This document shows, in pieces, positions 1 through 64,000 of a stretch of DNA of 64,000 nt. The DNA is taken from the IMG/VR virus record IMGVR_UViG_3300032770_000001, positions 186,001 through 250,000 of that record; one strand, given 5' to 3'. The notes under the pieces were generated by a model, which made no database searches, was not told the origin of the DNA, and saw only the letters and a list, made by a program, of their open reading frames with translations. A program made the translations under genes and the position numbers. Numbering within the stretch: position 1 is the stretch's first letter; each line of letters opens with the position of its first letter.

Positions 1-2
1 CA

Positions 3-161
3 ACTAGAAACATCGTTGACGCCTGCCGACCATGCAATACTCTCAAGGGCTGCCTTACGCTAGAAGAATTTCGTCTCGTAATTGCGTTCCAAAAGGGTTT
101 GGTCAAACCTGCGAAGATGTTGTTCCCCGGCGAGCTTGCAAGAAAACTTGCGAACGATTGA
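3..161 (+). CDS. HNH endonuclease, C-terminal fragment (5' partial)
   Basis: Frame 3 reads TRNIVDACRPCNTLKGCLTLEEFR..., the NxVxACxxCNxxKG..TLEEF end of HNH nucleases; stop TGA 159-161. Not in the ORF track. Confidence 0.7.
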   Translation, partial: TRNIVDACRPCNTLKGCLTLEEFRLVIAFQKGLVKPAKMLFPGELARKLAND

Positions 162-212
162 AACAAATCAGCTACAAGAATCACTATTGAGTAGACCTCA
201 TTTGGAGGCTTC

Positions 213-500
213 GTGGGAATTCAGCAAGTCGTTCCTTTCAGCATCATTCTTGTCGGCGACGGAGTTACGACCACATTCAAATACACTCCAAGCCAACTCT
301 TCGCAGTCAACTTCGCAGGTCCGAATTACCGCACAATCTATAGTGCAGCAACTCCCAGTGCGGTGACCGCTATGAGCAGCACTCTCGGTCACGTGACGGC
401 ATCGCTTTCAAGCGGAAAGATTCAACTCATCTTCAGCACGCCGCCGCCAAATGGGTTGCAGGCTGAAGTTAACATCAATCTGTTCTTCGTAAGTCAGTAA
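213..500 (+). CDS. small putative virion protein, stand-alone IQQ/GDG domain
   Basis: GGAGG RBS before GTG; MGIQQV...GDGVTTTF is paralogous to the N-termini of 528, 894-2000 and 3473-6298. Confidence 0.7.
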   Translation: MGIQQVVPFSIILVGDGVTTTFKYTPSQLFAVNFAGPNYRTIYSAATPSAVTAMSSTLGHVTASLSSGKIQLIFSTPPPNGLQAEVNINLFFVSQ

Positions 501-527
501 AGATAAAAAGAAAGGTGCCCGACTCAC

Positions 528-893
528 ATGGCGATTTACATTCAGCAGAGCATTGAGCTTGGACTTTTTGGGGATGGTCTTGCTACGACCTTTTCCTATG
601 ATTTCAACAAAGCCCCGATTACTGCGGATTCAGACGGGGTTGCTTTAGCGGTAGGAAGCCCATCTTCACTCGGACCTGTGGTCTGGGTTGCCACGCCGCA
701 GGTTGGGATTGATGGACAGGGAAATGCCATCTACGATGAACCGAGCATCAATGCTCAGATCAACGGCACTATCGTGAGTTTTACTTTCGGTTCCGCTCTT
801 AAAGCTTACGGATCGATCTTCACGGATGGAAATAGCAATCCGTGGCAAATTGGGCCGTACATTCTCGACGTTGCGTTCAACTACAATGGGTAA
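528..893 (+). CDS. small putative virion protein, stand-alone IQQ/GDG domain
   Basis: AAAGGTG RBS; MAIYIQQ...GDGLATTFSY; beta-rich. Confidence 0.7.
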   Translation: MAIYIQQSIELGLFGDGLATTFSYDFNKAPITADSDGVALAVGSPSSLGPVVWVATPQVGIDGQGNAIYDEPSINAQINGTIVSFTFGSALKAYGSIFTDGNSNPWQIGPYILDVAFNYNG

Positions 894-2000
894 TTAGAAG
901 TTCGAAGTCTGCTTCACAGCGATAACTGTTATGTGCGTTGTGGTTGAGGCGCTCGTGGTTAACGTCCACGCTGTGTTCGCGGTCGTCGCCGGAAGCGGCG
1001 GATCGAAGTCCATGTTAAGGAACTGACATCCTACCGCAGCGTCAACGTTCATATCGAAGATGTATGACACTGTTCCATCGGAAAGCGTCATAGTCAAAGC
1101 CGCTGCCGTTGCTGAGGAAGCAACGGAGATATTCAAGTCCGTGATGTCAGCAAAAACTCCCGCGCCCTGCGCTGCCAGAATCGTTTTAGCGCCTGTGGTA
1201 GTGCTCGTAGTTGACTGCGTTACGATCTGACTGCGGCGGTACTCCTGCACAACTAGGTTGCCGTTGGGAGAACACTGGATCGGTGTTTGACTGCCGTTCG
1301 TGGGTGTGGGAGACGTGGTGCTGAACGTTGTCACCGCCCCGGCACTGACCAAACCGTTCGACGCAGTAGCCAAGCTGTTCATGCTGACAGCGGCCTGAGG
1401 ACTGGTTCCCGTGAGAACGCTGCTGAGACGTGCACGGAAATAGGAATACCCCGTAACCGTGAATGTGATGAGTGTGCTGCCTGCGGCAACTGCCCATGAG
1501 GAGATTGGTTGGAAGTTCGCCGGAATGGTGCCTGTAATTGTGAACCAATTCGTATTGTCCGGCGATGCTTCAAAGACAATGGCCCCGCCCGTGACTGTTC
1601 CACTCGCGATGATCGGCACTACTACGGTTCCTGATCCGCTGAGGGCGATACTGATCGTGGTGTTGGCAGCCGTTCCGCTAGTCCATGTCGCAGTCGCACC
1701 GGAGAGGCTGGCTGAACCATTGAAGAGCAGATCGCACCAGATCGAGATGACCTGACCGTTTGCGGGTGCGCTGTTGAACGTGATCGTCAGATTTCCGAAA
1801 CTATCAACGGTAGCTGTTGCGTTGATGGGGGAACTTCCATCATTGTGAAAACTTGCACCGGACGGCACTGTATTCATGTTCAGGAGAGTGCCGACCTGCG
1901 TACTCGCCTGCATGAGTTTGTTGATGCCGAACGTAAAGGCGGTGGAGGAGCCGTCGCCTTGAATGGCTAAATTGATTGTGACGATTTGCTGGATTGACAT
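894..2000 (-). CDS. Ser/Thr-rich fibre/decoration-like virion protein (368 aa)
   Basis: IQQ/GDG N-domain; FEASPDNTNW...YFRAR module shared with the larger fibres; AAGGGG RBS. Confidence 0.7.
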   Translation of the reverse strand: MSIQQIVTINLAIQGDGSSTAFTFGINKLMQASTQVGTLLNMNTVPSGASFHNDGSSPINATATVDSFGNLTITFNSAPANGQVISIWCDLLFNGSASLSGATATWTSGTAANTTISIALSGSGTVVVPIIASGTVTGGAIVFEASPDNTNWFTITGTIPANFQPISSWAVAAGSTLITFTVTGYSYFRARLSSVLTGTSPQAAVSMNSLATASNGLVSAGAVTTFSTTSPTPTNGSQTPIQCSPNGNLVVQEYRRSQIVTQSTTSTTTGAKTILAAQGAGVFADITDLNISVASSATAAALTMTLSDGTVSYIFDMNVDAAVGCQFLNMDFDPPLPATTANTAWTLTTSASTTTHITVIAVKQTSNF

Positions 2001-2197
2001 TGTACCGCCCCTTTATAAAGGGGACGGGTAGTCCGTCGATGGAACCAGCAATGCATGTGGGGACATCGGGGGAAGCAACCCACGTCGATTGAATGCCTTG
2101 GAAACCCCAACCAAAGAGTGATGTAGAACTCAAAGCGACAGCAAAGCGGTATACGGGGTTGTTGCGGTCGAAAGCTGCTAAGGACGCTCACGAGCTA

Positions 2198-3454
2198 TTA
2201 TAGCTTTTTTCGGGGCATGAAGTAATACCAAATTCTTCCGGCACCCTTGCGGTGTCCGGGCAACAGTTCTTCTACCGCCTGAGTGACACCGGGAAAGTGT
2301 GGGTGTTCATAGTCATGTCCGCAGAGAAGTCCGCCCGGTTTGAGCAATGGTTTCCACGCCTTGATGTCAGCTTTGACACCCTCGTAGTTGTGTCCGGCGT
2401 CGATGAATACCATGTCGAACTTCTTCTTTTGCGTCTTCAGCTTTTTTGCAGCTTTGACAGAGCGCATCTTCATGGGAGTAAGGTTCTTTACTCCCTTCAT
2501 ATTCTTCATGAAGATTTCGAAGATTTTTGAACGGTCGAGATCGTTAGGTAATTGAGTGTCGGGTTCGCTTTCAAAGGACGCTTTGAAAGTATCAACAGCG
2601 ATAACTTTTCCCGGCGTGTTGTCAGCCAATGCACGAGTGCTGCGTCCTAAAAATGAACCGATTTCCACGATGGCTTTGTGTTTTTTAGCCATCCGAGCTA
2701 ACCACAAGAGTTCATCCAGTTCCATCCAGCCCGTGATCTTTGCGGCTTTCATAATTCGTTCATCGACTGAAGGTTCCGGCCATGCCGCGAGATTCGCTCC
2801 CTGACATGGGTAAGAATCAAGGGGCAAGGTGAAGCACGAGCCATCAATGTTCATGTGAACTGGAAGAACCCCACCATGTGCCATGATCTTAAACCCAGCA
2901 TCGGAAACTTTCTTGCAAAAGTACAGGTCATCAGTACCAGTTGCGCGGGTGACTTCACCATCCACAAAAACTTCATCGGGTTCATAGAACCACGGTTCGG
3001 GAATCTTGTCGAGGATGCTGGTGCGGATGAGCATACACCCGGTACCGATTCCCGCACATTCAAACACTTCACCGATTTTCCAACGGTAGAACGGGCCGCC
3101 TCCGAGAGTCTTGAAAACGATAGGAGCCGGGGGGTCTTCCTTGGTGCAGTAAATTCCACCTATTACGCCAATGTTGGGGTCTTTTTCCATTTCCGCGTGT
3201 AGCCAACGGATGGCAAAAGCGGGGATGGCGGTGTCATCATCGAGACAAAGAATAAATTCAGCGCCTATTTTCTTGGCTTCGTGGGCAAGGAAATTGCGGT
3301 TTTCAGCACGATCCGTTCCCTCTTTAACAAGCCAAGCGACTGACATCCCAACGGGGTAGGCTAGTCCGGTCAGGCTAATCGCCCATCGAATGTTCACCGG
3401 ACGTTTAGACGAGGGTACACAGATTGCAAGACCAGCTTTTGTGGGAAGAGCCAT
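2198..3454 (-). CDS. glycosyltransferase (GT-A/GT2-like) fused to class I SAM methyltransferase
   Basis: N-half CLDDD, GTGCMLIR, TDDLYFC; C-half VEIGSFLGRST, FDMVFIDAGHNYEGV, GGLLCGHDY (Methyltransf_24-like). Confidence 0.85.
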   Translation of the reverse strand: MALPTKAGLAICVPSSKRPVNIRWAISLTGLAYPVGMSVAWLVKEGTDRAENRNFLAHEAKKIGAEFILCLDDDTAIPAFAIRWLHAEMEKDPNIGVIGGIYCTKEDPPAPIVFKTLGGGPFYRWKIGEVFECAGIGTGCMLIRTSILDKIPEPWFYEPDEVFVDGEVTRATGTDDLYFCKKVSDAGFKIMAHGGVLPVHMNIDGSCFTLPLDSYPCQGANLAAWPEPSVDERIMKAAKITGWMELDELLWLARMAKKHKAIVEIGSFLGRSTRALADNTPGKVIAVDTFKASFESEPDTQLPNDLDRSKIFEIFMKNMKGVKNLTPMKMRSVKAAKKLKTQKKKFDMVFIDAGHNYEGVKADIKAWKPLLKPGGLLCGHDYEHPHFPGVTQAVEELLPGHRKGAGRIWYYFMPRKKL

Positions 3455-3472
3455 ACACTGTGTAATACTCGA

Positions 3473-6298
3473 TTATTCAAAGAAGAACACAGCGCAAACG
3501 CCCGTACCGCCAGCCGTGGTGTTCGAGGTTGAAGTTGCGTTAACCACAACCGTAATACCATTGCTGAAGTTCGCCAAAGCGTAAGAACCGGGCGAAATGT
3601 TCATCTGAGCACTGGTAGACGCACTGGACGGTGCCGGAATCGGGACCGAAAACAACCAAGTACCAGTGGTCAAACCAGTGGTCGTGCTGGTATTGAAGAA
3701 GTGAATGAACAACGTACCTGCCGACGTTGATGTCGTTTGCAAGCTGATTGCCTGCACGCCATACAAGCTACCAGCCGAGTTCTTGATAACCGCAGATGCC
3801 GTGCTGTTGATGTACTTGGCTGTCAGTGAGCCTTGCGATACGGTTACCGGGGCGTGCGCCGTCCAAATGACGTTTGCCGGAGCCGCACCGGAGTTGACCG
3901 CAGCATCCACTGAAGCTCCAGCGTTGCCGCTGATGCCAACTTTCTGAACACCGGACGCAGCCGTGACTACGGTTGTTCCGTTCACCGATGCGAGGTCCTG
4001 ACGCAAACCACCGCCAGTCGTCAGCGACAGGGCGTTGAACGTGGTTGTGCTATATGCTGGAGCCGCCGTTGTTACCCAGCCGCCCATTTGTGCAATAGTT
4101 GGAGGCTGCACTGTAGCAGCAACCAGACCCGTGAAGATCAGCGTGGGATCGTGGATTTCGTTAGCACGCAGGGTGCAGCTTGCCGTACCGCTGGTGAAGG
4201 CTGAAACGCGAACACGGTAGTTGGACGCACCAGCCGCACCGATGATTGAGAAACTGGTAGCGGTGTTGGCAGAACCGAACACAATGCTGGGGACTTTGTT
4301 TCCAGTATCAAAGTACGTGCTTGTCCATGTGGTGCCGCCGTCAAACGAGACTTCCGGTACGATGGTGCCGATCAGTGTCCCAGCCGCCAAGAAACCGCCC
4401 ACAGCCAAATAGCCGAAAGCGTTGATGGTTGCTGCGGCGTTGAGGGCATTCAGGGTTCCTGTGCTACCGACCAGATCAGCCAACGCCCCAGCCGAAGCTG
4501 TGATAGTTCCCGAATCTACAACAACGTGCAGGTTGCTGCCCGTCGCTTGTACGACTGTCGCATTAAGGTTCGCCGCAGTCGCTTGAGTAACGGTGTTTGT
4601 CCATGTGCCGGACTGAGTCGCAGCGACCGTTCCGGTGACTGTTGCGTTCAGGTTCGCTGCCGTCGCCTGAGACACTGTGACTGCGTTGGTGATGGTGGTT
4701 AGGGTTCCGATGTTCCAAGTGCCGCTTTGCGTGACTGCTGCGGTACCGCTGACCGCAACCGTGAAGGTGTCAACGCCCGTCGCTACGATTTGTGCACCAC
4801 GAGCCGTCATCTGAGCATCGACGGTCTGTCCGTTCGTTACCGTGGGCTGCGTAGTATTGAATGCCCCGCCGATTTTGACAGGGTTCCCTGCGTTCGACGC
4901 ACCGGAGGCGGAATCGCCAACCACTGTGACGGGGTTGGTGACCGTGGTCAAGGTTCCGATGTTCCATGTTCCGGATTGGGCTGCCTGAACAGCAAACGTA
5001 CCAGTGCCCACTACGGTAGCGTTCAGGTTGGATGCGGTCGCCTGCGTGACAGTGTTCGTCCACGTGCCAGATTGGGTGGTTGCGACCGTGCCTGTAATCG
5101 TTGTTGAAGCGAGGGTAACAGCCTGCGCAGATGGGAAAATGACGTTGAGTTGTCCGCTGGAATTTGTAGACAAGCCTCGAACGTTAGTACCGTCGTAGCC
5201 GAGCGCAATGGTGCCGAGTGCGGATGAGGATTGGGCACTGCCCATTGCAAACTGTGATCCGCCGCCGAAAGATGTGATCTGGTTACCGCTGGCATCCACG
5301 ATAGCCGTTGCCATTGCCTTGGAGTTCGTGAGCGAGAAGCCTGTGACGCCGACAAGGTTTCCGGCGATGTTTACGCCCGTGTAGCTTGCGGAGGCTGGAA
5401 CCGCCGAGCCTGTCGCCGAGGCTGCGGCGTTGCCACTAGAACCCGCTTTTACATTGACCAGCAAGTTGCCTGCGGAGTCCAATTGAAGTGGTGAGGCGTT
5501 ACCGGAAGTAATGGTAGTTGGGGTCGTATTGAATTGAGCCCCGATCAGAATCGCGTTTGCTGGGGACGATGCATTCTGTCCCGCGAAATCAAGCACCGCA
5601 CCGCCATTGCCGACGATACGCGAAGTCCAGTTGCCAGACTGAGTTGCTGCTATTGTTCCCGTGACCGGGAAAGTCCCACCCGTACCTGTTACTAACCAAG
5701 CGGTCGTATTCGCTGTGTTTCCCGGCTGAACCGTCCATGTACCGCTTTGCGTTGCCTGAACCGCGAATGTGCCTGTCCCAACAACCGTAGCGTTCAGGTT
5801 GGCTGCGGTTCCCTGTGCAACCGTGAAAGACCCGGTTCCAGCGTTCGCAGTAACGGTGCCGGAGACGGGCTGGGTGACTGCTGATCCATCCACCTTGAGT
5901 GCACCACCCGCTGAAATGCTAGCTTTGTTGGTGCCGCCACTATCAAGAAGCTGTGTCGCAGAAGAACCCACGACCGTAACGTTTGTGGTTTGCGTCGGCG
6001 ATGAAGAGGTAGACGAGCCGGATGCAAATGTCAGATCAAGTTGGAACGTGTAGACGTTGGCAGGTAGTGGCGATGTTGTCGTAAGCGTGATATTGCCGTT
6101 CGCATCCGTCGTCACGGACGTGACAGGAACCGGGGGGTTATTGGCAGAGATAGCAGTCGGGACTACACCCGCTCCACCGAATGGCACAGCAATGCCGTTG
6201 CTGAACTGATAGAGGTTCTGCAAGGCGAAGCTAAACGTTGAAGCTGCACCGTCACCTTTGAGGTTCAAATAAACCGATATTACCTGTTGAATTGCCAT
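3473..6298 (-). CDS. long Thr/Ser/Ala/Gly-rich fibre-like virion protein (941 aa)
   Basis: IQQ/GDG N-domain, repeated QATAANLNATV and TQSGTW motifs, beta-sandwich-like C-terminus. Confidence 0.75.
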   Translation of the reverse strand: MAIQQVISVYLNLKGDGAASTFSFALQNLYQFSNGIAVPFGGAGVVPTAISANNPPVPVTSVTTDANGNITLTTTSPLPANVYTFQLDLTFASGSSTSSSPTQTTNVTVVGSSATQLLDSGGTNKASISAGGALKVDGSAVTQPVSGTVTANAGTGSFTVAQGTAANLNATVVGTGTFAVQATQSGTWTVQPGNTANTTAWLVTGTGGTFPVTGTIAATQSGNWTSRIVGNGGAVLDFAGQNASSPANAILIGAQFNTTPTTITSGNASPLQLDSAGNLLVNVKAGSSGNAAASATGSAVPASASYTGVNIAGNLVGVTGFSLTNSKAMATAIVDASGNQITSFGGGSQFAMGSAQSSSALGTIALGYDGTNVRGLSTNSSGQLNVIFPSAQAVTLASTTITGTVATTQSGTWTNTVTQATASNLNATVVGTGTFAVQAAQSGTWNIGTLTTVTNPVTVVGDSASGASNAGNPVKIGGAFNTTQPTVTNGQTVDAQMTARGAQIVATGVDTFTVAVSGTAAVTQSGTWNIGTLTTITNAVTVSQATAANLNATVTGTVAATQSGTWTNTVTQATAANLNATVVQATGSNLHVVVDSGTITASAGALADLVGSTGTLNALNAAATINAFGYLAVGGFLAAGTLIGTIVPEVSFDGGTTWTSTYFDTGNKVPSIVFGSANTATSFSIIGAAGASNYRVRVSAFTSGTASCTLRANEIHDPTLIFTGLVAATVQPPTIAQMGGWVTTAAPAYSTTTFNALSLTTGGGLRQDLASVNGTTVVTAASGVQKVGISGNAGASVDAAVNSGAAPANVIWTAHAPVTVSQGSLTAKYINSTASAVIKNSAGSLYGVQAISLQTTSTSAGTLFIHFFNTSTTTGLTTGTWLFSVPIPAPSSASTSAQMNISPGSYALANFSNGITVVVNATSTSNTTAGGTGVCAVFFFE

Positions 6299-6301
6299 CT
6301 G

Positions 6302-6745
6302 TTATTTCCCGCTTGCCGCAGCCATCGAAACTTCTTTCCATTTACGAAGATAGTCAATGGCGCTTTGTAAAATTTCTAAGTTATCTACCGCAAAACCAAT
6401 CATCCTGTTGCATCTCCGGCAAAGAAGCTGCCGAATTCTGCCCGTAGCATGGTCATGATCCACGTTTGGGTCTAACATTGGATCGTTGCATATTGCACAG
6501 CGACCTTGCTGCTCAATTATCATGCGGTCGAACTCTCCGGACTCGAAAGCATATTTCCAGTTCTTGCTCATTGTGGCTTTACAAGCTTTGCAAGCGTTCT
6601 GTAGGCCATCCTTCATGTGGCGATTTCTGTTAAAATTCTCTTCCACAGAAAGCAGTCGTGTACATGAAGAGCATCTTTTTAGTCCATTAGCAGACTGTGC
6701 TTCGCCCCTTACGGCTCTTTTATCTGTTTGCTTATTTAGACTCAT
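6302..6745 (-). CDS. endonuclease VII-family HNH (probable free-standing homing endonuclease)
   Basis: CSSC...CKAC zinc motif, then QQGRCAIC, VDHDHATGRIRQLLCRRCN, AIDYL; ATG 6745 overlaps the upstream TGA. Confidence 0.85.
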   Translation of the reverse strand: MSLNKQTDKRAVRGEAQSANGLKRCSSCTRLLSVEENFNRNRHMKDGLQNACKACKATMSKNWKYAFESGEFDRMIIEQQGRCAICNDPMLDPNVDHDHATGRIRQLLCRRCNRMIGFAVDNLEILQSAIDYLRKWKEVSMAAASGK

Positions 6746-9700
6746 TCTTCCGTCCACTCCACCCAGCAATCCCCTACCGGGGTTGTGCCTACCGCGCTGA
6801 GGCGAATACCAGCAAATTCACCTGTACCGCGAAGCACCAATCCTTGCTCGTTGTTGTCTCCGAATTTCCATTCGATTTCACCCGGTTGAACGCTGACCGC
6901 AGCGGTGACAATTTCGAAGCGTTTGGAGTTCAAGATACCCGCTGAAGTCGCCGTTGTTGCTGCCGCCGACCACTGGTTGACCACAGCCGTCTGTGCTGCA
7001 TTGTTGGAGTCCAGTTTCGCAACGTTTGCAGCTTGTGAGTTCGGCGTGCCGCCCGTCAGAGCCGAATAACGAAGCAACTGGATATCGCAAATCGTACCAG
7101 TCGCAGCCGATGCACTGAAGACGATGCGCGTGATGCGGATTGTCTTAGTTGCACTTCCCGTAATAGAGACTGTGGGTGCAGTTGCCGAAGCAATTGGCGT
7201 GAAGGCAACAATACCTACGCGGTAAGTCTGCTTACGACCTTCTTGGTTGACGTACAGACCACCTGTCGAGTCCACCTGAATTGCCACTGTTTGTGCAGCG
7301 GTCGGGGCCGGGATGGTGGTGTTGTACTGACCCAAAATTGCGAGGGCGTTAGTTGGCGCTGTACCTGCCGCGACCGTCCCATCGAGTGTCGCACCCGCGT
7401 TTCCAACGATTCGAGAAGTCCAGTTGCCGGATTGCGCAGCTTGCACGGCGAAGGTTCCGGTGCCAACCACAGTCGCATTCAAGTTCGCAGCAGTTGCCTG
7501 CGAGACAGTGACGGCGTTCGTGATGCTCGTCAACGTGCCGCTGTCGAGCACAGTATGTAGGTTGGTTCCGGTCGCTTGAGCGACTGTAACGGTGCCCGTG
7601 ACGGCAGTTGTGCTGCCGGAGTCTGCGATGACGTGTAGTTGACCCGTGGTACTCGTCAAGAGCGCACGAAGGTTCGTACCATCCGTGCCGCCGATCATCA
7701 ATGCGTTGGCAGGAACCGCAGCGCCCGTGGCTCCATCAACTGCCACACCAGTATGACCTGCGATACCGACCAAAGCCTGACCAGCGGTCCCAGTCGTGGT
7801 GAGTGCTGTTGTGCCGATATAGAGCGAGGCGTTGACAGGCAATGAACCCGCAACTGCACCCGGCCCTGTGCCGAATGTGCCGGATGGAACTGATTGGGTT
7901 CCGACAAAGATTGAAGCATTGACACCCTGTACGCTGCCTGTGGGGGCGGAACCGAAAGTGCTCGGTACTGCCGTGAGTGCTGTACCAGCCACGGAAGTAT
8001 GGTCAGTACGAACTGCACCCACCGTATTGAATGAGAACGTGTTCTGCGTTGCCGTCACGTAGGTTGGGTTGGCGGTCGTGACTTGACCACCGACCTGAAT
8101 CATGTTGGCAGGCTGCGAGCCGCCGATAGCGGCATCGAGCACTGCTCCAGTGTTACCTACGATGCGGGTTGTCCAGTTACCACTCTGGGTGACCGCAGCG
8201 GTGCCCGTGACTGAAATTGGCAGCGGGTTGCTGCTTGATACTCCGACGAGATTCCCACTGGAGTTGAAGCCGACGTAATCGGCATAGCTGGGAACCGGAC
8301 TGCCTGTAGCTCCGTTAGAGGCGGCAGTAAATGTGCCGCTGACGGAATTGACGTTGACTTTAAGAATACCGTTAACGTCGGTCTGGAGAGGCACCATTGT
8401 GCCATCCGTATAGGTCGGCGGGGTGAGGTTGTATTCTGCTCCGATTGCCGTACCGATGCCGGGGAATGCTGAACCAAAGTTCGAGGATGTACCGCCGCTC
8501 GCACCCGTTGCAACGATCTTTAGGTTGCCGTTAACGTCGAACTGGAATGGCCCTGTCTGACCGTTGGTAAATGTTGGAGCAACGGTATTGTAGACACCAC
8601 CGACAATCGATGTGCTTGCAGGAGCCGTACCCGGCGTCGTGCCAGTCATGTCGGAAGCGTCTTTCGTATTGAAGGTGCCCGTCCCAGCGTTTGCCGTCAC
8701 AGTTCCGATGGCGTTTGAGCCTGCCGGAAGTGGCGTGTTCGGGCTGAGAGCAACGACCAAAGATGTGTCGGTTGTTTGTGCTGCTGTGGATACATCCTTG
8801 ACCGTGGCTTTGCGCCAATAGTATTGCCCATCCGAGATAGCTTGGTTATTGCGAGCCGTGTCACCGAGTCCGCAACCATCGACATGCAACTCTCCGGATG
8901 TGCCATTGGAGATGTTGATCGCGGTCATGTGCATCGTGCGATTGTTCGGCCCGAATGTCGCATTCGGTAAACTGGCTACGATGTTTTCCGCACGGTCGAT
9001 AGCCCAGAACGCGGTTCCCACATTCCACCACAAGTAGTAGATGTGGACATTCCCATCCATAGGCTGTACGTTAGTGCCGGAGGGAGAAAGGTCTGCAATT
9101 TGACTACGTGTAGTGCTGGTGCCGCTGTTACCGGAATACAAGACAGCGTACAGGTTACCGTCGATACCGATTTCCCAACCGATACCATCGAGAACAGGCG
9201 TTGTCAGCGTCGGTGTCGCGAGCGTGTTGCCCAGACCCCAGAAACGATAGCTGTTAGTGGTGATCGGGTTATCCAGCACAACCCCCCACGTCATGCGCAA
9301 ATGCGTTGGAGACAGGAGTGGGAAGAGTGCTTGACTTTGCAATAAGCTGTAACCATTGACGGTTGTTCCCGGTACAAGGCTGGTAAAGCGGATATCAATG
9401 CCGCCCGATGTCGGATTGCTGCCCCCACTGCCGGAGCCTACATTCCAACGGTTTGTGGTATCAAGCCCATTGCCGAAGAAGTCACTGAACAGTTGGCTAG
9501 CTTCTTGAGTAATGTTGAGTGCATTGAATGGAGAAACAGTTGCCGCAACGTCGTTAGTGCGGTACGGTCCGCTGAGTGAGAACGGCATCGGCTCATCGAA
9601 CGAATTGGTGACTTCAAGACGATCTACATCGTTGAACCAAATCCAATCAATCGATATGGTCGTGCTTCCGGATGGGATGCCCGTATTTTGAATGTAAGCA

Positions 9701-12081
9701 ACCGGGCTCATCTCCGTGTAAGGTGCAGGTAAATCGACAGAATTTGTGGCTACTACCGTATCGTCAATGGACAATTCAGCACGGTTGCCCGAAAGCCCAA
9801 TGCGGTACTTATGGTCACCGAGAAAATTTGCTCCTCCATCGAAGTTAAATGGGGTGGACTCGATCTCCGTGCCGTTAGCCGTTGTGATGAAATTACCAAC
9901 AGTCGGATCGGTTCCGGAGAATTGAATAACGGCCTGCTCCATTGCGCTCGAACCGAATTGATCTTGCAACCCAAACGTAATAATCTGATTGGCGATGGCT
10001 TGATCGATGTTCAAATAGAACTCAATCACTAACGGTAGATAGTCGGCAAGACCCGCGACGATACCCGTGGTTGCTCCGGAGGAAACGCCGGAAGAAATGT
10101 TGACGCTGGAAGTAGAGACAGTGATGCTGCCGCCCGAACCTGTCTGTGAAGCGAATAGACCCGCGACAGCGGTTGAAGGTGCTGTCGTACCCTGATATGG
10201 TGAGGCTAGCGTTAGCTGGGTATCGCTGATGACTTTAGCAACGACAACATAGTCGCTTTCCGGATCGGCGGATTTTTTGATCCAATAACCAATTTGGACT
10301 TCACTGGTAAAAGCTGTGCCGGAACCCGTAATGTTAGTGCTGCTATTGGTGAAGTTCACCGTTCCGGTCAACGTGGCGACGAGACTAGACCCATTGAAAT
10401 GGTCACGGAATGAACCCTCATCTGTGAAAACTGCCCCGCGAACAGCAAACTGACCTGCTGCGTCCACGACGGGTGGTACGATTTGACCAGTAGAATACTG
10501 AGCGCCCAGATTCGGGAAGAATCCACTTATCTGTGGCGTCTGTTCTGTGACAGTACCACTCACCACCCAAGGCGATGTTCCTTGGGTCGTCGTTACTGTT
10601 CCACTTACGGGAAGAGGAGTTTGATCGCTTGCAACGGTGACTGGCACAGAGGCAGACATTGTGGTCTGACCAAGGGCGATAGGAGTTCCGCCAATCTGCG
10701 CGATGTTCGTGCTCGCGTTATTGGGTGGGTTGACGGAAACTGCACCCCCAGCGGTGACTTTGACCGCTACATAGGAACTGCCGCCAGCCGTGTTGTGTCC
10801 GTAGAGTACCGACTGTGTGATCTGCGCGGTATCCGTGTCTTCCGGTGCCTGACCGAGGAAGTTGCGATTGATCTGTACAGCAATAGATTGCAGAATAGTC
10901 TGCACGCGGAACGCAGTTTGTGGCGTAGCTCCGTTCGTGTAGACGATTCTGAAGTATTGCGCTTGGCGTCCGAACGGTACGGAAATGGCATCGCCAGCGG
11001 AAACCGACACGCTGCTGATAATGTCCCAGTTCGTGCCATCTTCGGAGAACTGGAATTGAAGCCCGTTGACAGCCGAATCTTGATCGCTAAAAACTGATGT
11101 ACGAATGGAAGTGTACGGCAAGATATTCGTTGCTGTACCTGTGAACACCCCACCAGCACCGAGCGGGGTAGTAGTAGAATTGTTCGAGTCAACAACGCCG
11201 TCAGCCCCCACATCACCGCTGTCAACAATGACATGCTGCGGCGTAGCGAAAGCGACTGTCGGGGTGTTTTGAACGAGAACTTTAAGTTGTCCGGTACTGT
11301 CGGTACTGAACACGCGGAGGTTCGTACCGTCGCTTCCGCCTACTTGTAGAGCATTGACCGGAGCAAGCGAGCCGGGGGTTCCATTGGAAATGTCCTCCGT
11401 GGTGAACGTGCCTGTTCCGGCATTCGCTGTAATCGTACCGCTGACCACCCATGGGCTGGTGCTTTGGGTAACAGCCACAGTCGCCGGAAGCGCATCGACA
11501 GTGACATGAAGATTGGATGGGTCAAGCTGGAAAACCTCACTGATATTATTTGCCTGACCAGCTTCGAGAGTGATGGTTGCCGTGCCCGTCCAAGGTGCGG
11601 ACGTGCTGACGCGGAACATGTTCAACCCGCCAGCGTTGATCGCCCATTGACCGTTGGTGGTTGTGTTTGTGACTGCTGAACCTGTGGCGGGGAATCGCGG
11701 AAGAACGTAGGCCGGACTCCAGTTTGTGCCATCGACCGAAGCCTCAAAATTCAGGGTTCCAGTCCATGTGCCAACGACATTAAACAGAATCGTTCCCGCA
11801 CCTTGACCACTAATTGCGACATTCGATGGGCTGGCAGTGATGGTGCCTGTGACAATGCGGTCAGCGGAGGGGGCAGAAGATACAACTACGGGATGCGCAA
11901 TTGTGCCAATGACATTTGACCCATCCCACATCTGAAACTTGGCGGTGCCGTTCGTCAGGGTGGAATCCGAGGCAGGAGACACCACAGCACCAGTGATGTC
12001 GTATAGAGTAACGTGCGCTGCTTTGCTAATCGGATCAATTGTTAATTGATCTGTCGAATTGCCCGATTTAATTATTGCCAT
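6742..12081 (-). CDS. very long fibre-like virion protein (1779 aa)
   Basis: T/S/A/G-rich; FEASVDGTNW and FQFSEDGTNW modules; TGTVNFTNSSTNITGSGTAF tail-fibre-like segment; repeats shared with 3473-6298. Confidence 0.75.
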   Translation of the reverse strand: MAIIKSGNSTDQLTIDPISKAAHVTLYDITGAVVSPASDSTLTNGTAKFQMWDGSNVIGTIAHPVVVSSAPSADRIVTGTITASPSNVAISGQGAGTILFNVVGTWTGTLNFEASVDGTNWSPAYVLPRFPATGSAVTNTTTNGQWAINAGGLNMFRVSTSAPWTGTATITLEAGQANNISEVFQLDPSNLHVTVDALPATVAVTQSTSPWVVSGTITANAGTGTFTTEDISNGTPGSLAPVNALQVGGSDGTNLRVFSTDSTGQLKVLVQNTPTVAFATPQHVIVDSGDVGADGVVDSNNSTTTPLGAGGVFTGTATNILPYTSIRTSVFSDQDSAVNGLQFQFSEDGTNWDIISSVSVSAGDAISVPFGRQAQYFRIVYTNGATPQTAFRVQTILQSIAVQINRNFLGQAPEDTDTAQITQSVLYGHNTAGGSSYVAVKVTAGGAVSVNPPNNASTNIAQIGGTPIALGQTTMSASVPVTVASDQTPLPVSGTVTTTQGTSPWVVSGTVTEQTPQISGFFPNLGAQYSTGQIVPPVVDAAGQFAVRGAVFTDEGSFRDHFNGSSLVATLTGTVNFTNSSTNITGSGTAFTSEVQIGYWIKKSADPESDYVVVAKVISDTQLTLASPYQGTTAPSTAVAGLFASQTGSGGSITVSTSSVNISSGVSSGATTGIVAGLADYLPLVIEFYLNIDQAIANQIITFGLQDQFGSSAMEQAVIQFSGTDPTVGNFITTANGTEIESTPFNFDGGANFLGDHKYRIGLSGNRAELSIDDTVVATNSVDLPAPYTEMSPVAYIQNTGIPSGSTTISIDWIWFNDVDRLEVTNSFDEPMPFSLSGPYRTNDVAATVSPFNALNITQEASQLFSDFFGNGLDTTNRWNVGSGSGGSNPTSGGIDIRFTSLVPGTTVNGYSLLQSQALFPLLSPTHLRMTWGVVLDNPITTNSYRFWGLGNTLATPTLTTPVLDGIGWEIGIDGNLYAVLYSGNSGTSTTRSQIADLSPSGTNVQPMDGNVHIYYLWWNVGTAFWAIDRAENIVASLPNATFGPNNRTMHMTAINISNGTSGELHVDGCGLGDTARNNQAISDGQYYWRKATVKDVSTAAQTTDTSLVVALSPNTPLPAGSNAIGTVTANAGTGTFNTKDASDMTGTTPGTAPASTSIVGGVYNTVAPTFTNGQTGPFQFDVNGNLKIVATGASGGTSSNFGSAFPGIGTAIGAEYNLTPPTYTDGTMVPLQTDVNGILKVNVNSVSGTFTAASNGATGSPVPSYADYVGFNSSGNLVGVSSSNPLPISVTGTAAVTQSGNWTTRIVGNTGAVLDAAIGGSQPANMIQVGGQVTTANPTYVTATQNTFSFNTVGAVRTDHTSVAGTALTAVPSTFGSAPTGSVQGVNASIFVGTQSVPSGTFGTGPGAVAGSLPVNASLYIGTTALTTTGTAGQALVGIAGHTGVAVDGATGAAVPANALMIGGTDGTNLRALLTSTTGQLHVIADSGSTTAVTGTVTVAQATGTNLHTVLDSGTLTSITNAVTVSQATAANLNATVVGTGTFAVQAAQSGNWTSRIVGNAGATLDGTVAAGTAPTNALAILGQYNTTIPAPTAAQTVAIQVDSTGGLYVNQEGRKQTYRVGIVAFTPIASATAPTVSITGSATKTIRITRIVFSASAATGTICDIQLLRYSALTGGTPNSQAANVAKLDSNNAAQTAVVNQWSAAATTATSAGILNSKRFEIVTAAVSVQPGEIEWKFGDNNEQGLVLRGTGEFAGIRLSAVGTTPVGDCWVEWTEE

Positions 12082-12084
12082 AGG

Positions 12085-12504
12085 TTATCCCACGATGTAG
12101 TTGAGCATGAACTTGTCGGACACGTACCCTTCCAAGCCAATCGCATATACCTCGAATTGTCCCGTTGAGCACTGACCGAACTTCAAATCGATTGCGTCCA
12201 TCTCGAACTCATCTAAATCCTTACCCGTCGTCCCCACGTCATAGGCAATCTGCCCAGTGATGTGGGAGCCCGGTGATACAGCCGGATCAGAAATCATAAA
12301 AAGCATTTCACTCACAGGCAGTGTGCCGAAATCAATCTGCACCTGTGTGACTTTATTCCCCGAACTCGGCAGCAACGACGGATCGATGGTGCCGCTCGGT
12401 GTCGTACTGACGATTACCTCAGACGCGGGTCCAGTTTCGGTCGCGATAACCTCTTGTACTTGCCCCGATACTGGATCACGTTCTAAATATTTCGGTGCTG
12501 CCAT
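12085..12504 (-). CDS. putative virion protein, MAAPKYLERD family
   Basis: First ~46 aa nearly identical to those of 12508-13008. Confidence 0.7.
   Translation of the reverse strand: MAAPKYLERDPVSGQVQEVIATETGPASEVIVSTTPSGTIDPSLLPSSGNKVTQVQIDFGTLPVSEMLFMISDPAVSPGSHITGQIAYDVGTTGKDLDEFEMDAIDLKFGQCSTGQFEVYAIGLEGYVSDKFMLNYIVG
12476..12504 (-). repeat. duplicated gene start (other copy at 12980-13008)
   Basis: TCACGTTCTAAATATTTCGG(T/G)GCTGCCAT, 28 of 29 nt identical. Confidence 0.85.
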
Positions 12505-12507
12505 CGT

Positions 12508-13008
12508 TTAACTCGCGAGGATAATCCCGTCCTCAATGTTCACATCTATTGCCGTTGTGCTTGTTGATGTACCGAGCAACTGAGCGATAACACCCACACC
12601 TGTCGGAACCACAGCCGTCACACCACCCGGCGTTGCTTTGTCGCCATAGTAGCGCGTACCCGCCGTCAAGCCAGTGAGTGATGTGTTCTGTCCACCGCTG
12701 TAATAGGTCGCCGTTGCCGCACTGCTGTAGCTGTTCAAAACGTAACCGATAGCCTGATTTCCACCCGACGACCAGACGGCGTTGTAGAGCTTGCCATCTG
12801 AAGCCTTGATGTATACGAAGGCTCCCGCCGCCAAGCTCTCGCCAGCAGTGGCGGTCGCCGCGCCAGATGCGGGAAGCAGGCTTGGGTCAATCGTTCCACC
12901 CGCAGTAGTTGAGACGACCACTTCTGCCGCAGGACCGACCTCAGTTGCGATGACTTCTGTGACTTTGCCACTCGTGGCGTCACGTTCTAAATATTTCGGG
13001 GCTGCCAT
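12508..13008 (-). CDS. putative virion decoration/cement-like protein, MAAPKYLERD family
   Basis: TAGESLAAGAFVYI...AIGYV...GLTAGTRYY resembles DUF2190/capsid-cement-like modules. Confidence 0.65.
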   Translation of the reverse strand: MAAPKYLERDATSGKVTEVIATEVGPAAEVVVSTTAGGTIDPSLLPASGAATATAGESLAAGAFVYIKASDGKLYNAVWSSGGNQAIGYVLNSYSSAATATYYSGGQNTSLTGLTAGTRYYGDKATPGGVTAVVPTGVGVIAQLLGTSTSTTAIDVNIEDGIILAS

Positions 13009-13020
13009 GATCTATTTCCT

Positions 13021-13581
13021 TTATGAGAGGACAATCGGTAGACCGATTTGAACCTCTATCTGAGTGTTTGAAAGCACAGTTCCAATTGGCAGTTCAAAAG
13101 CTGCCGCTGGAGACTGCGGGACTGTTGTCGTCATTGATCCCCCGGTGCTCAAATAAAGCGTCTGTCCCGGCGTTGTCCAATTCCAACCGAGGTTCGACAA
13201 AAAGCCCAACTGCTGTACCTGAACCGGGTCACCGGGGTTGACTGCACTCGTGATCGCAATCCCGATGGTTTGAGATGTATCCTGTAAATCCGTGACATCT
13301 GCCAAATAAGCGCCTCCATCAGAATGAACGCTGACCACCTGAAAAGCGTTAATCACTTCCTCTGCGGTCAAAGTTGTGACGATAGCCGAGGACGTAGTGC
13401 CGGGAATCAGGCTTGGATCAAGCTGTCCGGTGTTGGTGGTTATCGGAATCGCCCCCGGTGTGCCGCCTTGCTGGACGACAGGTACGCGCCACTCGGTGCG
13501 TCCTTTCTGACCGGGTTTGTCCTTGCGATCAACTACGACAGAAACGTCAAGGGCGTCCAGAATGGGGTTCTCGGTGCTCAT
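13021..13581 (-). CDS. putative virion decoration/cement-like protein
   Basis: Start re-called at ATG 13581 (TAATG overlap); GQLDPSLIP and TAEEVINAFQVV...IGIAI...GQTLYL parallel 12508-13008. Confidence 0.65.
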   Translation of the reverse strand: MSTENPILDALDVSVVVDRKDKPGQKGRTEWRVPVVQQGGTPGAIPITTNTGQLDPSLIPGTTSSAIVTTLTAEEVINAFQVVSVHSDGGAYLADVTDLQDTSQTIGIAITSAVNPGDPVQVQQLGFLSNLGWNWTTPGQTLYLSTGGSMTTTVPQSPAAAFELPIGTVLSNTQIEVQIGLPIVLS

Positions 13582-14090
13582 TAGTAGAACAATGCCTCCA
13601 TGTCGTATACAAACAGGGCGGCAGCCGTCCCGGTAAGGGTCTGTGGGGTCTGCGAAGTTCCGATGTTGGTCTCGGCGTAGTACAGCCACACCTTACGATC
13701 CCCGGCGTCGAGTGCCTGCGCTCCGGCAGGTTCGGCTGTCGGACCGTAGTCGGCGGTGGTGAATGGGAAAGTGATCGTGACTGAGTCCTGTACCGTGGCA
13801 TTCACGACTACCCGGTTGAGAAAATCCGCGTTCGTGAGCCCGGTCAGGATGATGCGTTGAGTCTTCCGCATGTTGCTGGTGGAATCGACCGTCAGCGTGA
13901 CGACGTTGCTGAGTACCGTTACGCTCTGGATGTTGCCGAGAATAACTTCCGGGTTCGATTCGATCTTTTGAAGCGAATTGATCTCGATAAACTGTTCTTT
14001 TTCTTGTGGTTGTGTGGCAGGATCGGGTTTGTAAATCCAGAAAGCCGCGTGAATGGTCGTATTTGCTTGGAAACCAGTTGTGATTGCCAT
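13581..14090 (-). CDS. putative structural protein with small beta-barrel (FCCH-like) module
   Basis: Start re-called at ATG 14090 behind GGAGAG; NVVTLTV...IILTGLTNADFLN...TITF. Confidence 0.6.
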   Translation of the reverse strand: MAITTGFQANTTIHAAFWIYKPDPATQPQEKEQFIEINSLQKIESNPEVILGNIQSVTVLSNVVTLTVDSTSNMRKTQRIILTGLTNADFLNRVVVNATVQDSVTITFPFTTADYGPTAEPAGAQALDAGDRKVWLYYAETNIGTSQTPQTLTGTAAALFVYDMEALFY

Positions 14091-14278
14091 GGGCTCTCCG
14101 AATTGGGCACACGTCGCCGTAGCAACGAAAACGTGCCTGTCCACAGCCTTGTGATTGGGGCTGCGGCTCTAACTAAAGGATCGAAAGTCGGATCAGGCTT
14201 TCACTCGTTTTCTCGTCTTCACCGAGCGGTGAAAGTCCATAAAGTGGTGAAAATAAAGACAAAAAACCCCTAAAATTC

Positions 14279-14309
14279 CTACCCTTTTGAGAGCTTAGAC
14301 TGGTAGAAT
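14279..14309 (+). promoter_or_regulatory. phage promoter, CTAnC-N18-GGTAGAAT class (leaderless)
   Basis: CTACC...TGGTAGAAT; ATG at 14316, 6 nt after the -10 box, no RBS. Confidence 0.75.
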
Positions 14310-14315
14310 GTAGGT

Positions 14316-14792
14316 ATGAAATGTTCACGGACACACTACAGCCGGATGATCGACTACTCAGCCGTCGCGGGTGGTCGGATAAAGCTGAACCAAGCCATCT
14401 ATCAGTATGTCCTCGGCATCAACGGTCGCCGCAGCACCGGGCGCACCCGCAGCCAGATCATGAAGTGGTTCCACGGTACGCCTGAATCTTTCGTGGTCGC
14501 CTCCCTGAATGAAGTTTCCGGTGACCGCATCCTGTTCGATACCACTACGCGCAAGTTCCGCGTGCGGACGTTCGGTGACGTGAAGCGAGAGCGGGAAATG
14601 GAGGCCCTCAGTGCCGCCCCGCCTCCGACGCCGCTCTTCCTGAACCATTGGATTGGGCAAGCCGAGGACGCCATCCTGCAAGGGCAGACCAAGGCGCAAT
14701 TCCTCGCCGCCTGCCATATCGAGAATCGCATCATCGCTGGAATTGCCTATAATCAAGCCAAAATCGCTGCTAATCGCCGGGGGTCACTATGA
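14316..14792 (+). CDS. hypothetical protein
   Basis: First gene after the strand switch; directly behind the promoter. Confidence 0.65.
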   Translation: MKCSRTHYSRMIDYSAVAGGRIKLNQAIYQYVLGINGRRSTGRTRSQIMKWFHGTPESFVVASLNEVSGDRILFDTTTRKFRVRTFGDVKREREMEALSAAPPPTPLFLNHWIGQAEDAILQGQTKAQFLAACHIENRIIAGIAYNQAKIAANRRGSL

Positions 14793-15163
14793 TGAATCTG
14801 GACAAGGTCCGGGTACAATTTCAGTCTAAGAACCCGCACGACACGATATTTATCAAGGTGTGGGCTGATGTTAACAACGAGCCGAAGGAACTGTACAAGG
14901 CTCTGGAGAAGGTCGGTTTTGAACAGGAGAAAACCTTCCCCCTGCCGCCCATCGCCGCCTCGTGCTATTATGACGCTGGCTACGCCAAGGGCGATCAGAC
15001 GCAGATCATCACCCGGTACTTCTGCAAGGACGGTACAGGGTTGTTCGGCGGCTGGACGAAAGAAGAGAAGAGGGTCAACCGTGCCGCCGCACGCAAGGTT
15101 CTCAGCAAGTTCGGTTTTATCAGCGTCACGCATCGCAAGCTGACCATTGCCGATATGATGTAG
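14789..15163 (+). CDS. hypothetical protein
   Basis: ATGA overlap in the + strand gene chain. Confidence 0.65.
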   Translation: MMNLDKVRVQFQSKNPHDTIFIKVWADVNNEPKELYKALEKVGFEQEKTFPLPPIAASCYYDAGYAKGDQTQIITRYFCKDGTGLFGGWTKEEKRVNRAAARKVLSKFGFISVTHRKLTIADMM

Positions 15164-15172
15164 GGGAATTCT

Positions 15173-15484
15173 GTGACCGACAACGCATTGCTCGACGTAA
15201 TCCGGGAGATTCCACAGCAGGCTCAGCGGCAATATGGCACCGACGAGCAGCTTCGGTACGCGATGGCGGCTGCCAATAAGCTTGGTCTGTACGACGCCGC
15301 CGACGTGATCCGCCGTTACGCGGGATTGGACGAGTTGGCGAATTTGGCGCAGAAGCACACCTGCACGTATCCCTGTGAGTTCTGTGCGGCTACCGATCCG
15401 AACTACAGCTTGAAGAAGCACGCAGAGCGCCCCGGCGAAGATTGGCGGGATGTCCGGGCAGCACGAGATTTCCGGAGGGACTAA
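15173..15484 (+). CDS. hypothetical protein
   Basis: AGGGG RBS before GTG; HTCTYPCEFC motif. Confidence 0.6.
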   Translation: MTDNALLDVIREIPQQAQRQYGTDEQLRYAMAAANKLGLYDAADVIRRYAGLDELANLAQKHTCTYPCEFCAATDPNYSLKKHAERPGEDWRDVRAARDFRRD

Positions 15485-16014
15485 TGGGTAGCTTCAAAGA
15501 GAGAACGATTCCGTGGCGTTTGATCCGGTGGACCGACGCCAACAATAAGGAAGTCCGCAGCCTCGTGTTTCACGTGGATGAACTGAAAGAGGTTGTCGAT
15601 CTGCCATTCCCTGAGGGAGCCGCCTGCCGGGAACCGATCTACGAATGCTCGACTCTCGCCGGGGCTCGGTTCTTTCGTCGCGACCTCACTAACATTGGTG
15701 ACTGCTTCACCGAGTTTATCAACCAAGGCAACCGGGACTGTCAGGTGGTCGCCATCGACAACAAGACATGGCGTGTCCTGTACGAATACACCATGCCTAA
15801 TGAAACGTCCGCCCTCCGCTGGTATCAGTGGGAGAACGGCGTCATGAAAACCGGGCAGATTGCCTACAGCACCCTATCGAAGAAGTGGCTCGACCTGATT
15901 GCACAGGAAGGCATAGGCATCGATGGACTGGTTGGCAACCCGCAGTCCGGCAAGTACGCCATGAAACGCAATTTCGAGAAGCACGGGTACGGAGCCTATG
16001 TTAAACACATTTGA
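15484..16014 (+). CDS. hypothetical protein
   Basis: Start re-called at TAATG overlap behind GGAGG. Confidence 0.65.
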   Translation: MGSFKERTIPWRLIRWTDANNKEVRSLVFHVDELKEVVDLPFPEGAACREPIYECSTLAGARFFRRDLTNIGDCFTEFINQGNRDCQVVAIDNKTWRVLYEYTMPNETSALRWYQWENGVMKTGQIAYSTLSKKWLDLIAQEGIGIDGLVGNPQSGKYAMKRNFEKHGYGAYVKHI

Positions 16015-16483
16015 GATCGAACTGCGCAAGCGGACGATGGGCATGACGCTCGGCTTCTCCAAATTTTTCGAGCCGAACGAGAAGTTCGTTGCCTACATGA
16101 AGAAGCATTTCGCCGAAAAGGTCGTGTTTGATGTGGGTGCCGGGGCGGGACATGTGAGCGCGATCCTGAGCGAAAAAGGCATCAAGACCATCGCCCTCGA
16201 CCTGCACATTCACAGCAACCCGGAGTTCGCCGTGTTGACGGCGGATGCCGCCACGTTTAAGTACACCAAGCGGTCGGTGGTTATGATCTGCCGCCCCTGC
16301 CACGGCAATTTTGTCGAGCAGACGATTGAGCGTGCCAAGGAATGTAAGGCATCGGTAGTGCTTTACATCGGCTTACATCGCAACATGGCGAACGATCTCG
16401 GTGATTTTGCCGATGGCTTTGAGGAAGTAGCAACCAAGGTCGGCAACGACGGCGAATCGATCTGGAGATACGACATTGGCTAA
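15998..16483 (+). CDS. class I SAM-dependent methyltransferase
   Basis: VFDVGAGAG motif I, IALD motif II, ADA. Confidence 0.75.
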   Translation: MLNTFEIELRKRTMGMTLGFSKFFEPNEKFVAYMKKHFAEKVVFDVGAGAGHVSAILSEKGIKTIALDLHIHSNPEFAVLTADAATFKYTKRSVVMICRPCHGNFVEQTIERAKECKASVVLYIGLHRNMANDLGDFADGFEEVATKVGNDGESIWRYDIG

Positions 16484-16700
16484 AAGACGCAATTTCGCGA
16501 AACGGTGCTGCCGCAAGTGCGGGGGCAGGGTCGGCGTCATCAAGCGTGACCTGTCGCTGCCGAAGCGCAGTCGAATGGACTTGCTCGGTTGCGTAGAGGG
16601 GCTCCATCTAAACTGGAGCGGAACCACCGGGTACGATCTGTTCGATTTCCCGATGAAAGAATCACACGCCGATCCGTTGAAGGGAGTACGACCGCGATGA
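16476..16700 (+). CDS. small Cys-rich hypothetical protein
   Basis: GGAG RBS before TTG; CRKCG; overlaps both neighbours. Confidence 0.5.
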   Translation: MAKRRNFAKRCCRKCGGRVGVIKRDLSLPKRSRMDLLGCVEGLHLNWSGTTGYDLFDFPMKESHADPLKGVRPR

Positions 16701-17266
16701 GAATCAAAAAGGCAGTGGTCGAACGCAAGCAGAGAGCCGCTCAACTCCGCAAGGCACGGCTGAAACGGGCCGTAGTCAAGAATGCGCACAAGATCAAGAC
16801 CGCCATCGTAGTCGATTACATGGGCTCGGATTTCGGCAATCGCACGCCGGAGATGGAGATCAAAGATCATATTGAGCGGTTCAGTGAGTTCGCGGAGCCC
16901 GTCAAGCTGGACGTATACACGCCGCACACCACCTATCCCGGCGAACTCAAGCCGGGGACTGATCTCGTCCTATTCGACTTCGGCGGCGTCATGTATGGCA
17001 ATGACCTGATGGCGAACAACTCCCGGCACTTGCTCCAGTGGGCTGCCGACAACCCGAATTCTCTGGTAGTCATCGTCTCAGTGTTCACCTACGAAAACTG
17101 CTTGAAGTTCGAAGCGATGGATTTGGGGCTGCTCGGTCAGCTTCACAACATCGTGGTGGACTGCAATCTGGACGATAAAGACCCGTGGTATCGCGGGGAG
17201 CGTTACAGCCCATTTCCAGAATGGTTTGAGAAAGCGCACGGCATTCCCTCGAAGGAATACAAGTAG
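16697..17266 (+). CDS. hypothetical protein, degenerate receiver-like domain
   Basis: Start re-called at ATGA overlap; AIVVD...DLVLFD...LVVIVS pattern. Confidence 0.55.
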   Translation: MRIKKAVVERKQRAAQLRKARLKRAVVKNAHKIKTAIVVDYMGSDFGNRTPEMEIKDHIERFSEFAEPVKLDVYTPHTTYPGELKPGTDLVLFDFGGVMYGNDLMANNSRHLLQWAADNPNSLVVIVSVFTYENCLKFEAMDLGLLGQLHNIVVDCNLDDKDPWYRGERYSPFPEWFEKAHGIPSKEYK

Positions 17267-17274
17267 ACGACAGC

Positions 17275-17303
17275 TTGCATTTTACAGAAAGTTGAGGTAA
17301 CTT
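17275..17303 (+). promoter_or_regulatory. sigma70-like promoter (leaderless)
   Basis: TTGCAT-17nt-TAACTT; ATG at 17310 with no RBS. Confidence 0.55.
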
Positions 17304-17309
17304 GATCTT

Positions 17310-18224
17310 ATGCGCAGAGGCACGAATCCGGTTTTTATCCACGTAGCTGCTGACGGCACCCTTCTCACTCCGGAGCGCAACAACCGGGATCAAAGTGCGG
17401 TGCTCGATCTCGATCCAACCACCAAGATTCTCGGTGTTAACCTCGGCTCCGATTACTGCGCCGAGCACGAGTGGGGCATCAAAGACCTTTACCGGGCGTT
17501 CGGGATCAAGCATGAGATCAACGTCTACGGTCTCAAAAAGCGCAAGATCAGCAAGCTGCCGTCTACGCTGGTGTGGGTAAAGTTGGCGGACGGTCGCGAA
17601 GGTTTCGCCTACCGCAATTTCTGGTACGATAACAAGCCGAAAGAGATTCTCGATAGGGACAGTGAACTGGTGCCCTATGAGACCTACGACCGCACGCTGC
17701 GCAAGATGGTGCCTGCCGCCAAGCAACTCGTCGGGGCGTGGTCTGAGAGCAATTTCGGGGTGTTCTCTAAGAACCCTGACGATATTGCCATGTTGAATGA
17801 GATTTACAGTCATTTCGGCAAGAAGAACATCGTGTTTACATTCTCCGCTGCTCTTCCGGCGTTCGACAATCCGGGGCTCATCATTGCCATCGCCGACCGC
17901 CTGCCAAAGGAAGTCATCAAGATGTGGACGGACGCCGACAAGGAAGCCCACGAGATCGAGAAATTCGTGGTCAAGAGCAAAATTCGCGAGACCCTCGAAA
18001 AGGCTGGCAAGAAGTATTTTGCTTTGAGCCCCAAGCGTGCCAAGGATGGCACCATCGAGTTCTGGTTGAACCCCTACGATCAGGACAAGAACAACTTCGG
18101 CTGGTTCAAGCTTGAAGACCTCCGCGCATGGGCGAAGGGCGAGGGGCGAATTCCGATGTCCGCCGCACAGCTTTTGGAGCAACATGAGCGGCGTCATGGC
18201 AAACAGACAACCGCTGTCCACTAA
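17310..18224 (+). CDS. hypothetical protein (304 aa)
   Basis: Long ORF with phage-like codon bias; no recognised motif. Confidence 0.75.
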   Translation: MRRGTNPVFIHVAADGTLLTPERNNRDQSAVLDLDPTTKILGVNLGSDYCAEHEWGIKDLYRAFGIKHEINVYGLKKRKISKLPSTLVWVKLADGREGFAYRNFWYDNKPKEILDRDSELVPYETYDRTLRKMVPAAKQLVGAWSESNFGVFSKNPDDIAMLNEIYSHFGKKNIVFTFSAALPAFDNPGLIIAIADRLPKEVIKMWTDADKEAHEIEKFVVKSKIRETLEKAGKKYFALSPKRAKDGTIEFWLNPYDQDKNNFGWFKLEDLRAWAKGEGRIPMSAAQLLEQHERRHGKQTTAVH

Positions 18225-18238
18225 ATTCGAGGAGTGAT

Positions 18239-18535
18239 ATGCCTGTTGCGACGAAGACCCTCCCCCTTACCTCAGAACTTCTCAAGCTAACCGAGAAGCC
18301 CTATGAGGAGTTCAACGCAGTGCTGGAAACAGTCCGCACCCGCTTTCCGCTGGATGTCCAGTACGAGACATTCAACAAAGTGCTTTCCGAGGAACTGGTG
18401 AATAACCCGCTCCGGCGTGCGACCCGTATTGCCATTCGTGTAGCAATGGGCGAGAACGTGGACCGTGAACTCAAGCCTTTCAAGTCCTCGCCGCCGTTTG
18501 GAGAAAAGAAAAAGAAGAAAAAATTCAAAAAATAG
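18239..18535 (+). CDS. hypothetical protein with Lys-rich tail
   Basis: GAGGAG RBS; tail is encoded by an A-tract just upstream of the next promoter. Confidence 0.6.
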   Translation: MPVATKTLPLTSELLKLTEKPYEEFNAVLETVRTRFPLDVQYETFNKVLSEELVNNPLRRATRIAIRVAMGENVDRELKPFKSSPPFGEKKKKKKFKK

Positions 18536-18564
18536 TTGACAAACATTTTGAACTACGGTATTGG
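18536..18564 (+). promoter_or_regulatory. promoter of the structured-RNA/TerD-domain unit
   Basis: Perfect TTGACA, 17-nt spacer, then TATTGG (within the recurrent GGTATT motif); A-rich UP-like tract upstream; the -10 match is weak. Confidence 0.65.
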
Positions 18565-18631
18565 TATAGCAGAGAGATTAACGGAGCGCCCTCTTGGTCG
18601 GGGGCTTTCCACTTAAAAAGTTTTGAAGTTC

Positions 18632-18726
18632 GGGTCGGCCATATCAGCCGTTCCTTCTACATTCACTCGGACAAAGAACCCGGAGAATCTCGGCTCCGGG
18701 AAAATACGTCTGGTGATTTCCGACCC
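18632..18726 (+). ncRNA. conserved stem-loop RNA element, copy 1
   Basis: GGGTCGG/CCGACCC outer helix, CCAT/GATTT internal loop, ATCAG/CTGGT helix, TTCCTTCTAC loop, inserted hairpin 18679-18700. Confidence 0.75.
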
Positions 18727-18943
18727 AAAAATGGCCGGGGGAATCGAGAGCCCCCGGTCGAAAAGATTGTGATTGTCAGTACGACTAGCAACCGAACTGA
18801 CCCGGCCTACGGCGGTCCGCGAGGAACCGTGGGGAAATTTTGAAATAGAGCACCCAAAGCGGTCGGGTCTCGTGGGTAGCGGATGGGCAACCAAGCCGCA
18901 CAGAATCCCACCCCCGGAAACGGGGCATTGATTTTTGAAAAGC

Positions 18944-19014
18944 TTGGACGGCCATATCAGCCCTTCCTTCTACTTGACCTTTACTCAAAAATAGGTCTGA
19001 TGCTTTCCGTCCAA
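18944..19014 (+). ncRNA. conserved stem-loop RNA element, copy 2
   Basis: TTGGACGG/CCGTCCAA outer helix, CCAT/GCTTT internal loop, ATCAG/CTGAT helix, TTCCTTCTAC loop. Confidence 0.75.
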
Positions 19015-19035
19015 TTAGTTTGAAAGGATACGCCA

Positions 19036-21258
19036 ATGAGCAACAATTCGATTCTGATCCGTCGTGCAAACAAGTTCCTCGTCGAGGACAAGGGCACCAA
19101 GACCCGTGTATCCAACGCGGCTCTGGCTGCATTCAACAAGAACCTTCAGGACTTGGGTTACACCTTGTCCGCGAAGGCGATTCGCACTCTCCAGAAGCCG
19201 GGTGTGTCTGCCCCGTTCTCCGAGATCGTGGATGTCCTCAAGGAACTCCGTGGCGTCCGCAACTATCGTCCGATGTATCCGAACTTCCCGACTCAGGTCT
19301 TGGAAGCGGACGAAGCAGAGTTGTATCTGAACGCCATCTTCCACTATTTTTCTTTCGTGGTCGCCGACGCTGTGAATGATTCCAGCGTGATTTGGCTGCC
19401 GAAGTACAAGAAGGATCGTCGTGAGCCGCTGGACGAGAAGGTGCAGTTGACCGTTCTCGAAATCGGCACCGAGGACGATCTGGCAGCGATTGCGGCCCGT
19501 ATCGCGATGTCGAACACGTCCATCTCCGCGACGGACAAGGAAGACCTCCGTTCGCTCATCAAGGATGGCTACCTGCACATCGGTGCGGGTCAGGGCAAGG
19601 TCGGTAAGATTCCGAACAAGGAAAATCTCGCGGTCGTGGGTGCAGTCCTGCTGACCGAGAAGATGTCCTTCGGGTTGATTTCTGAGCAGTTCAAGACTGC
19701 CACGGATGTTCTCCGTCTCGCGACGGCGCTCTCCGATGGCGACGTGTCTCTGGCGGCTGACACCAAGTTCAAGTCGCTGCCGCGCTATATCCGCCGTGTT
19801 CTGGTTTCGATTTTGGAAGCTGCGGAGAACCGCGAAGAGGACATGCTGCGTCACGAGAATCGCTGGGTGAAGCTTGGACACTCGCTGCACATGGGCGAGT
19901 TTTACAAGCGTTTCCCGTTCTCCTACGAAGCGATGCTCAAGCTGCGCAACAAGAGCGCAATGCAGAAGGACCCGATCCGCACCTTTGGTGCGAAGGTTGA
20001 GATGGCACTTCGCGAGGGTGAAGTCCGCAAGGCGATCACCCTGTTGGCGAAGCGTCCGGGTGAGTTTGCCCGTCGTCTCGATCACCTGATGCGTCTCGAT
20101 GAAGATCGTGCTGAGGCGACCGTGGATGCATTCGAGAAGGTCGCGGATGACGTGTCCACGCCTGTGTTGTTGCAGGTGATGGCACACTTCAAGGCGCGTA
20201 ATACGTCCTCCATGCGTGTGGCGATGCCGAAGGGCTCTATCGCTAAGGTGCAGGTACTTCCTCCTACGACTTGGAAGCTGGACTATGTCCAGTGCCAGCG
20301 TGTTGCCGAAGTGTGCACCAAGGCATTGACGGCCCGTTTCTCCAAGCTGGCTCCGCTCGGCAAGGTATATGTGGACGAGAAGTTGCAGAACTACCTCGTT
20401 CCGTTCTCGCAGCGTTCCGCCAACAAGAGTCTGCGCACGATTGTGCGCGGTTCGCAGATCGATCTGGCGAAGGACAAGGACACGATCCGCTTCTTCATCT
20501 GGTGGAAGAACATCGACGACCCGGATACGAAGGCAGCGGGTTGGAGCGGCGACGGTCGCGTAGACCTCGACCTGTCCGCAGTCATCTTTGATGAGAACTG
20601 GAAGAGCCTGACCGACATCGCGTGGTACAATCTGCGTGCCGACAGCGGCTACAGCCACTTCCGCAGCTTCAAGGCGTGTCACAGCGGTGATATCACGAAC
20701 GCTCCGAAGGGTGCGTCCGAGTTCATCGACATCGATATTCCGGGTGCGGTTGCCTACGGTGCGCGTTACGTCGTAATGGACGTGCGCTGCTACACGGGGC
20801 AGAACCTCAATACCATTCCAGAGTGCTCGGCAGGCTGGATGCTTCGTGAGAAGCCGAAGTCTGGTGAAGTGTATGAGCCGAAGACTGTTGTGGACCGTAT
20901 TGACGTTGCGTCCGAAGCTACGTCGGTCATGCCTCTGGTGATCGATCTGGTTGAGCGCAAGGTCATCTGGATGGACATCGTGTCCACGAACCGTCGTGCA
21001 TACAACACGGCAGCGGGTAACCGCGAACAGGTCGCATTGCTGGCGGATGCTTTCACCAAGATTCGCAAGCCGAACCTGTACGAATTGCTCTCTGCGCACG
21101 CGAACGGGCGCGGTAAGCAGGTGTTCGATCCGGCGAAGGCGGATGTTGTATTCTCCGTTGAGTCCGGTATCCAGTTCGAACTGGACAAGATCGCTTCTGA
21201 GTACATGCTGAACGAAGCCCCGGCAAAGCCGAAGGCGAAGGCTGCCAAGAAGCGTTAA
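19036..21258 (+). CDS. large helical protein with C-terminal TerD-like domain (possible Ro60/TROVE-like N-terminus)
   Basis: AAGGA RBS; C-terminal DLDLSA, HSGDIT, SEFIDID, RYVVMDV fit TerD; N-terminal ~450 aa looks helical (TATDVLRLA...DGDVSLA); strongly biased codons. Confidence 0.7.
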   Translation: MSNNSILIRRANKFLVEDKGTKTRVSNAALAAFNKNLQDLGYTLSAKAIRTLQKPGVSAPFSEIVDVLKELRGVRNYRPMYPNFPTQVLEADEAELYLNAIFHYFSFVVADAVNDSSVIWLPKYKKDRREPLDEKVQLTVLEIGTEDDLAAIAARIAMSNTSISATDKEDLRSLIKDGYLHIGAGQGKVGKIPNKENLAVVGAVLLTEKMSFGLISEQFKTATDVLRLATALSDGDVSLAADTKFKSLPRYIRRVLVSILEAAENREEDMLRHENRWVKLGHSLHMGEFYKRFPFSYEAMLKLRNKSAMQKDPIRTFGAKVEMALREGEVRKAITLLAKRPGEFARRLDHLMRLDEDRAEATVDAFEKVADDVSTPVLLQVMAHFKARNTSSMRVAMPKGSIAKVQVLPPTTWKLDYVQCQRVAEVCTKALTARFSKLAPLGKVYVDEKLQNYLVPFSQRSANKSLRTIVRGSQIDLAKDKDTIRFFIWWKNIDDPDTKAAGWSGDGRVDLDLSAVIFDENWKSLTDIAWYNLRADSGYSHFRSFKACHSGDITNAPKGASEFIDIDIPGAVAYGARYVVMDVRCYTGQNLNTIPECSAGWMLREKPKSGEVYEPKTVVDRIDVASEATSVMPLVIDLVERKVIWMDIVSTNRRAYNTAAGNREQVALLADAFTKIRKPNLYELLSAHANGRGKQVFDPAKADVVFSVESGIQFELDKIASEYMLNEAPAKPKAKAAKKR

Positions 21259-21274
21259 CGGAAGTCTTTCCTAC

Positions 21275-21307
21275 AGGGCTCCCCCAAAATGGGAGCCCTT
21301 TCTATTT
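21275..21307 (+). terminator. rho-independent terminator
   Basis: AGGGCTCCC-7nt-GGGAGCCCT followed by TTCTATTT. Confidence 0.85.
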
Positions 21308-21333
21308 GCAAAAAACCTTTCCAGTAGTATTAT
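21306..21333 (+). promoter_or_regulatory. sigma70-like promoter, AGTATT class (leaderless)
   Basis: TTGCAA-16nt-TATTAT; ATG at 21341. Confidence 0.55.
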
Positions 21334-21340
21334 CCAATGT

Positions 21341-21523
21341 ATGTACTTCAAACGTGTCAAAACCAAAATCAAGAAGGGTGACAAGGTCGTCACCAGAGTT
21401 GTGTTCAAAGAAGGCGTTGAAGGCACTGGCGTGACGCTCCCGTATTCCTGCGGGTTCTGCAACGAAGTGCACTTCCGTTCGCGGCGGCAGCGAAACCGTC
21501 ATACACAGTTCTGCCCCAAATAA
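21341..21523 (+). CDS. small zinc-finger-like protein
   Basis: CGFC...H...H...C. Confidence 0.6.
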   Translation: MYFKRVKTKIKKGDKVVTRVVFKEGVEGTGVTLPYSCGFCNEVHFRSRRQRNRHTQFCPK

Positions 21524-21524
21524 C

Positions 21525-21788
21525 ATGGAACCGTGGGAAATCGATCCAGATGATCTTCGCAAGATGGCGCTCATTGAGCGATTCACGCTCGGCGACATCA
21601 AAGAAGTCCTCAACCGTGAGGACATGGTCGGTACAGCCCCTCGAATCTATGAACTGCTGGAGCGATTCAGTAAGTCCCTTGACGGCGAGTACAACAACGG
21701 TGAGATCATCTCGTTCGGTCTAGCTCTCATCTCAGCCCAAATGCTGCTGATGTATGAGCACTTCGAGAAGGGCAATGAGACTTCTTAA
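21525..21788 (+). CDS. hypothetical protein
   Basis: Contiguous + strand chain. Confidence 0.6.
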   Translation: MEPWEIDPDDLRKMALIERFTLGDIKEVLNREDMVGTAPRIYELLERFSKSLDGEYNNGEIISFGLALISAQMLLMYEHFEKGNETS

Positions 21789-22353
21789 GCTGGGTTTCAC
21801 GGGCACTAAAGACGGGATGAGCATAGAGCAGAAGCGGCTCTTGGAAGAGCACTTCACCGCCCTGCTTGAGGGCTACGACTGGATTGAATTTCACCACGGT
21901 GATTGTATCGGCGCTGACGCTCAAGCCGCCATCATGTTGCGCGTCCTCAGCAACAAATTGCGGATGATGGAACAGGCAACCTGTCAAGTCACCATCATCG
22001 CCCATCCCGGTTATCCAGTACGAAACCCCAAAGATACTCGCTGGCGTGCATTCACCGCCGAGATCAATGACGAGATTCGAGAGGCGAAGCCATTCATCGC
22101 TCGTGACCACGACATCGTGGATGAAACCACGGATTTAGTCGCTACACCGCTGACTCGCGAAGAGCAGGTGTCGTCCGGCACATGGACAACAGTGCGTTAC
22201 GCACGGAAGAAAAAGAAAAAGATCACAATCATCAACCCGGCTGAGCGCAAGTTTGATCCACATTCTCTTCCGAAAGGGACGAACGCCATCGCCGGACAAC
22301 AGAGGTATTACGGGCCGACATATATGCAGCGAGGTTATCGCGAAGATGAGTGA
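21775..22353 (+). CDS. SLOG-superfamily (YspA/DUF2493-like) protein
   Basis: LGFTGT, HHGDCIGAD, RDHDIV, SGTWTTVRYA. Confidence 0.75.
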   Translation: MRLLKLGFTGTKDGMSIEQKRLLEEHFTALLEGYDWIEFHHGDCIGADAQAAIMLRVLSNKLRMMEQATCQVTIIAHPGYPVRNPKDTRWRAFTAEINDEIREAKPFIARDHDIVDETTDLVATPLTREEQVSSGTWTTVRYARKKKKKITIINPAERKFDPHSLPKGTNAIAGQQRYYGPTYMQRGYREDE

Positions 22354-22690
22354 CACGTTCTACATCCCGTATAGTCACGACAGGTCGAAGCCAGAAGACC
22401 CGAACTGCCATCTATGCATGGCGGGAATTCCAGTTTACACGAGCGCAATGGTGCCAGCTTTTGAACGGGTGCAAGTACGTTTCCCGCGATCCAAAAAAGT
22501 TCGCATCCGCAAAAAATGGTCGAAAGACCCACGGAATTGGAGAACGATTCCTTACGTTCGTTTCATGAGTATGCGTAAGGACAAGATGGATCAGTTGATC
22601 CTAACCCATCGGCAAACGATGGATGCTTGGCTGAAACAGTTCGGCGTAGGAGGTAAGGTGTCGCTAGATACCGAGACCAATGGACTTTAA
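22346..22690 (+). CDS. hypothetical protein
   Basis: Start re-called at ATG 22346 behind GAGG. Confidence 0.55.
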   Translation: MSDTFYIPYSHDRSKPEDPNCHLCMAGIPVYTSAMVPAFERVQVRFPRSKKVRIRKKWSKDPRNWRTIPYVRFMSMRKDKMDQLILTHRQTMDAWLKQFGVGGKVSLDTETNGL

Positions 22691-22910
22691 CAAGCTGCTC
22701 AAGAAACACCCGAAGATGTATCTGTACTACCACGACAACCAGCAGTGGATTCTCTACAAAGAAAAGCCGCCCGAAGGCACCTACTGTGGCGAGGAGGAGC
22801 ACGATAAATTCATTCTTGTCGAGGGGCAGGACTATGACGGCGTTGGTTACGCTCCGCATCTAGTCATCGACCTATGCAAGGCTCTGGGAATCAAGGTAGA
22901 ATCGGCTTGA
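22680..22910 (+). CDS. hypothetical protein
   Basis: Overlapping chain. Confidence 0.6.
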   Translation: MDFNKLLKKHPKMYLYYHDNQQWILYKEKPPEGTYCGEEEHDKFILVEGQDYDGVGYAPHLVIDLCKALGIKVESA

Positions 22911-23212
22911 AGGTTCAGGCGAAATTTCGCAGTCGCTCGATGGGTATTGTGCCATGTACCGTTGTTGACGGTCCTCGTATCGTCTGGAAGAAGTCCGATT
23001 GGATGGAGCGGGTTCAGGTTGAGTGTTACTGCATTACATACACGAATCTGAACGGCAAGCACAGGCACATGGAGTGGGTGAAGAAGTCCCGGATTATTTT
23101 TGATGCAGATGGAACTGAAATACGATGCGAAACAGCCCACCAGCAAGAAGGGGATGCCGCGAGAGATGTTCCTGCCGTGGGGCGGCTGGTTCCCGCACCC
23201 GGAACTCGATAG
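22907..23212 (+). CDS. hypothetical protein
   Basis: TTGA overlap start; overlaps the next gene by about 100 nt, so uncertain. Confidence 0.4.
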   Translation: MKVQAKFRSRSMGIVPCTVVDGPRIVWKKSDWMERVQVECYCITYTNLNGKHRHMEWVKKSRIIFDADGTEIRCETAHQQEGDAARDVPAVGRLVPAPGTR

Positions 23213-23693
23213 AGATATTGAGCGGAGACCGTGGAAAGTTTCTGAAGAACAGAAGCAAACTCTTGCAACCGTTCCGGCTGCGATTCAGTATTTCGTTCCG
23301 AGCGGGATCGGGCTAAGTACGTTTCGCAAGCACAAATTTTCACGTCCTGAGAGTCAGTCTTTAGCCAGCATTGACGCGCATGTTTCACTCGAAAAACTGT
23401 TGAAAAGCGTTGCAAATGAAGATAAAAAACTCATTAGTAAGAAGCCTCTGGACGGTATTTACGCCTATATTTGGCGGGTAGCGCGGTACGTGGCGGGGCT
23501 CGACCGGGCAATGCCGATCACGGCTTTTTGGGATTTGGAAGATGGCGTGCTTGCACTGACGGGTGTGCTGGGTGTTACTGAAGAGACTGTCAAGTTTTTA
23601 GGGCAGCGTGCCGATCAGTTGGTTGAAGCGACAGGCGGCAACAAGTACGCGGCACAGGTCAAATGGTCTAGGTTCCTTGGGAGGGCAGTGTGA
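23109..23693 (+). CDS. hypothetical protein
   Basis: ORF in chain; start uncertain. Confidence 0.6.
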   Translation: MELKYDAKQPTSKKGMPREMFLPWGGWFPHPELDRDIERRPWKVSEEQKQTLATVPAAIQYFVPSGIGLSTFRKHKFSRPESQSLASIDAHVSLEKLLKSVANEDKKLISKKPLDGIYAYIWRVARYVAGLDRAMPITAFWDLEDGVLALTGVLGVTEETVKFLGQRADQLVEATGGNKYAAQVKWSRFLGRAV

Positions 23694-24142
23694 GAAATCG
23701 CCGCGATTTTGAGATGATCCTGCAAGATATCCGAGATGATTTCTACCTCGGTCGGATTCAGTCTGAAGAAGCGCGAAAGACCCTTGAAGATGTGATGCGT
23801 GACTTCGGAATGCTGGCTGCCGACGAATGGTTGGTGGAGTTGCCGGAAAACTTCCGCAGTCGCGATGGCATGATCGGCCCGTTCCGTGTGCAACATGAGC
23901 GGTCGCCGTTTACATGGAACCGTCATTACGGACTCGGCTTCGTTAAGAAGACTCAAGCTGAGGCTGAAGGCAGGCAAAAGAACGGAACATACGCTTTCGG
24001 CTATCATGAAACTGAACTGGTCGGCAACGACGTGATTATAGCTGATTCGCCTCGCGGCCAAGTCAAGCCAATGGTCGAGGACGAGAAAATTTTCTTCGAC
24101 AACTTTGAAAAGCAAATGGAGGGTTTCAAGTGCACGGATTAA
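23690..24142 (+). CDS. hypothetical protein
   Basis: GGAGG RBS, GTGA overlap. Confidence 0.65.
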   Translation: MRNRRDFEMILQDIRDDFYLGRIQSEEARKTLEDVMRDFGMLAADEWLVELPENFRSRDGMIGPFRVQHERSPFTWNRHYGLGFVKKTQAEAEGRQKNGTYAFGYHETELVGNDVIIADSPRGQVKPMVEDEKIFFDNFEKQMEGFKCTD

Positions 24143-24408
24143 CGTGGGTTCGTTGTTTCATCGATCCAGAAGGTAATCGCTCGTGGGTTGCTCTTCGCGG
24201 CGGGGCGACCGGGTTCGATGTCGTGATTTCGCTTCTCAGAAAAAGTGATGTCGCACCAGTGACGCGCATAGTCGCGGAGAAGAGCGGACTAGCGACCATC
24301 GCCGAGGCGACGAAAGGCTTCGAAGATTGCTGCAAGTTCTACAACGATAAAGGTTGGAGACCCGATTCCACCTATCAGAAAATGATCGAGGAGTTGTTGA
24401 GCAAATGA
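24130..24408 (+). CDS. hypothetical protein
   Basis: GGAGG RBS before GTG. Confidence 0.6.
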   Translation: MHGLTWVRCFIDPEGNRSWVALRGGATGFDVVISLLRKSDVAPVTRIVAEKSGLATIAEATKGFEDCCKFYNDKGWRPDSTYQKMIEELLSK

Positions 24409-24677
24409 GTCACGTCGGTCAGTTCTTTGATAACAACCCGTTCTGGACAGTGGCGATCATCTGGCTGTTCGCTGTCGCATTCATGTGTATTCTTGCGGAC
24501 GCGAAGACAGCGAAGGTCAGGCGGATCAAGCGCATTCTGGTATCGGTCTGCATGACTTTCATGATCTGGGGTGTTTTCCTCGCCGGGTTGTACGATGCCG
24601 CCAAACTCATGCCTCCGGTTCCCGCGATCAAGTCCCCGACTATGGATTCCTCCTGCTCCTATACTGTTAAGCCGTAA
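24405..24677 (+). CDS. small membrane protein (2 TM)
   Basis: ATGA overlap; two hydrophobic stretches. Confidence 0.6.
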   Translation: MSHVGQFFDNNPFWTVAIIWLFAVAFMCILADAKTAKVRRIKRILVSVCMTFMIWGVFLAGLYDAAKLMPPVPAIKSPTMDSSCSYTVKP

Positions 24678-24689
24678 GAACTTAAACCC

Positions 24690-24720
24690 CTAACCAAAAT
24701 TGACCTTCGACTGGTAGAAT
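24690..24720 (+). promoter_or_regulatory. phage promoter, CTAnC-N18-GGTAGAAT class
   Basis: CTAACC...CTGGTAGAAT. Confidence 0.75.
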
Positions 24721-24736
24721 TAGGCAGGAGATTTTT

Positions 24737-25183
24737 ATGCCTGACAAAATTACGTACCGTGGCGTCCGCAATGTTGAGGGAGACGTGTATCGCTGCTTCG
24801 TTCACCGCGAAGACAATGTCTCATCGGTCGATTACGAACTCGATCCTCGTAACGACATCTACGACCACAGCCCAACAGGGATCGCGTGGGGCTACGGCGG
24901 CAGCGGTCCGGCTCAGCTTGCGTTGGGCATTCTCGCTGACTATTTCAGTCCGGACGGCAAGAGGGTGCGTTACACCCGCCGCAACGAGTGGGACATGGAT
25001 GGTCGCGACGACCCGAATCAGAAAGCCCTCAAGCATTATCAGGAATTTAAGTGGGCAATCGTGGCGCTATTCCCAATGGATGGCGAGTGGGAGTTGCCCG
25101 GTGAGATAATTGAGAAGTTCGTCACGGGAACGCTGACGGACGAAGAGAGACGCGAGTTTCTCAAGGGTCAAGTGAATGCCTGA
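24737..25183 (+). CDS. DUF6166-like protein
   Basis: HSPTGIAWGYGGSGPAQLALGILAD signature; AGGAG RBS. Confidence 0.7.
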   Translation: MPDKITYRGVRNVEGDVYRCFVHREDNVSSVDYELDPRNDIYDHSPTGIAWGYGGSGPAQLALGILADYFSPDGKRVRYTRRNEWDMDGRDDPNQKALKHYQEFKWAIVALFPMDGEWELPGEIIEKFVTGTLTDEERREFLKGQVNA

Positions 25184-25739
25184 GACCTTACAACTGGTGT
25201 ATTGGGACAACCCGGTTCTTTCGACCGTATGCACTCCCGTCGCCGACAGTGCTTTCGGCGCTGATAAGCTGCGAGACTTTGCCGCCCGGTTGCTGGCGAC
25301 GATGGATGCCAAGAACGGCGTCGGGCTGGCGGCTCCGCAGGTCGCGGTGACTGAGCGGATGTTTGCCATGCATTTCCCGAATAGTGAGCAGGATCGGGAG
25401 CCGTGGAAGCCGATTGTGGTCATCAATCCGACCTTGGAACTGAACGGGGGTACTGTGGCGGCACGTGAAGGCTGCTTGAGTCTGCCGGGGGTGTTTGAAC
25501 AGGTTGCACGGGCTGAGAACGTGGTCATGCGCTATCGGGATGCGGACGGTGACGAATTGGTGCGGGAATTGACCGAAATCGACGCTAGAGTAGCTCAACA
25601 CGAGTTTGACCACCTGAACGGGATCATGTTCTTTGACTATTTGAATATCCGCCCGACTTACGGTCGTCGGATGTCTAAACAGGTCTCGAAACAGGTCATG
25701 CGGATGTGGGAGAAAGAACGCTCTCGACGTGGGCTGTAA
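25176..25739 (+). CDS. def: peptide deformylase
   Basis: All three motifs: GVGLAAPQV, EGCLS, QHEFDHLNG. Confidence 0.95.
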   Translation: MPETLQLVYWDNPVLSTVCTPVADSAFGADKLRDFAARLLATMDAKNGVGLAAPQVAVTERMFAMHFPNSEQDREPWKPIVVINPTLELNGGTVAAREGCLSLPGVFEQVARAENVVMRYRDADGDELVRELTEIDARVAQHEFDHLNGIMFFDYLNIRPTYGRRMSKQVSKQVMRMWEKERSRRGL

Positions 25740-25759
25740 TCTAGGGTAAGATCGGGTTC

Positions 25760-25978
25760 ATGAACAGATCAAAGGCTATAACCGCAGCGGACAATGCGAG
25801 AGCGATTTTCCAATGTTTTGCCAATGCCGTTAATGACAACGCTCTGGTAAAACCGGGGATCGGTCATGCGATCCGGGACTACGAGGATCGGTTCAAGGTG
25901 GAGTTCAATAAATTGCTCGATGCAGTCGATCTCGATAAAGATCAGATCGGCTTCCAGCGAGTGGAGTATCCGAAATGA
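25760..25978 (+). CDS. hypothetical protein
   Basis: Follows a TCGACG-17nt-TAAGAT promoter-like site; probably leaderless. Confidence 0.6.
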   Translation: MNRSKAITAADNARAIFQCFANAVNDNALVKPGIGHAIRDYEDRFKVEFNKLLDAVDLDKDQIGFQRVEYPK

Positions 25979-26160
25979 TGAATGACCGTGGGGTAGTTAA
26001 TGAACCTTCGTTTGTTCTTTTCCCCGGCGACACTGTCAGCATTGTGGTCGATACTAAGACCTATCGTGGCACGCTGATGAACGACAATGGTCGTTGGTAC
26101 GTGAAAGTGCTCGGTGCCGACCCCGGTGAAGAGAAAGAAGTGGTCATCGTTAAGCTATGA
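25975..26160 (+). CDS. hypothetical protein
   Basis: ATGA overlap, GGAG RBS. Confidence 0.55.
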   Translation: MMNDRGVVNEPSFVLFPGDTVSIVVDTKTYRGTLMNDNGRWYVKVLGADPGEEKEVVIVKL

Positions 26161-26432
26161 GAAGTGGAAAAGTCATCCACGTCTGGATTACAAAGTACGC
26201 TTTAACTCAGGGCATTTTTGAAATCGATGCCGAAGAGTGCGTGACCTCAACTGGCGAATGTCAGAACATGATCCAGAAAGTTGGTGGAGCGTATTCCGAT
26301 TATTATCATGGCGAGGGCCGGGAGTGGCATCGTACTGAAGCCGCCGCCAAAGAACATGCGAACAAGATGGTGCGAGACAAGATCGCGAGTCTGAAAAAGA
26401 GTATCGCGAAATTTGAAAAACTGGTGTTCTGA
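26157..26432 (+). CDS. hypothetical protein
   Basis: ATGA overlap; VWITKYALTQGI start typical of small phage proteins. Confidence 0.65.
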   Translation: MRSGKVIHVWITKYALTQGIFEIDAEECVTSTGECQNMIQKVGGAYSDYYHGEGREWHRTEAAAKEHANKMVRDKIASLKKSIAKFEKLVF

Positions 26433-26620
26433 TGACACGAGGAGAGAAAGTTCAATTCGCAACTGATCTCGAACTTATGCATGAACGCCCCATGCGTCTC
26501 GGTCTTTATGCAACCGGGCAGCGTATCCACAATGCGATTCGCATGGTGGGGTTTGAAATCGCCGACGACATCACAGGTTGCATCGCATACGAGGAAGCTT
26601 TAGCGGCAGCGGAGAAGTAA
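26432..26620 (+). CDS. hypothetical protein
   Basis: TGATG and TAATG overlaps. Confidence 0.55.
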   Translation: MTRGEKVQFATDLELMHERPMRLGLYATGQRIHNAIRMVGFEIADDITGCIAYEEALAAAEK

Positions 26621-27762
26621 TGGCAAACCGAGAATACAGAGAAGAGCGTTACGACTACACCGGAGGGCGTGAGCACGCCCCGGAGTTGATCGTTGCAGTC
26701 GGCATCTCCGGCTCAGGGAAATCCACGGAGATCACGCAGATGGTGAAACGGTCACAGGGTAAGACCGTCCGCTTGAACCGTGACGACATGCGCAAGATGC
26801 TTTTCTGCGGAGCCGATTGGAACAAGCGGAACGAGGATTACGTCCGCAAGGCTCAGATGGAAGCTGCACGCATCGCGCTCCAGATGGGCAAGAACGTGGT
26901 GATCGACGACACCAACTGCATCCGGCAGACCCGGCAGAAGTGGGAAGAGTTGGCGGTCGATCTGCACACGCACCTGCGCTTCCTGATCTGGCAAGTGGAC
27001 TTAAAGGTCGCTGTAGAGCGAGATGCACTTCGCGGCGTAATCTGCGAAGCCTGTAAGCGTCCTATGGGCGCAATGGTGGGCGAAGAGATCATTCGCCGCC
27101 AAGCAAAGGATTTGGGACAGTTCAGCATGAGTCACGAAGTCAAGGCAGCGACGTTGACCCGCCCCTATTGGGAGCGGCAACAGCTTCTCAAGGGAGGCTT
27201 CATCCCCCGTCTGCCCGGACGCCCGTGGATTCTGTACGATCTGGACGGTACAGTAGCGAAGCGTGGCGACCGTGGTCGGTTCGAGGAGCACAAGGTCATC
27301 CTCGATACCTACTATGACACCGTCGTGCAATGGATTCGTGCATTGCAGCCGTTCTACAACTTGGCAGCCGTCTCCGGACGGCAGGATTTCTGCGGTGATG
27401 ACACCTGCGATTGGTTGCAGGCTGGTGACGTTCCGTTTGACCGCATCATCATGCGGTACACGCGGGATAACCGCCCTGACTATCAGGTGAAGGAAGAAAT
27501 CCTGAAAGAGTTGCAGGCTGTTGTCGGTCAGTCCGTGGGTTACTTCGACTCGAACGAAGAGTTTCGCGTTCCTGACGAGGGAATCGCGTTCGTAATCGAC
27601 GACCGTCCGCAGGTAGTCAAGATGTGGCGGTCGCACGGCTTGACGGTGTTCCCGGTTCGGGGTGTGGATAAGCATACCAAGGACTGCACGGAGCAGCACA
27701 AGGACAAGCCGTGGTACAAGGACGGCTACTGCGCTGAATGCGGAGCGGTCGAGGACTTCTGA
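26620..27762 (+). CDS. pseT: polynucleotide 5'-kinase/3'-phosphatase (T4 PseT-like Pnkp)
   Basis: P-loop GISGSGKST, RDD, DDTN; HAD domain DLDGT, SGR, K, IDDRPQV; start re-called at TAATG overlap. Confidence 0.92.
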   Translation: MANREYREERYDYTGGREHAPELIVAVGISGSGKSTEITQMVKRSQGKTVRLNRDDMRKMLFCGADWNKRNEDYVRKAQMEAARIALQMGKNVVIDDTNCIRQTRQKWEELAVDLHTHLRFLIWQVDLKVAVERDALRGVICEACKRPMGAMVGEEIIRRQAKDLGQFSMSHEVKAATLTRPYWERQQLLKGGFIPRLPGRPWILYDLDGTVAKRGDRGRFEEHKVILDTYYDTVVQWIRALQPFYNLAAVSGRQDFCGDDTCDWLQAGDVPFDRIIMRYTRDNRPDYQVKEEILKELQAVVGQSVGYFDSNEEFRVPDEGIAFVIDDRPQVVKMWRSHGLTVFPVRGVDKHTKDCTEQHKDKPWYKDGYCAECGAVEDF

Positions 27763-27926
27763 TGCTGCTCGACAGTTTTAGAGGTACGGTCGAGCAGGGC
27801 TGTCCGCTGTGTCGTTGGTTTGGCATTGTCCGGGCGTTTCCAGCACATTGGAGATCGCACAGTGTGCTGGAGCGCATGGTTTATCGCTTACGCAAGCTAC
27901 GGAGGCTTCGATGGGTCGCCAAATAA
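27762..27926 (+). CDS. small hypothetical protein
   Basis: TGATG overlap, GAGG RBS, CPLC. Confidence 0.45.
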   Translation: MLLDSFRGTVEQGCPLCRWFGIVRAFPAHWRSHSVLERMVYRLRKLRRLRWVAK

Positions 27927-28198
27927 TCAAACAGCCAAACGGTCTGTTCGCCCTCTGGTCGTCCAATTCGGACAAGTTTGTCTGGATCGACGCCACGAAG
28001 CAGGAGATGATTGACGCTTTCGCTGAGGAGGCTCGAAAAGAAGCAGTCGAGCGAACCGAGGAGATTTTTGCCGAACTGGAAGCCGGGGGAAGCCCCTACT
28101 ATCAGTGGACTCAGACGTATGAAGAGGCCGTCGCCTACTACGAACGTGTCCATGGGAAAAAATTCAATCCGGAAGAAGTAGGAACAGACGATGAGTGA
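27911..28198 (+). CDS. hypothetical protein
   Basis: Start re-called behind GGAGG: MGRQIIKQPNGLFALWSS. Confidence 0.65.
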   Translation: MGRQIIKQPNGLFALWSSNSDKFVWIDATKQEMIDAFAEEARKEAVERTEEIFAELEAGGSPYYQWTQTYEEAVAYYERVHGKKFNPEEVGTDDE

Positions 28199-28466
28199 AC
28201 CGAATTTAGTCGATGCATACACGTTCCGACTGTGCGGCAAGGAATTGGAAACCTTCCTTGCGTGGGAAGAAGAGCACAACAAGACTTGCAAATATTACGA
28301 TGACGGCACGTCCCCGGTCTGCCCGTCAGGGGCGATTGGTGGGCAGATGCAGTTCTGCTTTACCAACACCGGATTGGGGACCATTGTCGTAGTCGAGTGT
28401 TTGTGTTATACCAATGATGGTGACGAACGAGGCAAAAAGAACGTCACCGACTTTGATAGCTGGTAG
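28191..28466 (+). CDS. small putative metal-binding protein (paralog of 56525-56767)
   Basis: W...H...C, F..TGLG, CLC, TDFDSW. Confidence 0.65.
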   Translation: MSEPNLVDAYTFRLCGKELETFLAWEEEHNKTCKYYDDGTSPVCPSGAIGGQMQFCFTNTGLGTIVVVECLCYTNDGDERGKKNVTDFDSW

Positions 28467-28473
28467 GTAAACT

Positions 28474-28779
28474 ATGGAAACACAGTTGTCCCCCGAAGTT
28501 GCAGTCTCGCAGCCGTCCCCCGATGATGTTGTGGTAACAGTCAGTGAGCAGGAAGAACAAGACCTGCGTTCACGTTTTACGACGTTCATCTCTTCGAACC
28601 CGACCGCCAAACGCCGCAGTGCTTTCTTAGCGGTGCGTTTCCCGTACACCGGGAAGGGTGGTTACGCAAAGCGCCGTGTTGTCCTCGATATGCTGGTTGC
28701 CGAGGGTCAGGTGCCGGAAGTGTTCGGGAGTCCTGAACTTCGCAAGCAACTTAAACAGAATGGACAAAATTCTCGATAA
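28474..28779 (+). CDS. hypothetical protein
   Basis: AGGT RBS, chain. Confidence 0.55.
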   Translation: METQLSPEVAVSQPSPDDVVVTVSEQEEQDLRSRFTTFISSNPTAKRRSAFLAVRFPYTGKGGYAKRRVVLDMLVAEGQVPEVFGSPELRKQLKQNGQNSR

Positions 28780-29146
28780 AGCTGGCGCGACCGCTTCGCT
28801 GATTTGTGCCGTGCACTGTATCAGCCTGCCGTTACTGTTCGCGGTGATCCCGGCAATAGGGCTCACGTGGCTGGATAATGTCTGGTTTGATCGAGTGTTT
28901 CTGGCGGCAGCCGTGGTGTTTGTGATTCTTGCTCATCCACGTGGGTATATAAGACACCGTCGTTGCATTCCAGCGGTGCTGGCACTCATCGGTATTGCTA
29001 CTGTGGTGTTGGCGATCTCGCTGTGGGAACAATCGGAAGCGCACCATTATCTGGTTGCATTGGGCGGCTTAACAATCGCTTCATCGCATTGGCTTAATCG
29101 GCATTTCCTGCATCACGCTTGTTGCGAGGGACATCATGGCAGATGA
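28760..29146 (+). CDS. MerC-domain membrane protein
   Basis: DKAGATASLICAVHC..LP N-terminal signature; 4 hydrophobic segments; GY.RHRR; His/Cys tail. Confidence 0.8.
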   Translation: MDKILDKAGATASLICAVHCISLPLLFAVIPAIGLTWLDNVWFDRVFLAAAVVFVILAHPRGYIRHRRCIPAVLALIGIATVVLAISLWEQSEAHHYLVALGGLTIASSHWLNRHFLHHACCEGHHGR

Positions 29147-29438
29147 GTATTATGTGCTTTCGTTGAAATGGTCGGTCGGTTCCGACTACGTCGTGTTTTG
29201 GGGACCGAATGACGGCGGCTATTTCACCAATCTTGCCGAAGCAGGACGATATTCGCAGGAGCAGATTGACGCACATCGTAGCTACTACGACAACGGCCAT
29301 ACCACCCTCGCGGTGCCATGTAGCGAGATTGACGCATTGGCATGGCGGACTGTTTTCGCTGATCGCCTGCACGACACGATTTTGAAGAATCATGGCGTGG
29401 ACTGGATGAAGGTGCTTGAAGAGCGGAGATGCGGATGA
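29136..29438 (+). CDS. hypothetical protein
   Basis: GAGGG RBS; FWGPNDGGY...AGRY motif. Confidence 0.65.
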   Translation: MADEYYVLSLKWSVGSDYVVFWGPNDGGYFTNLAEAGRYSQEQIDAHRSYYDNGHTTLAVPCSEIDALAWRTVFADRLHDTILKNHGVDWMKVLEERRCG

Positions 29439-29698
29439 GTGAAGTTACACTAACCTGCTCCCATACGATGGGGTTGGAGCGGGGGGATTTTATCACTGTC
29501 TCCGGGTTTGCAAACATAGCCAACAACGGCTCGTTCATCGTTCGCCGTGTTCGTGGCTTTGGGTTGATCGTGCAGCCAGCTTCGTTCTGGGATTATGTCC
29601 GGCACTATGCTCGACGGGTTATGACGTGGGCAAAGTGGTATTACTATGGAATATCCGACTTTGCCAACGAGTTGAGAGACTCGTGGATGGACGAATAG
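29435..29698 (+). CDS. hypothetical protein with FCCH-like beta module
   Basis: VTLT...GLERGDFITVSG...NNGSFIV. Confidence 0.55.
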   Translation: MSEVTLTCSHTMGLERGDFITVSGFANIANNGSFIVRRVRGFGLIVQPASFWDYVRHYARRVMTWAKWYYYGISDFANELRDSWMDE

Positions 29699-29705
29699 GA
29701 AATTT

Positions 29706-29876
29706 ATGGCGCAGCCGAAACGTCGAATGATACGGCAAGAGTGGTATCTTGCTTACATGCTGTGTGTGCTTTCAGGTGCCAGCTTTTTCGACGGGCACCG
29801 GATTAGCGGTGGAATTCTGTTAGGATTTTCGGTTTTGATTGTCGTTCTCTGCGATGGATTCGGAGTTCGATTGTGA
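29706..29876 (+). CDS. small membrane protein (56 aa)
   Basis: AGGA RBS; two hydrophobic stretches; below the ORF-track cutoff. Confidence 0.55.
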   Translation: MAQPKRRMIRQEWYLAYMLCVLSGASFFDGHRISGGILLGFSVLIVVLCDGFGVRL

Positions 29877-29885
29877 AAGGATACT

Positions 29886-31055
29886 ATGCCTGTTTACTTG
29901 AGAGACATTTTGCCTGTCGATTTGCTGATGAAGCACATCGAGGATGGCGTAGTCCGCAAGCAGGTACACCCTCAGTATCCTGATCTCTTCATCCTCAATT
30001 ATTCTGAACATGCCCAGTTTGGCAAGATTTGGGACAACGTCACCAACAACTGCCGTGGGCTGATCGTACACGCACCCACCGGATTGCCGGATGCGGTCGT
30101 AGTTGCACGTCCGTTCAAGAAGTTCCACAACCTGAACACGACCTACATCCCGGAGACGATGGAAGAGAATCTCCCGAAGGATGAAGTTCCGCTTGTGACC
30201 ACGAAGCTGGATGGGTCAATGGGCGTACTATACGTGTGGGACAACCTTCTTTGGATGGCAACGCGGGGCTCGTTCGCATCAGAGCAGGCGCGTTGGGCTA
30301 CGGGATGGTTACGTGCGCACTTCGAGCGTCTCGGTCAGTATCGTCCGTATCATCCTTGGTTGCCGGATACGACTCCGGTATTTGAGGTCATTTACGAAGA
30401 GAATCGAATCGTAGTGGCTTATGATTTCGAGGGTTGTGTGCTGCTCGGAATCATCAACCATGAGGACGGACGTGAGTTCCGCCGCGACTCAGTTGAACGG
30501 TTCGGTGCCATGTACGATTTCAAGGTTGTGCCGAAGTTCGACAAGTCCCTGTCGGAGTGTGTTTCAGAGAACACCCTGAACGAGGAAGGTTACGTGTTGA
30601 CCTATAGTAACGGTACTAAAGTAAAGGTCAAGTTCCTCGATTATTGCCGCCTCCACAAGGTTCTTACTGGTATGAATCCACGGGGGATATGGGAATTACT
30701 AGCCAAAAATCAGACCGAGACGGTAGAATTGATATTGAAGGACGAGAAAATGCCGGAGCAGTTCAAGGCATGGTTCTCCGGCTGGGTTGAGCACCTTCGC
30801 ACGAAGTATCAGGATATCGAACGTCGTGCGCAGGCGGTTTTTGCAACCCGCCCCTTCACTGGTAAGTGGGCGTCGGAGCCATCGCCGGAAGGCTTGAAGT
30901 TGTGGCGTAAGACGCAGGCTTTGCACTTCCAGAAGACCCCGGACTTGTGTTCGGTTCTGTTTGCGATGCTCGACGAGAAGCCGTATGCGGAGATCATCTG
31001 GGACAGACTGAAGCCGAGAGCGGATGAAAGAACGTTCAGAAAGGACGGAGAGTAA
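29886..31055 (+). CDS. RNA ligase, T4 Rnl1 family
   Basis: CRGLI, RPFKKFHN, motif I KLDGS, ATRGSF, FEVI..ENRIV, EGYV, KVK. Confidence 0.92.
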   Translation: MPVYLRDILPVDLLMKHIEDGVVRKQVHPQYPDLFILNYSEHAQFGKIWDNVTNNCRGLIVHAPTGLPDAVVVARPFKKFHNLNTTYIPETMEENLPKDEVPLVTTKLDGSMGVLYVWDNLLWMATRGSFASEQARWATGWLRAHFERLGQYRPYHPWLPDTTPVFEVIYEENRIVVAYDFEGCVLLGIINHEDGREFRRDSVERFGAMYDFKVVPKFDKSLSECVSENTLNEEGYVLTYSNGTKVKVKFLDYCRLHKVLTGMNPRGIWELLAKNQTETVELILKDEKMPEQFKAWFSGWVEHLRTKYQDIERRAQAVFATRPFTGKWASEPSPEGLKLWRKTQALHFQKTPDLCSVLFAMLDEKPYAEIIWDRLKPRADERTFRKDGE

Positions 31056-31270
31056 TGACACTGTTGAATGCACTGTTCGGATGCACGCACGGGAATTACA
31101 GTTTCCCCCGTACACCCAAGGGGCCGAAACGACCTCAGGCAGCAGCAATCACGGGCACATACGTTGTCTGTCTCGACTGCGGCAAAGAAATGCCGTATGA
31201 CATGAACGAAATGAAAATCGTGGACGCTAAGAAGCTGGACGTTTCTTGCGTCCCCGTTCTGGAAGGATAA
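31055..31270 (+). CDS. small zinc-binding protein
   Basis: LFGCTHGNYSFP...TYVVCLDCGKE.PYD. Confidence 0.7.
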   Translation: MTLLNALFGCTHGNYSFPRTPKGPKRPQAAAITGTYVVCLDCGKEMPYDMNEMKIVDAKKLDVSCVPVLEG

Positions 31271-31273
31271 CCC

Positions 31274-31316
31274 ATGAACTTGGCAGCTACAGTCGCTATG
31301 AACTTGGCAGCTACAG
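31274..31316 (+). repeat. 24-nt-period tandem duplication at gene start
   Basis: ATGAACTTGGCAGCTACAG at 31274 and 31298. Confidence 0.9.
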
Positions 31317-32605
31317 CCGTCATGAAGGAACTGCGACGGGCGGGTCATCAGGCTTACCTCGTGGGTGGTTGTGTGCGTGACATCCTTCTCCAGCGTAAGC
31401 CAAAGGATTTCGACGTAACGACTGATGCCACACCTGAGCAGGTTCAGGCTCTTTTTGAACACACGCTGGCAGTCGGTGCCTCTTTCGGTGTGGTGATTGT
31501 TCTGGTGGATGTCGATGGCGTTGACCATCAGATTGAAGTCGCCACGTTCCGAACCGATGGTCAGTATTCTGACGGTCGGCGACCGGATTCTGTCGTCTAC
31601 AGCCTGAGTGCGGAAGAGGACGTGAAGCGTCGGGACTTCACTATTAACGGTTTGTTGTGTCTCGGCGAGGCAGACACGGGCTCCGTAGCGGAGTACGAGG
31701 CCGCTCTTACGGGTGCCACAGACCGCGTCACGGTCGGCAATCATACGTTCGGAATCGTGGATCATGTCGGCGGTATCGCTGACATCCAGCGGGGAATTAT
31801 CCGTTGCATCGGCGACCCGGATGCCCGGTTCGGCGAGGACGCCTTGCGGATGCTTCGGGCGGTTCGGTTTGCTGCTCAGCTTGGCTTCGAGATCGAGAAC
31901 GCCACGTGGAGGGCAATCGAAAAGAATGCCCTCGCGATCAAGCAGGTCAGTGCGGAACGGGTTCGTGACGAACTCTTCAAGCTGTTCGCTGCTCCATTCC
32001 CGGTCGAGGGGTTGGTGCCACTGTTCAGCACCGGGCTGGCGCAGCACGTATTTCCGGTAGAGGTTGTCCGGGAATTGCGGATGGCGTACTGCTTGCGGCG
32101 ATTCGAGCGATTCAACTCTGCGCTGCCGGAAGTCGGCTTGGCGATGTTGCTCAACGACACGAACCCACGGGCGACTGTCGAACTTTGCAACGCCCTCAAG
32201 CTGCCGAACGACGTAAAGGAAGCGGTTGTGAACGGCGTGTTCTACGTCGATACGATTGCTGCCTCTCCGAAGTTCGACATGGCAACCGTTAAGCGCACGA
32301 TGCGCAAGAGGGGGATCAAGATTGCTCTGGAGTTGTTCTTGCAGGATGAAATGGTCGGCAAGACGAACCGGGGCATGGAAGAGACCATGCGCATCTATAA
32401 CCGATTCGCCAACTTGACTCCAGAAGAGATTAAGCCTGCGCCGTTTATCACTGGCGACGATTTGATCGCGAAGGGGTTGACGCCCGGACCGGAGTTCCGA
32501 CGCATCCTCGAAGACCTTGAGACTTACCAGTTGAACGGTGGAATCAAGTCTCGTGCTGATGCTGAGGAACGATTGAAATTCGTGTGGACGGGGGAGGCTA
32601 AGTAA
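31274..32605 (+). CDS. cca: class II tRNA nucleotidyltransferase (CCA-adding enzyme)
   Basis: YLVGGCVRD, DFD, EVATFR, RRDFTING, EDALRMLRAVRF; lacks the poly(A) polymerase GRRF signature; no HD domain. Confidence 0.9.
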   Translation: MNLAATVAMNLAATAVMKELRRAGHQAYLVGGCVRDILLQRKPKDFDVTTDATPEQVQALFEHTLAVGASFGVVIVLVDVDGVDHQIEVATFRTDGQYSDGRRPDSVVYSLSAEEDVKRRDFTINGLLCLGEADTGSVAEYEAALTGATDRVTVGNHTFGIVDHVGGIADIQRGIIRCIGDPDARFGEDALRMLRAVRFAAQLGFEIENATWRAIEKNALAIKQVSAERVRDELFKLFAAPFPVEGLVPLFSTGLAQHVFPVEVVRELRMAYCLRRFERFNSALPEVGLAMLLNDTNPRATVELCNALKLPNDVKEAVVNGVFYVDTIAASPKFDMATVKRTMRKRGIKIALELFLQDEMVGKTNRGMEETMRIYNRFANLTPEEIKPAPFITGDDLIAKGLTPGPEFRRILEDLETYQLNGGIKSRADAEERLKFVWTGEAK

Positions 32606-33150
32606 TGCAGCCAGCCTCCCCATCCCGCTTTAAGAGCCTGACCATACTGGCGGATGTATCCACTCTCAAAGAAGCACAGTCAATCCGCGATCTTCTTGAA
32701 GTCGAATTTACCGATTTGAGTATCCGGCTTCTCCCGGTGCCGGGACTGATCCCTGAGATGTGGGAGAAAATTCTGATCCCTTCATTGCCAACGGATCAAC
32801 TGGTCATTGGGTTCGGGTTGTGCGGCACCGTAGCGGCACGCATTCAGGAAACACACCCGGAGTTGGGTTTGTCGGTGATGGCGATCAACTCTCCGACTAC
32901 GACCGCATTTTGGCAGGTCATCTGGAAATCGGATCAACGGGTTGCAATCTATTCCAGCAACTATGAACCGATCAAGGGCGTGAACTGGACCGGATTGGCT
33001 GAAACGGCTCTGGACGTGGACTGGCTTCAGCACGGGATGTTCTCGGAAAATGGTGGGAACCTTTGCAAATATGCCATCGCTTACTACGTCGCGGCTTACC
33101 TCATCAACCGAAATCTGGAACCAGCGGTTTCTTCATTTTCTGCTCAATAA
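32605..33150 (+). CDS. hypothetical protein (possible degenerate alpha/beta hydrolase fold)
   Basis: GGAGG RBS; LVIGFGLCG resembles a nucleophile elbow without Ser. Confidence 0.55.
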   Translation: MQPASPSRFKSLTILADVSTLKEAQSIRDLLEVEFTDLSIRLLPVPGLIPEMWEKILIPSLPTDQLVIGFGLCGTVAARIQETHPELGLSVMAINSPTTTAFWQVIWKSDQRVAIYSSNYEPIKGVNWTGLAETALDVDWLQHGMFSENGGNLCKYAIAYYVAAYLINRNLEPAVSSFSAQ

Positions 33151-33201
33151 GACTCTTCCCAAAAAGTCTTTCTCGCGTTATATTCAAACAGAGGTTTAAC
33201 G

Positions 33202-33501
33202 ATGAAATTCTATCGCAACGCTTTACTGCTCGTGTTGTTCGCCATCGTGAACTACTACGGTATCCAGTACGGATTCCTCGGACTAAACACTGCTAACGAT
33301 TTCGCGTTCATTGGCGGCTTCGTCGGCCTCGTGATTTTGTTCATCACCGATGTGCTCATCATTTGGCGTGTCATCAAGACCTACGCCAAGAAAGCTGAGG
33401 ATTCACTTTGCCAAGAAAAAGCAACCCTAGCGGCGGAAGCCTCGGCTCCGTCACCGTCACCCGCTCCAACAACCCAACAAGCTTCGGAAACGTCGAAGTA
33501 A
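33202..33501 (+). CDS. membrane protein (2 TM)
   Basis: GAGG RBS; hydrophobic N-half; directly upstream of the SPFH gene. Confidence 0.65.
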   Translation: MKFYRNALLLVLFAIVNYYGIQYGFLGLNTANDFAFIGGFVGLVILFITDVLIIWRVIKTYAKKAEDSLCQEKATLAAEASAPSPSPAPTTQQASETSK

Positions 33502-33512
33502 AGGTTCCCAAA

Positions 33513-34466
33513 ATGTCAATTGGAAAACCCATCTCGTACATCGTCCTCGCGATTGTGTTGCTGATAATCACCATCTCAGTCGGCTGCGCTTTCAATCGCG
33601 TCAGTCCCGGTCATGCCGGGATCGTCGTCAACCAAGCTGGTTCCAACAAGGGTGTGCAGGATCAAGTCGCACGCACCGGATGGTTCTGGATCAACCCGTT
33701 CACCGAGAATCTGATCGAGTATCAGACCTCGCAACGTATGGAGAAGTGGACTAAGGATTCGAATGAAGGCAAGCCCGGTAACACCGAAGTGTCCTTCACC
33801 AACAAAGACTCGATGGTGATTTACGCTGATGTTGCTATCGCGTTCTCCCTCGATCCGAACAAAGTTCCGGCGTTCTACCTCAAGTTTTTGGCGACGAGTG
33901 AGGATGATCTGGATCAGAAGTTCACCAACGGCTACCTGCGCAACGATGTGCGTAACTGCCTCAACGAACTGGCTGGTCAGTACGACATCAAGCAGATCAT
34001 GGGCGACAACGCCGAGTTCTTGAAGCGCACGCAGAAGTGCATTCAGGACGACGTGATTCAGTGGGGCGTCAACATCGATCAGTTTGGTCTGATCGGGGCA
34101 CCGCGTCCGCCGCAGAACGTGGTCGATTCAATCAACCTGAAAGCACAGGCTGAACAGATCGCCACACAGAAACAGATCGAACTGACGCAGGTCCAAGCCG
34201 AAGCCGCAAAGCGTGTTGCCGAAGCTGAGGGCGATGCGAAGGCTCAGGTTACCCGCGCACAAGGTGAAGCTGAGGCAAACCGTCTCCGCAACACCAGCAT
34301 CACAGAGAACATCCTGCGTATGCGTGCACTGGACAACCAGCACGATCTGATCTGGAATTTGAAAGACCATCCGGGAATCATGCCATCCACGCTAGTCATC
34401 AGCGGAGGCGGCGGCAAAGATTCCGTCCCCGGCATCCTGTTCAACGTGGACGCCGGAAAGAAGTAA
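33513..34466 (+). CDS. SPFH/band-7/prohibitin family protein
   Basis: N-terminal TM, VSPGHAGIVV, GWFWINPF, AE/AQ-rich coiled coil AQGEAEANRL; start re-called at ATG 33513. Confidence 0.9.
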   Translation: MSIGKPISYIVLAIVLLIITISVGCAFNRVSPGHAGIVVNQAGSNKGVQDQVARTGWFWINPFTENLIEYQTSQRMEKWTKDSNEGKPGNTEVSFTNKDSMVIYADVAIAFSLDPNKVPAFYLKFLATSEDDLDQKFTNGYLRNDVRNCLNELAGQYDIKQIMGDNAEFLKRTQKCIQDDVIQWGVNIDQFGLIGAPRPPQNVVDSINLKAQAEQIATQKQIELTQVQAEAAKRVAEAEGDAKAQVTRAQGEAEANRLRNTSITENILRMRALDNQHDLIWNLKDHPGIMPSTLVISGGGGKDSVPGILFNVDAGKK

Positions 34467-34468
34467 AC

Positions 34469-34666
34469 ATGGTGCCGACTTGCTGGCTTTGTGGGACTGT
34501 CAATGATTGCAACTGTCCCTCTCCTGAGGAGTACGAGAAGCGAAAACAGGAGCGGGAGCGACGGGAGCAACAGAAGCAGCACGAAGCCAGCATTCGGCGT
34601 CAGCGTGCCAAGATTAAAATTTCACCGTGGTATCATCCGCCCAACTCGTCCGAGGACTCAGAATAG
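34469..34666 (+). CDS. small Cys-rich hypothetical protein
   Basis: CWLCG...CNC followed by a charged helix. Confidence 0.5.
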   Translation: MVPTCWLCGTVNDCNCPSPEEYEKRKQERERREQQKQHEASIRRQRAKIKISPWYHPPNSSEDSE

Positions 34667-34680
34667 TCGCACTTTGGATC

Positions 34681-34848
34681 ATGGTGCTGTTCTTCACCAT
34701 GCTCGGAGTCGTCGGCGCTTTTCTGTTTATCGCCTCGGCGATCACTAATCAGCCTGACGGTGGGGTCATCAGTTTTCTGCTTGTGATTTTCTGCATAAAA
34801 ATGGTATTCTGGCTGCTAGATTCTCTCGTGGAGACAATGGAACGATGA
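34681..34848 (+). CDS. small membrane protein
   Basis: Two hydrophobic stretches; ATGA overlap with the next gene; start uncertain. Confidence 0.5.
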   Translation: MVLFFTMLGVVGAFLFIASAITNQPDGGVISFLLVIFCIKMVFWLLDSLVETMER

Positions 34849-35618
34849 CCGAGAAGTGGCCCTCAACGCTTATCATCTGGCGGCATGGACAGAGCGAAGC
34901 TAACGTCCGCAAGGAAGCGGCAAAGAAAGCCGGACAGGAGCCTGCTTGGACTGGTCGGCTACGTGATATGGATTCCCCTCTCACGTCACTTGGTGAGCAA
35001 CAGGCTCTCGTTTTGGGTCAGGAATTGGGTCGTCGCTATCCGGCGAACGACATCTACCGTATCGAGAAGCACACGTTTGAATATCCTGCGATTCGCAGCA
35101 ACAAGATGATTCAAATCATCCTGTCTTCCCCATACGTGCGCACCAGACAGACTACAGCGAAGATCATCGAGGGTCTCGGTTATACGCCACGGGTTGTTTA
35201 CGATGAGCGTCTCCGTGAAATCGACTTCGGGATGATGGACGGCATCGACCGTGCCACGTTCCGCACGCTTTATCCTCATGAAGCGGACCGTCGCGAGAAG
35301 GACGGCAAGTATTGGTATCGACCGCCCGGTGGTGAGAATCGCCCCGATTGCCGTATGCGCGTGCATAGCCTACTCGACACCCTGAACCGTGATTATGTCG
35401 GTATGTGCGTCGGCATTTCCACCCACAGCGTCATCAAGCTGGGCTTCCGCAGCCTGCTGGAACGCTGGGGCGAGGAAGAATACATGCAGGTTGACCGTGA
35501 GGACGACGTGAAGAATGCCAGTTTGACGGTTTACAACCGTTTTGAACAGCGCAAGCTGGTGCTTCAAGAGTACAATACGATTGTTCCGATTGGAGAAAAT
35601 GATGAAAGGCTGCTCTAA
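34845..35618 (+). CDS. histidine phosphatase (phosphoglycerate mutase family)
   Basis: RHGQS, SSPYVRTRQT, LREIDFG, GGE, STH, NAS. Confidence 0.92.
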   Translation: MTEKWPSTLIIWRHGQSEANVRKEAAKKAGQEPAWTGRLRDMDSPLTSLGEQQALVLGQELGRRYPANDIYRIEKHTFEYPAIRSNKMIQIILSSPYVRTRQTTAKIIEGLGYTPRVVYDERLREIDFGMMDGIDRATFRTLYPHEADRREKDGKYWYRPPGGENRPDCRMRVHSLLDTLNRDYVGMCVGISTHSVIKLGFRSLLERWGEEEYMQVDREDDVKNASLTVYNRFEQRKLVLQEYNTIVPIGENDERLL

Positions 35619-36045
35619 GGCTGCTACCGTACCAGTGTTCGCAAACCGCGCCCCGTGGAACGAATTAGTTCTGCGTGGCAAGCGTCGAGTCAAGACCCTG
35701 AGTTTCAATTGGAAATATCGCGGTCCGATTCTTCTGTATACCTCCAAAGATCGCACCGACGATTGGGGTCTCTTCGAGTACCGCGTTCGCGGTCTCAAGA
35801 TGGCGGACATTCCGACTGGTGCAATCGTCGGCATCGCCGAAGTTGTAGACGTGGTGGAAACTGATGCGTTGCCGCAGACGTTTTATGACAAAGACCCGGC
35901 TCTGTTTGATACGCTCGGACAGTCCCACGTAGTCATCATCGACAACGTGAAGCGATTCAAGACTCCGGTTCCGTTCAAACCGCCGAAGGGTGCCATCCGC
36001 ATCATGAAAGCCCCGGCGTCCTTGCTCAAAAGAGCGACTGCATGA
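35599..36045 (+). CDS. ASCH-domain protein
   Basis: PW..LVLRGK...YRGPILLY...GAIVGIAEVVDV; the usual KxxExR motif is altered. Confidence 0.75.
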   Translation: MMKGCSKAATVPVFANRAPWNELVLRGKRRVKTLSFNWKYRGPILLYTSKDRTDDWGLFEYRVRGLKMADIPTGAIVGIAEVVDVVETDALPQTFYDKDPALFDTLGQSHVVIIDNVKRFKTPVPFKPPKGAIRIMKAPASLLKRATA

Positions 36046-36287
36046 ACGATCTACTCAGCTTCGAGGCTGGCGTCACCGACATAATCACTGGTAAGCCTCG
36101 CTGGACTGGCGAAGTCATCGACGTTGAATCGATGTCTATCGCTGAGGATGTGTTTACCGGGCGAGGATACTACCGCAATCTGGTGGTTCGTCGCGTCGGT
36201 GGGCATCTACCGACCGAACCCTGCTGTAGTCGTGAATCGCGCACCTTCGCTGGAGGGTGTACTTTTTGTGGAGACCCCTGTTTATGA
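36042..36287 (+). CDS. hypothetical protein
   Basis: ATGA overlaps; Cys-rich C-terminus. Confidence 0.55.
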   Translation: MNDLLSFEAGVTDIITGKPRWTGEVIDVESMSIAEDVFTGRGYYRNLVVRRVGGHLPTEPCCSRESRTFAGGCTFCGDPCL

Positions 36288-36655
36288 AACTTATGATTTT
36301 CGACCCCGGCACAAAGCCGCTGGAAGTTGAACTCGCCGACATCAACAATGCCCTACAGTACATCAACCACGCTCAGTATGGTGATTCAGGTTGGGCTGTT
36401 CTAAACGATGACGGCACTGTGTTCAAATCCGGCATGGTTGAGAACTTCAGTCTCAGCGAATTCCTACCTAGTTTCAAACAGGAAGCCCTCTGCGAGAAGT
36501 GCAACGTCAATCTGGGTGTTCAGTACAGCGAGAACGAAGCCGATCAGGTTGACGATGATCTTGCCAACCAGCATCGTGTTTACAGCAGCAAGTGCTCGAT
36601 GACGTATGGTTCTCAGTTCATCGTCAAGGGTGCCGTTGAGGAAGTGGAAGTATAG
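36284..36655 (+). CDS. hypothetical protein
   Basis: Start re-called at ATGA overlap behind GGAG; CEKC...H...C. Confidence 0.6.
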   Translation: MKLMIFDPGTKPLEVELADINNALQYINHAQYGDSGWAVLNDDGTVFKSGMVENFSLSEFLPSFKQEALCEKCNVNLGVQYSENEADQVDDDLANQHRVYSSKCSMTYGSQFIVKGAVEEVEV

Positions 36656-36666
36656 CACGAAAGTGA

Positions 36667-36697
36667 CTAACCGAAATTCCGAATTCATAGGTAGAAT
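36667..36697 (+). promoter_or_regulatory. phage promoter, CTAnC-N18-GGTAGAAT class
   Basis: CTAACC...AGGTAGAAT. Confidence 0.7.
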
Positions 36698-36714
36698 CTC
36701 CTCAGGGGGATTTT

Positions 36715-36882
36715 ATGAACTTCAAGTCGGAACTGCCGGAATCGATCTTGACGGGTGGGTTTTTTCTCCTACTTGCGTGCCTTCCAGTTGCCGCAGTCGT
36801 TTATGCTGGGTACGCATCTAAACCGAAAGAGCGCCCGGTGACGCTGGAAGATCAGTATCCCGATGAGCACCTTGGAGTCTAA
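36715..36882 (+). CDS. small membrane protein (55 aa)
   Basis: AGGGGG RBS; MNFKSELPESILTGGFFLLLACLPVAAVVYAG...; TAATG overlap; not in the ORF track. Confidence 0.6.
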   Translation: MNFKSELPESILTGGFFLLLACLPVAAVVYAGYASKPKERPVTLEDQYPDEHLGV

Positions 36883-37196
36883 TGCGTAGCTTCACCGTCG
36901 TTATTAACGACAAAGAAAGCGGAGCCTTCGCGTTCGAGGAGGGCTTCTCCGTGGCTGCGATGGATATCGTTGATGCCTCGATTAAAGCCAACGACATCTG
37001 CATGGCGGTATCTCAAACCATCCGTGAAGAAAAGCAGATGTACCCCCACATTAACCCCGATTTTATCCGGGTGGACAGCATCGCCGATCAGGGCGTCCTG
37101 CTTGGCAGCGATGCCAACACCCCGACTTCCACATGGATTTCCGAGTACGTTACTGATATACTAAAGCGGAACCTCCCTGAGGGCATTGATGACTGA
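36882..37196 (+). CDS. hypothetical protein
   Basis: GGAG RBS, overlap. Confidence 0.6.
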   Translation: MRSFTVVINDKESGAFAFEEGFSVAAMDIVDASIKANDICMAVSQTIREEKQMYPHINPDFIRVDSIADQGVLLGSDANTPTSTWISEYVTDILKRNLPEGIDD

Positions 37197-37440
37197 GAAG
37201 TTCGCTACCAAGTGCTTCTACCGCGAAAACGGGCTGCACTGCGAGTCTGGTTTGCTTTACCACTCCGACAGCGATAATGCCGCTCTGCTTGAGGGCACGA
37301 TGATGCATTGTCCCGCGTGCGAGGGCAAAGGTGTGATCTTGACTGATCTCGCCAAAGAGTTCATCACGTTTCTGCAAACACAAGGGCGACCGTTCATTTA
37401 TGAACTGGTCACGGAAATTCTGGAGGATAAACTGCGCTAG
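37189..37440 (+). CDS. small zinc-finger protein
   Basis: CESG...CPACEGKG (DnaJ-type CxxCxGxG). Confidence 0.6.
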   Translation: MTEKFATKCFYRENGLHCESGLLYHSDSDNAALLEGTMMHCPACEGKGVILTDLAKEFITFLQTQGRPFIYELVTEILEDKLR

Positions 37441-37442
37441 GT

Positions 37443-37718
37443 ATGCCTCGGTTCGAAGATGAATTTACGGACGAATTGATCCACAAGCACGAGATGGAGT
37501 ATATCCATCCGGAGCCGTTCGATCCTCCCGACTACGGGTACGATTACGAGGAGCCTGTGGAGGGTGAGTTCGAGCATTACGAGGGTGACGAAGGCGTCAA
37601 GCCGGAAGAACCTGACACGATCTGCAAGACCTGTGACGGCACCGGGGAGTTTCCGGACGATCATTTGTGCAAGGATTGCCAAGGCAAGGGCTACACCACG
37701 CCTGAGCCGAAGAAGTAG
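37443..37718 (+). CDS. acidic protein with DnaJ-type zinc finger
   Basis: D/E-rich N-terminus; CKTCDGTG and CKDCQGKG. Confidence 0.65.
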   Translation: MPRFEDEFTDELIHKHEMEYIHPEPFDPPDYGYDYEEPVEGEFEHYEGDEGVKPEEPDTICKTCDGTGEFPDDHLCKDCQGKGYTTPEPKK

Positions 37719-37737
37719 GCTTTCCGGTTCTTTAGTA

Positions 37738-38181
37738 GTGAATCCCCTGCTCAAATCCGCCGCCAAAATAACCCCTGAATTACAGGCGTTCATGGATGAA
37801 TTTTATGCCGGGACGCAATCGAGCCCTATGCGGTCCGCCGACCGAATCTGGCGGGGTAAGGTCATGATTGAAGCACGCCCGTTCGACAAGCGAATCCACA
37901 TTTCCGACATCCTGTCGTTAGAGCGCGGTCAGAAGAATGCTTCCCAAGCGTTACAGTGGCTCTGTAGCCTCGCGGACAAGCACGGGGTGGGTATGAGCCT
38001 AGTCCCCAAAGCTCACGGCACAGGCGGTCTGGATGATGCCCAATTGAGAGCGTGGTACATCCGTTACGGTTTCCAGCCGCACATGGGCTCCAAGCTCGTC
38101 CGGGAGCCGCGCACGACCCTGAAGCTTTCCCCCGGCAAGATGAAAGTCATTCCCATCAATCCGCAAAGTGATGAAAAATAA
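37738..38181 (+). CDS. GNAT-like acetyltransferase
   Basis: IHISDI...RGQKNASQAL..L...AD, LRAWY.RYGF; start re-called at GTG 37738. Confidence 0.65.
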   Translation: MNPLLKSAAKITPELQAFMDEFYAGTQSSPMRSADRIWRGKVMIEARPFDKRIHISDILSLERGQKNASQALQWLCSLADKHGVGMSLVPKAHGTGGLDDAQLRAWYIRYGFQPHMGSKLVREPRTTLKLSPGKMKVIPINPQSDEK

Positions 38182-38201
38182 GGGAATATAGTCCCAAAAA
38201 A

Positions 38202-38232
38202 CTACCTTTTCTGAGCCTCCCGCTGGTATAAT
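38202..38232 (+). promoter_or_regulatory. phage promoter, CTAnC-N18-GGTATAAT class (leaderless)
   Basis: CTACC...CTGGTATAAT; ATG at 38239. Confidence 0.75.
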
Positions 38233-38238
38233 AGAGGC

Positions 38239-38751
38239 ATGAACAACGATCACCTGCCAGAGTCGAATTACTTGCGAGGCGAACGCGAGGCCGAACTGAA
38301 AGCTCTCGATCCCCGCAGTGCCGAACAGGACGCTTTCGGCGACCTCTTGCTGGAGCAGGCTTACATCGAGAGCAACTGGACTTTCTCAGTCGAATCGGAA
38401 CTCGCCGTCGTCGGCCACGATCCTGAGTACGCCGATATGGACAATCCTCGCGGCGAGATCGTCCGCAATCGCTACTTCATGGTCGGCACCACCCCTAACG
38501 GTCGGCAGTATCGCTTCGGTTGGGAGCGCACGCCGGAACTGGCGGAAGCTGCCTTCCGGTATCTGGCTCCTCCGGTCGAACAATGGTCTTTGTGGCGCTG
38601 CATCTACGGCTCCGACGCCTACGTGCAGGACAATTGCGAACTTCAACAGCTTCGCGATGAAATGGACGAAGATTTCCGTGGCACCGGACGCGACTGGATG
38701 GTCGAGGCTCCCGAAGTTGCTGCTCGGATGATTAACGCGGGGGTGTTGTGA
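38239..38751 (+). CDS. hypothetical protein
   Basis: Directly behind the promoter. Confidence 0.65.
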   Translation: MNNDHLPESNYLRGEREAELKALDPRSAEQDAFGDLLLEQAYIESNWTFSVESELAVVGHDPEYADMDNPRGEIVRNRYFMVGTTPNGRQYRFGWERTPELAEAAFRYLAPPVEQWSLWRCIYGSDAYVQDNCELQQLRDEMDEDFRGTGRDWMVEAPEVAARMINAGVL

Positions 38752-39233
38752 TGAAACGCATCTACCTCAACTTCGAGCACCAGAGCACGCATTCGCCGAC
38801 CGAGCCCCGCATGTACACCGTGGACTATGAGTCGGACACCTTTCTGACGGTAACCACGAATTACGGTCACGGCGTGAAAAGCACCATGAACCTGACCAAG
38901 AACGCGGACGGCACGTTTCAGAACGAGCATCGCGTGCGGTTCGTGAAGGTCAAGCCGGATATGCGCAAGAAGCCTTTCTCGGTCGAGAGCCAAGAAGAGG
39001 GTCGCGGTCCGAAAACCGTTCGCAAGTTTGCCACGGTCGAGGAGATTCGCACTTACGTCAAGGGTCACTGGCAGGGATGGGAGTATTACGACGGCGGCAA
39101 CAGCTTCCACAGCGACTACTGCACCTTCACCGTCAAGGGCGTGAATCTCGCCGATCTGGTTCCGCCACGTGAGGAATTCGAGCGAGACGCATTTTTCTCC
39201 AAGATGGAAGAACTCCACGGAGGGACGAACTAA
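38751..39233 (+). CDS. hypothetical protein
   Basis: TGATG overlap. Confidence 0.65.
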   Translation: MKRIYLNFEHQSTHSPTEPRMYTVDYESDTFLTVTTNYGHGVKSTMNLTKNADGTFQNEHRVRFVKVKPDMRKKPFSVESQEEGRGPKTVRKFATVEEIRTYVKGHWQGWEYYDGGNSFHSDYCTFTVKGVNLADLVPPREEFERDAFFSKMEELHGGTN

Positions 39234-39469
39234 TGAAACGCATCGCCACTAATCGCGTACCGGAGCTTCTATCCACTACGCTCCTGAGTGCGATTCCCGT
39301 TCCTTTCAAGATCAACATGGAGCCGGAGATTCAGATTCTTGGCGGCGACCGCCGCAAGGGAATGCTGTCAGTCGAAGTCAGCATCATCACCGACTTGCCT
39401 GCGGATGAACTGCGTGCCGCGCTGGTCGAAGCCGGGTTTTGGGAAGGGTTGGAGTACGTAGCGGCATAG
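39233..39469 (+). CDS. hypothetical protein
   Basis: GGAGG RBS, TAATG overlap. Confidence 0.6.
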   Translation: MKRIATNRVPELLSTTLLSAIPVPFKINMEPEIQILGGDRRKGMLSVEVSIITDLPADELRAALVEAGFWEGLEYVAA

Positions 39470-39480
39470 TGGGGGTTTTA

Positions 39481-39687
39481 GTGAGACGAATCGTGGAACT
39501 GGTAGCGACGATCACCGTCGAGTTTGCGGAAGATGCGACGGTGAAACAAATGCTTGAACTGCGGGAGAGAATCTCGCAGGCAGTACAGCCCGTGATTTTC
39601 GGGCACGATACCGAAGCGATACGGCGTAGCGCAGGACACCATTACGATCTGCACTATCGCGACATCATGCGCGACGAGGAGCGTTGA
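39481..39687 (+). CDS. hypothetical protein
   Basis: GGGGG RBS before GTG. Confidence 0.5.
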   Translation: MRRIVELVATITVEFAEDATVKQMLELRERISQAVQPVIFGHDTEAIRRSAGHHYDLHYRDIMRDEER

Positions 39688-39688
39688 T

Positions 39689-39964
39689 ATGGACAAACCA
39701 GTAATCCTGCTTTCATTCAACAGTTTTGGCACGGCTGGCGGACGCCGGGGTTGCTACGAGGCGCACCTGAAAGATCGCTTTGGCGTTTGGGGAGCCGGAA
39801 CCACAGCAGAGTCCGCCGTCGAAAGCTGTGCACGCACGGCGAAATCATTCGAGATCGACGACCTGCATACCGAGAACCCCGCCGACTACGTCGTCATGGT
39901 CACGGATTTGAAGTCCTTTCCATCGAACAAAGATTTCGATTTGCGGTTGGCAGAACTTATCTAA
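39689..39964 (+). CDS. hypothetical protein
   Basis: GAGGAG RBS. Confidence 0.6.
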   Translation: MDKPVILLSFNSFGTAGGRRGCYEAHLKDRFGVWGAGTTAESAVESCARTAKSFEIDDLHTENPADYVVMVTDLKSFPSNKDFDLRLAELI

Positions 39965-40002
39965 GTCGCTTGTCAACGAGTCTATTGGGGTAGGAGGGTT
40001 GT

Positions 40003-40965
40003 ATGGCGAAAATTCAATATCTCAACAAGCGGCTCAGCGAAAAGAAGCTGGCACTGATCGACCTCTGCAACGAGATCATTGCGACCTATCAGGCGCAGAA
40101 CTTGCGGCTGACGCTCCGGCAGCTTTACTACAGGCTCGTTGCTCGTGGAGTGATTCCAAACATCCAGAGCGAATACAAAAACCTTGGCGATGTCCTGAAC
40201 GATGCCCGGTTGTGCGGACTGATAGATTGGGACGCCATCGAAGATCGTACCCGCGAACTCGGACAAAACTCGCATTGGGATACGCCTTCAAACATCATCG
40301 AATCGGCTCGTGACAGCTACTTGAACGACCTGTGGAAGTTTCAGCCGATCCGCCCGGAAGTGTGGGTCGAGAAGGACGCCTTGGAGGGCGTCATCGAAGC
40401 AGCTTGCCGACCACTGGACGTGCCGTTCTTCTCCTGTCGTGGCTATACCAGCCAGACGGCGATGTGGGAAGCGGGGCAACGCATTCTCCGGCGTCGTCGC
40501 AACATCACGACCTATGAGGGAGAGCACAAGCGCAAGAATGGGAATGAATTCCGGCAGCGCACGCTGATCTTTCATCTTGGCGATCACGATCCGTCCGGTA
40601 TCGACATGACTCGTGACATCACCGACCGCCTTGAACTGTTCAATGGAGCCCCGGTGGAGATTCGCCGTCTGGCTCTGAACATGCCTCAGATCGACAAATA
40701 CAACCCGCCGCCGAACCCGGCTAAGACCACGGACTCGCGGTTCCGGTCGTATCAAGAAAAGCACGGCGACGAGAGTTGGGAGTTGGATGCGCTCGATCCC
40801 AATGTGCTCATCGCCCTGATCCAGTCCAACATCCGCAGCGTCATGGATGTGCCCCGCTTCGAGGAAGCGAAGGCGATTCAGGAGAAGGGACGCACTGAGC
40901 TAACGGCGATTGCCGAGAAGTACGACAAGGCGGTCAAAGCTGTGTTAGGTAAGAGCGGCAAATGA
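40003..40965 (+). CDS. Toprim-domain protein (Topo VI-A/Spo11/DUF2399-like)
   Basis: TLRQLYYRLV winged-helix part, EVWVEKDAL, CRGY.S, HLGDHDPSGIDM, ELDAL. Confidence 0.8.
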   Translation: MAKIQYLNKRLSEKKLALIDLCNEIIATYQAQNLRLTLRQLYYRLVARGVIPNIQSEYKNLGDVLNDARLCGLIDWDAIEDRTRELGQNSHWDTPSNIIESARDSYLNDLWKFQPIRPEVWVEKDALEGVIEAACRPLDVPFFSCRGYTSQTAMWEAGQRILRRRRNITTYEGEHKRKNGNEFRQRTLIFHLGDHDPSGIDMTRDITDRLELFNGAPVEIRRLALNMPQIDKYNPPPNPAKTTDSRFRSYQEKHGDESWELDALDPNVLIALIQSNIRSVMDVPRFEEAKAIQEKGRTELTAIAEKYDKAVKAVLGKSGK

Positions 40966-41408
40966 GCCACGGCAATCGGAATTATAGACAGTGCAAGCGA
41001 CTGTTTGCGCAACAGGGCGGTCTGTGTCATTACTGCAAGGAACCGATGACGCTAGAACGCCCGACCCGGCACAAAAAGGTTGCCGACAACATGGCGACCA
41101 TCGAGCACCTTGAGGATCGTTATGATCCCAACCGGGGGAAGTTCGCCGGACAAAAGCGACATGTGGTCGCCTGTCACAAATGCAACAACGGTCGGAACTC
41201 GGTCCGACAAGCAGACCCCACGGTTGTGTCCAGAGCCGAGCTACGTCGAAGGTCGAGATCGAGTTCTCGGTGGGTGACTTTACGATGGTATCGCTGGCTC
41301 TGGAAGTCGTTTTACCAATGGGTAGTTGACATCTGTTCTCATTCGCGGTATTTTCCGAAATATGGCAAAGCGCAAATCCCGTCCCGCCGACCTGTTGTCT
41401 GCTCCTGA
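40962..41408 (+). CDS. HNH endonuclease
   Basis: QQGGLCHYC, ATIEH, VACHKCNN. Confidence 0.8.
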   Translation: MSHGNRNYRQCKRLFAQQGGLCHYCKEPMTLERPTRHKKVADNMATIEHLEDRYDPNRGKFAGQKRHVVACHKCNNGRNSVRQADPTVVSRAELRRRSRSSSRWVTLRWYRWLWKSFYQWVVDICSHSRYFPKYGKAQIPSRRPVVCS

Positions 41409-41631
41409 ATTGATCGAAGAGGCTGAACTGTCCGGCGAGACTCCGGAAAAGTTTCTTGCTCGATTGCAGGATGATGCTTATGACCGTGAAATGCACCCCT
41501 ACGACCTGTTGCTCGAAATCCGCGAATGCCGCGAAGCCGACAGTCGCATGGTGGTGATCGATGCCAAGAAGCTGGCTGAAATGCAGGCTGGTAACGGTGA
41601 CCCCATCATTGAAGAGCCCGTAACCTATTGA
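41362..41631 (+). CDS. hypothetical protein
   Basis: Start re-called at ATG 41362; acidic. Confidence 0.55.
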   Translation: MAKRKSRPADLLSAPELIEEAELSGETPEKFLARLQDDAYDREMHPYDLLLEIRECREADSRMVVIDAKKLAEMQAGNGDPIIEEPVTY

Positions 41632-41658
41632 AAACAGGGCTCAAATAACCACAAAATC

Positions 41659-41689
41659 CTAGCTTTTTCAGACTCTCCGCTGGTAGAAT
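41659..41689 (+). promoter_or_regulatory. phage promoter, CTAnC-N18-GGTAGAAT class
   Basis: CTAGC...CTGGTAGAAT. Confidence 0.75.
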
Positions 41690-41706
41690 ATGGGCAGGGG
41701 GAAACT

Positions 41707-42138
41707 ATGGGCACAGTCATCACCGTCCTCGTAATTTTGGCGATTATCGGCGGCATCTTCGTGATGCTGCTCAATTCACCAGTCGGCGACCGCAAGACTG
41801 GTTACACGAGCGAGTGGTGCGAACGTTACATCGGTCGCATCAAGGTCGGCGGCGAAGAAATGACTGGACGCTACTCCGGGCTGATGTCAGATGGAAAGCG
41901 CAGCTACGACGCCTACATCGTCATGACGCGCAATGACGATTTGAATCCGCCCTATCAACTTTCGCGCACGATTCAATGTCCCGACTGCCAGATGATTGTG
42001 TTTCCTATTGGCGGCTGTCGTTGCAATGTGACGCGGGGAACCGACGATAAATGGCTCAAGCCGCTTCCGACCTTCAAGAAAACCGCACCGTGCTCGTTGG
42101 CGCATGAATACTTCGTGGGTTGGCCGGAGAAAGCGTAA
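41707..42138 (+). CDS. membrane-anchored hypothetical protein
   Basis: AGGGGG RBS; N-terminal TM; CPDC...CRC. Confidence 0.65.
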   Translation: MGTVITVLVILAIIGGIFVMLLNSPVGDRKTGYTSEWCERYIGRIKVGGEEMTGRYSGLMSDGKRSYDAYIVMTRNDDLNPPYQLSRTIQCPDCQMIVFPIGGCRCNVTRGTDDKWLKPLPTFKKTAPCSLAHEYFVGWPEKA

Positions 42139-42671
42139 TGAACTCGTCTCAATTCACGGAACGTTTCGGCGACCCGGCGAATTATCGATTCAACGGAAAG
42201 TGCTTCGACACAGGCACAGACGGCAAGATGCACTGTGACGTTTGCAACCGGGTCATCCGCTACGTGTACATCATCGTGAAGGAAGGACAGGAGCGCGAAA
42301 AGCTGCAAGTCGGCTCGTGTGAGATCGTCACATTCGAACAGATCGGTCACGCGAAGCTGGCGGCGGCGTTGACGAGCGCCAAAGCGTATCTCGAAGTCAC
42401 AGTCGAAGCGAAAGAGCACGCAATCAAGCTGTACAGCCGTCGTGATCGGAAGCAGGCGTTGCTAAAAGAGTGGCGAAAGATCAAACGTCAAGCACTGAGT
42501 CAGGTGCGCAAGCAACGGCAGACAGCGGACTATGAACGCCTCGGTCGCCTGTTCGAGTTGGAATTGATTGCAAAGAAGCCCCTCCCCCTGTACAAAAAGC
42601 ACGGTCTGACGGTCCGCTGGTTGGAGTTTCAGATCGGTGAAATGCAGACCAAGATGGCAAAAGTCGTCTAA
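42138..42671 (+). CDS. hypothetical protein
   Basis: TAATG overlap; CDVC..VIRY...VGSC. Confidence 0.65.
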   Translation: MNSSQFTERFGDPANYRFNGKCFDTGTDGKMHCDVCNRVIRYVYIIVKEGQEREKLQVGSCEIVTFEQIGHAKLAAALTSAKAYLEVTVEAKEHAIKLYSRRDRKQALLKEWRKIKRQALSQVRKQRQTADYERLGRLFELELIAKKPLPLYKKHGLTVRWLEFQIGEMQTKMAKVV

Positions 42672-42695
42672 TCGAGTATTTTACAGGAGAGGATT

Positions 42696-42998
42696 ATGGA
42701 CAACGTCTATCAGATCAGGGTCAACGGCAAGATCGTAAAGCACCTTCGGGTACAGAACGAACTGGTTGATGGAATGCCAATCGGCAAACAGCAGATCGCC
42801 ATCGAAGATTCGATGGTGGGCTGGATCACCCTCGATGACAACAGCAACCTTCTCCCCGGCCTGCCTCAGTTCGTAATTGAAATGCGGGACGCGACCATTC
42901 CGCCGATTGAGCGCCGATACCTGCCCAACAAGGGCTGGCAAAAGACTTCCGTGGCAAACCTGTTGTATCGTTTAGAAGCTACCGGGGTCTTAAAGTAG
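42696..42998 (+). CDS. hypothetical protein
   Basis: AGGAGAGG RBS. Confidence 0.65.
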   Translation: MDNVYQIRVNGKIVKHLRVQNELVDGMPIGKQQIAIEDSMVGWITLDDNSNLLPGLPQFVIEMRDATIPPIERRYLPNKGWQKTSVANLLYRLEATGVLK

Positions 42999-43014
42999 GA
43001 GGGTAGTTCCCCCA

Positions 43015-43272
43015 ATGGGTTTCTTAGACGACTACGAAGAGGACGAGCGCCCACGTCGCCGCCGCAAACGCGGCAGTGAGGATGACGACAGGGTGGGTTT
43101 CGGCTGGCAGGATATGGTCGCCGGACTCGATCCCGATGCTGAGCCGGAAGAAGAGGAAGAGCCCCTCGAAGAAGAGGATGAAATGCAGGAACTCGAAGTG
43201 GACGACCACGGTCGTATCCGCAATCAGAGTTCTCTCGATTCTAGTTTTTGGGACGAAGAATCCGAGGAATAA
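43015..43272 (+). CDS. highly acidic small protein
   Basis: AGGAGG RBS; D/E-rich. Confidence 0.6.
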   Translation: MGFLDDYEEDERPRRRRKRGSEDDDRVGFGWQDMVAGLDPDAEPEEEEEPLEEEDEMQELEVDDHGRIRNQSSLDSSFWDEESEE

Positions 43273-43551
43273 ATGAAAAGGAAAGCTGCGACAGTCGCGC
43301 TTTTGTGTTTTCTAGTTGGGTTTCTTTCCCTCTACATCTATCAGTCTGTGCGCGACCTCAAGCACGAGATGTCAATCAAGATGCAGCCCGTGAAACCGAA
43401 CGCGCAGTTCCAGTTCGGATATCCTCCAACGACGACATGGCCTACGGTTCCACCAAGCATCAAAGCACCGAAGCCGCAACCACCGCAGGAACCTCGCTTC
43501 GCACCATGCTATGATGAACGGTGTAAGGCACGACAGGTGATCCTGATATGA
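43273..43551 (+). CDS. membrane-anchored hypothetical protein
   Basis: GAGGA RBS; N-terminal TM; Pro-rich. Confidence 0.6.
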   Translation: MKRKAATVALLCFLVGFLSLYIYQSVRDLKHEMSIKMQPVKPNAQFQFGYPPTTTWPTVPPSIKAPKPQPPQEPRFAPCYDERCKARQVILI

Positions 43552-43853
43552 CAATAGCTGAAACATCCACAACACCGGAGCAACGCCGCGAGATGTACAC
43601 CGCGATCTCACCAGAGGTCAAGGCACCAGTGTTGGCAATCCTCCAGAACATGTTGGAACCGATTGCGCCGGAGATTAGAATTGACTTCGCAAAAGACCCG
43701 GCGAATTGGTGGAAGCGCGGTCACTTCCATTTTGGACTTGCGGTCCGGAATCAACTTCGCCGCAAAGGGTATGACGCCTCCTACTTCGGCGTTGAGAACC
43801 TCGATGACATTTACGTTTACCTCGTCGAGGATGCTTTGCAACTCCACGCATAG
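43548..43853 (+). CDS. hypothetical protein
   Basis: ATGA overlap; HFHFGLAVRNQLR...DD motif. Confidence 0.65.
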   Translation: MTIAETSTTPEQRREMYTAISPEVKAPVLAILQNMLEPIAPEIRIDFAKDPANWWKRGHFHFGLAVRNQLRRKGYDASYFGVENLDDIYVYLVEDALQLHA

Positions 43854-43885
43854 CTGGTATTATTCAGGTAGGAGAGAAACCTACC

Positions 43886-44131
43886 ATGAGCCACAAGAAC
43901 GATCCCGATTACCACGACGTTCGCGCCAAGATTCTCCTCGAAGCAGCCCAACACCTTGAGACCGAAGCCGATGAAAAATTCGGCACGGAGCACTTCGGTT
44001 TCATTGAAGCCGCCAAGGAACTTCGCCGTCTGGCGTCCAACGCCCGTAAAGAACACGCCAAGGTGCGCGACCGCAAGCGTCGTGCGACACGAGCAAAGGA
44101 AGTCAAGAAAGCGTTGGAGGCTTGGAGCTAA
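43886..44131 (+). CDS. hypothetical protein
   Basis: AGGAG RBS. Confidence 0.6.
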   Translation: MSHKNDPDYHDVRAKILLEAAQHLETEADEKFGTEHFGFIEAAKELRRLASNARKEHAKVRDRKRRATRAKEVKKALEAWS

Positions 44132-44595
44132 TGGCTAAAACTCAATTGGAACTGGAAGTCGAGCAACAGGAACTCGATGCACAGAAGAAGAGACTCGCCG
44201 CCGAAAAGAAGGCAGTCGAGGACGCCGAGAAGAACCGCATCTGGTCACGCAATCGATTTCGCGAAGCCACGGAGCCTCTGGTCGAATGGGCGGGGGCTGA
44301 GTATACGGGCGATGAATCTCTGAAGTTTACTTTCCGTGGCATTGATTACGTATTGTCAGTAGATTCTCATTGGGTTGAGGGCGACAACGAGAGCGGAATG
44401 CCAGATCATTGGTTTTCGGCGTTTTATCTTCACAGCAAGGGTAAGGAAGCCCACGTCGCCAATAGTGTGGAGGATTTCAAGCCGGATCGCGACGGTCGGT
44501 GGGGCTATCACTGTGGCCCGATCAAAGAGCGCGTCATCGCGTGCATCAAAGAAATCGACGAAGAGGTCGAGCGTGACAAACACCGTCGCTACTAA
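44131..44595 (+). CDS. hypothetical protein
   Basis: TAATG overlap, GGAG RBS. Confidence 0.65.
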   Translation: MAKTQLELEVEQQELDAQKKRLAAEKKAVEDAEKNRIWSRNRFREATEPLVEWAGAEYTGDESLKFTFRGIDYVLSVDSHWVEGDNESGMPDHWFSAFYLHSKGKEAHVANSVEDFKPDRDGRWGYHCGPIKERVIACIKEIDEEVERDKHRRY

Positions 44596-44905
44596 AACCG
44601 AACCCGGCTTCTATCTTTCTGACATCGACCCTGAGTCGAAGCAACACCTGTTCATTTACCGAACGAACCCAACCCGCATCTTCTGTATTGGCTGCTTTGA
44701 GATGTGCACCGCCGATCCTGAGGCAGCTAAAGCGTTCACCGCCAAGCATGGCTACCTCGGTGAACGAGTTGCTTTCCGCCTCGAACCGTGGGTCACCCGC
44801 TGGCAAGATGGTGATCGTCATTGGGCACGGGATGGCAATGGCAATACGGTCTGCATCACCGAACCATTTGAGATCGATCCGAAGGTGATCCGAGAACTAG
44901 AATAG
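44573..44905 (+). CDS. hypothetical protein
   Basis: Start re-called at GTG behind GAGG. Confidence 0.55.
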   Translation: MTNTVATKTEPGFYLSDIDPESKQHLFIYRTNPTRIFCIGCFEMCTADPEAAKAFTAKHGYLGERVAFRLEPWVTRWQDGDRHWARDGNGNTVCITEPFEIDPKVIRELE

Positions 44906-44918
44906 CCGTTCCTTTGGT

Positions 44919-45242
44919 ATGCGGGAGCTACTGGTCTTTCCGACAGAGATCGAGCACCAAGGGACGCGGCAACTGGTTCATGACAGCTTTCCGCAGGCGG
45001 AATTGTGTGACGTGAAACTTGAGGCGGATGAGGACATCATTACCGCCCTCAAAATCGTACCCTTGCGTCCTGCCACGTTTATTCACTGGGCATTTGAGCA
45101 AACCCAGTCCGGCCTACACGTTGTGCGTTACTGCTACAACCTCTCCATCGCCTTGACCGAGCGTCCCATGCCTCGGTGGTTAGTGCGGGAAATCATGTCA
45201 GATTCCTACCTTCGCGAAGTTTTTCAACTACCGAACCTCTAA
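44919..45242 (+). CDS. hypothetical protein
   Basis: Chain; no clear RBS. Confidence 0.55.
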   Translation: MRELLVFPTEIEHQGTRQLVHDSFPQAELCDVKLEADEDIITALKIVPLRPATFIHWAFEQTQSGLHVVRYCYNLSIALTERPMPRWLVREIMSDSYLREVFQLPNL

Positions 45243-45303
45243 TACGTGGGGCGCTTTTGCGACCCCTAGTGCAGTCAAATCACAGTAAAGTACAGAGGTC
45301 GTC

Positions 45304-46146
45304 ATGACACAAATTTCCGCTGAAGTCTCCAAACTCGCTCCGAAACTCTCGGAGAATCTCAAAACCAACCAGAAAAAGCAAGCCGTCAACAACCTAGTTG
45401 CGAGTCTGTTCAACACCGTCCGCATGTCGGAATGGGCGTTTGATTCCAAGCTCAATACCTTTAAGTTCCCGCTCAGCAAGAAGTTATCGCTGATTCTGAC
45501 CCCTACCTCAGTCGAGGTCCGCAAGGGAATCCGCACCTACCCCATCGGCAACGGCAAGGACGCCGGACGCCTGTTCGACAACATTAAGCACGCTCAGGCT
45601 GTGATCGCCAAGGCAGTTGCCGAACAAGATGTACAGGTCAAGCATTTTATGGAGGCTTTCGACATCGAAGAACTCGACCGTGAGCTTGCCAGCGGCGACA
45701 ACGACAACGCCATCACCGCCGATATCGAGAAAGTAGACATCAAGATCAAGGACGCCCCGGACTCAGTCCCGGCTGCTGTCGCCGATCCTATCGCGGAAGA
45801 AGCGGTCAAGGGTCTGGGCGGCATCGGTTTTAAGGACGATGACGGCACCACCGTCACGTTCGATGATGACGCTCCGGACGGTGATCTGTTCGCCGAGGCT
45901 CTGGATAATCCGACGAAGGCCGATCCGCTTCTCGCCATGCTGGGGTCGGAGGAAAATTACGGACCGCAGAGCCCGAAGCGCAGCTTGACGGCGGATGCCG
46001 TCGCTCAGCAGGCGAAAATCAACCTGCAATCCCTTGAGGGTCGCGTATTAACTATTGTGGAAAGTGCGTTTGCCGATAAAGAGCAGCGCACTGCTGTAAA
46101 GACCCTCGTCAAAAAAGAATTCCGTCGCACGATGGACAAACTTTAA
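45304..46146 (+). CDS. hypothetical protein (280 aa, acidic centre)
   Basis: GAGG RBS; leader hairpin GGGGCGC-TTTT-GCGACCCC. Confidence 0.7.
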   Translation: MTQISAEVSKLAPKLSENLKTNQKKQAVNNLVASLFNTVRMSEWAFDSKLNTFKFPLSKKLSLILTPTSVEVRKGIRTYPIGNGKDAGRLFDNIKHAQAVIAKAVAEQDVQVKHFMEAFDIEELDRELASGDNDNAITADIEKVDIKIKDAPDSVPAAVADPIAEEAVKGLGGIGFKDDDGTTVTFDDDAPDGDLFAEALDNPTKADPLLAMLGSEENYGPQSPKRSLTADAVAQQAKINLQSLEGRVLTIVESAFADKEQRTAVKTLVKKEFRRTMDKL

Positions 46147-46358
46147 TGGAGGGTTTCATGGAACTCAGAAAAAAGGTAAGTGAGATCGTCCAACTGTTTC
46201 GCAACGAAGATGGCACCATGGATGTGGTTTTCGATGAAGCGTCCAAGGCGCGTTCGGTAACATTCACTACGGATTACGGGGCGGTAATCAAATTCAAAAA
46301 GCCCCGTCAAACGTACCAGATGAGCGATAGAGTCGTGGGCATCTCCATTCGTGGGTAA
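46146..46358 (+). CDS. hypothetical protein
   Basis: TAATG overlaps at both ends. Confidence 0.55.
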   Translation: MEGFMELRKKVSEIVQLFRNEDGTMDVVFDEASKARSVTFTTDYGAVIKFKKPRQTYQMSDRVVGISIRG

Positions 46359-48385
46359 TGAGCGAAGAGCTTATTGATTGTCCTTTAGTCACACCGTATA
46401 CAACGGCGTGCGATATCTCGGCTGAGACTCTCAGTAAGCTCTACACGCTTCGGAACTGGAACGTGGAGCAGGACGGACCTGTCCCGTTCAAGTGGCCGTC
46501 GTACCTACGGAAGAACATCTACGATATCTCTCGCGGCACGGAATCTGATGCTCCCCTAATCCTCCGGGAGTACCAGAAGCAGGCGATCCACCATCTGTGC
46601 CGTATGCCCCGCTTCATGCTGGGGGATGCGGTCGGGCTGGGTAAGACGCTCGACGCGATTGTGGCGACCTGTTGGTTGAAGGAGCGTTTTCCAAACGCCA
46701 AACTGGTAGTGGTGACAACCAAATCCACGACGTATCAGTGGGAAGAGGAAATCACACGCTACAGCACTCTGCGTCCGTATGTGATGCGGGACACGTACAA
46801 GGGACTTACGTCGTCCAACGCTCGGTACGCGCAGATGATTGCATTCCTAGAAGGGACGAAGAAAGACGCGCTGATCGTCAAGTACACGTCCCTTATAGGG
46901 ACTCGCAAAGAGAAGAAGGCCGACCCCGGCAATCCTGAATTCGACGAAGATGGCAACCCGATTAAGAAGGGTGAAAAGGAATGGCTATCCGACGAAGTCC
47001 GCAATTTTGCGAGGATTTTCAAACAGCACGGCGAGAACATCATTCTCGTTTTCGACGAATGCCACAAATTCAAAGGCATGGGCTCCTCAACTCGGAACCT
47101 CGTGTTCAATCTCTCCCGTTTCGCTGGTCGAGTCTGGGCGATGACGGCAACCGCCATCAAGAACGATCTCGATGAATTCTACGCCATCGCCTCCGGCATC
47201 CGTATCGAGCCACTTGGATATCAGGGGGATTTTCACAACGAATACTGCATTTTCCGGCAGCAGTGGATGGGCTGCCATCGTGGAGAGCAGAAGATTCTGG
47301 TCGGCTACCAGAATATTCCGAAGTTCAAGCGAGAGATGCGCCCCTTCTTTCTTGGACGTTCTCAGCGGCAGGTGAATGAACCGCTGCCTGAATTGACCAC
47401 CATTTATCATCCCATCGAATTGGACGCCAAGCAGACGCAAATTCTGACTGAAGATTTACCCAACGGCACGATCCAATTACCTCCAGCTATTGTCAAGGTT
47501 GCAGGAGAGGTCTACGAGAAGGAACGTGATCCGAACAACCTGATGACTCAGTTGTCGGTTCAGCAATTGGTGACCAATCACTGGTGTCTGCTTGATCGCA
47601 CAAACGAAAAGGACTTTCACACGAAGGTTCTCAGCCCCAAGGAAGAAGCCCTGCTCGACATGTTGGACGGTGATTACCGTGGGGAGAAGGTCATCGTCTA
47701 TACCAAGTACCGCACGTGGATTGACCGCTTACAATGGCTGACTGACAACGGGCACTTCACCAGCCGGAAGTTCCTCCGTATCACCGGAGCCGAGAACGAA
47801 AAGCAACGCAATGAGAACAAGAAGAAGTTCCAAGACCCCGAATCCGGCTACGATCTGATTGTCATCAACGCTGCCGGGATGGAAGGCATCAATCTTCAGC
47901 AGGCAGCCCACATGGTGTTGATGGATGTACCGTGGTCGTGGGGTGATTTGATCCAGCTAGTTGGTCGAATGGTCCGCATGGCGTCACCGCACTCTGCCTG
48001 TACGTTGCACGTAATGGTAGCTCGCGGTACAATCGATGAGTACGCTATCGAGACGTTGAAGGGGAAGAAAGGTGTTTTCGAGAAAATCCTTGGAGAGAGT
48101 CATTCGGCTGGCATCTTGGATTCCAGTGGTAGTAGTCTCGATCTCGGCTCTGGAATGGATGCAGAAGGAACTGAAGAAGAGTTCAAAGAACTCCTCCGTG
48201 CGCACGTAAAGAAAGTCGGGATGAAAACTTTCCTCCTCGGTGATCTGATCTCTGAAGCGAAATCCACTGGCGACGATTACAAGATGGTCTTCGAGAAGGG
48301 CGGCAAGAAGAGTAAGAAGAAAAAGTCCAAGGAAGAGCAAGCCGTCGAGGACGCCAAGCTCGCGTCAAGATGGGATGTGTTCTAG
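46358..48385 (+). CDS. SNF2-family (SF2) helicase/ATPase
   Basis: LREYQ, GDAVGLGKT, DECH, TAT, EGINLQ, QLVGRMVR. Confidence 0.92.
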   Translation: MSEELIDCPLVTPYTTACDISAETLSKLYTLRNWNVEQDGPVPFKWPSYLRKNIYDISRGTESDAPLILREYQKQAIHHLCRMPRFMLGDAVGLGKTLDAIVATCWLKERFPNAKLVVVTTKSTTYQWEEEITRYSTLRPYVMRDTYKGLTSSNARYAQMIAFLEGTKKDALIVKYTSLIGTRKEKKADPGNPEFDEDGNPIKKGEKEWLSDEVRNFARIFKQHGENIILVFDECHKFKGMGSSTRNLVFNLSRFAGRVWAMTATAIKNDLDEFYAIASGIRIEPLGYQGDFHNEYCIFRQQWMGCHRGEQKILVGYQNIPKFKREMRPFFLGRSQRQVNEPLPELTTIYHPIELDAKQTQILTEDLPNGTIQLPPAIVKVAGEVYEKERDPNNLMTQLSVQQLVTNHWCLLDRTNEKDFHTKVLSPKEEALLDMLDGDYRGEKVIVYTKYRTWIDRLQWLTDNGHFTSRKFLRITGAENEKQRNENKKKFQDPESGYDLIVINAAGMEGINLQQAAHMVLMDVPWSWGDLIQLVGRMVRMASPHSACTLHVMVARGTIDEYAIETLKGKKGVFEKILGESHSAGILDSSGSSLDLGSGMDAEGTEEEFKELLRAHVKKVGMKTFLLGDLISEAKSTGDDYKMVFEKGGKKSKKKKSKEEQAVEDAKLASRWDVF

Positions 48386-48394
48386 GAGGATTAC

Positions 48395-48658
48395 ATGATG
48401 CATCGTCAAGTTTTACGACAAGAGCCGGACGGCTCATTTGTTGAAATCAAGTTCGCCGATCTGAAGAAGGGCGACCATTTCCGCCTGATCGGAGAGGAGA
48501 ACGACATCGAGGACGGCAAGGATTTGTATCTCGCCGACACCGATGCTTACCCCGTGGATCAGGCAAAACTGATCTCTGGCGAAGTGCTCATGCTCGCCGA
48601 GGCCGGGGCGAACTTTGCCGTGGACGTTCACGAATCAGAGGAATACATCGGTGCCTGA
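48395..48658 (+). CDS. hypothetical protein
   Basis: AGGAGG RBS. Confidence 0.65.
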   Translation: MMHRQVLRQEPDGSFVEIKFADLKKGDHFRLIGEENDIEDGKDLYLADTDAYPVDQAKLISGEVLMLAEAGANFAVDVHESEEYIGA

Positions 48659-48956
48659 GTTCTGCGATTGCCCCGATTGGGAACCATGTCCGTGTGGCGG
48701 CACCGGGCCTTGCCACTGTCAATATTGTTGCAAGGACTTGACGCCGGAACAAATGAAGGCGTTCGACTTCAACACGTGGGAACATATCCCGCCGCGACCA
48801 ACAGGGTTGCCGCAAGAGATTTATTGCGGTGCCTGCAATACGCGAGTCACAAACCCAACGAAGGAACAGGTTGATTTTCATTTCAACGATGAGCATCTAG
48901 GGCTGAATCAGGTGCGACGTTCCGCTTTGTGGACTCCCCCGGAGAGACGGCGATGA
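48651..48956 (+). CDS. Cys-rich hypothetical protein
   Basis: GAGG RBS before GTG; many CxC/CxxC. Confidence 0.55.
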   Translation: MPEFCDCPDWEPCPCGGTGPCHCQYCCKDLTPEQMKAFDFNTWEHIPPRPTGLPQEIYCGACNTRVTNPTKEQVDFHFNDEHLGLNQVRRSALWTPPERRR

Positions 48957-49627
48957 CATACGAAAAGCTTTACATCAAAGTGTTGAATGCGATCTACCGC
49001 ATCAAGCGGTATTTCAAACCCGCCGATTGCTGTAGTCACTTCAAGAATGCCGATGGTCGGCTGGTGGACTGCGAGGACTGGATTGGCTATCAGGATTGCA
49101 TGTACCCCGGCTGCGGTCACTATTACATCGAGCACGGCTTCGGCGGCTCCAGCGCATTGCTCTACGTCAAGCCGGAGCTAACCAAGCATCAATGGGCCAT
49201 CGATGGACAGGGCGGCGTCTGTACGTTCTGCAATACCGCAATGACCGACGCCAACATGAACGATGAATGCCCGAACACGTTGAAGAAGGGCGACACAGTC
49301 ACAGACCCGATGGGTTGCCTGAACGCGGGATGCGACATGTGTCCCAAATTCTGGACAAAAGAGGACTTGCATGATTTCGTACAACAATTGAGTGTTGCAC
49401 GAAATCATGCATCCCACTGGTTCCACCTTGACGAATGCCCCGGCGTGCTGGGTTCGTATGCGCGAGTGACCACTATTGTAGAAGTAGATGTTACCATGCG
49501 CTACCCCTGCACTCCGGAAGAGTACGCAACCATGATGGACAAATCGCGGGAGCTACAGGCGAAATTCCCCCACATCGCTTTCAACTTTCATGTTCAATTT
49601 GAGTCCCGCAAAGAACCGGAAGAGTGA
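48953..49627 (+). CDS. Cys/His-rich hypothetical protein
   Basis: ATGA overlap, GGAG RBS. Confidence 0.6.
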   Translation: MTYEKLYIKVLNAIYRIKRYFKPADCCSHFKNADGRLVDCEDWIGYQDCMYPGCGHYYIEHGFGGSSALLYVKPELTKHQWAIDGQGGVCTFCNTAMTDANMNDECPNTLKKGDTVTDPMGCLNAGCDMCPKFWTKEDLHDFVQQLSVARNHASHWFHLDECPGVLGSYARVTTIVEVDVTMRYPCTPEEYATMMDKSRELQAKFPHIAFNFHVQFESRKEPEE

Positions 49628-49639
49628 GTATTGTAGGGT

Positions 49640-49954
49640 ATGGGTACCAAGCCTATAATTTCGGCTGTGACGGTCTCCGTGGATTTTGGGGATAAGGAAT
49701 ATGGAAATGGTTCCAATTCCTTCATGAACATCAGCGCCCGTTACCCGGAGCCCGGTGTTCAGCTTGAAGACCTTGGTGATGTAATCGATCAAGGACTCGA
49801 CATGTACTTTGCAGCATGGAAGACCATGCTCTCGGCCCGCTACGCGACCGGAATTCTGGCGGGTAACGACTATAAAACGTACCTCGAAGAAGCAACCAAA
49901 CGAATTGCCAAAGCACGCAAGCATTTGAGGAAGCCGATAGATGAGCAGCAATGA
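49640..49954 (+). CDS. hypothetical protein
   Basis: Follows AGTATT motif; probably leaderless. Confidence 0.65.
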   Translation: MGTKPIISAVTVSVDFGDKEYGNGSNSFMNISARYPEPGVQLEDLGDVIDQGLDMYFAAWKTMLSARYATGILAGNDYKTYLEEATKRIAKARKHLRKPIDEQQ

Positions 49955-50939
49955 CGACCTGCATGGATTTCGAGCCGAGACCCTGCTTGGCGACGATTCC
50001 TACATCCTGAAACAGATTGCCGACTTGAAGCGTGACGTTCGCTACAGCACGGCTGGCAACGAGATTTCCATCGACGACTATTACAAGCGTCTGGAGGATC
50101 AGGTCGCCAAACTGCCCCGTATCGCTCTCGATTATGCGATTCCTCCCGGCACCGAGGATGAGTACGGCACCCGTCTGTCCCACTCTTACGAACAAGTCAC
50201 CGATGATTGTGAGCGGGTTGGCAATCTGGTGCTCGATTTCCAGAGCCGCCTCATGAACGCTCAGAGCTACATCAAGCGCCTGCGCACCGAATTCGGTGCG
50301 TGGTATATCCTCGCGGCTCAGTTGCAGACCTCCAATCTCGGCATCAAGTTTCCGCCGAATCAGGTGAAAGCACTATCCGAATCCGAATTCTGCCGTGTAG
50401 CTGAGGGGCTGGACGTGCAGGTTGAGAGCCTGTTGGCGCTGGTCGCCCATCTATATGAGACGGTCAAGAGCACCAAGAAGATCGGCGGCGAGAAGTACAA
50501 TCAGGGCAAGGATCAAGTCAACTTGAGCTATACCAGCCGCATGGCAAATGCCACGGCACCCATCGCGCCGAGCAAGGCGAATGACATGGCGGTTGTGCCT
50601 GAGGATGAGGACGAGGGAGAAGTCCCGGCTTTCGTTAGCAAGCGTCCACAGGTCAAGGAACCTATCATTGAGGGAACGTGCAATCTCACCGAGATCAAGC
50701 CGCATGTCGAGGCGGAACCCGCGAAGATGCAATCAGTTCTGGATGCGGCGAAACCGGGCGAGACGGTTGTCCTGCAATTCAAAGACGATGTGTCCCCTCT
50801 CATCGCCGGAATCAAGGACGAGGTCGTGGTAGCAGTCGAGACGCCGGACGATATCGCCTCTTTCCTAAACCAACCTGCGCAGGCACCGAGTACGCCTCGC
50901 CGTAAGTTACTTCTGACAGAAGATGAGGACTTAATGTGA
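49941..50939 (+). CDS. hypothetical protein (helical N-half, low-complexity acidic C-half)
   Basis: GAGG RBS; 332 aa. Confidence 0.7.
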   Translation: MSSNDDLHGFRAETLLGDDSYILKQIADLKRDVRYSTAGNEISIDDYYKRLEDQVAKLPRIALDYAIPPGTEDEYGTRLSHSYEQVTDDCERVGNLVLDFQSRLMNAQSYIKRLRTEFGAWYILAAQLQTSNLGIKFPPNQVKALSESEFCRVAEGLDVQVESLLALVAHLYETVKSTKKIGGEKYNQGKDQVNLSYTSRMANATAPIAPSKANDMAVVPEDEDEGEVPAFVSKRPQVKEPIIEGTCNLTEIKPHVEAEPAKMQSVLDAAKPGETVVLQFKDDVSPLIAGIKDEVVVAVETPDDIASFLNQPAQAPSTPRRKLLLTEDEDLM

Positions 50940-51229
50940 TGGAACTGATTACAGGCATTCACAATCGTCGCGTTGCAGAGAATAAGCTGAAGGCGTTGAA
51001 GTGGAAGCTTCGGCAGTCAAAGCGCCAACAAGCACGGCTGGAGAAAGAAATCTTTCAGCTTGAAAACAAGGTTTGGGATTTGGAAGTGCGTCTGGTTAAA
51101 CCAAGCCAGATGTGTCGCAACAACTGGACAAGTGGCTATTACTGCGCCCTGAAGAAGGGGCACAAAGGCGGCTGTCAGGGGCAGGCACCGCCTCCGGTCT
51201 ATAGAAACTTCAAGCGAGTCTATGAATGA
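50936..51229 (+). CDS. hypothetical protein (coiled coil + Cys/His motif)
   Basis: GTGA overlap; CALKKGHKGGC. Confidence 0.6.
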   Translation: MMELITGIHNRRVAENKLKALKWKLRQSKRQQARLEKEIFQLENKVWDLEVRLVKPSQMCRNNWTSGYYCALKKGHKGGCQGQAPPPVYRNFKRVYE

Positions 51230-51762
51230 GCTTCTGTAGCACAATTGAACATCGTCGTAGCGGTCAATTCCTGAGCCTCGCTCTACACACGATTGCGATG
51301 GCCGACCCAATCATGCGTATCGAGGACGCTCGCTATGAGGCGCGAGAAGGTCGGAAGAAAAGTCGTCGCCCTTCGCGCAAAAACGAATCCAAGCAGTTTG
51401 ATCTCTTCCCGCTGACTAAAGAGCAGGCGGAAAGCTTCGCCGGATTCGCCAAGACCCTACGGTACTTCCTTGAGTCTTATCAGGAAGATGTCATCAAGAC
51501 CAAACCGAAGGATAACCGTAAGATGTGGGGACCGGGCGGACGGCTGCACGATCTGGAATACTGCGACTACGAGTTTTACGATTTCTGGTACCACATGATT
51601 CGTGATCTGAGTCCGGAGGTATGGGAGACGCGGGTCAAAGAGCTTGAGAAGATTGGTGAGAACAGCATCGTCGAGGACTATGAGCCGAGCATCAAGTTCC
51701 TGTACCAAATCAACGCCCGTGCCCTTTGGGAACACGAGAGCCATCGCAGAGGTTGCTTCTAA
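51226..51762 (+). CDS. hypothetical protein
   Basis: ATGA and TAATG overlaps. Confidence 0.6.
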   Translation: MSFCSTIEHRRSGQFLSLALHTIAMADPIMRIEDARYEAREGRKKSRRPSRKNESKQFDLFPLTKEQAESFAGFAKTLRYFLESYQEDVIKTKPKDNRKMWGPGGRLHDLEYCDYEFYDFWYHMIRDLSPEVWETRVKELEKIGENSIVEDYEPSIKFLYQINARALWEHESHRRGCF

Positions 51763-52445
51763 TGAATGTTCAAGAGTTTGACATGGATGTACAGGCTCTT
51801 CGGAAGAAGCACCATCTGACCGAGCAGATTCGGGTAAATCAGCGGCTCGCACAGGGCGAGTACCTTCCGATCAATGAACTTTTGATGCTGTTCGATTACG
51901 AACTCGCTGAGAAGCTGCGGAATATGGTGAAGGACAGCTTCAGGCTATTCATGGACGCTCCCGGCTCCAGTCACAACCACCAAGCATGGCAAGGTGGGTA
52001 CATCGACCACGTGACTGAGACCATGAACATCGCCATCGTTGAGTACGGAGCATTCTGCAACCTCGGTCGCTACTTTCCGTTCAGTGTCACCGATGCTCTG
52101 CTCGTTATGTTCCTCCATGATCTGGAGAAACCCTTCAAATCTCAGGGGAGCCTGAGCCGCTGCCAGTGCAAATTCGGTGCGGACTGTGTATGTCCCCTGC
52201 CCGTCAAGGCAACCAAGGAAAACCGCCGCAAATTTCGTGACGATATGATCGCGGAATATGGTATTGAACTAACAGTGGAGCAGAAGAATGCCCTGCGCTA
52301 CGTAGAGGGCATCCCGGATTCCGAGTACAAGCCGGGGGAGCGCATCATGGGCGAGTTGGCTGCCTTCTGTCACACTTGCGACATCCTGAGCGCCCGTCTC
52401 TGGCATGATTGGGGACGCGAGCGATCATGGGGGAGAGTTGAATAG
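51762..52445 (+). CDS. HD-domain phosphohydrolase (YhaM-like)
   Basis: APGSSHNHQAWQGGYIDH, FLHDLEK, HTCD. Confidence 0.8.
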   Translation: MNVQEFDMDVQALRKKHHLTEQIRVNQRLAQGEYLPINELLMLFDYELAEKLRNMVKDSFRLFMDAPGSSHNHQAWQGGYIDHVTETMNIAIVEYGAFCNLGRYFPFSVTDALLVMFLHDLEKPFKSQGSLSRCQCKFGADCVCPLPVKATKENRRKFRDDMIAEYGIELTVEQKNALRYVEGIPDSEYKPGERIMGELAAFCHTCDILSARLWHDWGRERSWGRVE

Positions 52446-52628
52446 TGTACCTGAATCTTCAGATCGGTAAGTTCAACTTCACGGTCGGTAAACCGACCAA
52501 CAAACCCGCGAAAAAGCCAATGGTTATGCAGGTTTCGCACCCTGTGATGAACGGTCGGATCGTCGATCAAGAATTTATTATCGACGATGAATCAAAGCTC
52601 CGCTACCAAAACTAAGAATAGACACACC

Positions 52629-53102
52629 ATGATTGAGATCGTCATCGACCCTAAATTCACGGGTCCGAGCATTATCGATCAGCAGTTCGTTCTTCGAAAC
52701 ATCCAAGACGACGTGATAGAGTTGCGCTGGTCGAACAAGCGTGAAGAAATCGCAGTGTTGAACCGATTTCTTGACTTGAACTTTCGCTTCTTTGTGTCCG
52801 ACGCCTTGATGCAGGAGAAGTCGGCAATCACGCTGGGGCTTCCGGTTGAATTCGAGAACAACACGATGAACGAAGCGAAATTGGCGTTAAATACGCGAAA
52901 ATCGTATGATTGGCGCAAGTTTTGTGAACAACGCTCTCACGTCTACACCCGTAATCTTTTGATCCGCATCGCCGCTGATTCTCTCCGCAAAGGGAAAGAA
53001 TCGTGTCTCGCCGCCGTCGTCGCCGACTTAGCCAAGAAGTCTGGTATTAACCTTGTAGAAGACGCAGATATTCTATTGCGACTCAAAGCCCTACAAGGAT
53101 AA
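52629..53102 (+). CDS. hypothetical protein
   Basis: ORF in chain; start uncertain. Confidence 0.6.
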   Translation: MIEIVIDPKFTGPSIIDQQFVLRNIQDDVIELRWSNKREEIAVLNRFLDLNFRFFVSDALMQEKSAITLGLPVEFENNTMNEAKLALNTRKSYDWRKFCEQRSHVYTRNLLIRIAADSLRKGKESCLAAVVADLAKKSGINLVEDADILLRLKALQG

Positions 53103-53104
53103 GC

Positions 53105-53380
53105 ATGTTTGAAGACGATGACGATGATGAGTTTCCAGCTAAATGGCTGGATAAAAAGCACTACATCCGCATCGATCCTAAGACAGGCAAACCGCAACTG
53201 GTCCGCGTAGAGCCATTCATCACGGAAGGGCAGGAATTTATTCCCTACCAAGTCAAAGTGTTCGTTGATGACACTCAGGAATTGGTCATGGGGCGCGAAG
53301 AAGCCGAGATGTACATAGCGATGACTGGATGCTCACCGCTGGAGGTCGCAGCGCAATGGAAGCACAAAAGCGAACACTGA
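53105..53380 (+). CDS. hypothetical protein
   Basis: AAGGA RBS. Confidence 0.6.
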   Translation: MFEDDDDDEFPAKWLDKKHYIRIDPKTGKPQLVRVEPFITEGQEFIPYQVKVFVDDTQELVMGREEAEMYIAMTGCSPLEVAAQWKHKSEH

Positions 53381-53991
53381 AGCACCAGTGGGTACCTGCC
53401 CATCAACTTCTTTCAACTGAGACCGGGGACTATCCGGTGTGCAAACGTTGTGGCTTCGTCCAGAACGAGAAAAACAAGGACAAACCTTGCGTCGATAAAA
53501 GACTTTCCAAGGGAATTCATGGTATTCTAAGAAAGGAACAAGGTATTCTAAGAAAGGAACAAGAGCAAATGAACGCAAAAGAAGCCAGAGCAACCGCTAC
53601 GAAGCGGGCAACAGAAATCGAAAATGCACGTCAAGAGAAAGAGCGCCGGGAAGCCGAAGCTTCCGCTCAGAAGTGGCGTGAAGAGAAAGCCAACTGGGAG
53701 AAAAATCAAATCCGCTGGATCACCGAGCGGATCGCCGAAGCGGTAAGCAAGGGTCAGCACAGCACCAGCTTCCAGATGGAAGCCAACGATGACGAGGAAC
53801 GATCCGGTGAGAAATGGTTTTGGCAAGTGACTCCGTACAAAGCTGAGATGAAGCGAGTGATGAAGCACTTCGAGGATTTGGGCTACACGCTTGAGTTCTA
53901 TGTCAAGAACCGGGAGAACGTCGATCTTTCGGACTTGAATCCCCGCGACAACTGGATCACTTACGAAACCCGCTTGAAGGTGAGTTGGTGA
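53356..53991 (+). CDS. hypothetical protein (probable second in-frame start at 53569)
   Basis: GGAGG RBS at 53341; internal AAAGGA RBS before ATG 53569. Confidence 0.55.
   Translation: MEAQKRTLKHQWVPAHQLLSTETGDYPVCKRCGFVQNEKNKDKPCVDKRLSKGIHGILRKEQGILRKEQEQMNAKEARATATKRATEIENARQEKERREAEASAQKWREEKANWEKNQIRWITERIAEAVSKGQHSTSFQMEANDDEERSGEKWFWQVTPYKAEMKRVMKHFEDLGYTLEFYVKNRENVDLSDLNPRDNWITYETRLKVSW
53521..53562 (+). repeat. perfect 21-nt tandem duplication
   Basis: GGTATTCTAAGAAAGGAACAA x2. Confidence 0.95.
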
Positions 53992-53994
53992 AAC

Positions 53995-54441
53995 GTGGTT
54001 CACCCAAGCCAGAAAAAGCGTAACCACCCGAACCACGGGCCGAACATCTACGATCCGAATTGCGAGGGCTGTCGCAAATACGGGATGTGGAAGTCGAAGG
54101 TTTGGAATCGGCATCTGCTGGACAAGGATGATCCGGCGTATCTGCCGGAAGGTCGCACGCCGGAGAACCCTCGTAGTCAAAAACGGCTTAACCCCAAGTA
54201 TGGCTATCACGCCGTCAAGATCAAGAAGGGCGTGCTGGGTGAGATCAGCAAGATTCAGGAAGAGCTTGACGAACTGAAGGACGCCGAGAACCAAGGGGTC
54301 AAAATTCTCATTGCTGTTGAGCTTTCTGACCTGTTCGGAGCCATCCGCGAGTACGCGAAAAAGTACGGGCTCAAGATGGCAGACCTGCATGACATGGCAA
54401 AATTGACGCGCAAAGCGTTTGAACAAGGACACCGGAAATGA
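53995..54441 (+). CDS. MazG-like all-alpha NTP pyrophosphatase-domain protein
   Basis: SKIQEELDEL.DA...VELSDLFGAI fits ExxE...ExxD. Confidence 0.6.
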   Translation: MVHPSQKKRNHPNHGPNIYDPNCEGCRKYGMWKSKVWNRHLLDKDDPAYLPEGRTPENPRSQKRLNPKYGYHAVKIKKGVLGEISKIQEELDELKDAENQGVKILIAVELSDLFGAIREYAKKYGLKMADLHDMAKLTRKAFEQGHRK

Positions 54442-54629
54442 ACAAAGACGACAACCCCAACATCGTGAACATCATCACTGAAGGCAACATGGTTCAGGTC
54501 GATAAAGACGGTCGAGTTCTTCTCTCCAAGGAAGACAGCAAGCGACTTAAACGTATCGAGAAGATGTTGGAAATTCTACTTGAGGGCGGCTACCCTCAGC
54601 AGTTTGAGGAGCTACGCAAACTACAATGA
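54438..54629 (+). CDS. hypothetical protein
   Basis: ATGA overlaps. Confidence 0.55.
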   Translation: MNKDDNPNIVNIITEGNMVQVDKDGRVLLSKEDSKRLKRIEKMLEILLEGGYPQQFEELRKLQ

Positions 54630-54982
54630 GCTACATGCAATGTCCAAAATGCGGCGGCTGGTTTGGTATTGTCGGGCCGCAGATTTTTCAATGCGGCTGT
54701 CCACATACACCTAAGCGGTTCTCATTCTCCGGTGTCAAACGTAAAGTCGCCATCGACGACGACATCTGGCAGTCCACACAGCAGTACGTCAAGGATCAGA
54801 TCGCAATCATGAAACGTCATGGTTCCGATCCCGGACTCACTGAGGAAGAGTTCAATGATCTGGCGTACACAGTCGCGGAGTATCCACAAACTATCCGCAA
54901 TCTGCAAAAGAAGGCTGAGGCGAAACTTGCTAACAACGTGGGTGGGACCGGAACAGTACAATCGACTCCTACGGGCGATTGA
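54626..54982 (+). CDS. hypothetical protein
   Basis: GAGGAG RBS; CPKC...CGC. Confidence 0.6.
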   Translation: MSYMQCPKCGGWFGIVGPQIFQCGCPHTPKRFSFSGVKRKVAIDDDIWQSTQQYVKDQIAIMKRHGSDPGLTEEEFNDLAYTVAEYPQTIRNLQKKAEAKLANNVGGTGTVQSTPTGD

Positions 54983-55565
54983 TTATTACGAGCGACACGG
55001 TTTCAAGTACATCAACGTGCCGTGGTGCGTCAGCGAAGAAGCGATGATGATTACTCGTCCGGAGTGGGCGAAATCGAGCATCTGCACGTTAATAGCTGGG
55101 GGTGAGCCCACGTGTCCGGTTGCATCTGCTGAACAGAGTTTTCTTCAACTCCAGATAGATGCAATCGGACGCGGCGAACGCATGGCTGGAAAGTACGTGG
55201 CGATCACGCCGTGTTTCCGAAATGAGCCTGTATTGGATGATTTGCATCAGGCGTACTTCATGAAGGTGGAATTGATCCATTGGGGTGAGACCGCCGATGG
55301 GGTTTGTTTACGAGACGTGTACGATATGGTCAACACGGCTCAGATGCTTTTGAACTGCCACGTGCCGACTATCCGTGTAGTGAACGAGGAGCCCGACCCG
55401 GTTTCGGTTGGCTATGCCTTCGACATCAATGCCAAGTCTACTGGGATCGAACTCGGCAGTTATGGTATCCGCGAATACCCGGCAGTGGGGCGGTGGGTAT
55501 ACGGCACCGGGCTGGCGGAACCGCGAATGACTTATGCCATTGAAAAAGACACGACTGTCGGCTGA
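54927..55565 (+). CDS. stand-alone class II aminoacyl-tRNA-synthetase-like catalytic domain
   Basis: GFKYINVP (motif 1-like), SAEQ, PCFRNE...H...FMKVE (motif 2), IELGS, GTGLAEPR (motif 3); start re-called at TTG behind GAGG. Confidence 0.7.
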   Translation: MLTTWVGPEQYNRLLRAIDYYERHGFKYINVPWCVSEEAMMITRPEWAKSSICTLIAGGEPTCPVASAEQSFLQLQIDAIGRGERMAGKYVAITPCFRNEPVLDDLHQAYFMKVELIHWGETADGVCLRDVYDMVNTAQMLLNCHVPTIRVVNEEPDPVSVGYAFDINAKSTGIELGSYGIREYPAVGRWVYGTGLAEPRMTYAIEKDTTVG

Positions 55566-55866
55566 AGATCGGGCACGGGAAGCTGCTCGCCGCGATCCCC
55601 GGCAGATGGCGCTTCCGCTACCAGAAGATTATTTGAAAGGGTTGATTTTTCCCACTAAATACGTTAAAACTCTTGAGGAACGGATCGAGGGTTTGCCGAA
55701 GTGGGCGCAGCGTCACATAGCAGAACTGGAGGCTAGACTTCAGAATGCTTTAGTATGTGGCAGCGTCGGTGCGGACAATGTGGCAGAGACCTCTACAAGC
55801 ACCACCTGTCTGAAATCATCCGCTGTATCTGCGGGTGGACATGGGGAGATTGATGAAACTCGGTAA
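55534..55866 (+). CDS. hypothetical protein
   Basis: Chain; LPKWAQRHIAELE. Confidence 0.55.
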   Translation: MPLKKTRLSAEDRAREAARRDPRQMALPLPEDYLKGLIFPTKYVKTLEERIEGLPKWAQRHIAELEARLQNALVCGSVGADNVAETSTSTTCLKSSAVSAGGHGEIDETR

Positions 55867-56512
55867 CTGGTATGACATGGTGCCTGTGAGTCAAATCACG
55901 CACCGTATTTTTGTCGGCGGCTACGCGCAAGCGGCACAGCTTCCCATCAACAACCCCCACAAAATCAGCGCCGTGCTCAACGTCTCGACCGAACCACCCT
56001 ACGAGAAAGACCCGAACATCGTTTACTGCCACGTCCCGTTCAATGACGGCGAGGGCATCCCCCGTAGCCAATTCGTAAAGTGTCTCGGTTTCCTCCAGTG
56101 GGCATACGAGACTGGTCACACGATCCTGATCCATTGCGCAGCCGGAATTTCCCGGTCGGTTGTCATCACGGCGTCGTTCATGGAATACGAGAAACTCATG
56201 GGCTTCGATGAGGCTCTGGACCGTATCCGCAAGTGTCGCGCTATCGCGAACCCGGCTCCGGCAGTGCAGGTATCGGCAAAGAAATTCCTCGGAGTCTGGC
56301 CTTACGATGGTTCGATGGGCTCAACTTCACAGGCCGAGCACGAGAAGGTCATCCGCGAGGCGTTCGTGTGGATGGATGCACAACGTGCGGCGGATGCCCA
56401 CACCAAGGACAACTGTCCGATGAAGATTTTCCTGATCTCCCACAGCCCTGAAGACAACACGCCCCGGCACATGATAAAATGTACATGTGACCAACTTCTC
56501 ACTGGGACGTAG
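55853..56512 (+). CDS. dual-specificity (Cys-based) phosphatase
   Basis: IHCAAGISRS (HCxxGxxR), PFNDG acid loop. Confidence 0.92.
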   Translation: MKLGNWYDMVPVSQITHRIFVGGYAQAAQLPINNPHKISAVLNVSTEPPYEKDPNIVYCHVPFNDGEGIPRSQFVKCLGFLQWAYETGHTILIHCAAGISRSVVITASFMEYEKLMGFDEALDRIRKCRAIANPAPAVQVSAKKFLGVWPYDGSMGSTSQAEHEKVIREAFVWMDAQRAADAHTKDNCPMKIFLISHSPEDNTPRHMIKCTCDQLLTGT

Positions 56513-56524
56513 TATTATCCATGT

Positions 56525-56767
56525 ATGGGCAATCTTTCGTATAAGCTGCTAGACAGCGAACAAGCCGCTTTCGAGAAATGGGCGAAAGAGCACGAAGGCT
56601 CGTGTGAGTATACGAGCAAAACCGCAGCGAATCCAGCCCATCCCAAATACTTTACGCCGACCTCTCCAGTTGAGGTCGCTTTCCGCGCAACAGGGGTTGG
56701 ACCTGTCATCCATGTTCGCTGCCTGTGCGGGGCAGAAGTTGACATTACAGATTACGAGGCATTCTAA
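56525..56767 (+). CDS. small putative metal-binding protein (paralog of 28191-28466)
   Basis: W...H...C, F..TGVG, CLCG, TDYEAF. Confidence 0.65.
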   Translation: MGNLSYKLLDSEQAAFEKWAKEHEGSCEYTSKTAANPAHPKYFTPTSPVEVAFRATGVGPVIHVRCLCGAEVDITDYEAF

Positions 56768-57468
56768 TGGCAATCCCGGTTGAAGGACAACTGATTCAGT
56801 TGATGGATTTGAACGGTATCGGTGAAGCGAACCAAGAGAAAATCTTCGCCTATCTGAATGTCGTCGCCGACAAGCACCCCGATACGGCGCAGCACTCCAT
56901 GCGCGTTGGCGTGCTGGCTGCACGCATCGCCCGTGTGCAGGCGATTCCCGGCGTCACTCCCAAAATGCTGCTCTGGGCTGGCTGCCTGCATGACGTGGGC
57001 AAGGTCGTGGTAGACCTTGAAACTCTCAATAAAGTTGAGAAATTCACCAAGAAGGACATGAAGAAAATGGAGCCGCACGTTATCATGGGATGGCAGATGC
57101 TCGATAAACTTCATGATTACACCGCCGCCATCATCGTGCGTCACCACCAGTTCGGCCCGAAACCGTATCCCACGAAATTGCCGGAACTCCCGGATTGGCT
57201 CGAACCCAAGAAAGCCCTCATCAACACGGCGGCACGTCAGCTTGCGCTGGCGGACTACTATGACGCCCTGATGAACCGCAAGAACGACAAGAACAAGGCG
57301 AAGCCGAAGAAGGGTGAGAAGGTCGCAAAAGAACTCAACGGCGAAGAGAAGCGCAACCTGTACTTCAAGGACAACGCCGATCAGAGCCGCCTCATCATGC
57401 TGCTCGAACAGCAGGGTGTGCTCAAGTTCCCCGACGCCTATCAAGACACGGTTGTGCAGGTGCTCTGA
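56767..57468 (+). CDS. HD-GYP-like phosphodiesterase
   Basis: TAQHSMRV, LHDVGK, H...G, HHQ...PYP, LADYYDAL. Confidence 0.8.
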   Translation: MAIPVEGQLIQLMDLNGIGEANQEKIFAYLNVVADKHPDTAQHSMRVGVLAARIARVQAIPGVTPKMLLWAGCLHDVGKVVVDLETLNKVEKFTKKDMKKMEPHVIMGWQMLDKLHDYTAAIIVRHHQFGPKPYPTKLPELPDWLEPKKALINTAARQLALADYYDALMNRKNDKNKAKPKKGEKVAKELNGEEKRNLYFKDNADQSRLIMLLEQQGVLKFPDAYQDTVVQVL

Positions 57469-57719
57469 TGCTTGTCGAACTTCATTGGTACATGCCGTGG
57501 TATCCAATCGGAGACCCCGCGTTTCCGGAACACCGTCCATTTTCCATTGCGCCCGATCAAGTGGCGGACGTATCCGTTCTTCCCCCCTATGCTTACACTT
57601 TCGTTAACGGCGGATCAGGCAGTTATCCTGAAGGCACGAATATCACGATGAAGAATGGTAACAAGTTCGAGGCTAAGGAAAAGTACGCTGAGGTCATGAA
57701 GCTGCTGAGGGGTGAATAG
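57468..57719 (+). CDS. hypothetical protein
   Basis: TGATG overlap. Confidence 0.6.
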   Translation: MLVELHWYMPWYPIGDPAFPEHRPFSIAPDQVADVSVLPPYAYTFVNGGSGSYPEGTNITMKNGNKFEAKEKYAEVMKLLRGE

Positions 57720-58000
57720 TGCTTGCCGAGCTAATCCAAGAAGTCGAAGGATATAAGCGGGGGCAAGAGTACAAGATCAACTACCTAGCCCGGATGCTTG
57801 CCGCCTATGACGATAAAACGTGGGTGCGCCTAAGACGGGATCGCCGGAGAACGTACCTTCGGGCAGCGACCACCCTGTACCACAACTGGGGGGAGTTTGA
57901 GGCGTGGTTGCAGGCCAACAAATTTCCCGGAAAATCTGTGATTTCCGACCCCTTAGTAGAGGGCACACATGGGCAAGAAGGTCGCAGCGACCGAGGTTAA
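57719..58000 (+). CDS. hypothetical protein
   Basis: GAGGGG RBS before GTG. Confidence 0.55.
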   Translation: MLAELIQEVEGYKRGQEYKINYLARMLAAYDDKTWVRLRRDRRRTYLRAATTLYHNWGEFEAWLQANKFPGKSVISDPLVEGTHGQEGRSDRG

Positions 58001-58454
58001 AGCACCCGGTACATATCAAAAGCACCTGAAATACACCATATTCCTCGCCGGGGCCATCGACCAAGGCAGCGCCGTGGACTGGCAGAAAAAGGTGGCTCGT
58101 GCCCTCGACGACTTGGATGTCCTCGTTCTGAACCCCCGCCGTGACGATTGGGACGCCTCTTGGGAGCAGTGCCAAACCTGTGAACCCTTCCGCAGTCAAG
58201 TCATGTGGGAAATTCAGGCGCAGGAAGATTCCGACATGAACATCTTCGTGTTCACCAAGGATTCAAAAGCTCCTATCACTTTTTTCGAATTGGGAGCTTT
58301 CGGAACACGCAAGGAAGCCATCGTTTGTGCTGAGGAGGGTTTCTACCGTCAGGCGAACCTCGACATTTACTGCGAACACTTCGGTATCGCCATGTACCAC
58401 AACCTTGACGAAATGATTGCCGACCTCCATGATGTATTAGAGCAGAGGGCTTAA
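57969..58454 (+). CDS. nucleoside 2-deoxyribosyltransferase-like protein
   Basis: IFLAGAI, DWQ, NPRR, WE...D, PITFFELG. Confidence 0.85.
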   Translation: MGKKVAATEVKAPGTYQKHLKYTIFLAGAIDQGSAVDWQKKVARALDDLDVLVLNPRRDDWDASWEQCQTCEPFRSQVMWEIQAQEDSDMNIFVFTKDSKAPITFFELGAFGTRKEAIVCAEEGFYRQANLDIYCEHFGIAMYHNLDEMIADLHDVLEQRA

Positions 58455-59197
58455 TGGCAGGTCAGGACGTTTTCGTTCTCACATCTATCTTGGAAAACGG
58501 GGAGAATCGCCCCGTCGCCGTCACCACCGACGAGCACGTTGCTAATGAGTGGGTACGGGCTGGCAACGATAACGACTGGATTTCCTTCACGCTCGACGAT
58601 TTGAGCACCACCGGACTCGCCAAAGAAGTCACCCCCTTTAAGCCGAAGCAGAAGATGCCTGCTGAGGAAGCCATTAAGAACATCAATGACCAACTGGTGA
58701 AACAGAATCAAGAGCTTCAGGAAGTCGTCCAGTTGCTTCAGAAACGCATTCAGATGTACGAAAAACGTATGGGCTACAAATCGAGTGCCGAAAACCCGCT
58801 GTTCGAGAAAAGCGCGGGGGCACCGGGTTCCCACCTGTACCACGGCACGTCCGAGAAAGCGTACAAAGCAATCATCCGCAATGACTACAAAATGACGGCA
58901 CCGAGCTACTGGGCTACGCTAGAGGTTGCCGAGTATTACGCCGAGGTCGCGGCAGAAGAAGATGGCAGCAACATCAAAGTCGTAATCGAGATGCCAATAG
59001 GTTTGTTCAGTTCCGACCATTTAGCCCCGGATGACAACTCCATCGCCGAGCCCCTGACCTACACGTTGGGGATGACTGAGACCGACTTGTACGATCAATG
59101 GCAAAGCAGCGATGGCACGTGGGAAGACAGCCTTGAAATTTATGGCAGCGTGAAGTACAACGCCGTCGTCGATATCAGACAGGGGAACCTTGTATGA
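58454..59197 (+). CDS. two-part protein: N-terminal domain + coiled coil, C-terminal ADP-ribosyltransferase-like domain
   Basis: LYHGTS...I...Y.AT..VAEYYA...VVIE pattern after a linker. Confidence 0.55.
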   Translation: MAGQDVFVLTSILENGENRPVAVTTDEHVANEWVRAGNDNDWISFTLDDLSTTGLAKEVTPFKPKQKMPAEEAIKNINDQLVKQNQELQEVVQLLQKRIQMYEKRMGYKSSAENPLFEKSAGAPGSHLYHGTSEKAYKAIIRNDYKMTAPSYWATLEVAEYYAEVAAEEDGSNIKVVIEMPIGLFSSDHLAPDDNSIAEPLTYTLGMTETDLYDQWQSSDGTWEDSLEIYGSVKYNAVVDIRQGNLV

Positions 59198-59385
59198 CTC
59201 GTGAAGAAGAGTTACGGGCGATTTTCTTTCCCGTCATGTACGAATGGTACGAGTGGAAGGAAGACCCGACCATTTTTGTACCCGGCACCGATTTCAACCG
59301 GATGTTGGATGAACTGAGAGAACGGTACAAGGTGACGCCGGAAGAGTGGGAAAAGCTGGAAATTCAATACTGGGAGACACTGTGA
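59194..59385 (+). CDS. hypothetical protein
   Basis: ATGA overlap, AGGGG RBS. Confidence 0.55.
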   Translation: MTREEELRAIFFPVMYEWYEWKEDPTIFVPGTDFNRMLDELRERYKVTPEEWEKLEIQYWETL

Positions 59386-59576
59386 TGGGGTTACGTGATG
59401 ATGATCCGAGCATTTACGAAGATCGTGCGTTGTTAGAGTGGGCACGGCAAGCACCGAGACCACGCGGTTACGATGACGGACCGATGTCCGAGGAAGAGTC
59501 CGCCGCCCGTGACCATGCCGTCCGCGAGCACGCGAAGCGCAAACCTCACGTTCGCCGCTACGCCGACGAGGACTGA
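59385..59576 (+). CDS. hypothetical protein
   Basis: TGATG overlap, GGAG RBS. Confidence 0.55.
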   Translation: MGLRDDDPSIYEDRALLEWARQAPRPRGYDDGPMSEEESAARDHAVREHAKRKPHVRRYADED

Positions 59577-59851
59577 TGCACCTGCACCAACTCCACCTAC
59601 CTGTGGTCTTAGCGGTCTATTGGTTTCTCCAAGACCCGCACGAATACGTGTTTCGTTTCGTCCGCTGGGCTGCCAAGACGGTTATTTTCTGGGTGATGGC
59701 GTTTGTCGTTCTGATGCTCCTCGCCAACATCATCGTGGGGATCATTCATTTCGGGTTCCACGTCCCCATGTCCGTAATCATAGCCACAGTTGATGGCTGG
59801 AATGCCTACGTCCGGCATTGGCGACAATGGTTGGAGGGGCACCAACTCTGA
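59576..59851 (+). CDS. membrane protein
   Basis: GAGG RBS; hydrophobic. Confidence 0.6.
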   Translation: MHLHQLHLPVVLAVYWFLQDPHEYVFRFVRWAAKTVIFWVMAFVVLMLLANIIVGIIHFGFHVPMSVIIATVDGWNAYVRHWRQWLEGHQL

Positions 59852-60049
59852 TGTGGCTTTCCATGATTTGGCTCTGCGGAGCCCTAGTTGTCGGCTGGGA
59901 AGGGCATATTCTTGCTTGTTTGATTTTGTTCGACTGCTACCTTGCCCATCGTATTTTCATTGAAAAAAGATTTCTTCGCAGGCCATAAAAATCCCGCCAA
60001 TTCAGTATTCCTCTGTAGATGCCCCTGAGGGCGTCGGAAAAGAGGAAAC

Positions 60050-60412
60050 TTGAACCCCAAAAAGAAGAGTACCCCTCCGGCAAAACCGGAGGATTTTAAG
60101 TCCTTCAAGGACTTCTGCGAGAAATTCTACCCAATCGACAAGTTCCCACGCCGTAAGCGTTGTCCGCATCCGAATTGTCCGGAGAACGACCGCGACCCGT
60201 GGATCGACGAGTACCGCGAGTGCACACTACACAAGCCGATCTGGATTTCTATCCCCGCTGGCGAGCACATTCATATCGAGTGCCCGGTCCATCCCGGAGG
60301 TCACATTCTACGCGGCTCCAACATCCGTTACGAGATTCAGATGGACAAGGATGACTGGGGCACGCCCCGTTGGTGGAAGGAAAACAATCTTCCCGGAAAG
60401 GTCTGGATGTAA
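60050..60412 (+). CDS. Cys/His-rich protein (paralog of the next gene)
   Basis: KP....IPAGEHIH..CPVHP. Confidence 0.65.
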   Translation: MNPKKKSTPPAKPEDFKSFKDFCEKFYPIDKFPRRKRCPHPNCPENDRDPWIDEYRECTLHKPIWISIPAGEHIHIECPVHPGGHILRGSNIRYEIQMDKDDWGTPRWWKENNLPGKVWM

Positions 60413-60712
60413 ATGAAAATCCGTAAATCAAACCCATGCCCACAGTGTCCGCCTGACGCCCCTTACGAGGAACCGGAGCCGTACAATCCTGCCTGTATTT
60501 GCAACAAGCCGATGTTGCTGTACATCCCGGCAGGACAGCATATCCATTGCCCGGTACATCCGGACGTGGTTATCTACAGTTCCAGTCCGATGTGCATGAG
60601 CACAGGACTGGATTACACGCACGATGCCTCTAAGGATTTGACCTACGATTCGACCAAACCGTTTGGGACGATGACGGGCGCAAATATTCTGTCAGGCAAG
60701 ATCACTTGCTGA
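60413..60712 (+). CDS. Cys/His-rich protein (paralog of the previous gene)
   Basis: KP....IPAGQHIHCPVHP. Confidence 0.65.
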   Translation: MKIRKSNPCPQCPPDAPYEEPEPYNPACICNKPMLLYIPAGQHIHCPVHPDVVIYSSSPMCMSTGLDYTHDASKDLTYDSTKPFGTMTGANILSGKITC

Positions 60713-60727
60713 AGTATTAAGCAGTAA

Positions 60728-61111
60728 GTGAGAACACCGCGTAAGCTTTTCAAGGCAATCCACCGGGCTCTGACCCCTGACCTCTTGAATCCCAAGTGGC
60801 GGGATAAGGTCAAGCCCGGTGACCATCCCACGACCGGGCACTGCTACATCTCTGCCGAAGTCTTGTGGCATCTTTGGGGTAAGCGGCGGGGGTATCTCAG
60901 CTACGTTATTAGCGGCGAAGACTGGACACATTGGTTCCTGATGCACCCGGCGTCTCGGCATAAAGCCGACCCCACAGCCGAGCAGTGGAAGGACGAGCCT
61001 ATTCCTTACGACCGTGGACGTGCCTGCGGTTTCCTCACAAAAAAGCCCTCCAAGCGAGCAAGAATCGTAATCCGCCGTATTAGAGAACATGGGAAATCCG
61101 CAGTTTGTTGA
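60728..61111 (+). CDS. hypothetical protein, possible Cys-His-Asp (transglutaminase-like) triad
   Basis: GHCY...HWFL...DPT. Confidence 0.6.
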   Translation: MRTPRKLFKAIHRALTPDLLNPKWRDKVKPGDHPTTGHCYISAEVLWHLWGKRRGYLSYVISGEDWTHWFLMHPASRHKADPTAEQWKDEPIPYDRGRACGFLTKKPSKRARIVIRRIREHGKSAVC

Positions 61112-61541
61112 TGCCTTGCTGTTCAGCCGTGATCTGAGATTTGTGGTTCTGATCCGCAAGACCAAACCCGCGTGGCAAGCTGGCAAGCTCAACTGCGTCG
61201 GCGGTAAGATCGAGCCCGGTGAGACGCCGGAACAGGCTGTTGTTCGCGAGTTCTGGGAAGAGACGGGTGTCCGGATCGAGAACTGGAAACGGTTTCTGGA
61301 CCTGAAACTCACCCGCGATGACGGCGAGCTTTATTGTTTCTACGCCATCGGTGACACTTACGACATCGATAGCAAGACTGAAGAAATTGTCAGCGTCTAT
61401 AACGTCGAAAGCCTGATGACCCGCACGGATACCATCCCTAATCTTCGTTGGCTGGTGCAAATGGCGTTGTCTTTTGAGTATGGCGAGTCCTCCGAAAAAT
61501 TTGTTGCACAGGAAGTCGCTCCAGTCGGTATTACTCAATAA
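61089..61541 (+). CDS. Nudix hydrolase
   Basis: Nudix box GGKIEPGETPEQAVVREFWEETG. Confidence 0.92.
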   Translation: MGNPQFVDALLFSRDLRFVVLIRKTKPAWQAGKLNCVGGKIEPGETPEQAVVREFWEETGVRIENWKRFLDLKLTRDDGELYCFYAIGDTYDIDSKTEEIVSVYNVESLMTRTDTIPNLRWLVQMALSFEYGESSEKFVAQEVAPVGITQ

Positions 61542-61582
61542 GCTCGCAATGAGCCCACAATTCAACGAGGAGGCTTCAAGAG

Positions 61583-62188
61583 ATGTACGAAGCGCAAAGT
61601 TTTCGCAACCAACTCGTCGAATGGATGAAGGAAATCATCCCCTACTCCAACTTCGACAAATACGCTCGCAAAACACGCGAGGGTATCGAGACCAACCCAC
61701 ACAACACCGACCGTCACGCTAACCACGTGAACTACGTCATCTACACCGCACGACACAGCTACAGCATTTCGGCTACGCCGACGTACCTTGGCTGCATCGC
61801 CTCGACCACATACTATCGCCCCGGTGAGAACTGGACACGCGGCAACGATCTCCCGGATGGCAAGTTTTCCCGTGAGACGTGGGAAGCCATCAAAGACGCG
61901 ATCATCCGCTTCGAACTGGAGAAGATCGAACAGACAGTAGTGGGCGGGGTTCCCGATGGTCCGCCAAGCAACTACAAGCCGACGCCCATCGACGAGGAGT
62001 ATTTCGCGGCTCGTCATGCGGCTTTCTTAGCACAGGAACGCCTGAGCAAGGCCGAGCGTGCCATGAACGGGCAGGACAAGAAAGACCCCGAAATGCCGTC
62101 CACTCGTGCAGCCGTAGAGCCCGAAGTGGATATGGACGCTTTCGTAGTTGTAAAAACACCCGACAACGAACCCAAGGTCAGCGCATGA
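61583..62188 (+). CDS. hypothetical protein
   Basis: GAGGAGG RBS; YLGC...R.GENWTRGNDLPDG motif. Confidence 0.7.
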   Translation: MYEAQSFRNQLVEWMKEIIPYSNFDKYARKTREGIETNPHNTDRHANHVNYVIYTARHSYSISATPTYLGCIASTTYYRPGENWTRGNDLPDGKFSRETWEAIKDAIIRFELEKIEQTVVGGVPDGPPSNYKPTPIDEEYFAARHAAFLAQERLSKAERAMNGQDKKDPEMPSTRAAVEPEVDMDAFVVVKTPDNEPKVSA

Positions 62189-63126
62189 AAATCGAAAGCA
62201 AGTTGATTCTCGCAAGCAAATCAGCGGTGACAGGCGTGAACCTGTACACCTTCGTTCTCACCTATCCCCGCGTCATCCTTGCGGAAGTCAACACGCATCG
62301 TATGCTGAGCCGCAACACTGCGTCTTCGCGTGCGATTCCTTCAAAGAAACAGAGAGAGCGGGTCTTACAAGACCCGTTTCTCCCTGTCACCATCGGGCAA
62401 AACCAGAAGGGGATGCAGGCCGGGGCGGAACTTTCCGGCTGGCGTCGTACTGCCGCCTACAAGACGTGGGAGTACACCCGTTATGTTAACGTCTTCGCCT
62501 CCTACTTGCTCGACAAGCTGGGAGCCCACAAGCAGGTGGTCAATCGCATCGTCGAGCCGTGGACGTACACCCAGCAGGTAGTCACCGCGACCGACCTGAA
62601 GAATGTATTCAAGCTCCGCAACCACAAGGATGCTGAGCCCCACTTCCAGATCATCGCTAAGCAGATGCAAGAGCAGGTTGAGTACGTCGAGCTTCTGTTT
62701 GAAAAAGCTTTGCCGCCTGAGATGTGGAAAGATGACAAGCTGTACCGCCGCCGTCTGGAACTGTATGGGATGCCGAAGGGTATCGGTGTGATCCAAGTGC
62801 TTCGCCCCGGTGAGTGGCATCTACCATTCGTCGATGACGATGAACTCTGGCCCGGCCACAACTACGATTTGGCGATCAACTGGGAAGAACTCAAGCAGGT
62901 CTCAACCGCCCGTGACGCCCGTGTCAGCTACTTCCTGCCGGAGAACGGGCAACGTTCCGACTACAGCCGTGATCTCGAACTATGCGGTCGCCTGTCCACA
63001 TCCGGGCACATGAGCCCGTTCGAGCACATTGCCACGCCTCTTGAAACTGCCACATATATGGGCAATTTCAAGGGCTGGAAGCAGTACCGCAAAGAATTTG
63101 AGCAGGAGGCTGGCGGCGACCGCTGA
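62185..63126 (+). CDS. thyX: flavin-dependent thymidylate synthase (phage ThyX-like)
   Basis: AEVNTHRMLSRNTASSRAIP (RHRx7SxR variant), LRNH..A.P, ARVSY, HMSPFEH; start re-called at ATGA overlap. Confidence 0.85.
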   Translation: MKIESKLILASKSAVTGVNLYTFVLTYPRVILAEVNTHRMLSRNTASSRAIPSKKQRERVLQDPFLPVTIGQNQKGMQAGAELSGWRRTAAYKTWEYTRYVNVFASYLLDKLGAHKQVVNRIVEPWTYTQQVVTATDLKNVFKLRNHKDAEPHFQIIAKQMQEQVEYVELLFEKALPPEMWKDDKLYRRRLELYGMPKGIGVIQVLRPGEWHLPFVDDDELWPGHNYDLAINWEELKQVSTARDARVSYFLPENGQRSDYSRDLELCGRLSTSGHMSPFEHIATPLETATYMGNFKGWKQYRKEFEQEAGGDR

Positions 63127-63144
63127 GTCGCAGTATTACTCCGT

Positions 63145-63657
63145 ATGGCAACCTTGTTTGTACCGGGGCTTTACCCCACAAAAGACGTTACACCTTCACG
63201 GTGGGATATCTTCTACCTCAAGATGTCCCATCTGGTCTCTCAAATGTCGAAAGACCCCTCGACTCAAACTGGGGCGGTTATTGTCCGCCCGAACAAGTCC
63301 GTGGTGTCGGTCGGCTTCAACGGCTTCCCCAAGGACATGCCGGATAAGCCGGAATACTACGCCGACCGCGAACAAAAATACTCTCGCATCGTGCATTGCG
63401 AGATGAACGCCCTGCTGTTTACGAAAGAGTCGGTGCTGGGTTACACTCTCTACACGTGGCCGTTTGCTTCCTGTGACCGTTGCTGCGTATCCATGCTTCA
63501 GGCTGGGATTACACGTTTCGTCTTTCCGGAACTGCCGGAAGACAAGAAAGAACGCTGGCAGAAGCCCTTGGATTTGACCAAGAAGTACATTGAGGAATGC
63601 AACCACCAGTGGCTTGAGATTGGGCTGAAGGAAATCTATCCTGATGGCACGGTGTAA
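63145..63657 (+). CDS. dCMP deaminase
   Basis: SKDPSTQTGAVI, GFNGFP, HCEMNA, CDRC. Confidence 0.92.
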   Translation: MATLFVPGLYPTKDVTPSRWDIFYLKMSHLVSQMSKDPSTQTGAVIVRPNKSVVSVGFNGFPKDMPDKPEYYADREQKYSRIVHCEMNALLFTKESVLGYTLYTWPFASCDRCCVSMLQAGITRFVFPELPEDKKERWQKPLDLTKKYIEECNHQWLEIGLKEIYPDGTV

Positions 63658-63753
63658 ACGGCATCGCTTCGACACGTTGATTCGCAGCGCAACACGCCCG
63701 TGGATGTGCGGCAAGTGCGGATACTGGCCCCCAGCCAATAAACAGCCGAAGAA

Positions 63754-64000
63754 ATGATTAAGAACTACCCCAACCACCGCTGGCAGGATGTCTACCGCCA
63801 TGGACGCATCTACAGGGAATGGTACCGCTTAAAGCCGGAATACGGCGAGAAATTGCACCTGACGCGGGCGGACGTTTCCAAGGGGCGGGCATTCTTCGAC
63901 ACCTTCCAGTTCTGGATTAACCTCAAGCCTTGGAATGGGTTCCGCAATAAAGCAGGAGAACGGCACGCCAATACTATGGTCGCTCTGCCGTTATGGTACC
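63754..64000 (+). CDS. hypothetical protein (3' partial)
   Basis: Open from ATG 63754 to the window end. Confidence 0.5.
   Translation, partial: MIKNYPNHRWQDVYRHGRIYREWYRLKPEYGEKLHLTRADVSKGRAFFDTFQFWINLKPWNGFRNKAGERHANTMVALPLWY

Follow-up and report, generated by a model that had tools for sequence, protein, structure and literature searches.

The locus described here lies in a window of 64,000 nucleotides (the whole stretch of phage DNA that was analysed) and holds a gene for a minimal class II ligase, with a gene for a small protein carrying ExxE and ExxD motifs, hereafter the partner, upstream of it (Table 1). The initial annotation had described a ~212-aa protein with class II motifs 2 and 3, separated by two small genes from an ExxE/ExxD protein; all of these are present where it had placed them, and the ligase has motif 1 as well. 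The ligase is encoded within an open reading frame spanning 54819–55565 on the plus strand. Its likeliest start is the TTG at 54927, with GAAGG..GAGG just 5' of it, the alternative being a GTG at 54942. Public gene calls contain the same 212-aa protein (P0001). The gene overlaps its upstream neighbour by 56 nt, and the genes of the interval 51000–59500 overlap or abut, like one long operon; a promoter and terminator scan of the same interval gave counts equal to those of shuffled sequence.

Table 1. Position of the ligase gene, its partner and the frames between them (window coordinates)
Feature	Coordinates	Strand	Remarks
Partner gene	53995..54441	+	148 aa; GTG start (alternative ATG 54085); TGA stop
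Partner conserved core, ORF residues 69–148	54199..54438	+	phrog_6408 match; linkage
Intervening 63-aa ORF	54438..54629	+	Between partner and ligase genes; outside the conserved module
Intervening 118-aa ORF	54626..54982	+	N-terminal zinc-ribbon-like CPKC...CGC; lineage-specific; outside the conserved module
Minimal class II ligase gene, apparently SerRS-derived	54927..55565	+	212 aa; TGA stop

The 63-aa frame has no homologue in any related locus and no match in the family scans, and the only homologue of the 118-aa frame among the related loci is found in the closest relative (L004). Two tRNA(CUA) are encoded in the genome, yet every gene of the stretch ends in TGA and reads normally under table 11, so another genetic code was rejected. 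No near-identical DNA was found in reference phages. The stretch itself is present only in DNA runs from wetland metagenomes, none of them recorded as RNA.

The ligase is a seryl-tRNA synthetase-like class II core

The ligase matches phrog_4806 of PHROGs (E 1.7e-40), and in its AF2 model (pLDDT 94.8, pTM 0.91) the entire chain forms a single class II core. This leaves no space for an anticodon-binding or other tRNA-binding domain, in agreement with the earlier remark that the anticodon-binding domain is missing. The class II fold on which that annotation depended is thus borne out by the structure model, by Foldseek and by profile search. With the model as query, Foldseek returned at least 500 class II matches at E ≤ 1e-3 (top 6.9e-10). 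Seryl-tRNA synthetase (SerRS) was ranked first both by Foldseek and by VIA (Z 20.2–18.7 over ~206 of the 212 residues, against residues 156–398 of the Thermus thermophilus enzyme), and VIA values between 20.2 and 13 were obtained across ~200 residues for SerRS, HisRS, ProRS, PylRS, PheRS and others. Sequence comparison is more selective: in a profile search of solved structures the top 19 matches were all SerRS (best E 1.4e-6), the next family followed at E 0.34 and no HisRS chain appeared at E ≤ 10, while hhalign against E. coli SerRS gave a probability of 92% (E 6.8e-7). HisRS and HisZ are also lower structural matches (Z 15–18.4 versus 20 for SerRS), and the label ‘histidyl tRNA synthetase’ given to phrog_4806 in PHROGs looks wrong. 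At the same time the protein falls below the curated SerRS family (TIGR00414, 19 bits versus a cut-off of 301.65) and below the Pfam threshold for tRNA-synt_2b (13.7 versus 29.3 bits). The ligase is a class II synthetase core, specifically a SerRS-like one, and by its sequence it appears to derive from the bacterial-type SerRS and not from LysRS or AspRS.

Conservation of the active site is extensive. Among 98 homologues, which average 38% identity, motif 1 (G25-F-K-Y-I-N-V-P32) keeps P32 in 96, motif 2 (F97-R98-N-E100...F111) keeps R98 in 97 and F111 in all, and motif 3 (G193-T-G-L-A-E-P-R200) keeps R200 in 97; S67, E69, F111, K113, E115, D166, E175, S178 and T194 are invariant. When aligned by position with E. 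coli SerRS, S67-A-E69 corresponds to T237-A-E239, R98/E100 to R268/E270, F111-x-K113-x-E115 to F287-x-K289-x-E291, E175/S178 to E355/S358, T194 to S391 and R200 to R397. All SerRS positions that contact serine, ATP and Mg could be placed in the ligase in this way, each of them invariant or present in 97 of 98 family members; the roles of these residues we take to be those known from established structures of the E. coli and T. thermophilus enzymes.

What the ligase lacks are the elements by which SerRS handles its tRNA. The AF2 chain begins ~8 residues ahead of the motif-1 helix (H8-23), and the N-terminal arm domain of SerRS (Seryl_tRNA_N, PF02403) has no match in the whole 455,708-bp genome, in a search that gave a match in 13 of 14 control genomes. 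Neither does tRNA-synt_2b match anywhere in the genome. The stretch from the motif-2 Glu to the His counts 6 mostly acidic residues (PVLDDL) versus 14 in E. coli SerRS, in which the motif-2 loop contacts the acceptor stem. The missing arm and the shortened acidic loop argue against charging of tRNA(Ser) by the ligase.

A linked and recurrently fused pyrophosphohydrolase-like partner

The partner frame carries K86, E89-E90-x-x-E93 and E109-x-x-D112. Its residues 1 to ~66 are a lineage-specific N-terminal extension with one CxxC, whereas the 80-aa core, which matches phrog_6408 (E 1.1e-28, PHROGs), runs from an N-terminal G-Y71-H72 through K86, EExxE and ExxD to a C-terminal T..AF..G.R147. The Y, H, K, EE..E, E..D, T, F and R of this core are invariant in 93–94 of 94 sequences. 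The core is modelled as helical (pLDDT 93.1) with the motif residues on predicted helices H18-34 and H37-56; the core thus shows the EExxE...ExxD metal-binding motif, spread over two helices and preceded by a lysine, that characterises all-alpha NTP pyrophosphohydrolases (NTP-PPases). PRA-PH is the recurrent Pfam match, found for 48 of 59 family members at E ≤ 0.1 (best E 4.6e-5). The copy in the window scores 17.6–18.1 bits against a gathering score of 21.3, which one relative (the partner frame of locus L021) exceeds. On its own, the structural comparison of this helical hairpin is weak: all top Foldseek matches are PRA-PH or MazG, yet weak (E 0.36–2), the VIA Z of ~6 is no higher than the helical background, and hhalign against E. 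coli MazG was insignificant. The nearest Atlas clusters are viral NTP-PPases of the PRA-PH, MazG and dATP-dGTP_PPHyd types (scores 0.91–0.96). We also considered that the partner might be a split-off SerRS arm, and this was ruled out by the lack of PF02403 signal and the presence of PRA-PH-type motifs.

Linkage of the ligase to this MazG/PRA-PH-like gene is near-universal, occurs in both gene orders and repeatedly takes the form of a fusion. The partner core is encoded no more than 1.5 kb from the ligase gene, and on its strand, in 94 of 98 loci (upstream in 60, downstream in 34); it adjoins the ligase, on either side, in 73 loci and is fused to it in 4. Some 40 clusters of fusion proteins were found, with a fixed spacer of 10–11 residues from the motif-3 Arg to the G-Y-H of the partner. 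The initial annotation had asked whether the two genes are linked or fused in other phages, and these counts answer it in the affirmative. As the class II fold is confirmed too, neither of the two computational findings that would have refuted that annotation was obtained, and its idea of a truncated class II paralogue working with a hydrolase in a pathway not yet characterised stands on firmer ground than the sequence alone could give it. Among reference phage records 276 hold the ligase and 277 the partner, with nearly identical tallies per genus. The PHROGs matches of the two proteins and these counts put the pair well beyond coincidence.

No third gene regularly accompanies the pair. All-against-all clustering of the ORFs within ±3 kb of 73 dereplicated loci gave as the most frequent family one found at 7 loci (NADAR), and in a Pfam tally of 116 flanking proteins the commonest family, a zinc ribbon, occurred 4 times. 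Zinc-ribbon frames or extensions were considered as a hidden third part and rejected, since Cys-rich ORFs occur at 21 of 94 loci versus 17% of background windows and are not enriched. Carrier-protein families are absent among the neighbours of 66–73 dereplicated loci, and the neighbour tallies reveal no co-conserved DatZ-like dNTPase, kinase, polymerase or other follow-up enzyme. With no conserved third gene, the usual genomic clue to the acceptor is missing.

The ligase family comprises more than 1000 protein clusters by word search and is confined to phages, being essentially absent from isolate bacterial genomes. Besides the jumbo phage described here, its carriers comprise hundreds of other large phages of diverse lineages. 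They make up ~0.5% of reference phage records, with hosts from Escherichia to Microcystis (E. coli is the host of 112 carrier records), and belong to unrelated phage groups that include the phi92-like coliphages (BASEL phages among them), related coliphages and phage muut. Most neighbours of the module are genes of DNA or nucleotide metabolism: in the window a DSP phosphatase, HD hydrolases and a nucleoside 2-deoxyribosyltransferase-like protein, elsewhere RNR, dCMP deaminase, DHFR and NADAR among others. Cellular relatives adjoin a sulfotransferase, one of them a halogenase as well, which is a small-molecule context. We found no published description of the ligase–partner pair in the literature, including a comparative paper on jumbo phages (PMC7824862).

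Candidate reactions and acceptors

Our leading reading, which we hold tentatively and at somewhat less than an even chance, is that the gene encodes half of a phage-specific, obligate two-enzyme module acting jointly on a nucleotide-type substrate. The ligase would be a bacterial-type SerRS reduced to its catalytic core that, judging from the conserved residues, binds serine and ATP-Mg and forms seryl-adenylate. It would not be a normal tRNA synthetase, because it lacks the coiled-coil tRNA arm and has kept little of the motif-2 loop. The partner would hold an NTP-like molecule via Mg bound by its K/EExxE/ExxD residues and cut the alpha-beta pyrophosphate bond. Fusions with a fixed junction suggest that the two proteins form one composite enzyme, probably α2β2, which in many phages is a single polypeptide; a predicted complex of the ligase with the partner core, made with our own alignments, scored 0.01, which is no answer and counts neither for nor against binding. 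Their joint chemistry would most likely concern a small and universal nucleotide-type substrate. The partner might provide an NMP to which the seryl (or adenylyl) group of Ser-AMP is transferred, or it might trim the triphosphate of the product. The composite enzyme could then make a new serine–nucleotide conjugate, or another nucleotide derived from Ser-AMP, that serves as phage metabolite, inhibitor or counter-defence; we offer this only as a speculative extension, less probable than the module itself. It should be noted that the ligase of Caulobacter phage CcrColossus carries, as a fusion, a helix-hairpin-helix domain like the alpha-CTD of RNA polymerase, which hints at a nucleic-acid or protein target and runs counter to a free nucleotide.

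The alternative that survives best, though we think it unlikely, directs the chemistry to RNA 3' ends. The mini-SerRS would serylate the CCA end of tRNAs, or of a tRNA-like phage RNA, without regard to identity, and the partner would remove a blocking pyrophosphate or triphosphate from the RNA or clear a nucleotide by-product, in the service of tRNA repair, protection or counter-defence against toxins that target tRNA ends. Apparent descent from SerRS with the whole catalytic pocket kept is consistent with this, as is the tRNA complement of the phage (61 tRNA genes and a tmRNA, including four tRNA-Ser). A SerRS core still has the pocket that receives the terminal adenosine of tRNA, and SerRS without the arm can still charge tRNA weakly. 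Genes resembling CCA-adding tRNA nucleotidyltransferase and possibly PTH2, named by eye from sequence and not by family scan, lie within 6 kb at 6–8 of 81 loci, in phage muut a ‘tRNA amidotransferase’ is annotated beside the ligase, and the CcrColossus fusion may be read in the same sense. Such neighbours are, however, rare and not conserved. The tRNA arm is absent both in cis and genome-wide, the motif-2 loop is down to six mostly acidic residues, and indiscriminate serylation of tRNAs would bring mistranslation. To our knowledge PRA-PH/MazG enzymes act on nucleoside 5'-triphosphates and not on RNA ends, and we know of no such module in the tRNA-rich phages T4 and T5.

Aminoacylation of a protein, in the manner of EpmA on EF-P, we judge improbable. 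Here serine would be transferred to a lysine, a hydroxyl or the N-terminus of a host or phage protein, and the partner would be an adaptor, or itself the acceptor through its invariant N-terminal G-Y-H or its invariant lysine. Truncated class II paralogues that modify proteins do exist, the GenX/EpmA structure matches the ligase (Z 13.4), and the invariant, non-helical Y-H segment, 10–11 residues past the motif-3 Arg in the fusions, could reach the active site. Yet the conserved residues of the ligase are those of SerRS, with nothing EpmA- or LysRS-like, and no third protein is linked. The invariant lysine and acidic residues of the partner make up a canonical metal and phosphate site of NTP-PPases, which points to an enzyme and not a passive acceptor.

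Less probable again is a role in dinucleoside polyphosphate or alarmone metabolism, in which Ser-AMP would react with a second NTP to give Ap4N and the partner would hydrolyse Ap4N, (p)ppGpp or another alarmone, the module thereby altering a stress signal or the 5'-capping of RNA. Class II synthetases including SerRS are able to make Ap4A from aminoacyl-adenylate, and NTP-like pyrophosphate bonds are cleaved by enzymes of the MazG type. The active sites of both proteins are intact, and a target universal among hosts would fit the wide host range. The initial annotation had named a dinucleotide signal with a paired hydrolase as one option, next to aminoacylation of a protein or nucleotide. A signal synthase with its own hydrolase agrees poorly with fixed-junction fusions, since a synthase rigidly joined to the hydrolase of its product would run a futile cycle. 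There is also no sequence mark of a second NTP site, and the strict 1:1 co-occurrence, which holds in both directions, is easier to reconcile with sequential steps or a single composite site than with two opposed activities.

Very unlikely, in our view, is that the ligase is a non-catalytic sensor like HisZ or the HisRS-like part of GCN2, which would bind serine, ATP or uncharged tRNA and switch the pyrophosphohydrolase on or off. Regulatory subunits are indeed known among class II paralogues, the ligase is matched by HisZ structures (Z 17–18), HisZ shares a pathway with the PRA-PH enzyme HisE, and the fixed geometry of the fusions suits allostery; a sensor limited to binding would conserve its ligand-binding residues too. 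Against it, the arginines of motifs 2 and 3 and the two Mg ligands are invariant or kept in 97 of 98 sequences across deep divergence, while the sensor paralogues known to us have lost catalytic residues, and the sequence kinship is to SerRS, not to HisRS or HisZ.

The least likely explanation, a strict analogue of MazZ-PurZ in which the partner converts dNTP to dNMP and the ligase adds serine to base or sugar for incorporation into phage DNA, is favoured by the similar type of gene pair (an NTP-PPase with an ATP-dependent amino-acid ligase) and the nucleotide-metabolism surroundings, but the module spans unrelated phage groups with different known DNA chemistries and no follow-up enzyme is co-conserved. 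The Vequintavirinae and their relatives, including phi92-like phages that have the module, are moreover reported to be ‘exceptionally susceptible’ to restriction-modification systems (PMC8594841), which weakens the idea of DNA-nucleoside modification.

If the composite enzyme indeed joins serine chemistry to a nucleotide, it would represent a new class of amino-acid–nucleotide chemistry during infection, and its ligase would be the smallest natural catalyst of the synthetase type with a complete active site. At 180–212 aa the ligase core is near the engineered class II ‘urzymes’ in size while keeping every catalytic residue, and it offers a natural test case for the minimum that a synthetase needs. 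Strict pairing with a putative NTP pyrophosphohydrolase, and recurrent fusion to it, make this a testable two-protein system, and since phages of E. coli K-12 carry the module (phi92-like BASEL phages, muut), genetics and biochemistry should be straightforward. For annotation, phrog_4806 should not count as evidence of a phage-encoded tRNA synthetase, and phrog_6408 can be named as the PRA-PH-like partner of phrog_4806.

Comparison with known systems

Bacterial-type SerRS (EC 6.1.1.11) shares with the ligase motifs 1–3, a TxE-type element (SAE in the ligase), HQ..FxKVE, ExxS and G(T/S)GLAxxR. It differs in being ~430 aa long with a coiled-coil tRNA arm; the 212-aa ligase has no arm and a shorter motif-2 loop, and it has lost ~17 residues of the insertion ahead of motif 3 and ~21 of the C-terminal tail. 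Unlike SerRS, the ligase is paired with a putative NTP-PPase and confined to phages.

Amino acid:[carrier protein] ligases of the SerRS-like Bll0957/Atu2573 type are likewise shortened homologues of SerRS, which activate an amino acid free of tRNA and pass it to a non-tRNA acceptor. They come from the methanogen-type, zinc-dependent SerRS, have ~300 aa and adjoin a carrier-protein gene. Their structure 3mey matches the phage ligase (Z 16.2), which is nevertheless closer to bacterial-type SerRS (Z 20) than to 3mey or the methanogen-type 2cim (Z 14.7), and which has a putative pyrophosphohydrolase for partner in place of a linked carrier protein.

EpmA/PoxA (GenX; 3a5y) and AsnA (11as, Z 13.7 to the ligase model) also consist of a class II core that lacks the anticodon-binding domain, and the acceptor for which they adenylate an amino acid is not a tRNA. 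The initial annotation had drawn this comparison, and as an analogy between class II cores it stands; in descent it does not, as the two enzymes come from LysRS and AspRS (class IIb), respectively, and have ~325–330 aa, whereas the ligase belongs to class IIa, apparently descends from bacterial-type SerRS, is a third smaller and has a different partner.

HisZ-HisG-HisE likewise combines a class II synthetase paralogue and a PRA-PH-type enzyme in one pathway acting on an ATP-derived nucleotide, PRA-PH structures being the best matches of the partner. The likeness of HisZ to the ligase probably explains the name given to its family in PHROGs. Our module differs in having no HisG, and its ligase is SerRS-like by sequence and keeps the catalytic residues that HisZ has lost. 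E. coli has a long HisG and does without HisZ.

In phages with Z-genomes the MazZ-PurZ pair (with DatZ) consists of an all-alpha NTP pyrophosphohydrolase and, encoded next to it and fed by it, an ATP-dependent ligase of amino acid and nucleotide. As a system this is the closest analogue of the module, by analogy of organisation only. Unlike MazZ-PurZ, the present pair occurs as fusions and lacks a co-conserved DatZ-like dNTPase, and DNA modification is not indicated (PMC8594841). PurZ is an adenylosuccinate-synthetase homologue that uses aspartate and whose product enters DNA, whereas the ligase of the module is of synthetase type and not PurA-like.

A precedent for a nucleoside acceptor is given by YadB/Glu-Q-RS, a truncated GluRS with no anticodon-binding domain that activates glutamate free of tRNA and glutamylates a hydroxyl of queuosine in tRNA-Asp. 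It differs from the ligase in being a class I (Rossmann), cellular and stand-alone enzyme that acts on a tRNA-borne base and has no NTP-PPase partner. The truncated synthetase paralogues EpmA, AsnA, HisZ, the amino acid:[carrier protein] ligases and Glu-Q-RS have each uncovered unforeseen chemistry.

Linkage of the ligase and its partner

The decisive result of our analysis is the linkage between the 212-aa class II aminoacyl-tRNA synthetase (aaRS) core, the ligase, and a protein with ExxE and ExxD motifs, its partner. When the window neighbours were compared by tblastn with 82 related loci, the partner core alone recurred (81 of 82). Profile searches of 98 loci (79 viral contigs, three reference phages, 15 MAG contigs and the window) placed the partner on the same strand and at most 1.5 kb from the ligase in 94; the two are directly adjacent in 73 of these, 150–1500 nt apart in 17 and joined in one ORF in four. 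The partner lies upstream of the ligase in 60 loci and downstream in 34, and since both orders occur and are clade-specific (agreement in 87 of 94 nearest neighbours), adjacency has outlived rearrangement. In the reference phage collection 276 records contain the ligase and 277 the partner, and the two counts almost match in each genus (ligase/partner: Escherichia 112/112, Acinetobacter 61/59, Caulobacter 13/13, Pectobacterium 10/10, Cronobacter 8/8, Microcystis 8/8, Brevundimonas 7/7).

With one natural fusion as query, about 40 protein clusters of 262–302 aa spanning both domains were returned. The spacer between the motif-3 Arg of the ligase and the G-Y-H of the partner measures 10 or 11 residues in all 21 fusion clusters where both motifs were located; the fusions have no flexible linker. 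Whether the two genes are linked or fused in other phages, a check proposed in the initial annotation, is thereby answered in the affirmative. A third conserved gene was not found, the best other family reaching 7 of 73 dereplicated loci; Pfam counts over 116 flanking proteins peaked at four per family, and Cys-rich ORFs were not enriched near the module.

A word search gave more than 1000 ligase clusters of 190–240 aa, many from contigs of 100–660 kb. Among prokaryotes (one genome per species, 185,579 species) 16 ligase loci were detected, 13 with the partner; all are on MAG contigs but one, a 775-bp contig labelled only Lysobacteraceae bacterium JHOS43. Two MAG loci, from Pirellulaceae and Verrucomicrobiia, encode a 181-aa ligase homologue without partner and directly downstream of a sulfotransferase; in the Verrucomicrobiia locus a tryptophan-halogenase-family enzyme (E 2e-95) follows. 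The ligase of Caulobacter phage CcrColossus, gp133, bears an N-terminal RNA-polymerase alpha-CTD-like domain (PF03118, E 3.1e-6, above cut-off) and is named 'RNA polymerase alpha subunit C-terminal domain protein' in GenBank and 'histidyl tRNA synthetase' in RefSeq; its partner is a separate upstream gene, gp132.

The ligase as a seryl-tRNA synthetase core

The 212-aa protein is the catalytic core of seryl-tRNA synthetase (SerRS) and no other part of it. Pfam matches to class II families stay below threshold, and the sole NCBIfam match, TIGR00414 (serS), scores 19 bits, far below cut-off. The profile search suggested by the initial annotation, made with 41 homologues against all solved structures, returned seryl-tRNA synthetases as its first 19 matches (best E 1.4e-6; next family E 0.34), and hhalign with E. 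coli SerRS gave a probability of 92%. SerRS is likewise the top structural match to the AF2 model (pLDDT 94.8, pTM 0.91) by Foldseek and by a Foldseek-independent aligner (Z 20.2–18.7 over ∼206 residues, covering T. thermophilus SerRS 156–398). HisRS and HisZ rank lower (Z 15–18.4), as does methanogen-type SerRS (14.7). The ligase is neither HisRS nor HisZ, and the PHROG label of its family ('histidyl tRNA synthetase', phrog_4806, E 1.7e-40) is misleading. Nor is it an amino acid:carrier protein (aa:CP) ligase, AsnA or GenX/EpmA (Z 16.2, 13.7 and 13.4).

Positional alignment pairs the following elements (ligase/E. coli SerRS): motif 1, G25..P32/G189..P196; the TxE-type element, S67-A-E69/T237-A-E239; motif 2, R98 and E100/R268 and E270; FxKxE, F111-x-K113-x-E115/F287-x-K289-x-E291; a conserved aspartate, D166/D342; ExxS, E175 and S178/E355 and S358; the Ser/Thr before motif 3, T194/S391; and the motif 3 Arg, R200/R397. 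From known SerRS structures, we take these positions to be contacts to the serine amino and hydroxyl groups, adenine, phosphates and Mg ions. They are invariant in 98 homologues of 38% mean identity, the two arginines in 97 of 98.

What is missing is the tRNA-binding part. The N-terminal coiled-coil arm is absent, and PF02403 and PF00587 have no match elsewhere in the whole 455,708-bp phage genome. Between the motif-2 Glu and His the ligase has six residues (PVLDDL) versus 14 in E. coli SerRS; it is also shorter by ∼17 residues ahead of motif 3 and by ∼21 at the C-terminal tail. By fold and motifs it is a member of the class II aaRS core superfamily, and it is SerRS-derived yet stands outside SerRS proper by its lost tRNA arm and its family score. 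The earlier description of a class II core without an anticodon-binding domain is correct, although 'SerRS core without the SerRS tRNA arm' is more exact, as such a domain was never part of SerRS.

The partner and its genomic surroundings

Conservation of the partner is limited to its last 80 residues (69–148; phrog_6408, E 1.1e-28). Alignment of 59 relatives, later widened to 94, gives in order an invariant G-Y-H, K-x-x-E-E-x-x-E in one helix, E-x-x-D in the next and a C-terminal T..AF..G.R (K86, E89, E90, E93, E109 and D112 in the window copy), and the core is modelled with confidence (pLDDT 93.1) as a bundle of helices. Among Pfam families PRA-PH recurs, matched by 48 of 59 members (best E 4.6e-5), and MazG is matched by six. 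A single ORF, from related locus L021, passes the PRA-PH gathering score; the window copy reaches 17.6–18.1 bits versus 21.3. The top Foldseek matches are all PRA-PH or MazG structures (identity 17–33%) with weak E-values, a second aligner did not separate these from other helical hairpins, and comparison with E. coli MazG alone was insignificant. The closest Atlas clusters are viral PRA-PH, MazG and dATP/dGTP pyrophosphohydrolases. We accept that the partner probably belongs, as a distant member, to the all-alpha NTP pyrophosphohydrolase superfamily, that PRA-PH is its nearest family and that its catalytic residues are present, in which sense the MazG-like protein reported near the ligase stands. 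In Acinetobacter phage vB_AbaM_PhT2 the core forms the N-terminus of the 207-aa gp220 ('Phi92_gp197'), whose C-terminal extension of ∼125 residues matches no Pfam family; T4-like Acinetobacter phages share the arrangement, and some records label the gene MazG-like.

The window covers bases 186001–250000 of the 455,708-bp source phage genome, which occurs in wetland metagenomes. Four same-strand genes at 53995–55565 overlap or abut, all stopping at TGA and reading normally under table 11; the 212-aa ligase product is also given by public gene calls. Two lineage-specific small ORFs split the pair here and in the closest relatives, L004 and L005. Promoter- and terminator-like sites around the module do not exceed their frequency in shuffled sequence, so its genes look internal to a long operon. 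The 110-aa ORF overlapping the ligase 3' end has no homologue in related loci. Antisense ORFs, such as the 294-aa one across the partner gene and similar ones over neighbouring genes, are composition artefacts. Longest-ORF calling dropped the true 80-aa partner gene in their favour, which may be why automated annotation often overlooks it.

Features of the window and of related loci (window coordinates unless a locus is named)
Feature	Location	Strand	Details
239-aa protein with HD-like H..HD signature	51726–52445	+	no Pfam match
Antisense ORF across partner gene	53548–54432	−	294 aa
Partner (ExxE/ExxD) ORF	53995–54441	+	148 aa
Small intervening ORF	54438–54629	+	63 aa
Zinc-ribbon-like intervening ORF	54626–54982	+	118 aa
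Ligase gene	54927–55565	+	212 aa; ORF opens 54819, TTG 54927 most likely start, GAAGG..GAGG ahead
ORF overlapping ligase 3' end	55534–55866	+	110 aa; DUF7239, E 4.9e-5, just below cut-off; phrog_3236
Dual-specificity phosphatase (DSPc)	55835–56512	+	E 3.6e-17
HD-domain hydrolase	56767–57468	+	E 2.8e-14
Nucleoside 2-deoxyribosyltransferase-like protein	57969–58454	+	PF15891, E 2.7e-30
CcrColossus gp133	L001:3737–4591
vB_AbaM_PhT2 gp220	L002:3345–3968
Phage muut post-ligase gene	L003:4571–5005		∼145 aa
Pirellulaceae MAG locus	L085:1686–3425
Verrucomicrobiia MAG locus	L087:2609–6634
tRNA clusters (examples)	C1:17291–31271, 90163–94370, 128647–139594, 270927–290590		own phage contig, outside window

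Neighbours of the module are mostly nucleotide and DNA metabolism genes, including RNR, dCMP deaminase, DHFR and NADAR at other loci. The nucleotide-handling neighbours in the window do not accompany the module generally: only L004 and L005 share them, and L007 and L062 have the 239-aa protein as well. In the phi92-like Escherichia phage muut the ligase is followed by a gene labelled 'tRNA amidotransferase', after which come the genes for aerobic and anaerobic ribonucleotide reductases. In the phage's own genome ARAGORN detects a tmRNA and 61 tRNA genes, the latter grouped in five clusters. Four of these tRNAs are tRNA-Ser isoacceptors, two are amber suppressors (anticodon CUA; labelled 'Pyl'), and one is called with a 4-base anticodon.

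Possible working of the module and known systems

Ligase and partner have complete sets of catalytic residues and are inherited jointly, often as one polypeptide of constant geometry, and the module needs no third conserved protein. On the reading that we favour, though tentatively, the ligase would form seryl-adenylate and hand the seryl or adenylyl group to an acceptor that, as the tRNA-binding elements are absent, would be something small and universal; the partner would bind an NTP-like molecule and cleave its alpha-beta bond, both serving one substrate stream.

Serylation or repair of RNA or tRNA 3' ends would suit the 61 tRNA genes, the tRNA-related neighbours met now and then, and the CcrColossus fusion to a nucleic-acid-binding domain, but with the tRNA arm lost and the motif-2 loop an acidic stump we find it unlikely. 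EpmA-like serylation of a protein is distinctly improbable. Metabolism of Ap4N or alarmones fits a rigid synthase-hydrolase fusion poorly and seems very unlikely, and we give still less credence to a non-catalytic sensor of the HisZ or GCN2 type, at odds with the invariance of the catalytic arginines and Mg ligands. The least probable reading is DNA hypermodification. It is weakened by the exceptional susceptibility to restriction systems that is reported for Vequintavirinae and relatives (PMC8594841), a group that takes in the phi92-like phages; muut and PaulScherrer (MZ501100.1) are phi92-like and bear the module.

Our literature search found no paper describing the ligase-partner pair, and an urzyme-size core obligatorily coupled to a PRA-PH-type enzyme is a combination undescribed for any aaRS paralogue. 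The comparison with EpmA and AsnA made in the initial annotation holds for type and fails for identity: with these and aa:CP ligase the SerRS-derived ligase would share only the character of a tRNA-independent adenylating paralogue. Surroundings of the two partnerless MAG loci resemble small-molecule biosynthesis, and in gene content (sulfotransferase, plus halogenase in the Verrucomicrobiia locus) they are like the ascamycin cluster, which contains a sulfotransferase, AlaRS-like proteins and FAD halogenases (PMC4257720). As a lead, the analogy suggests that cellular cousins of the core may act on small nucleoside-type molecules. For the organisation of the pair as we read it, an NTP-PPase with ATP-dependent amino-acid ligation, the best analogy is MazZ-PurZ of Z-genome phages, in which an NTP-PPase feeds an ATP-dependent amino-acid-ligating enzyme.
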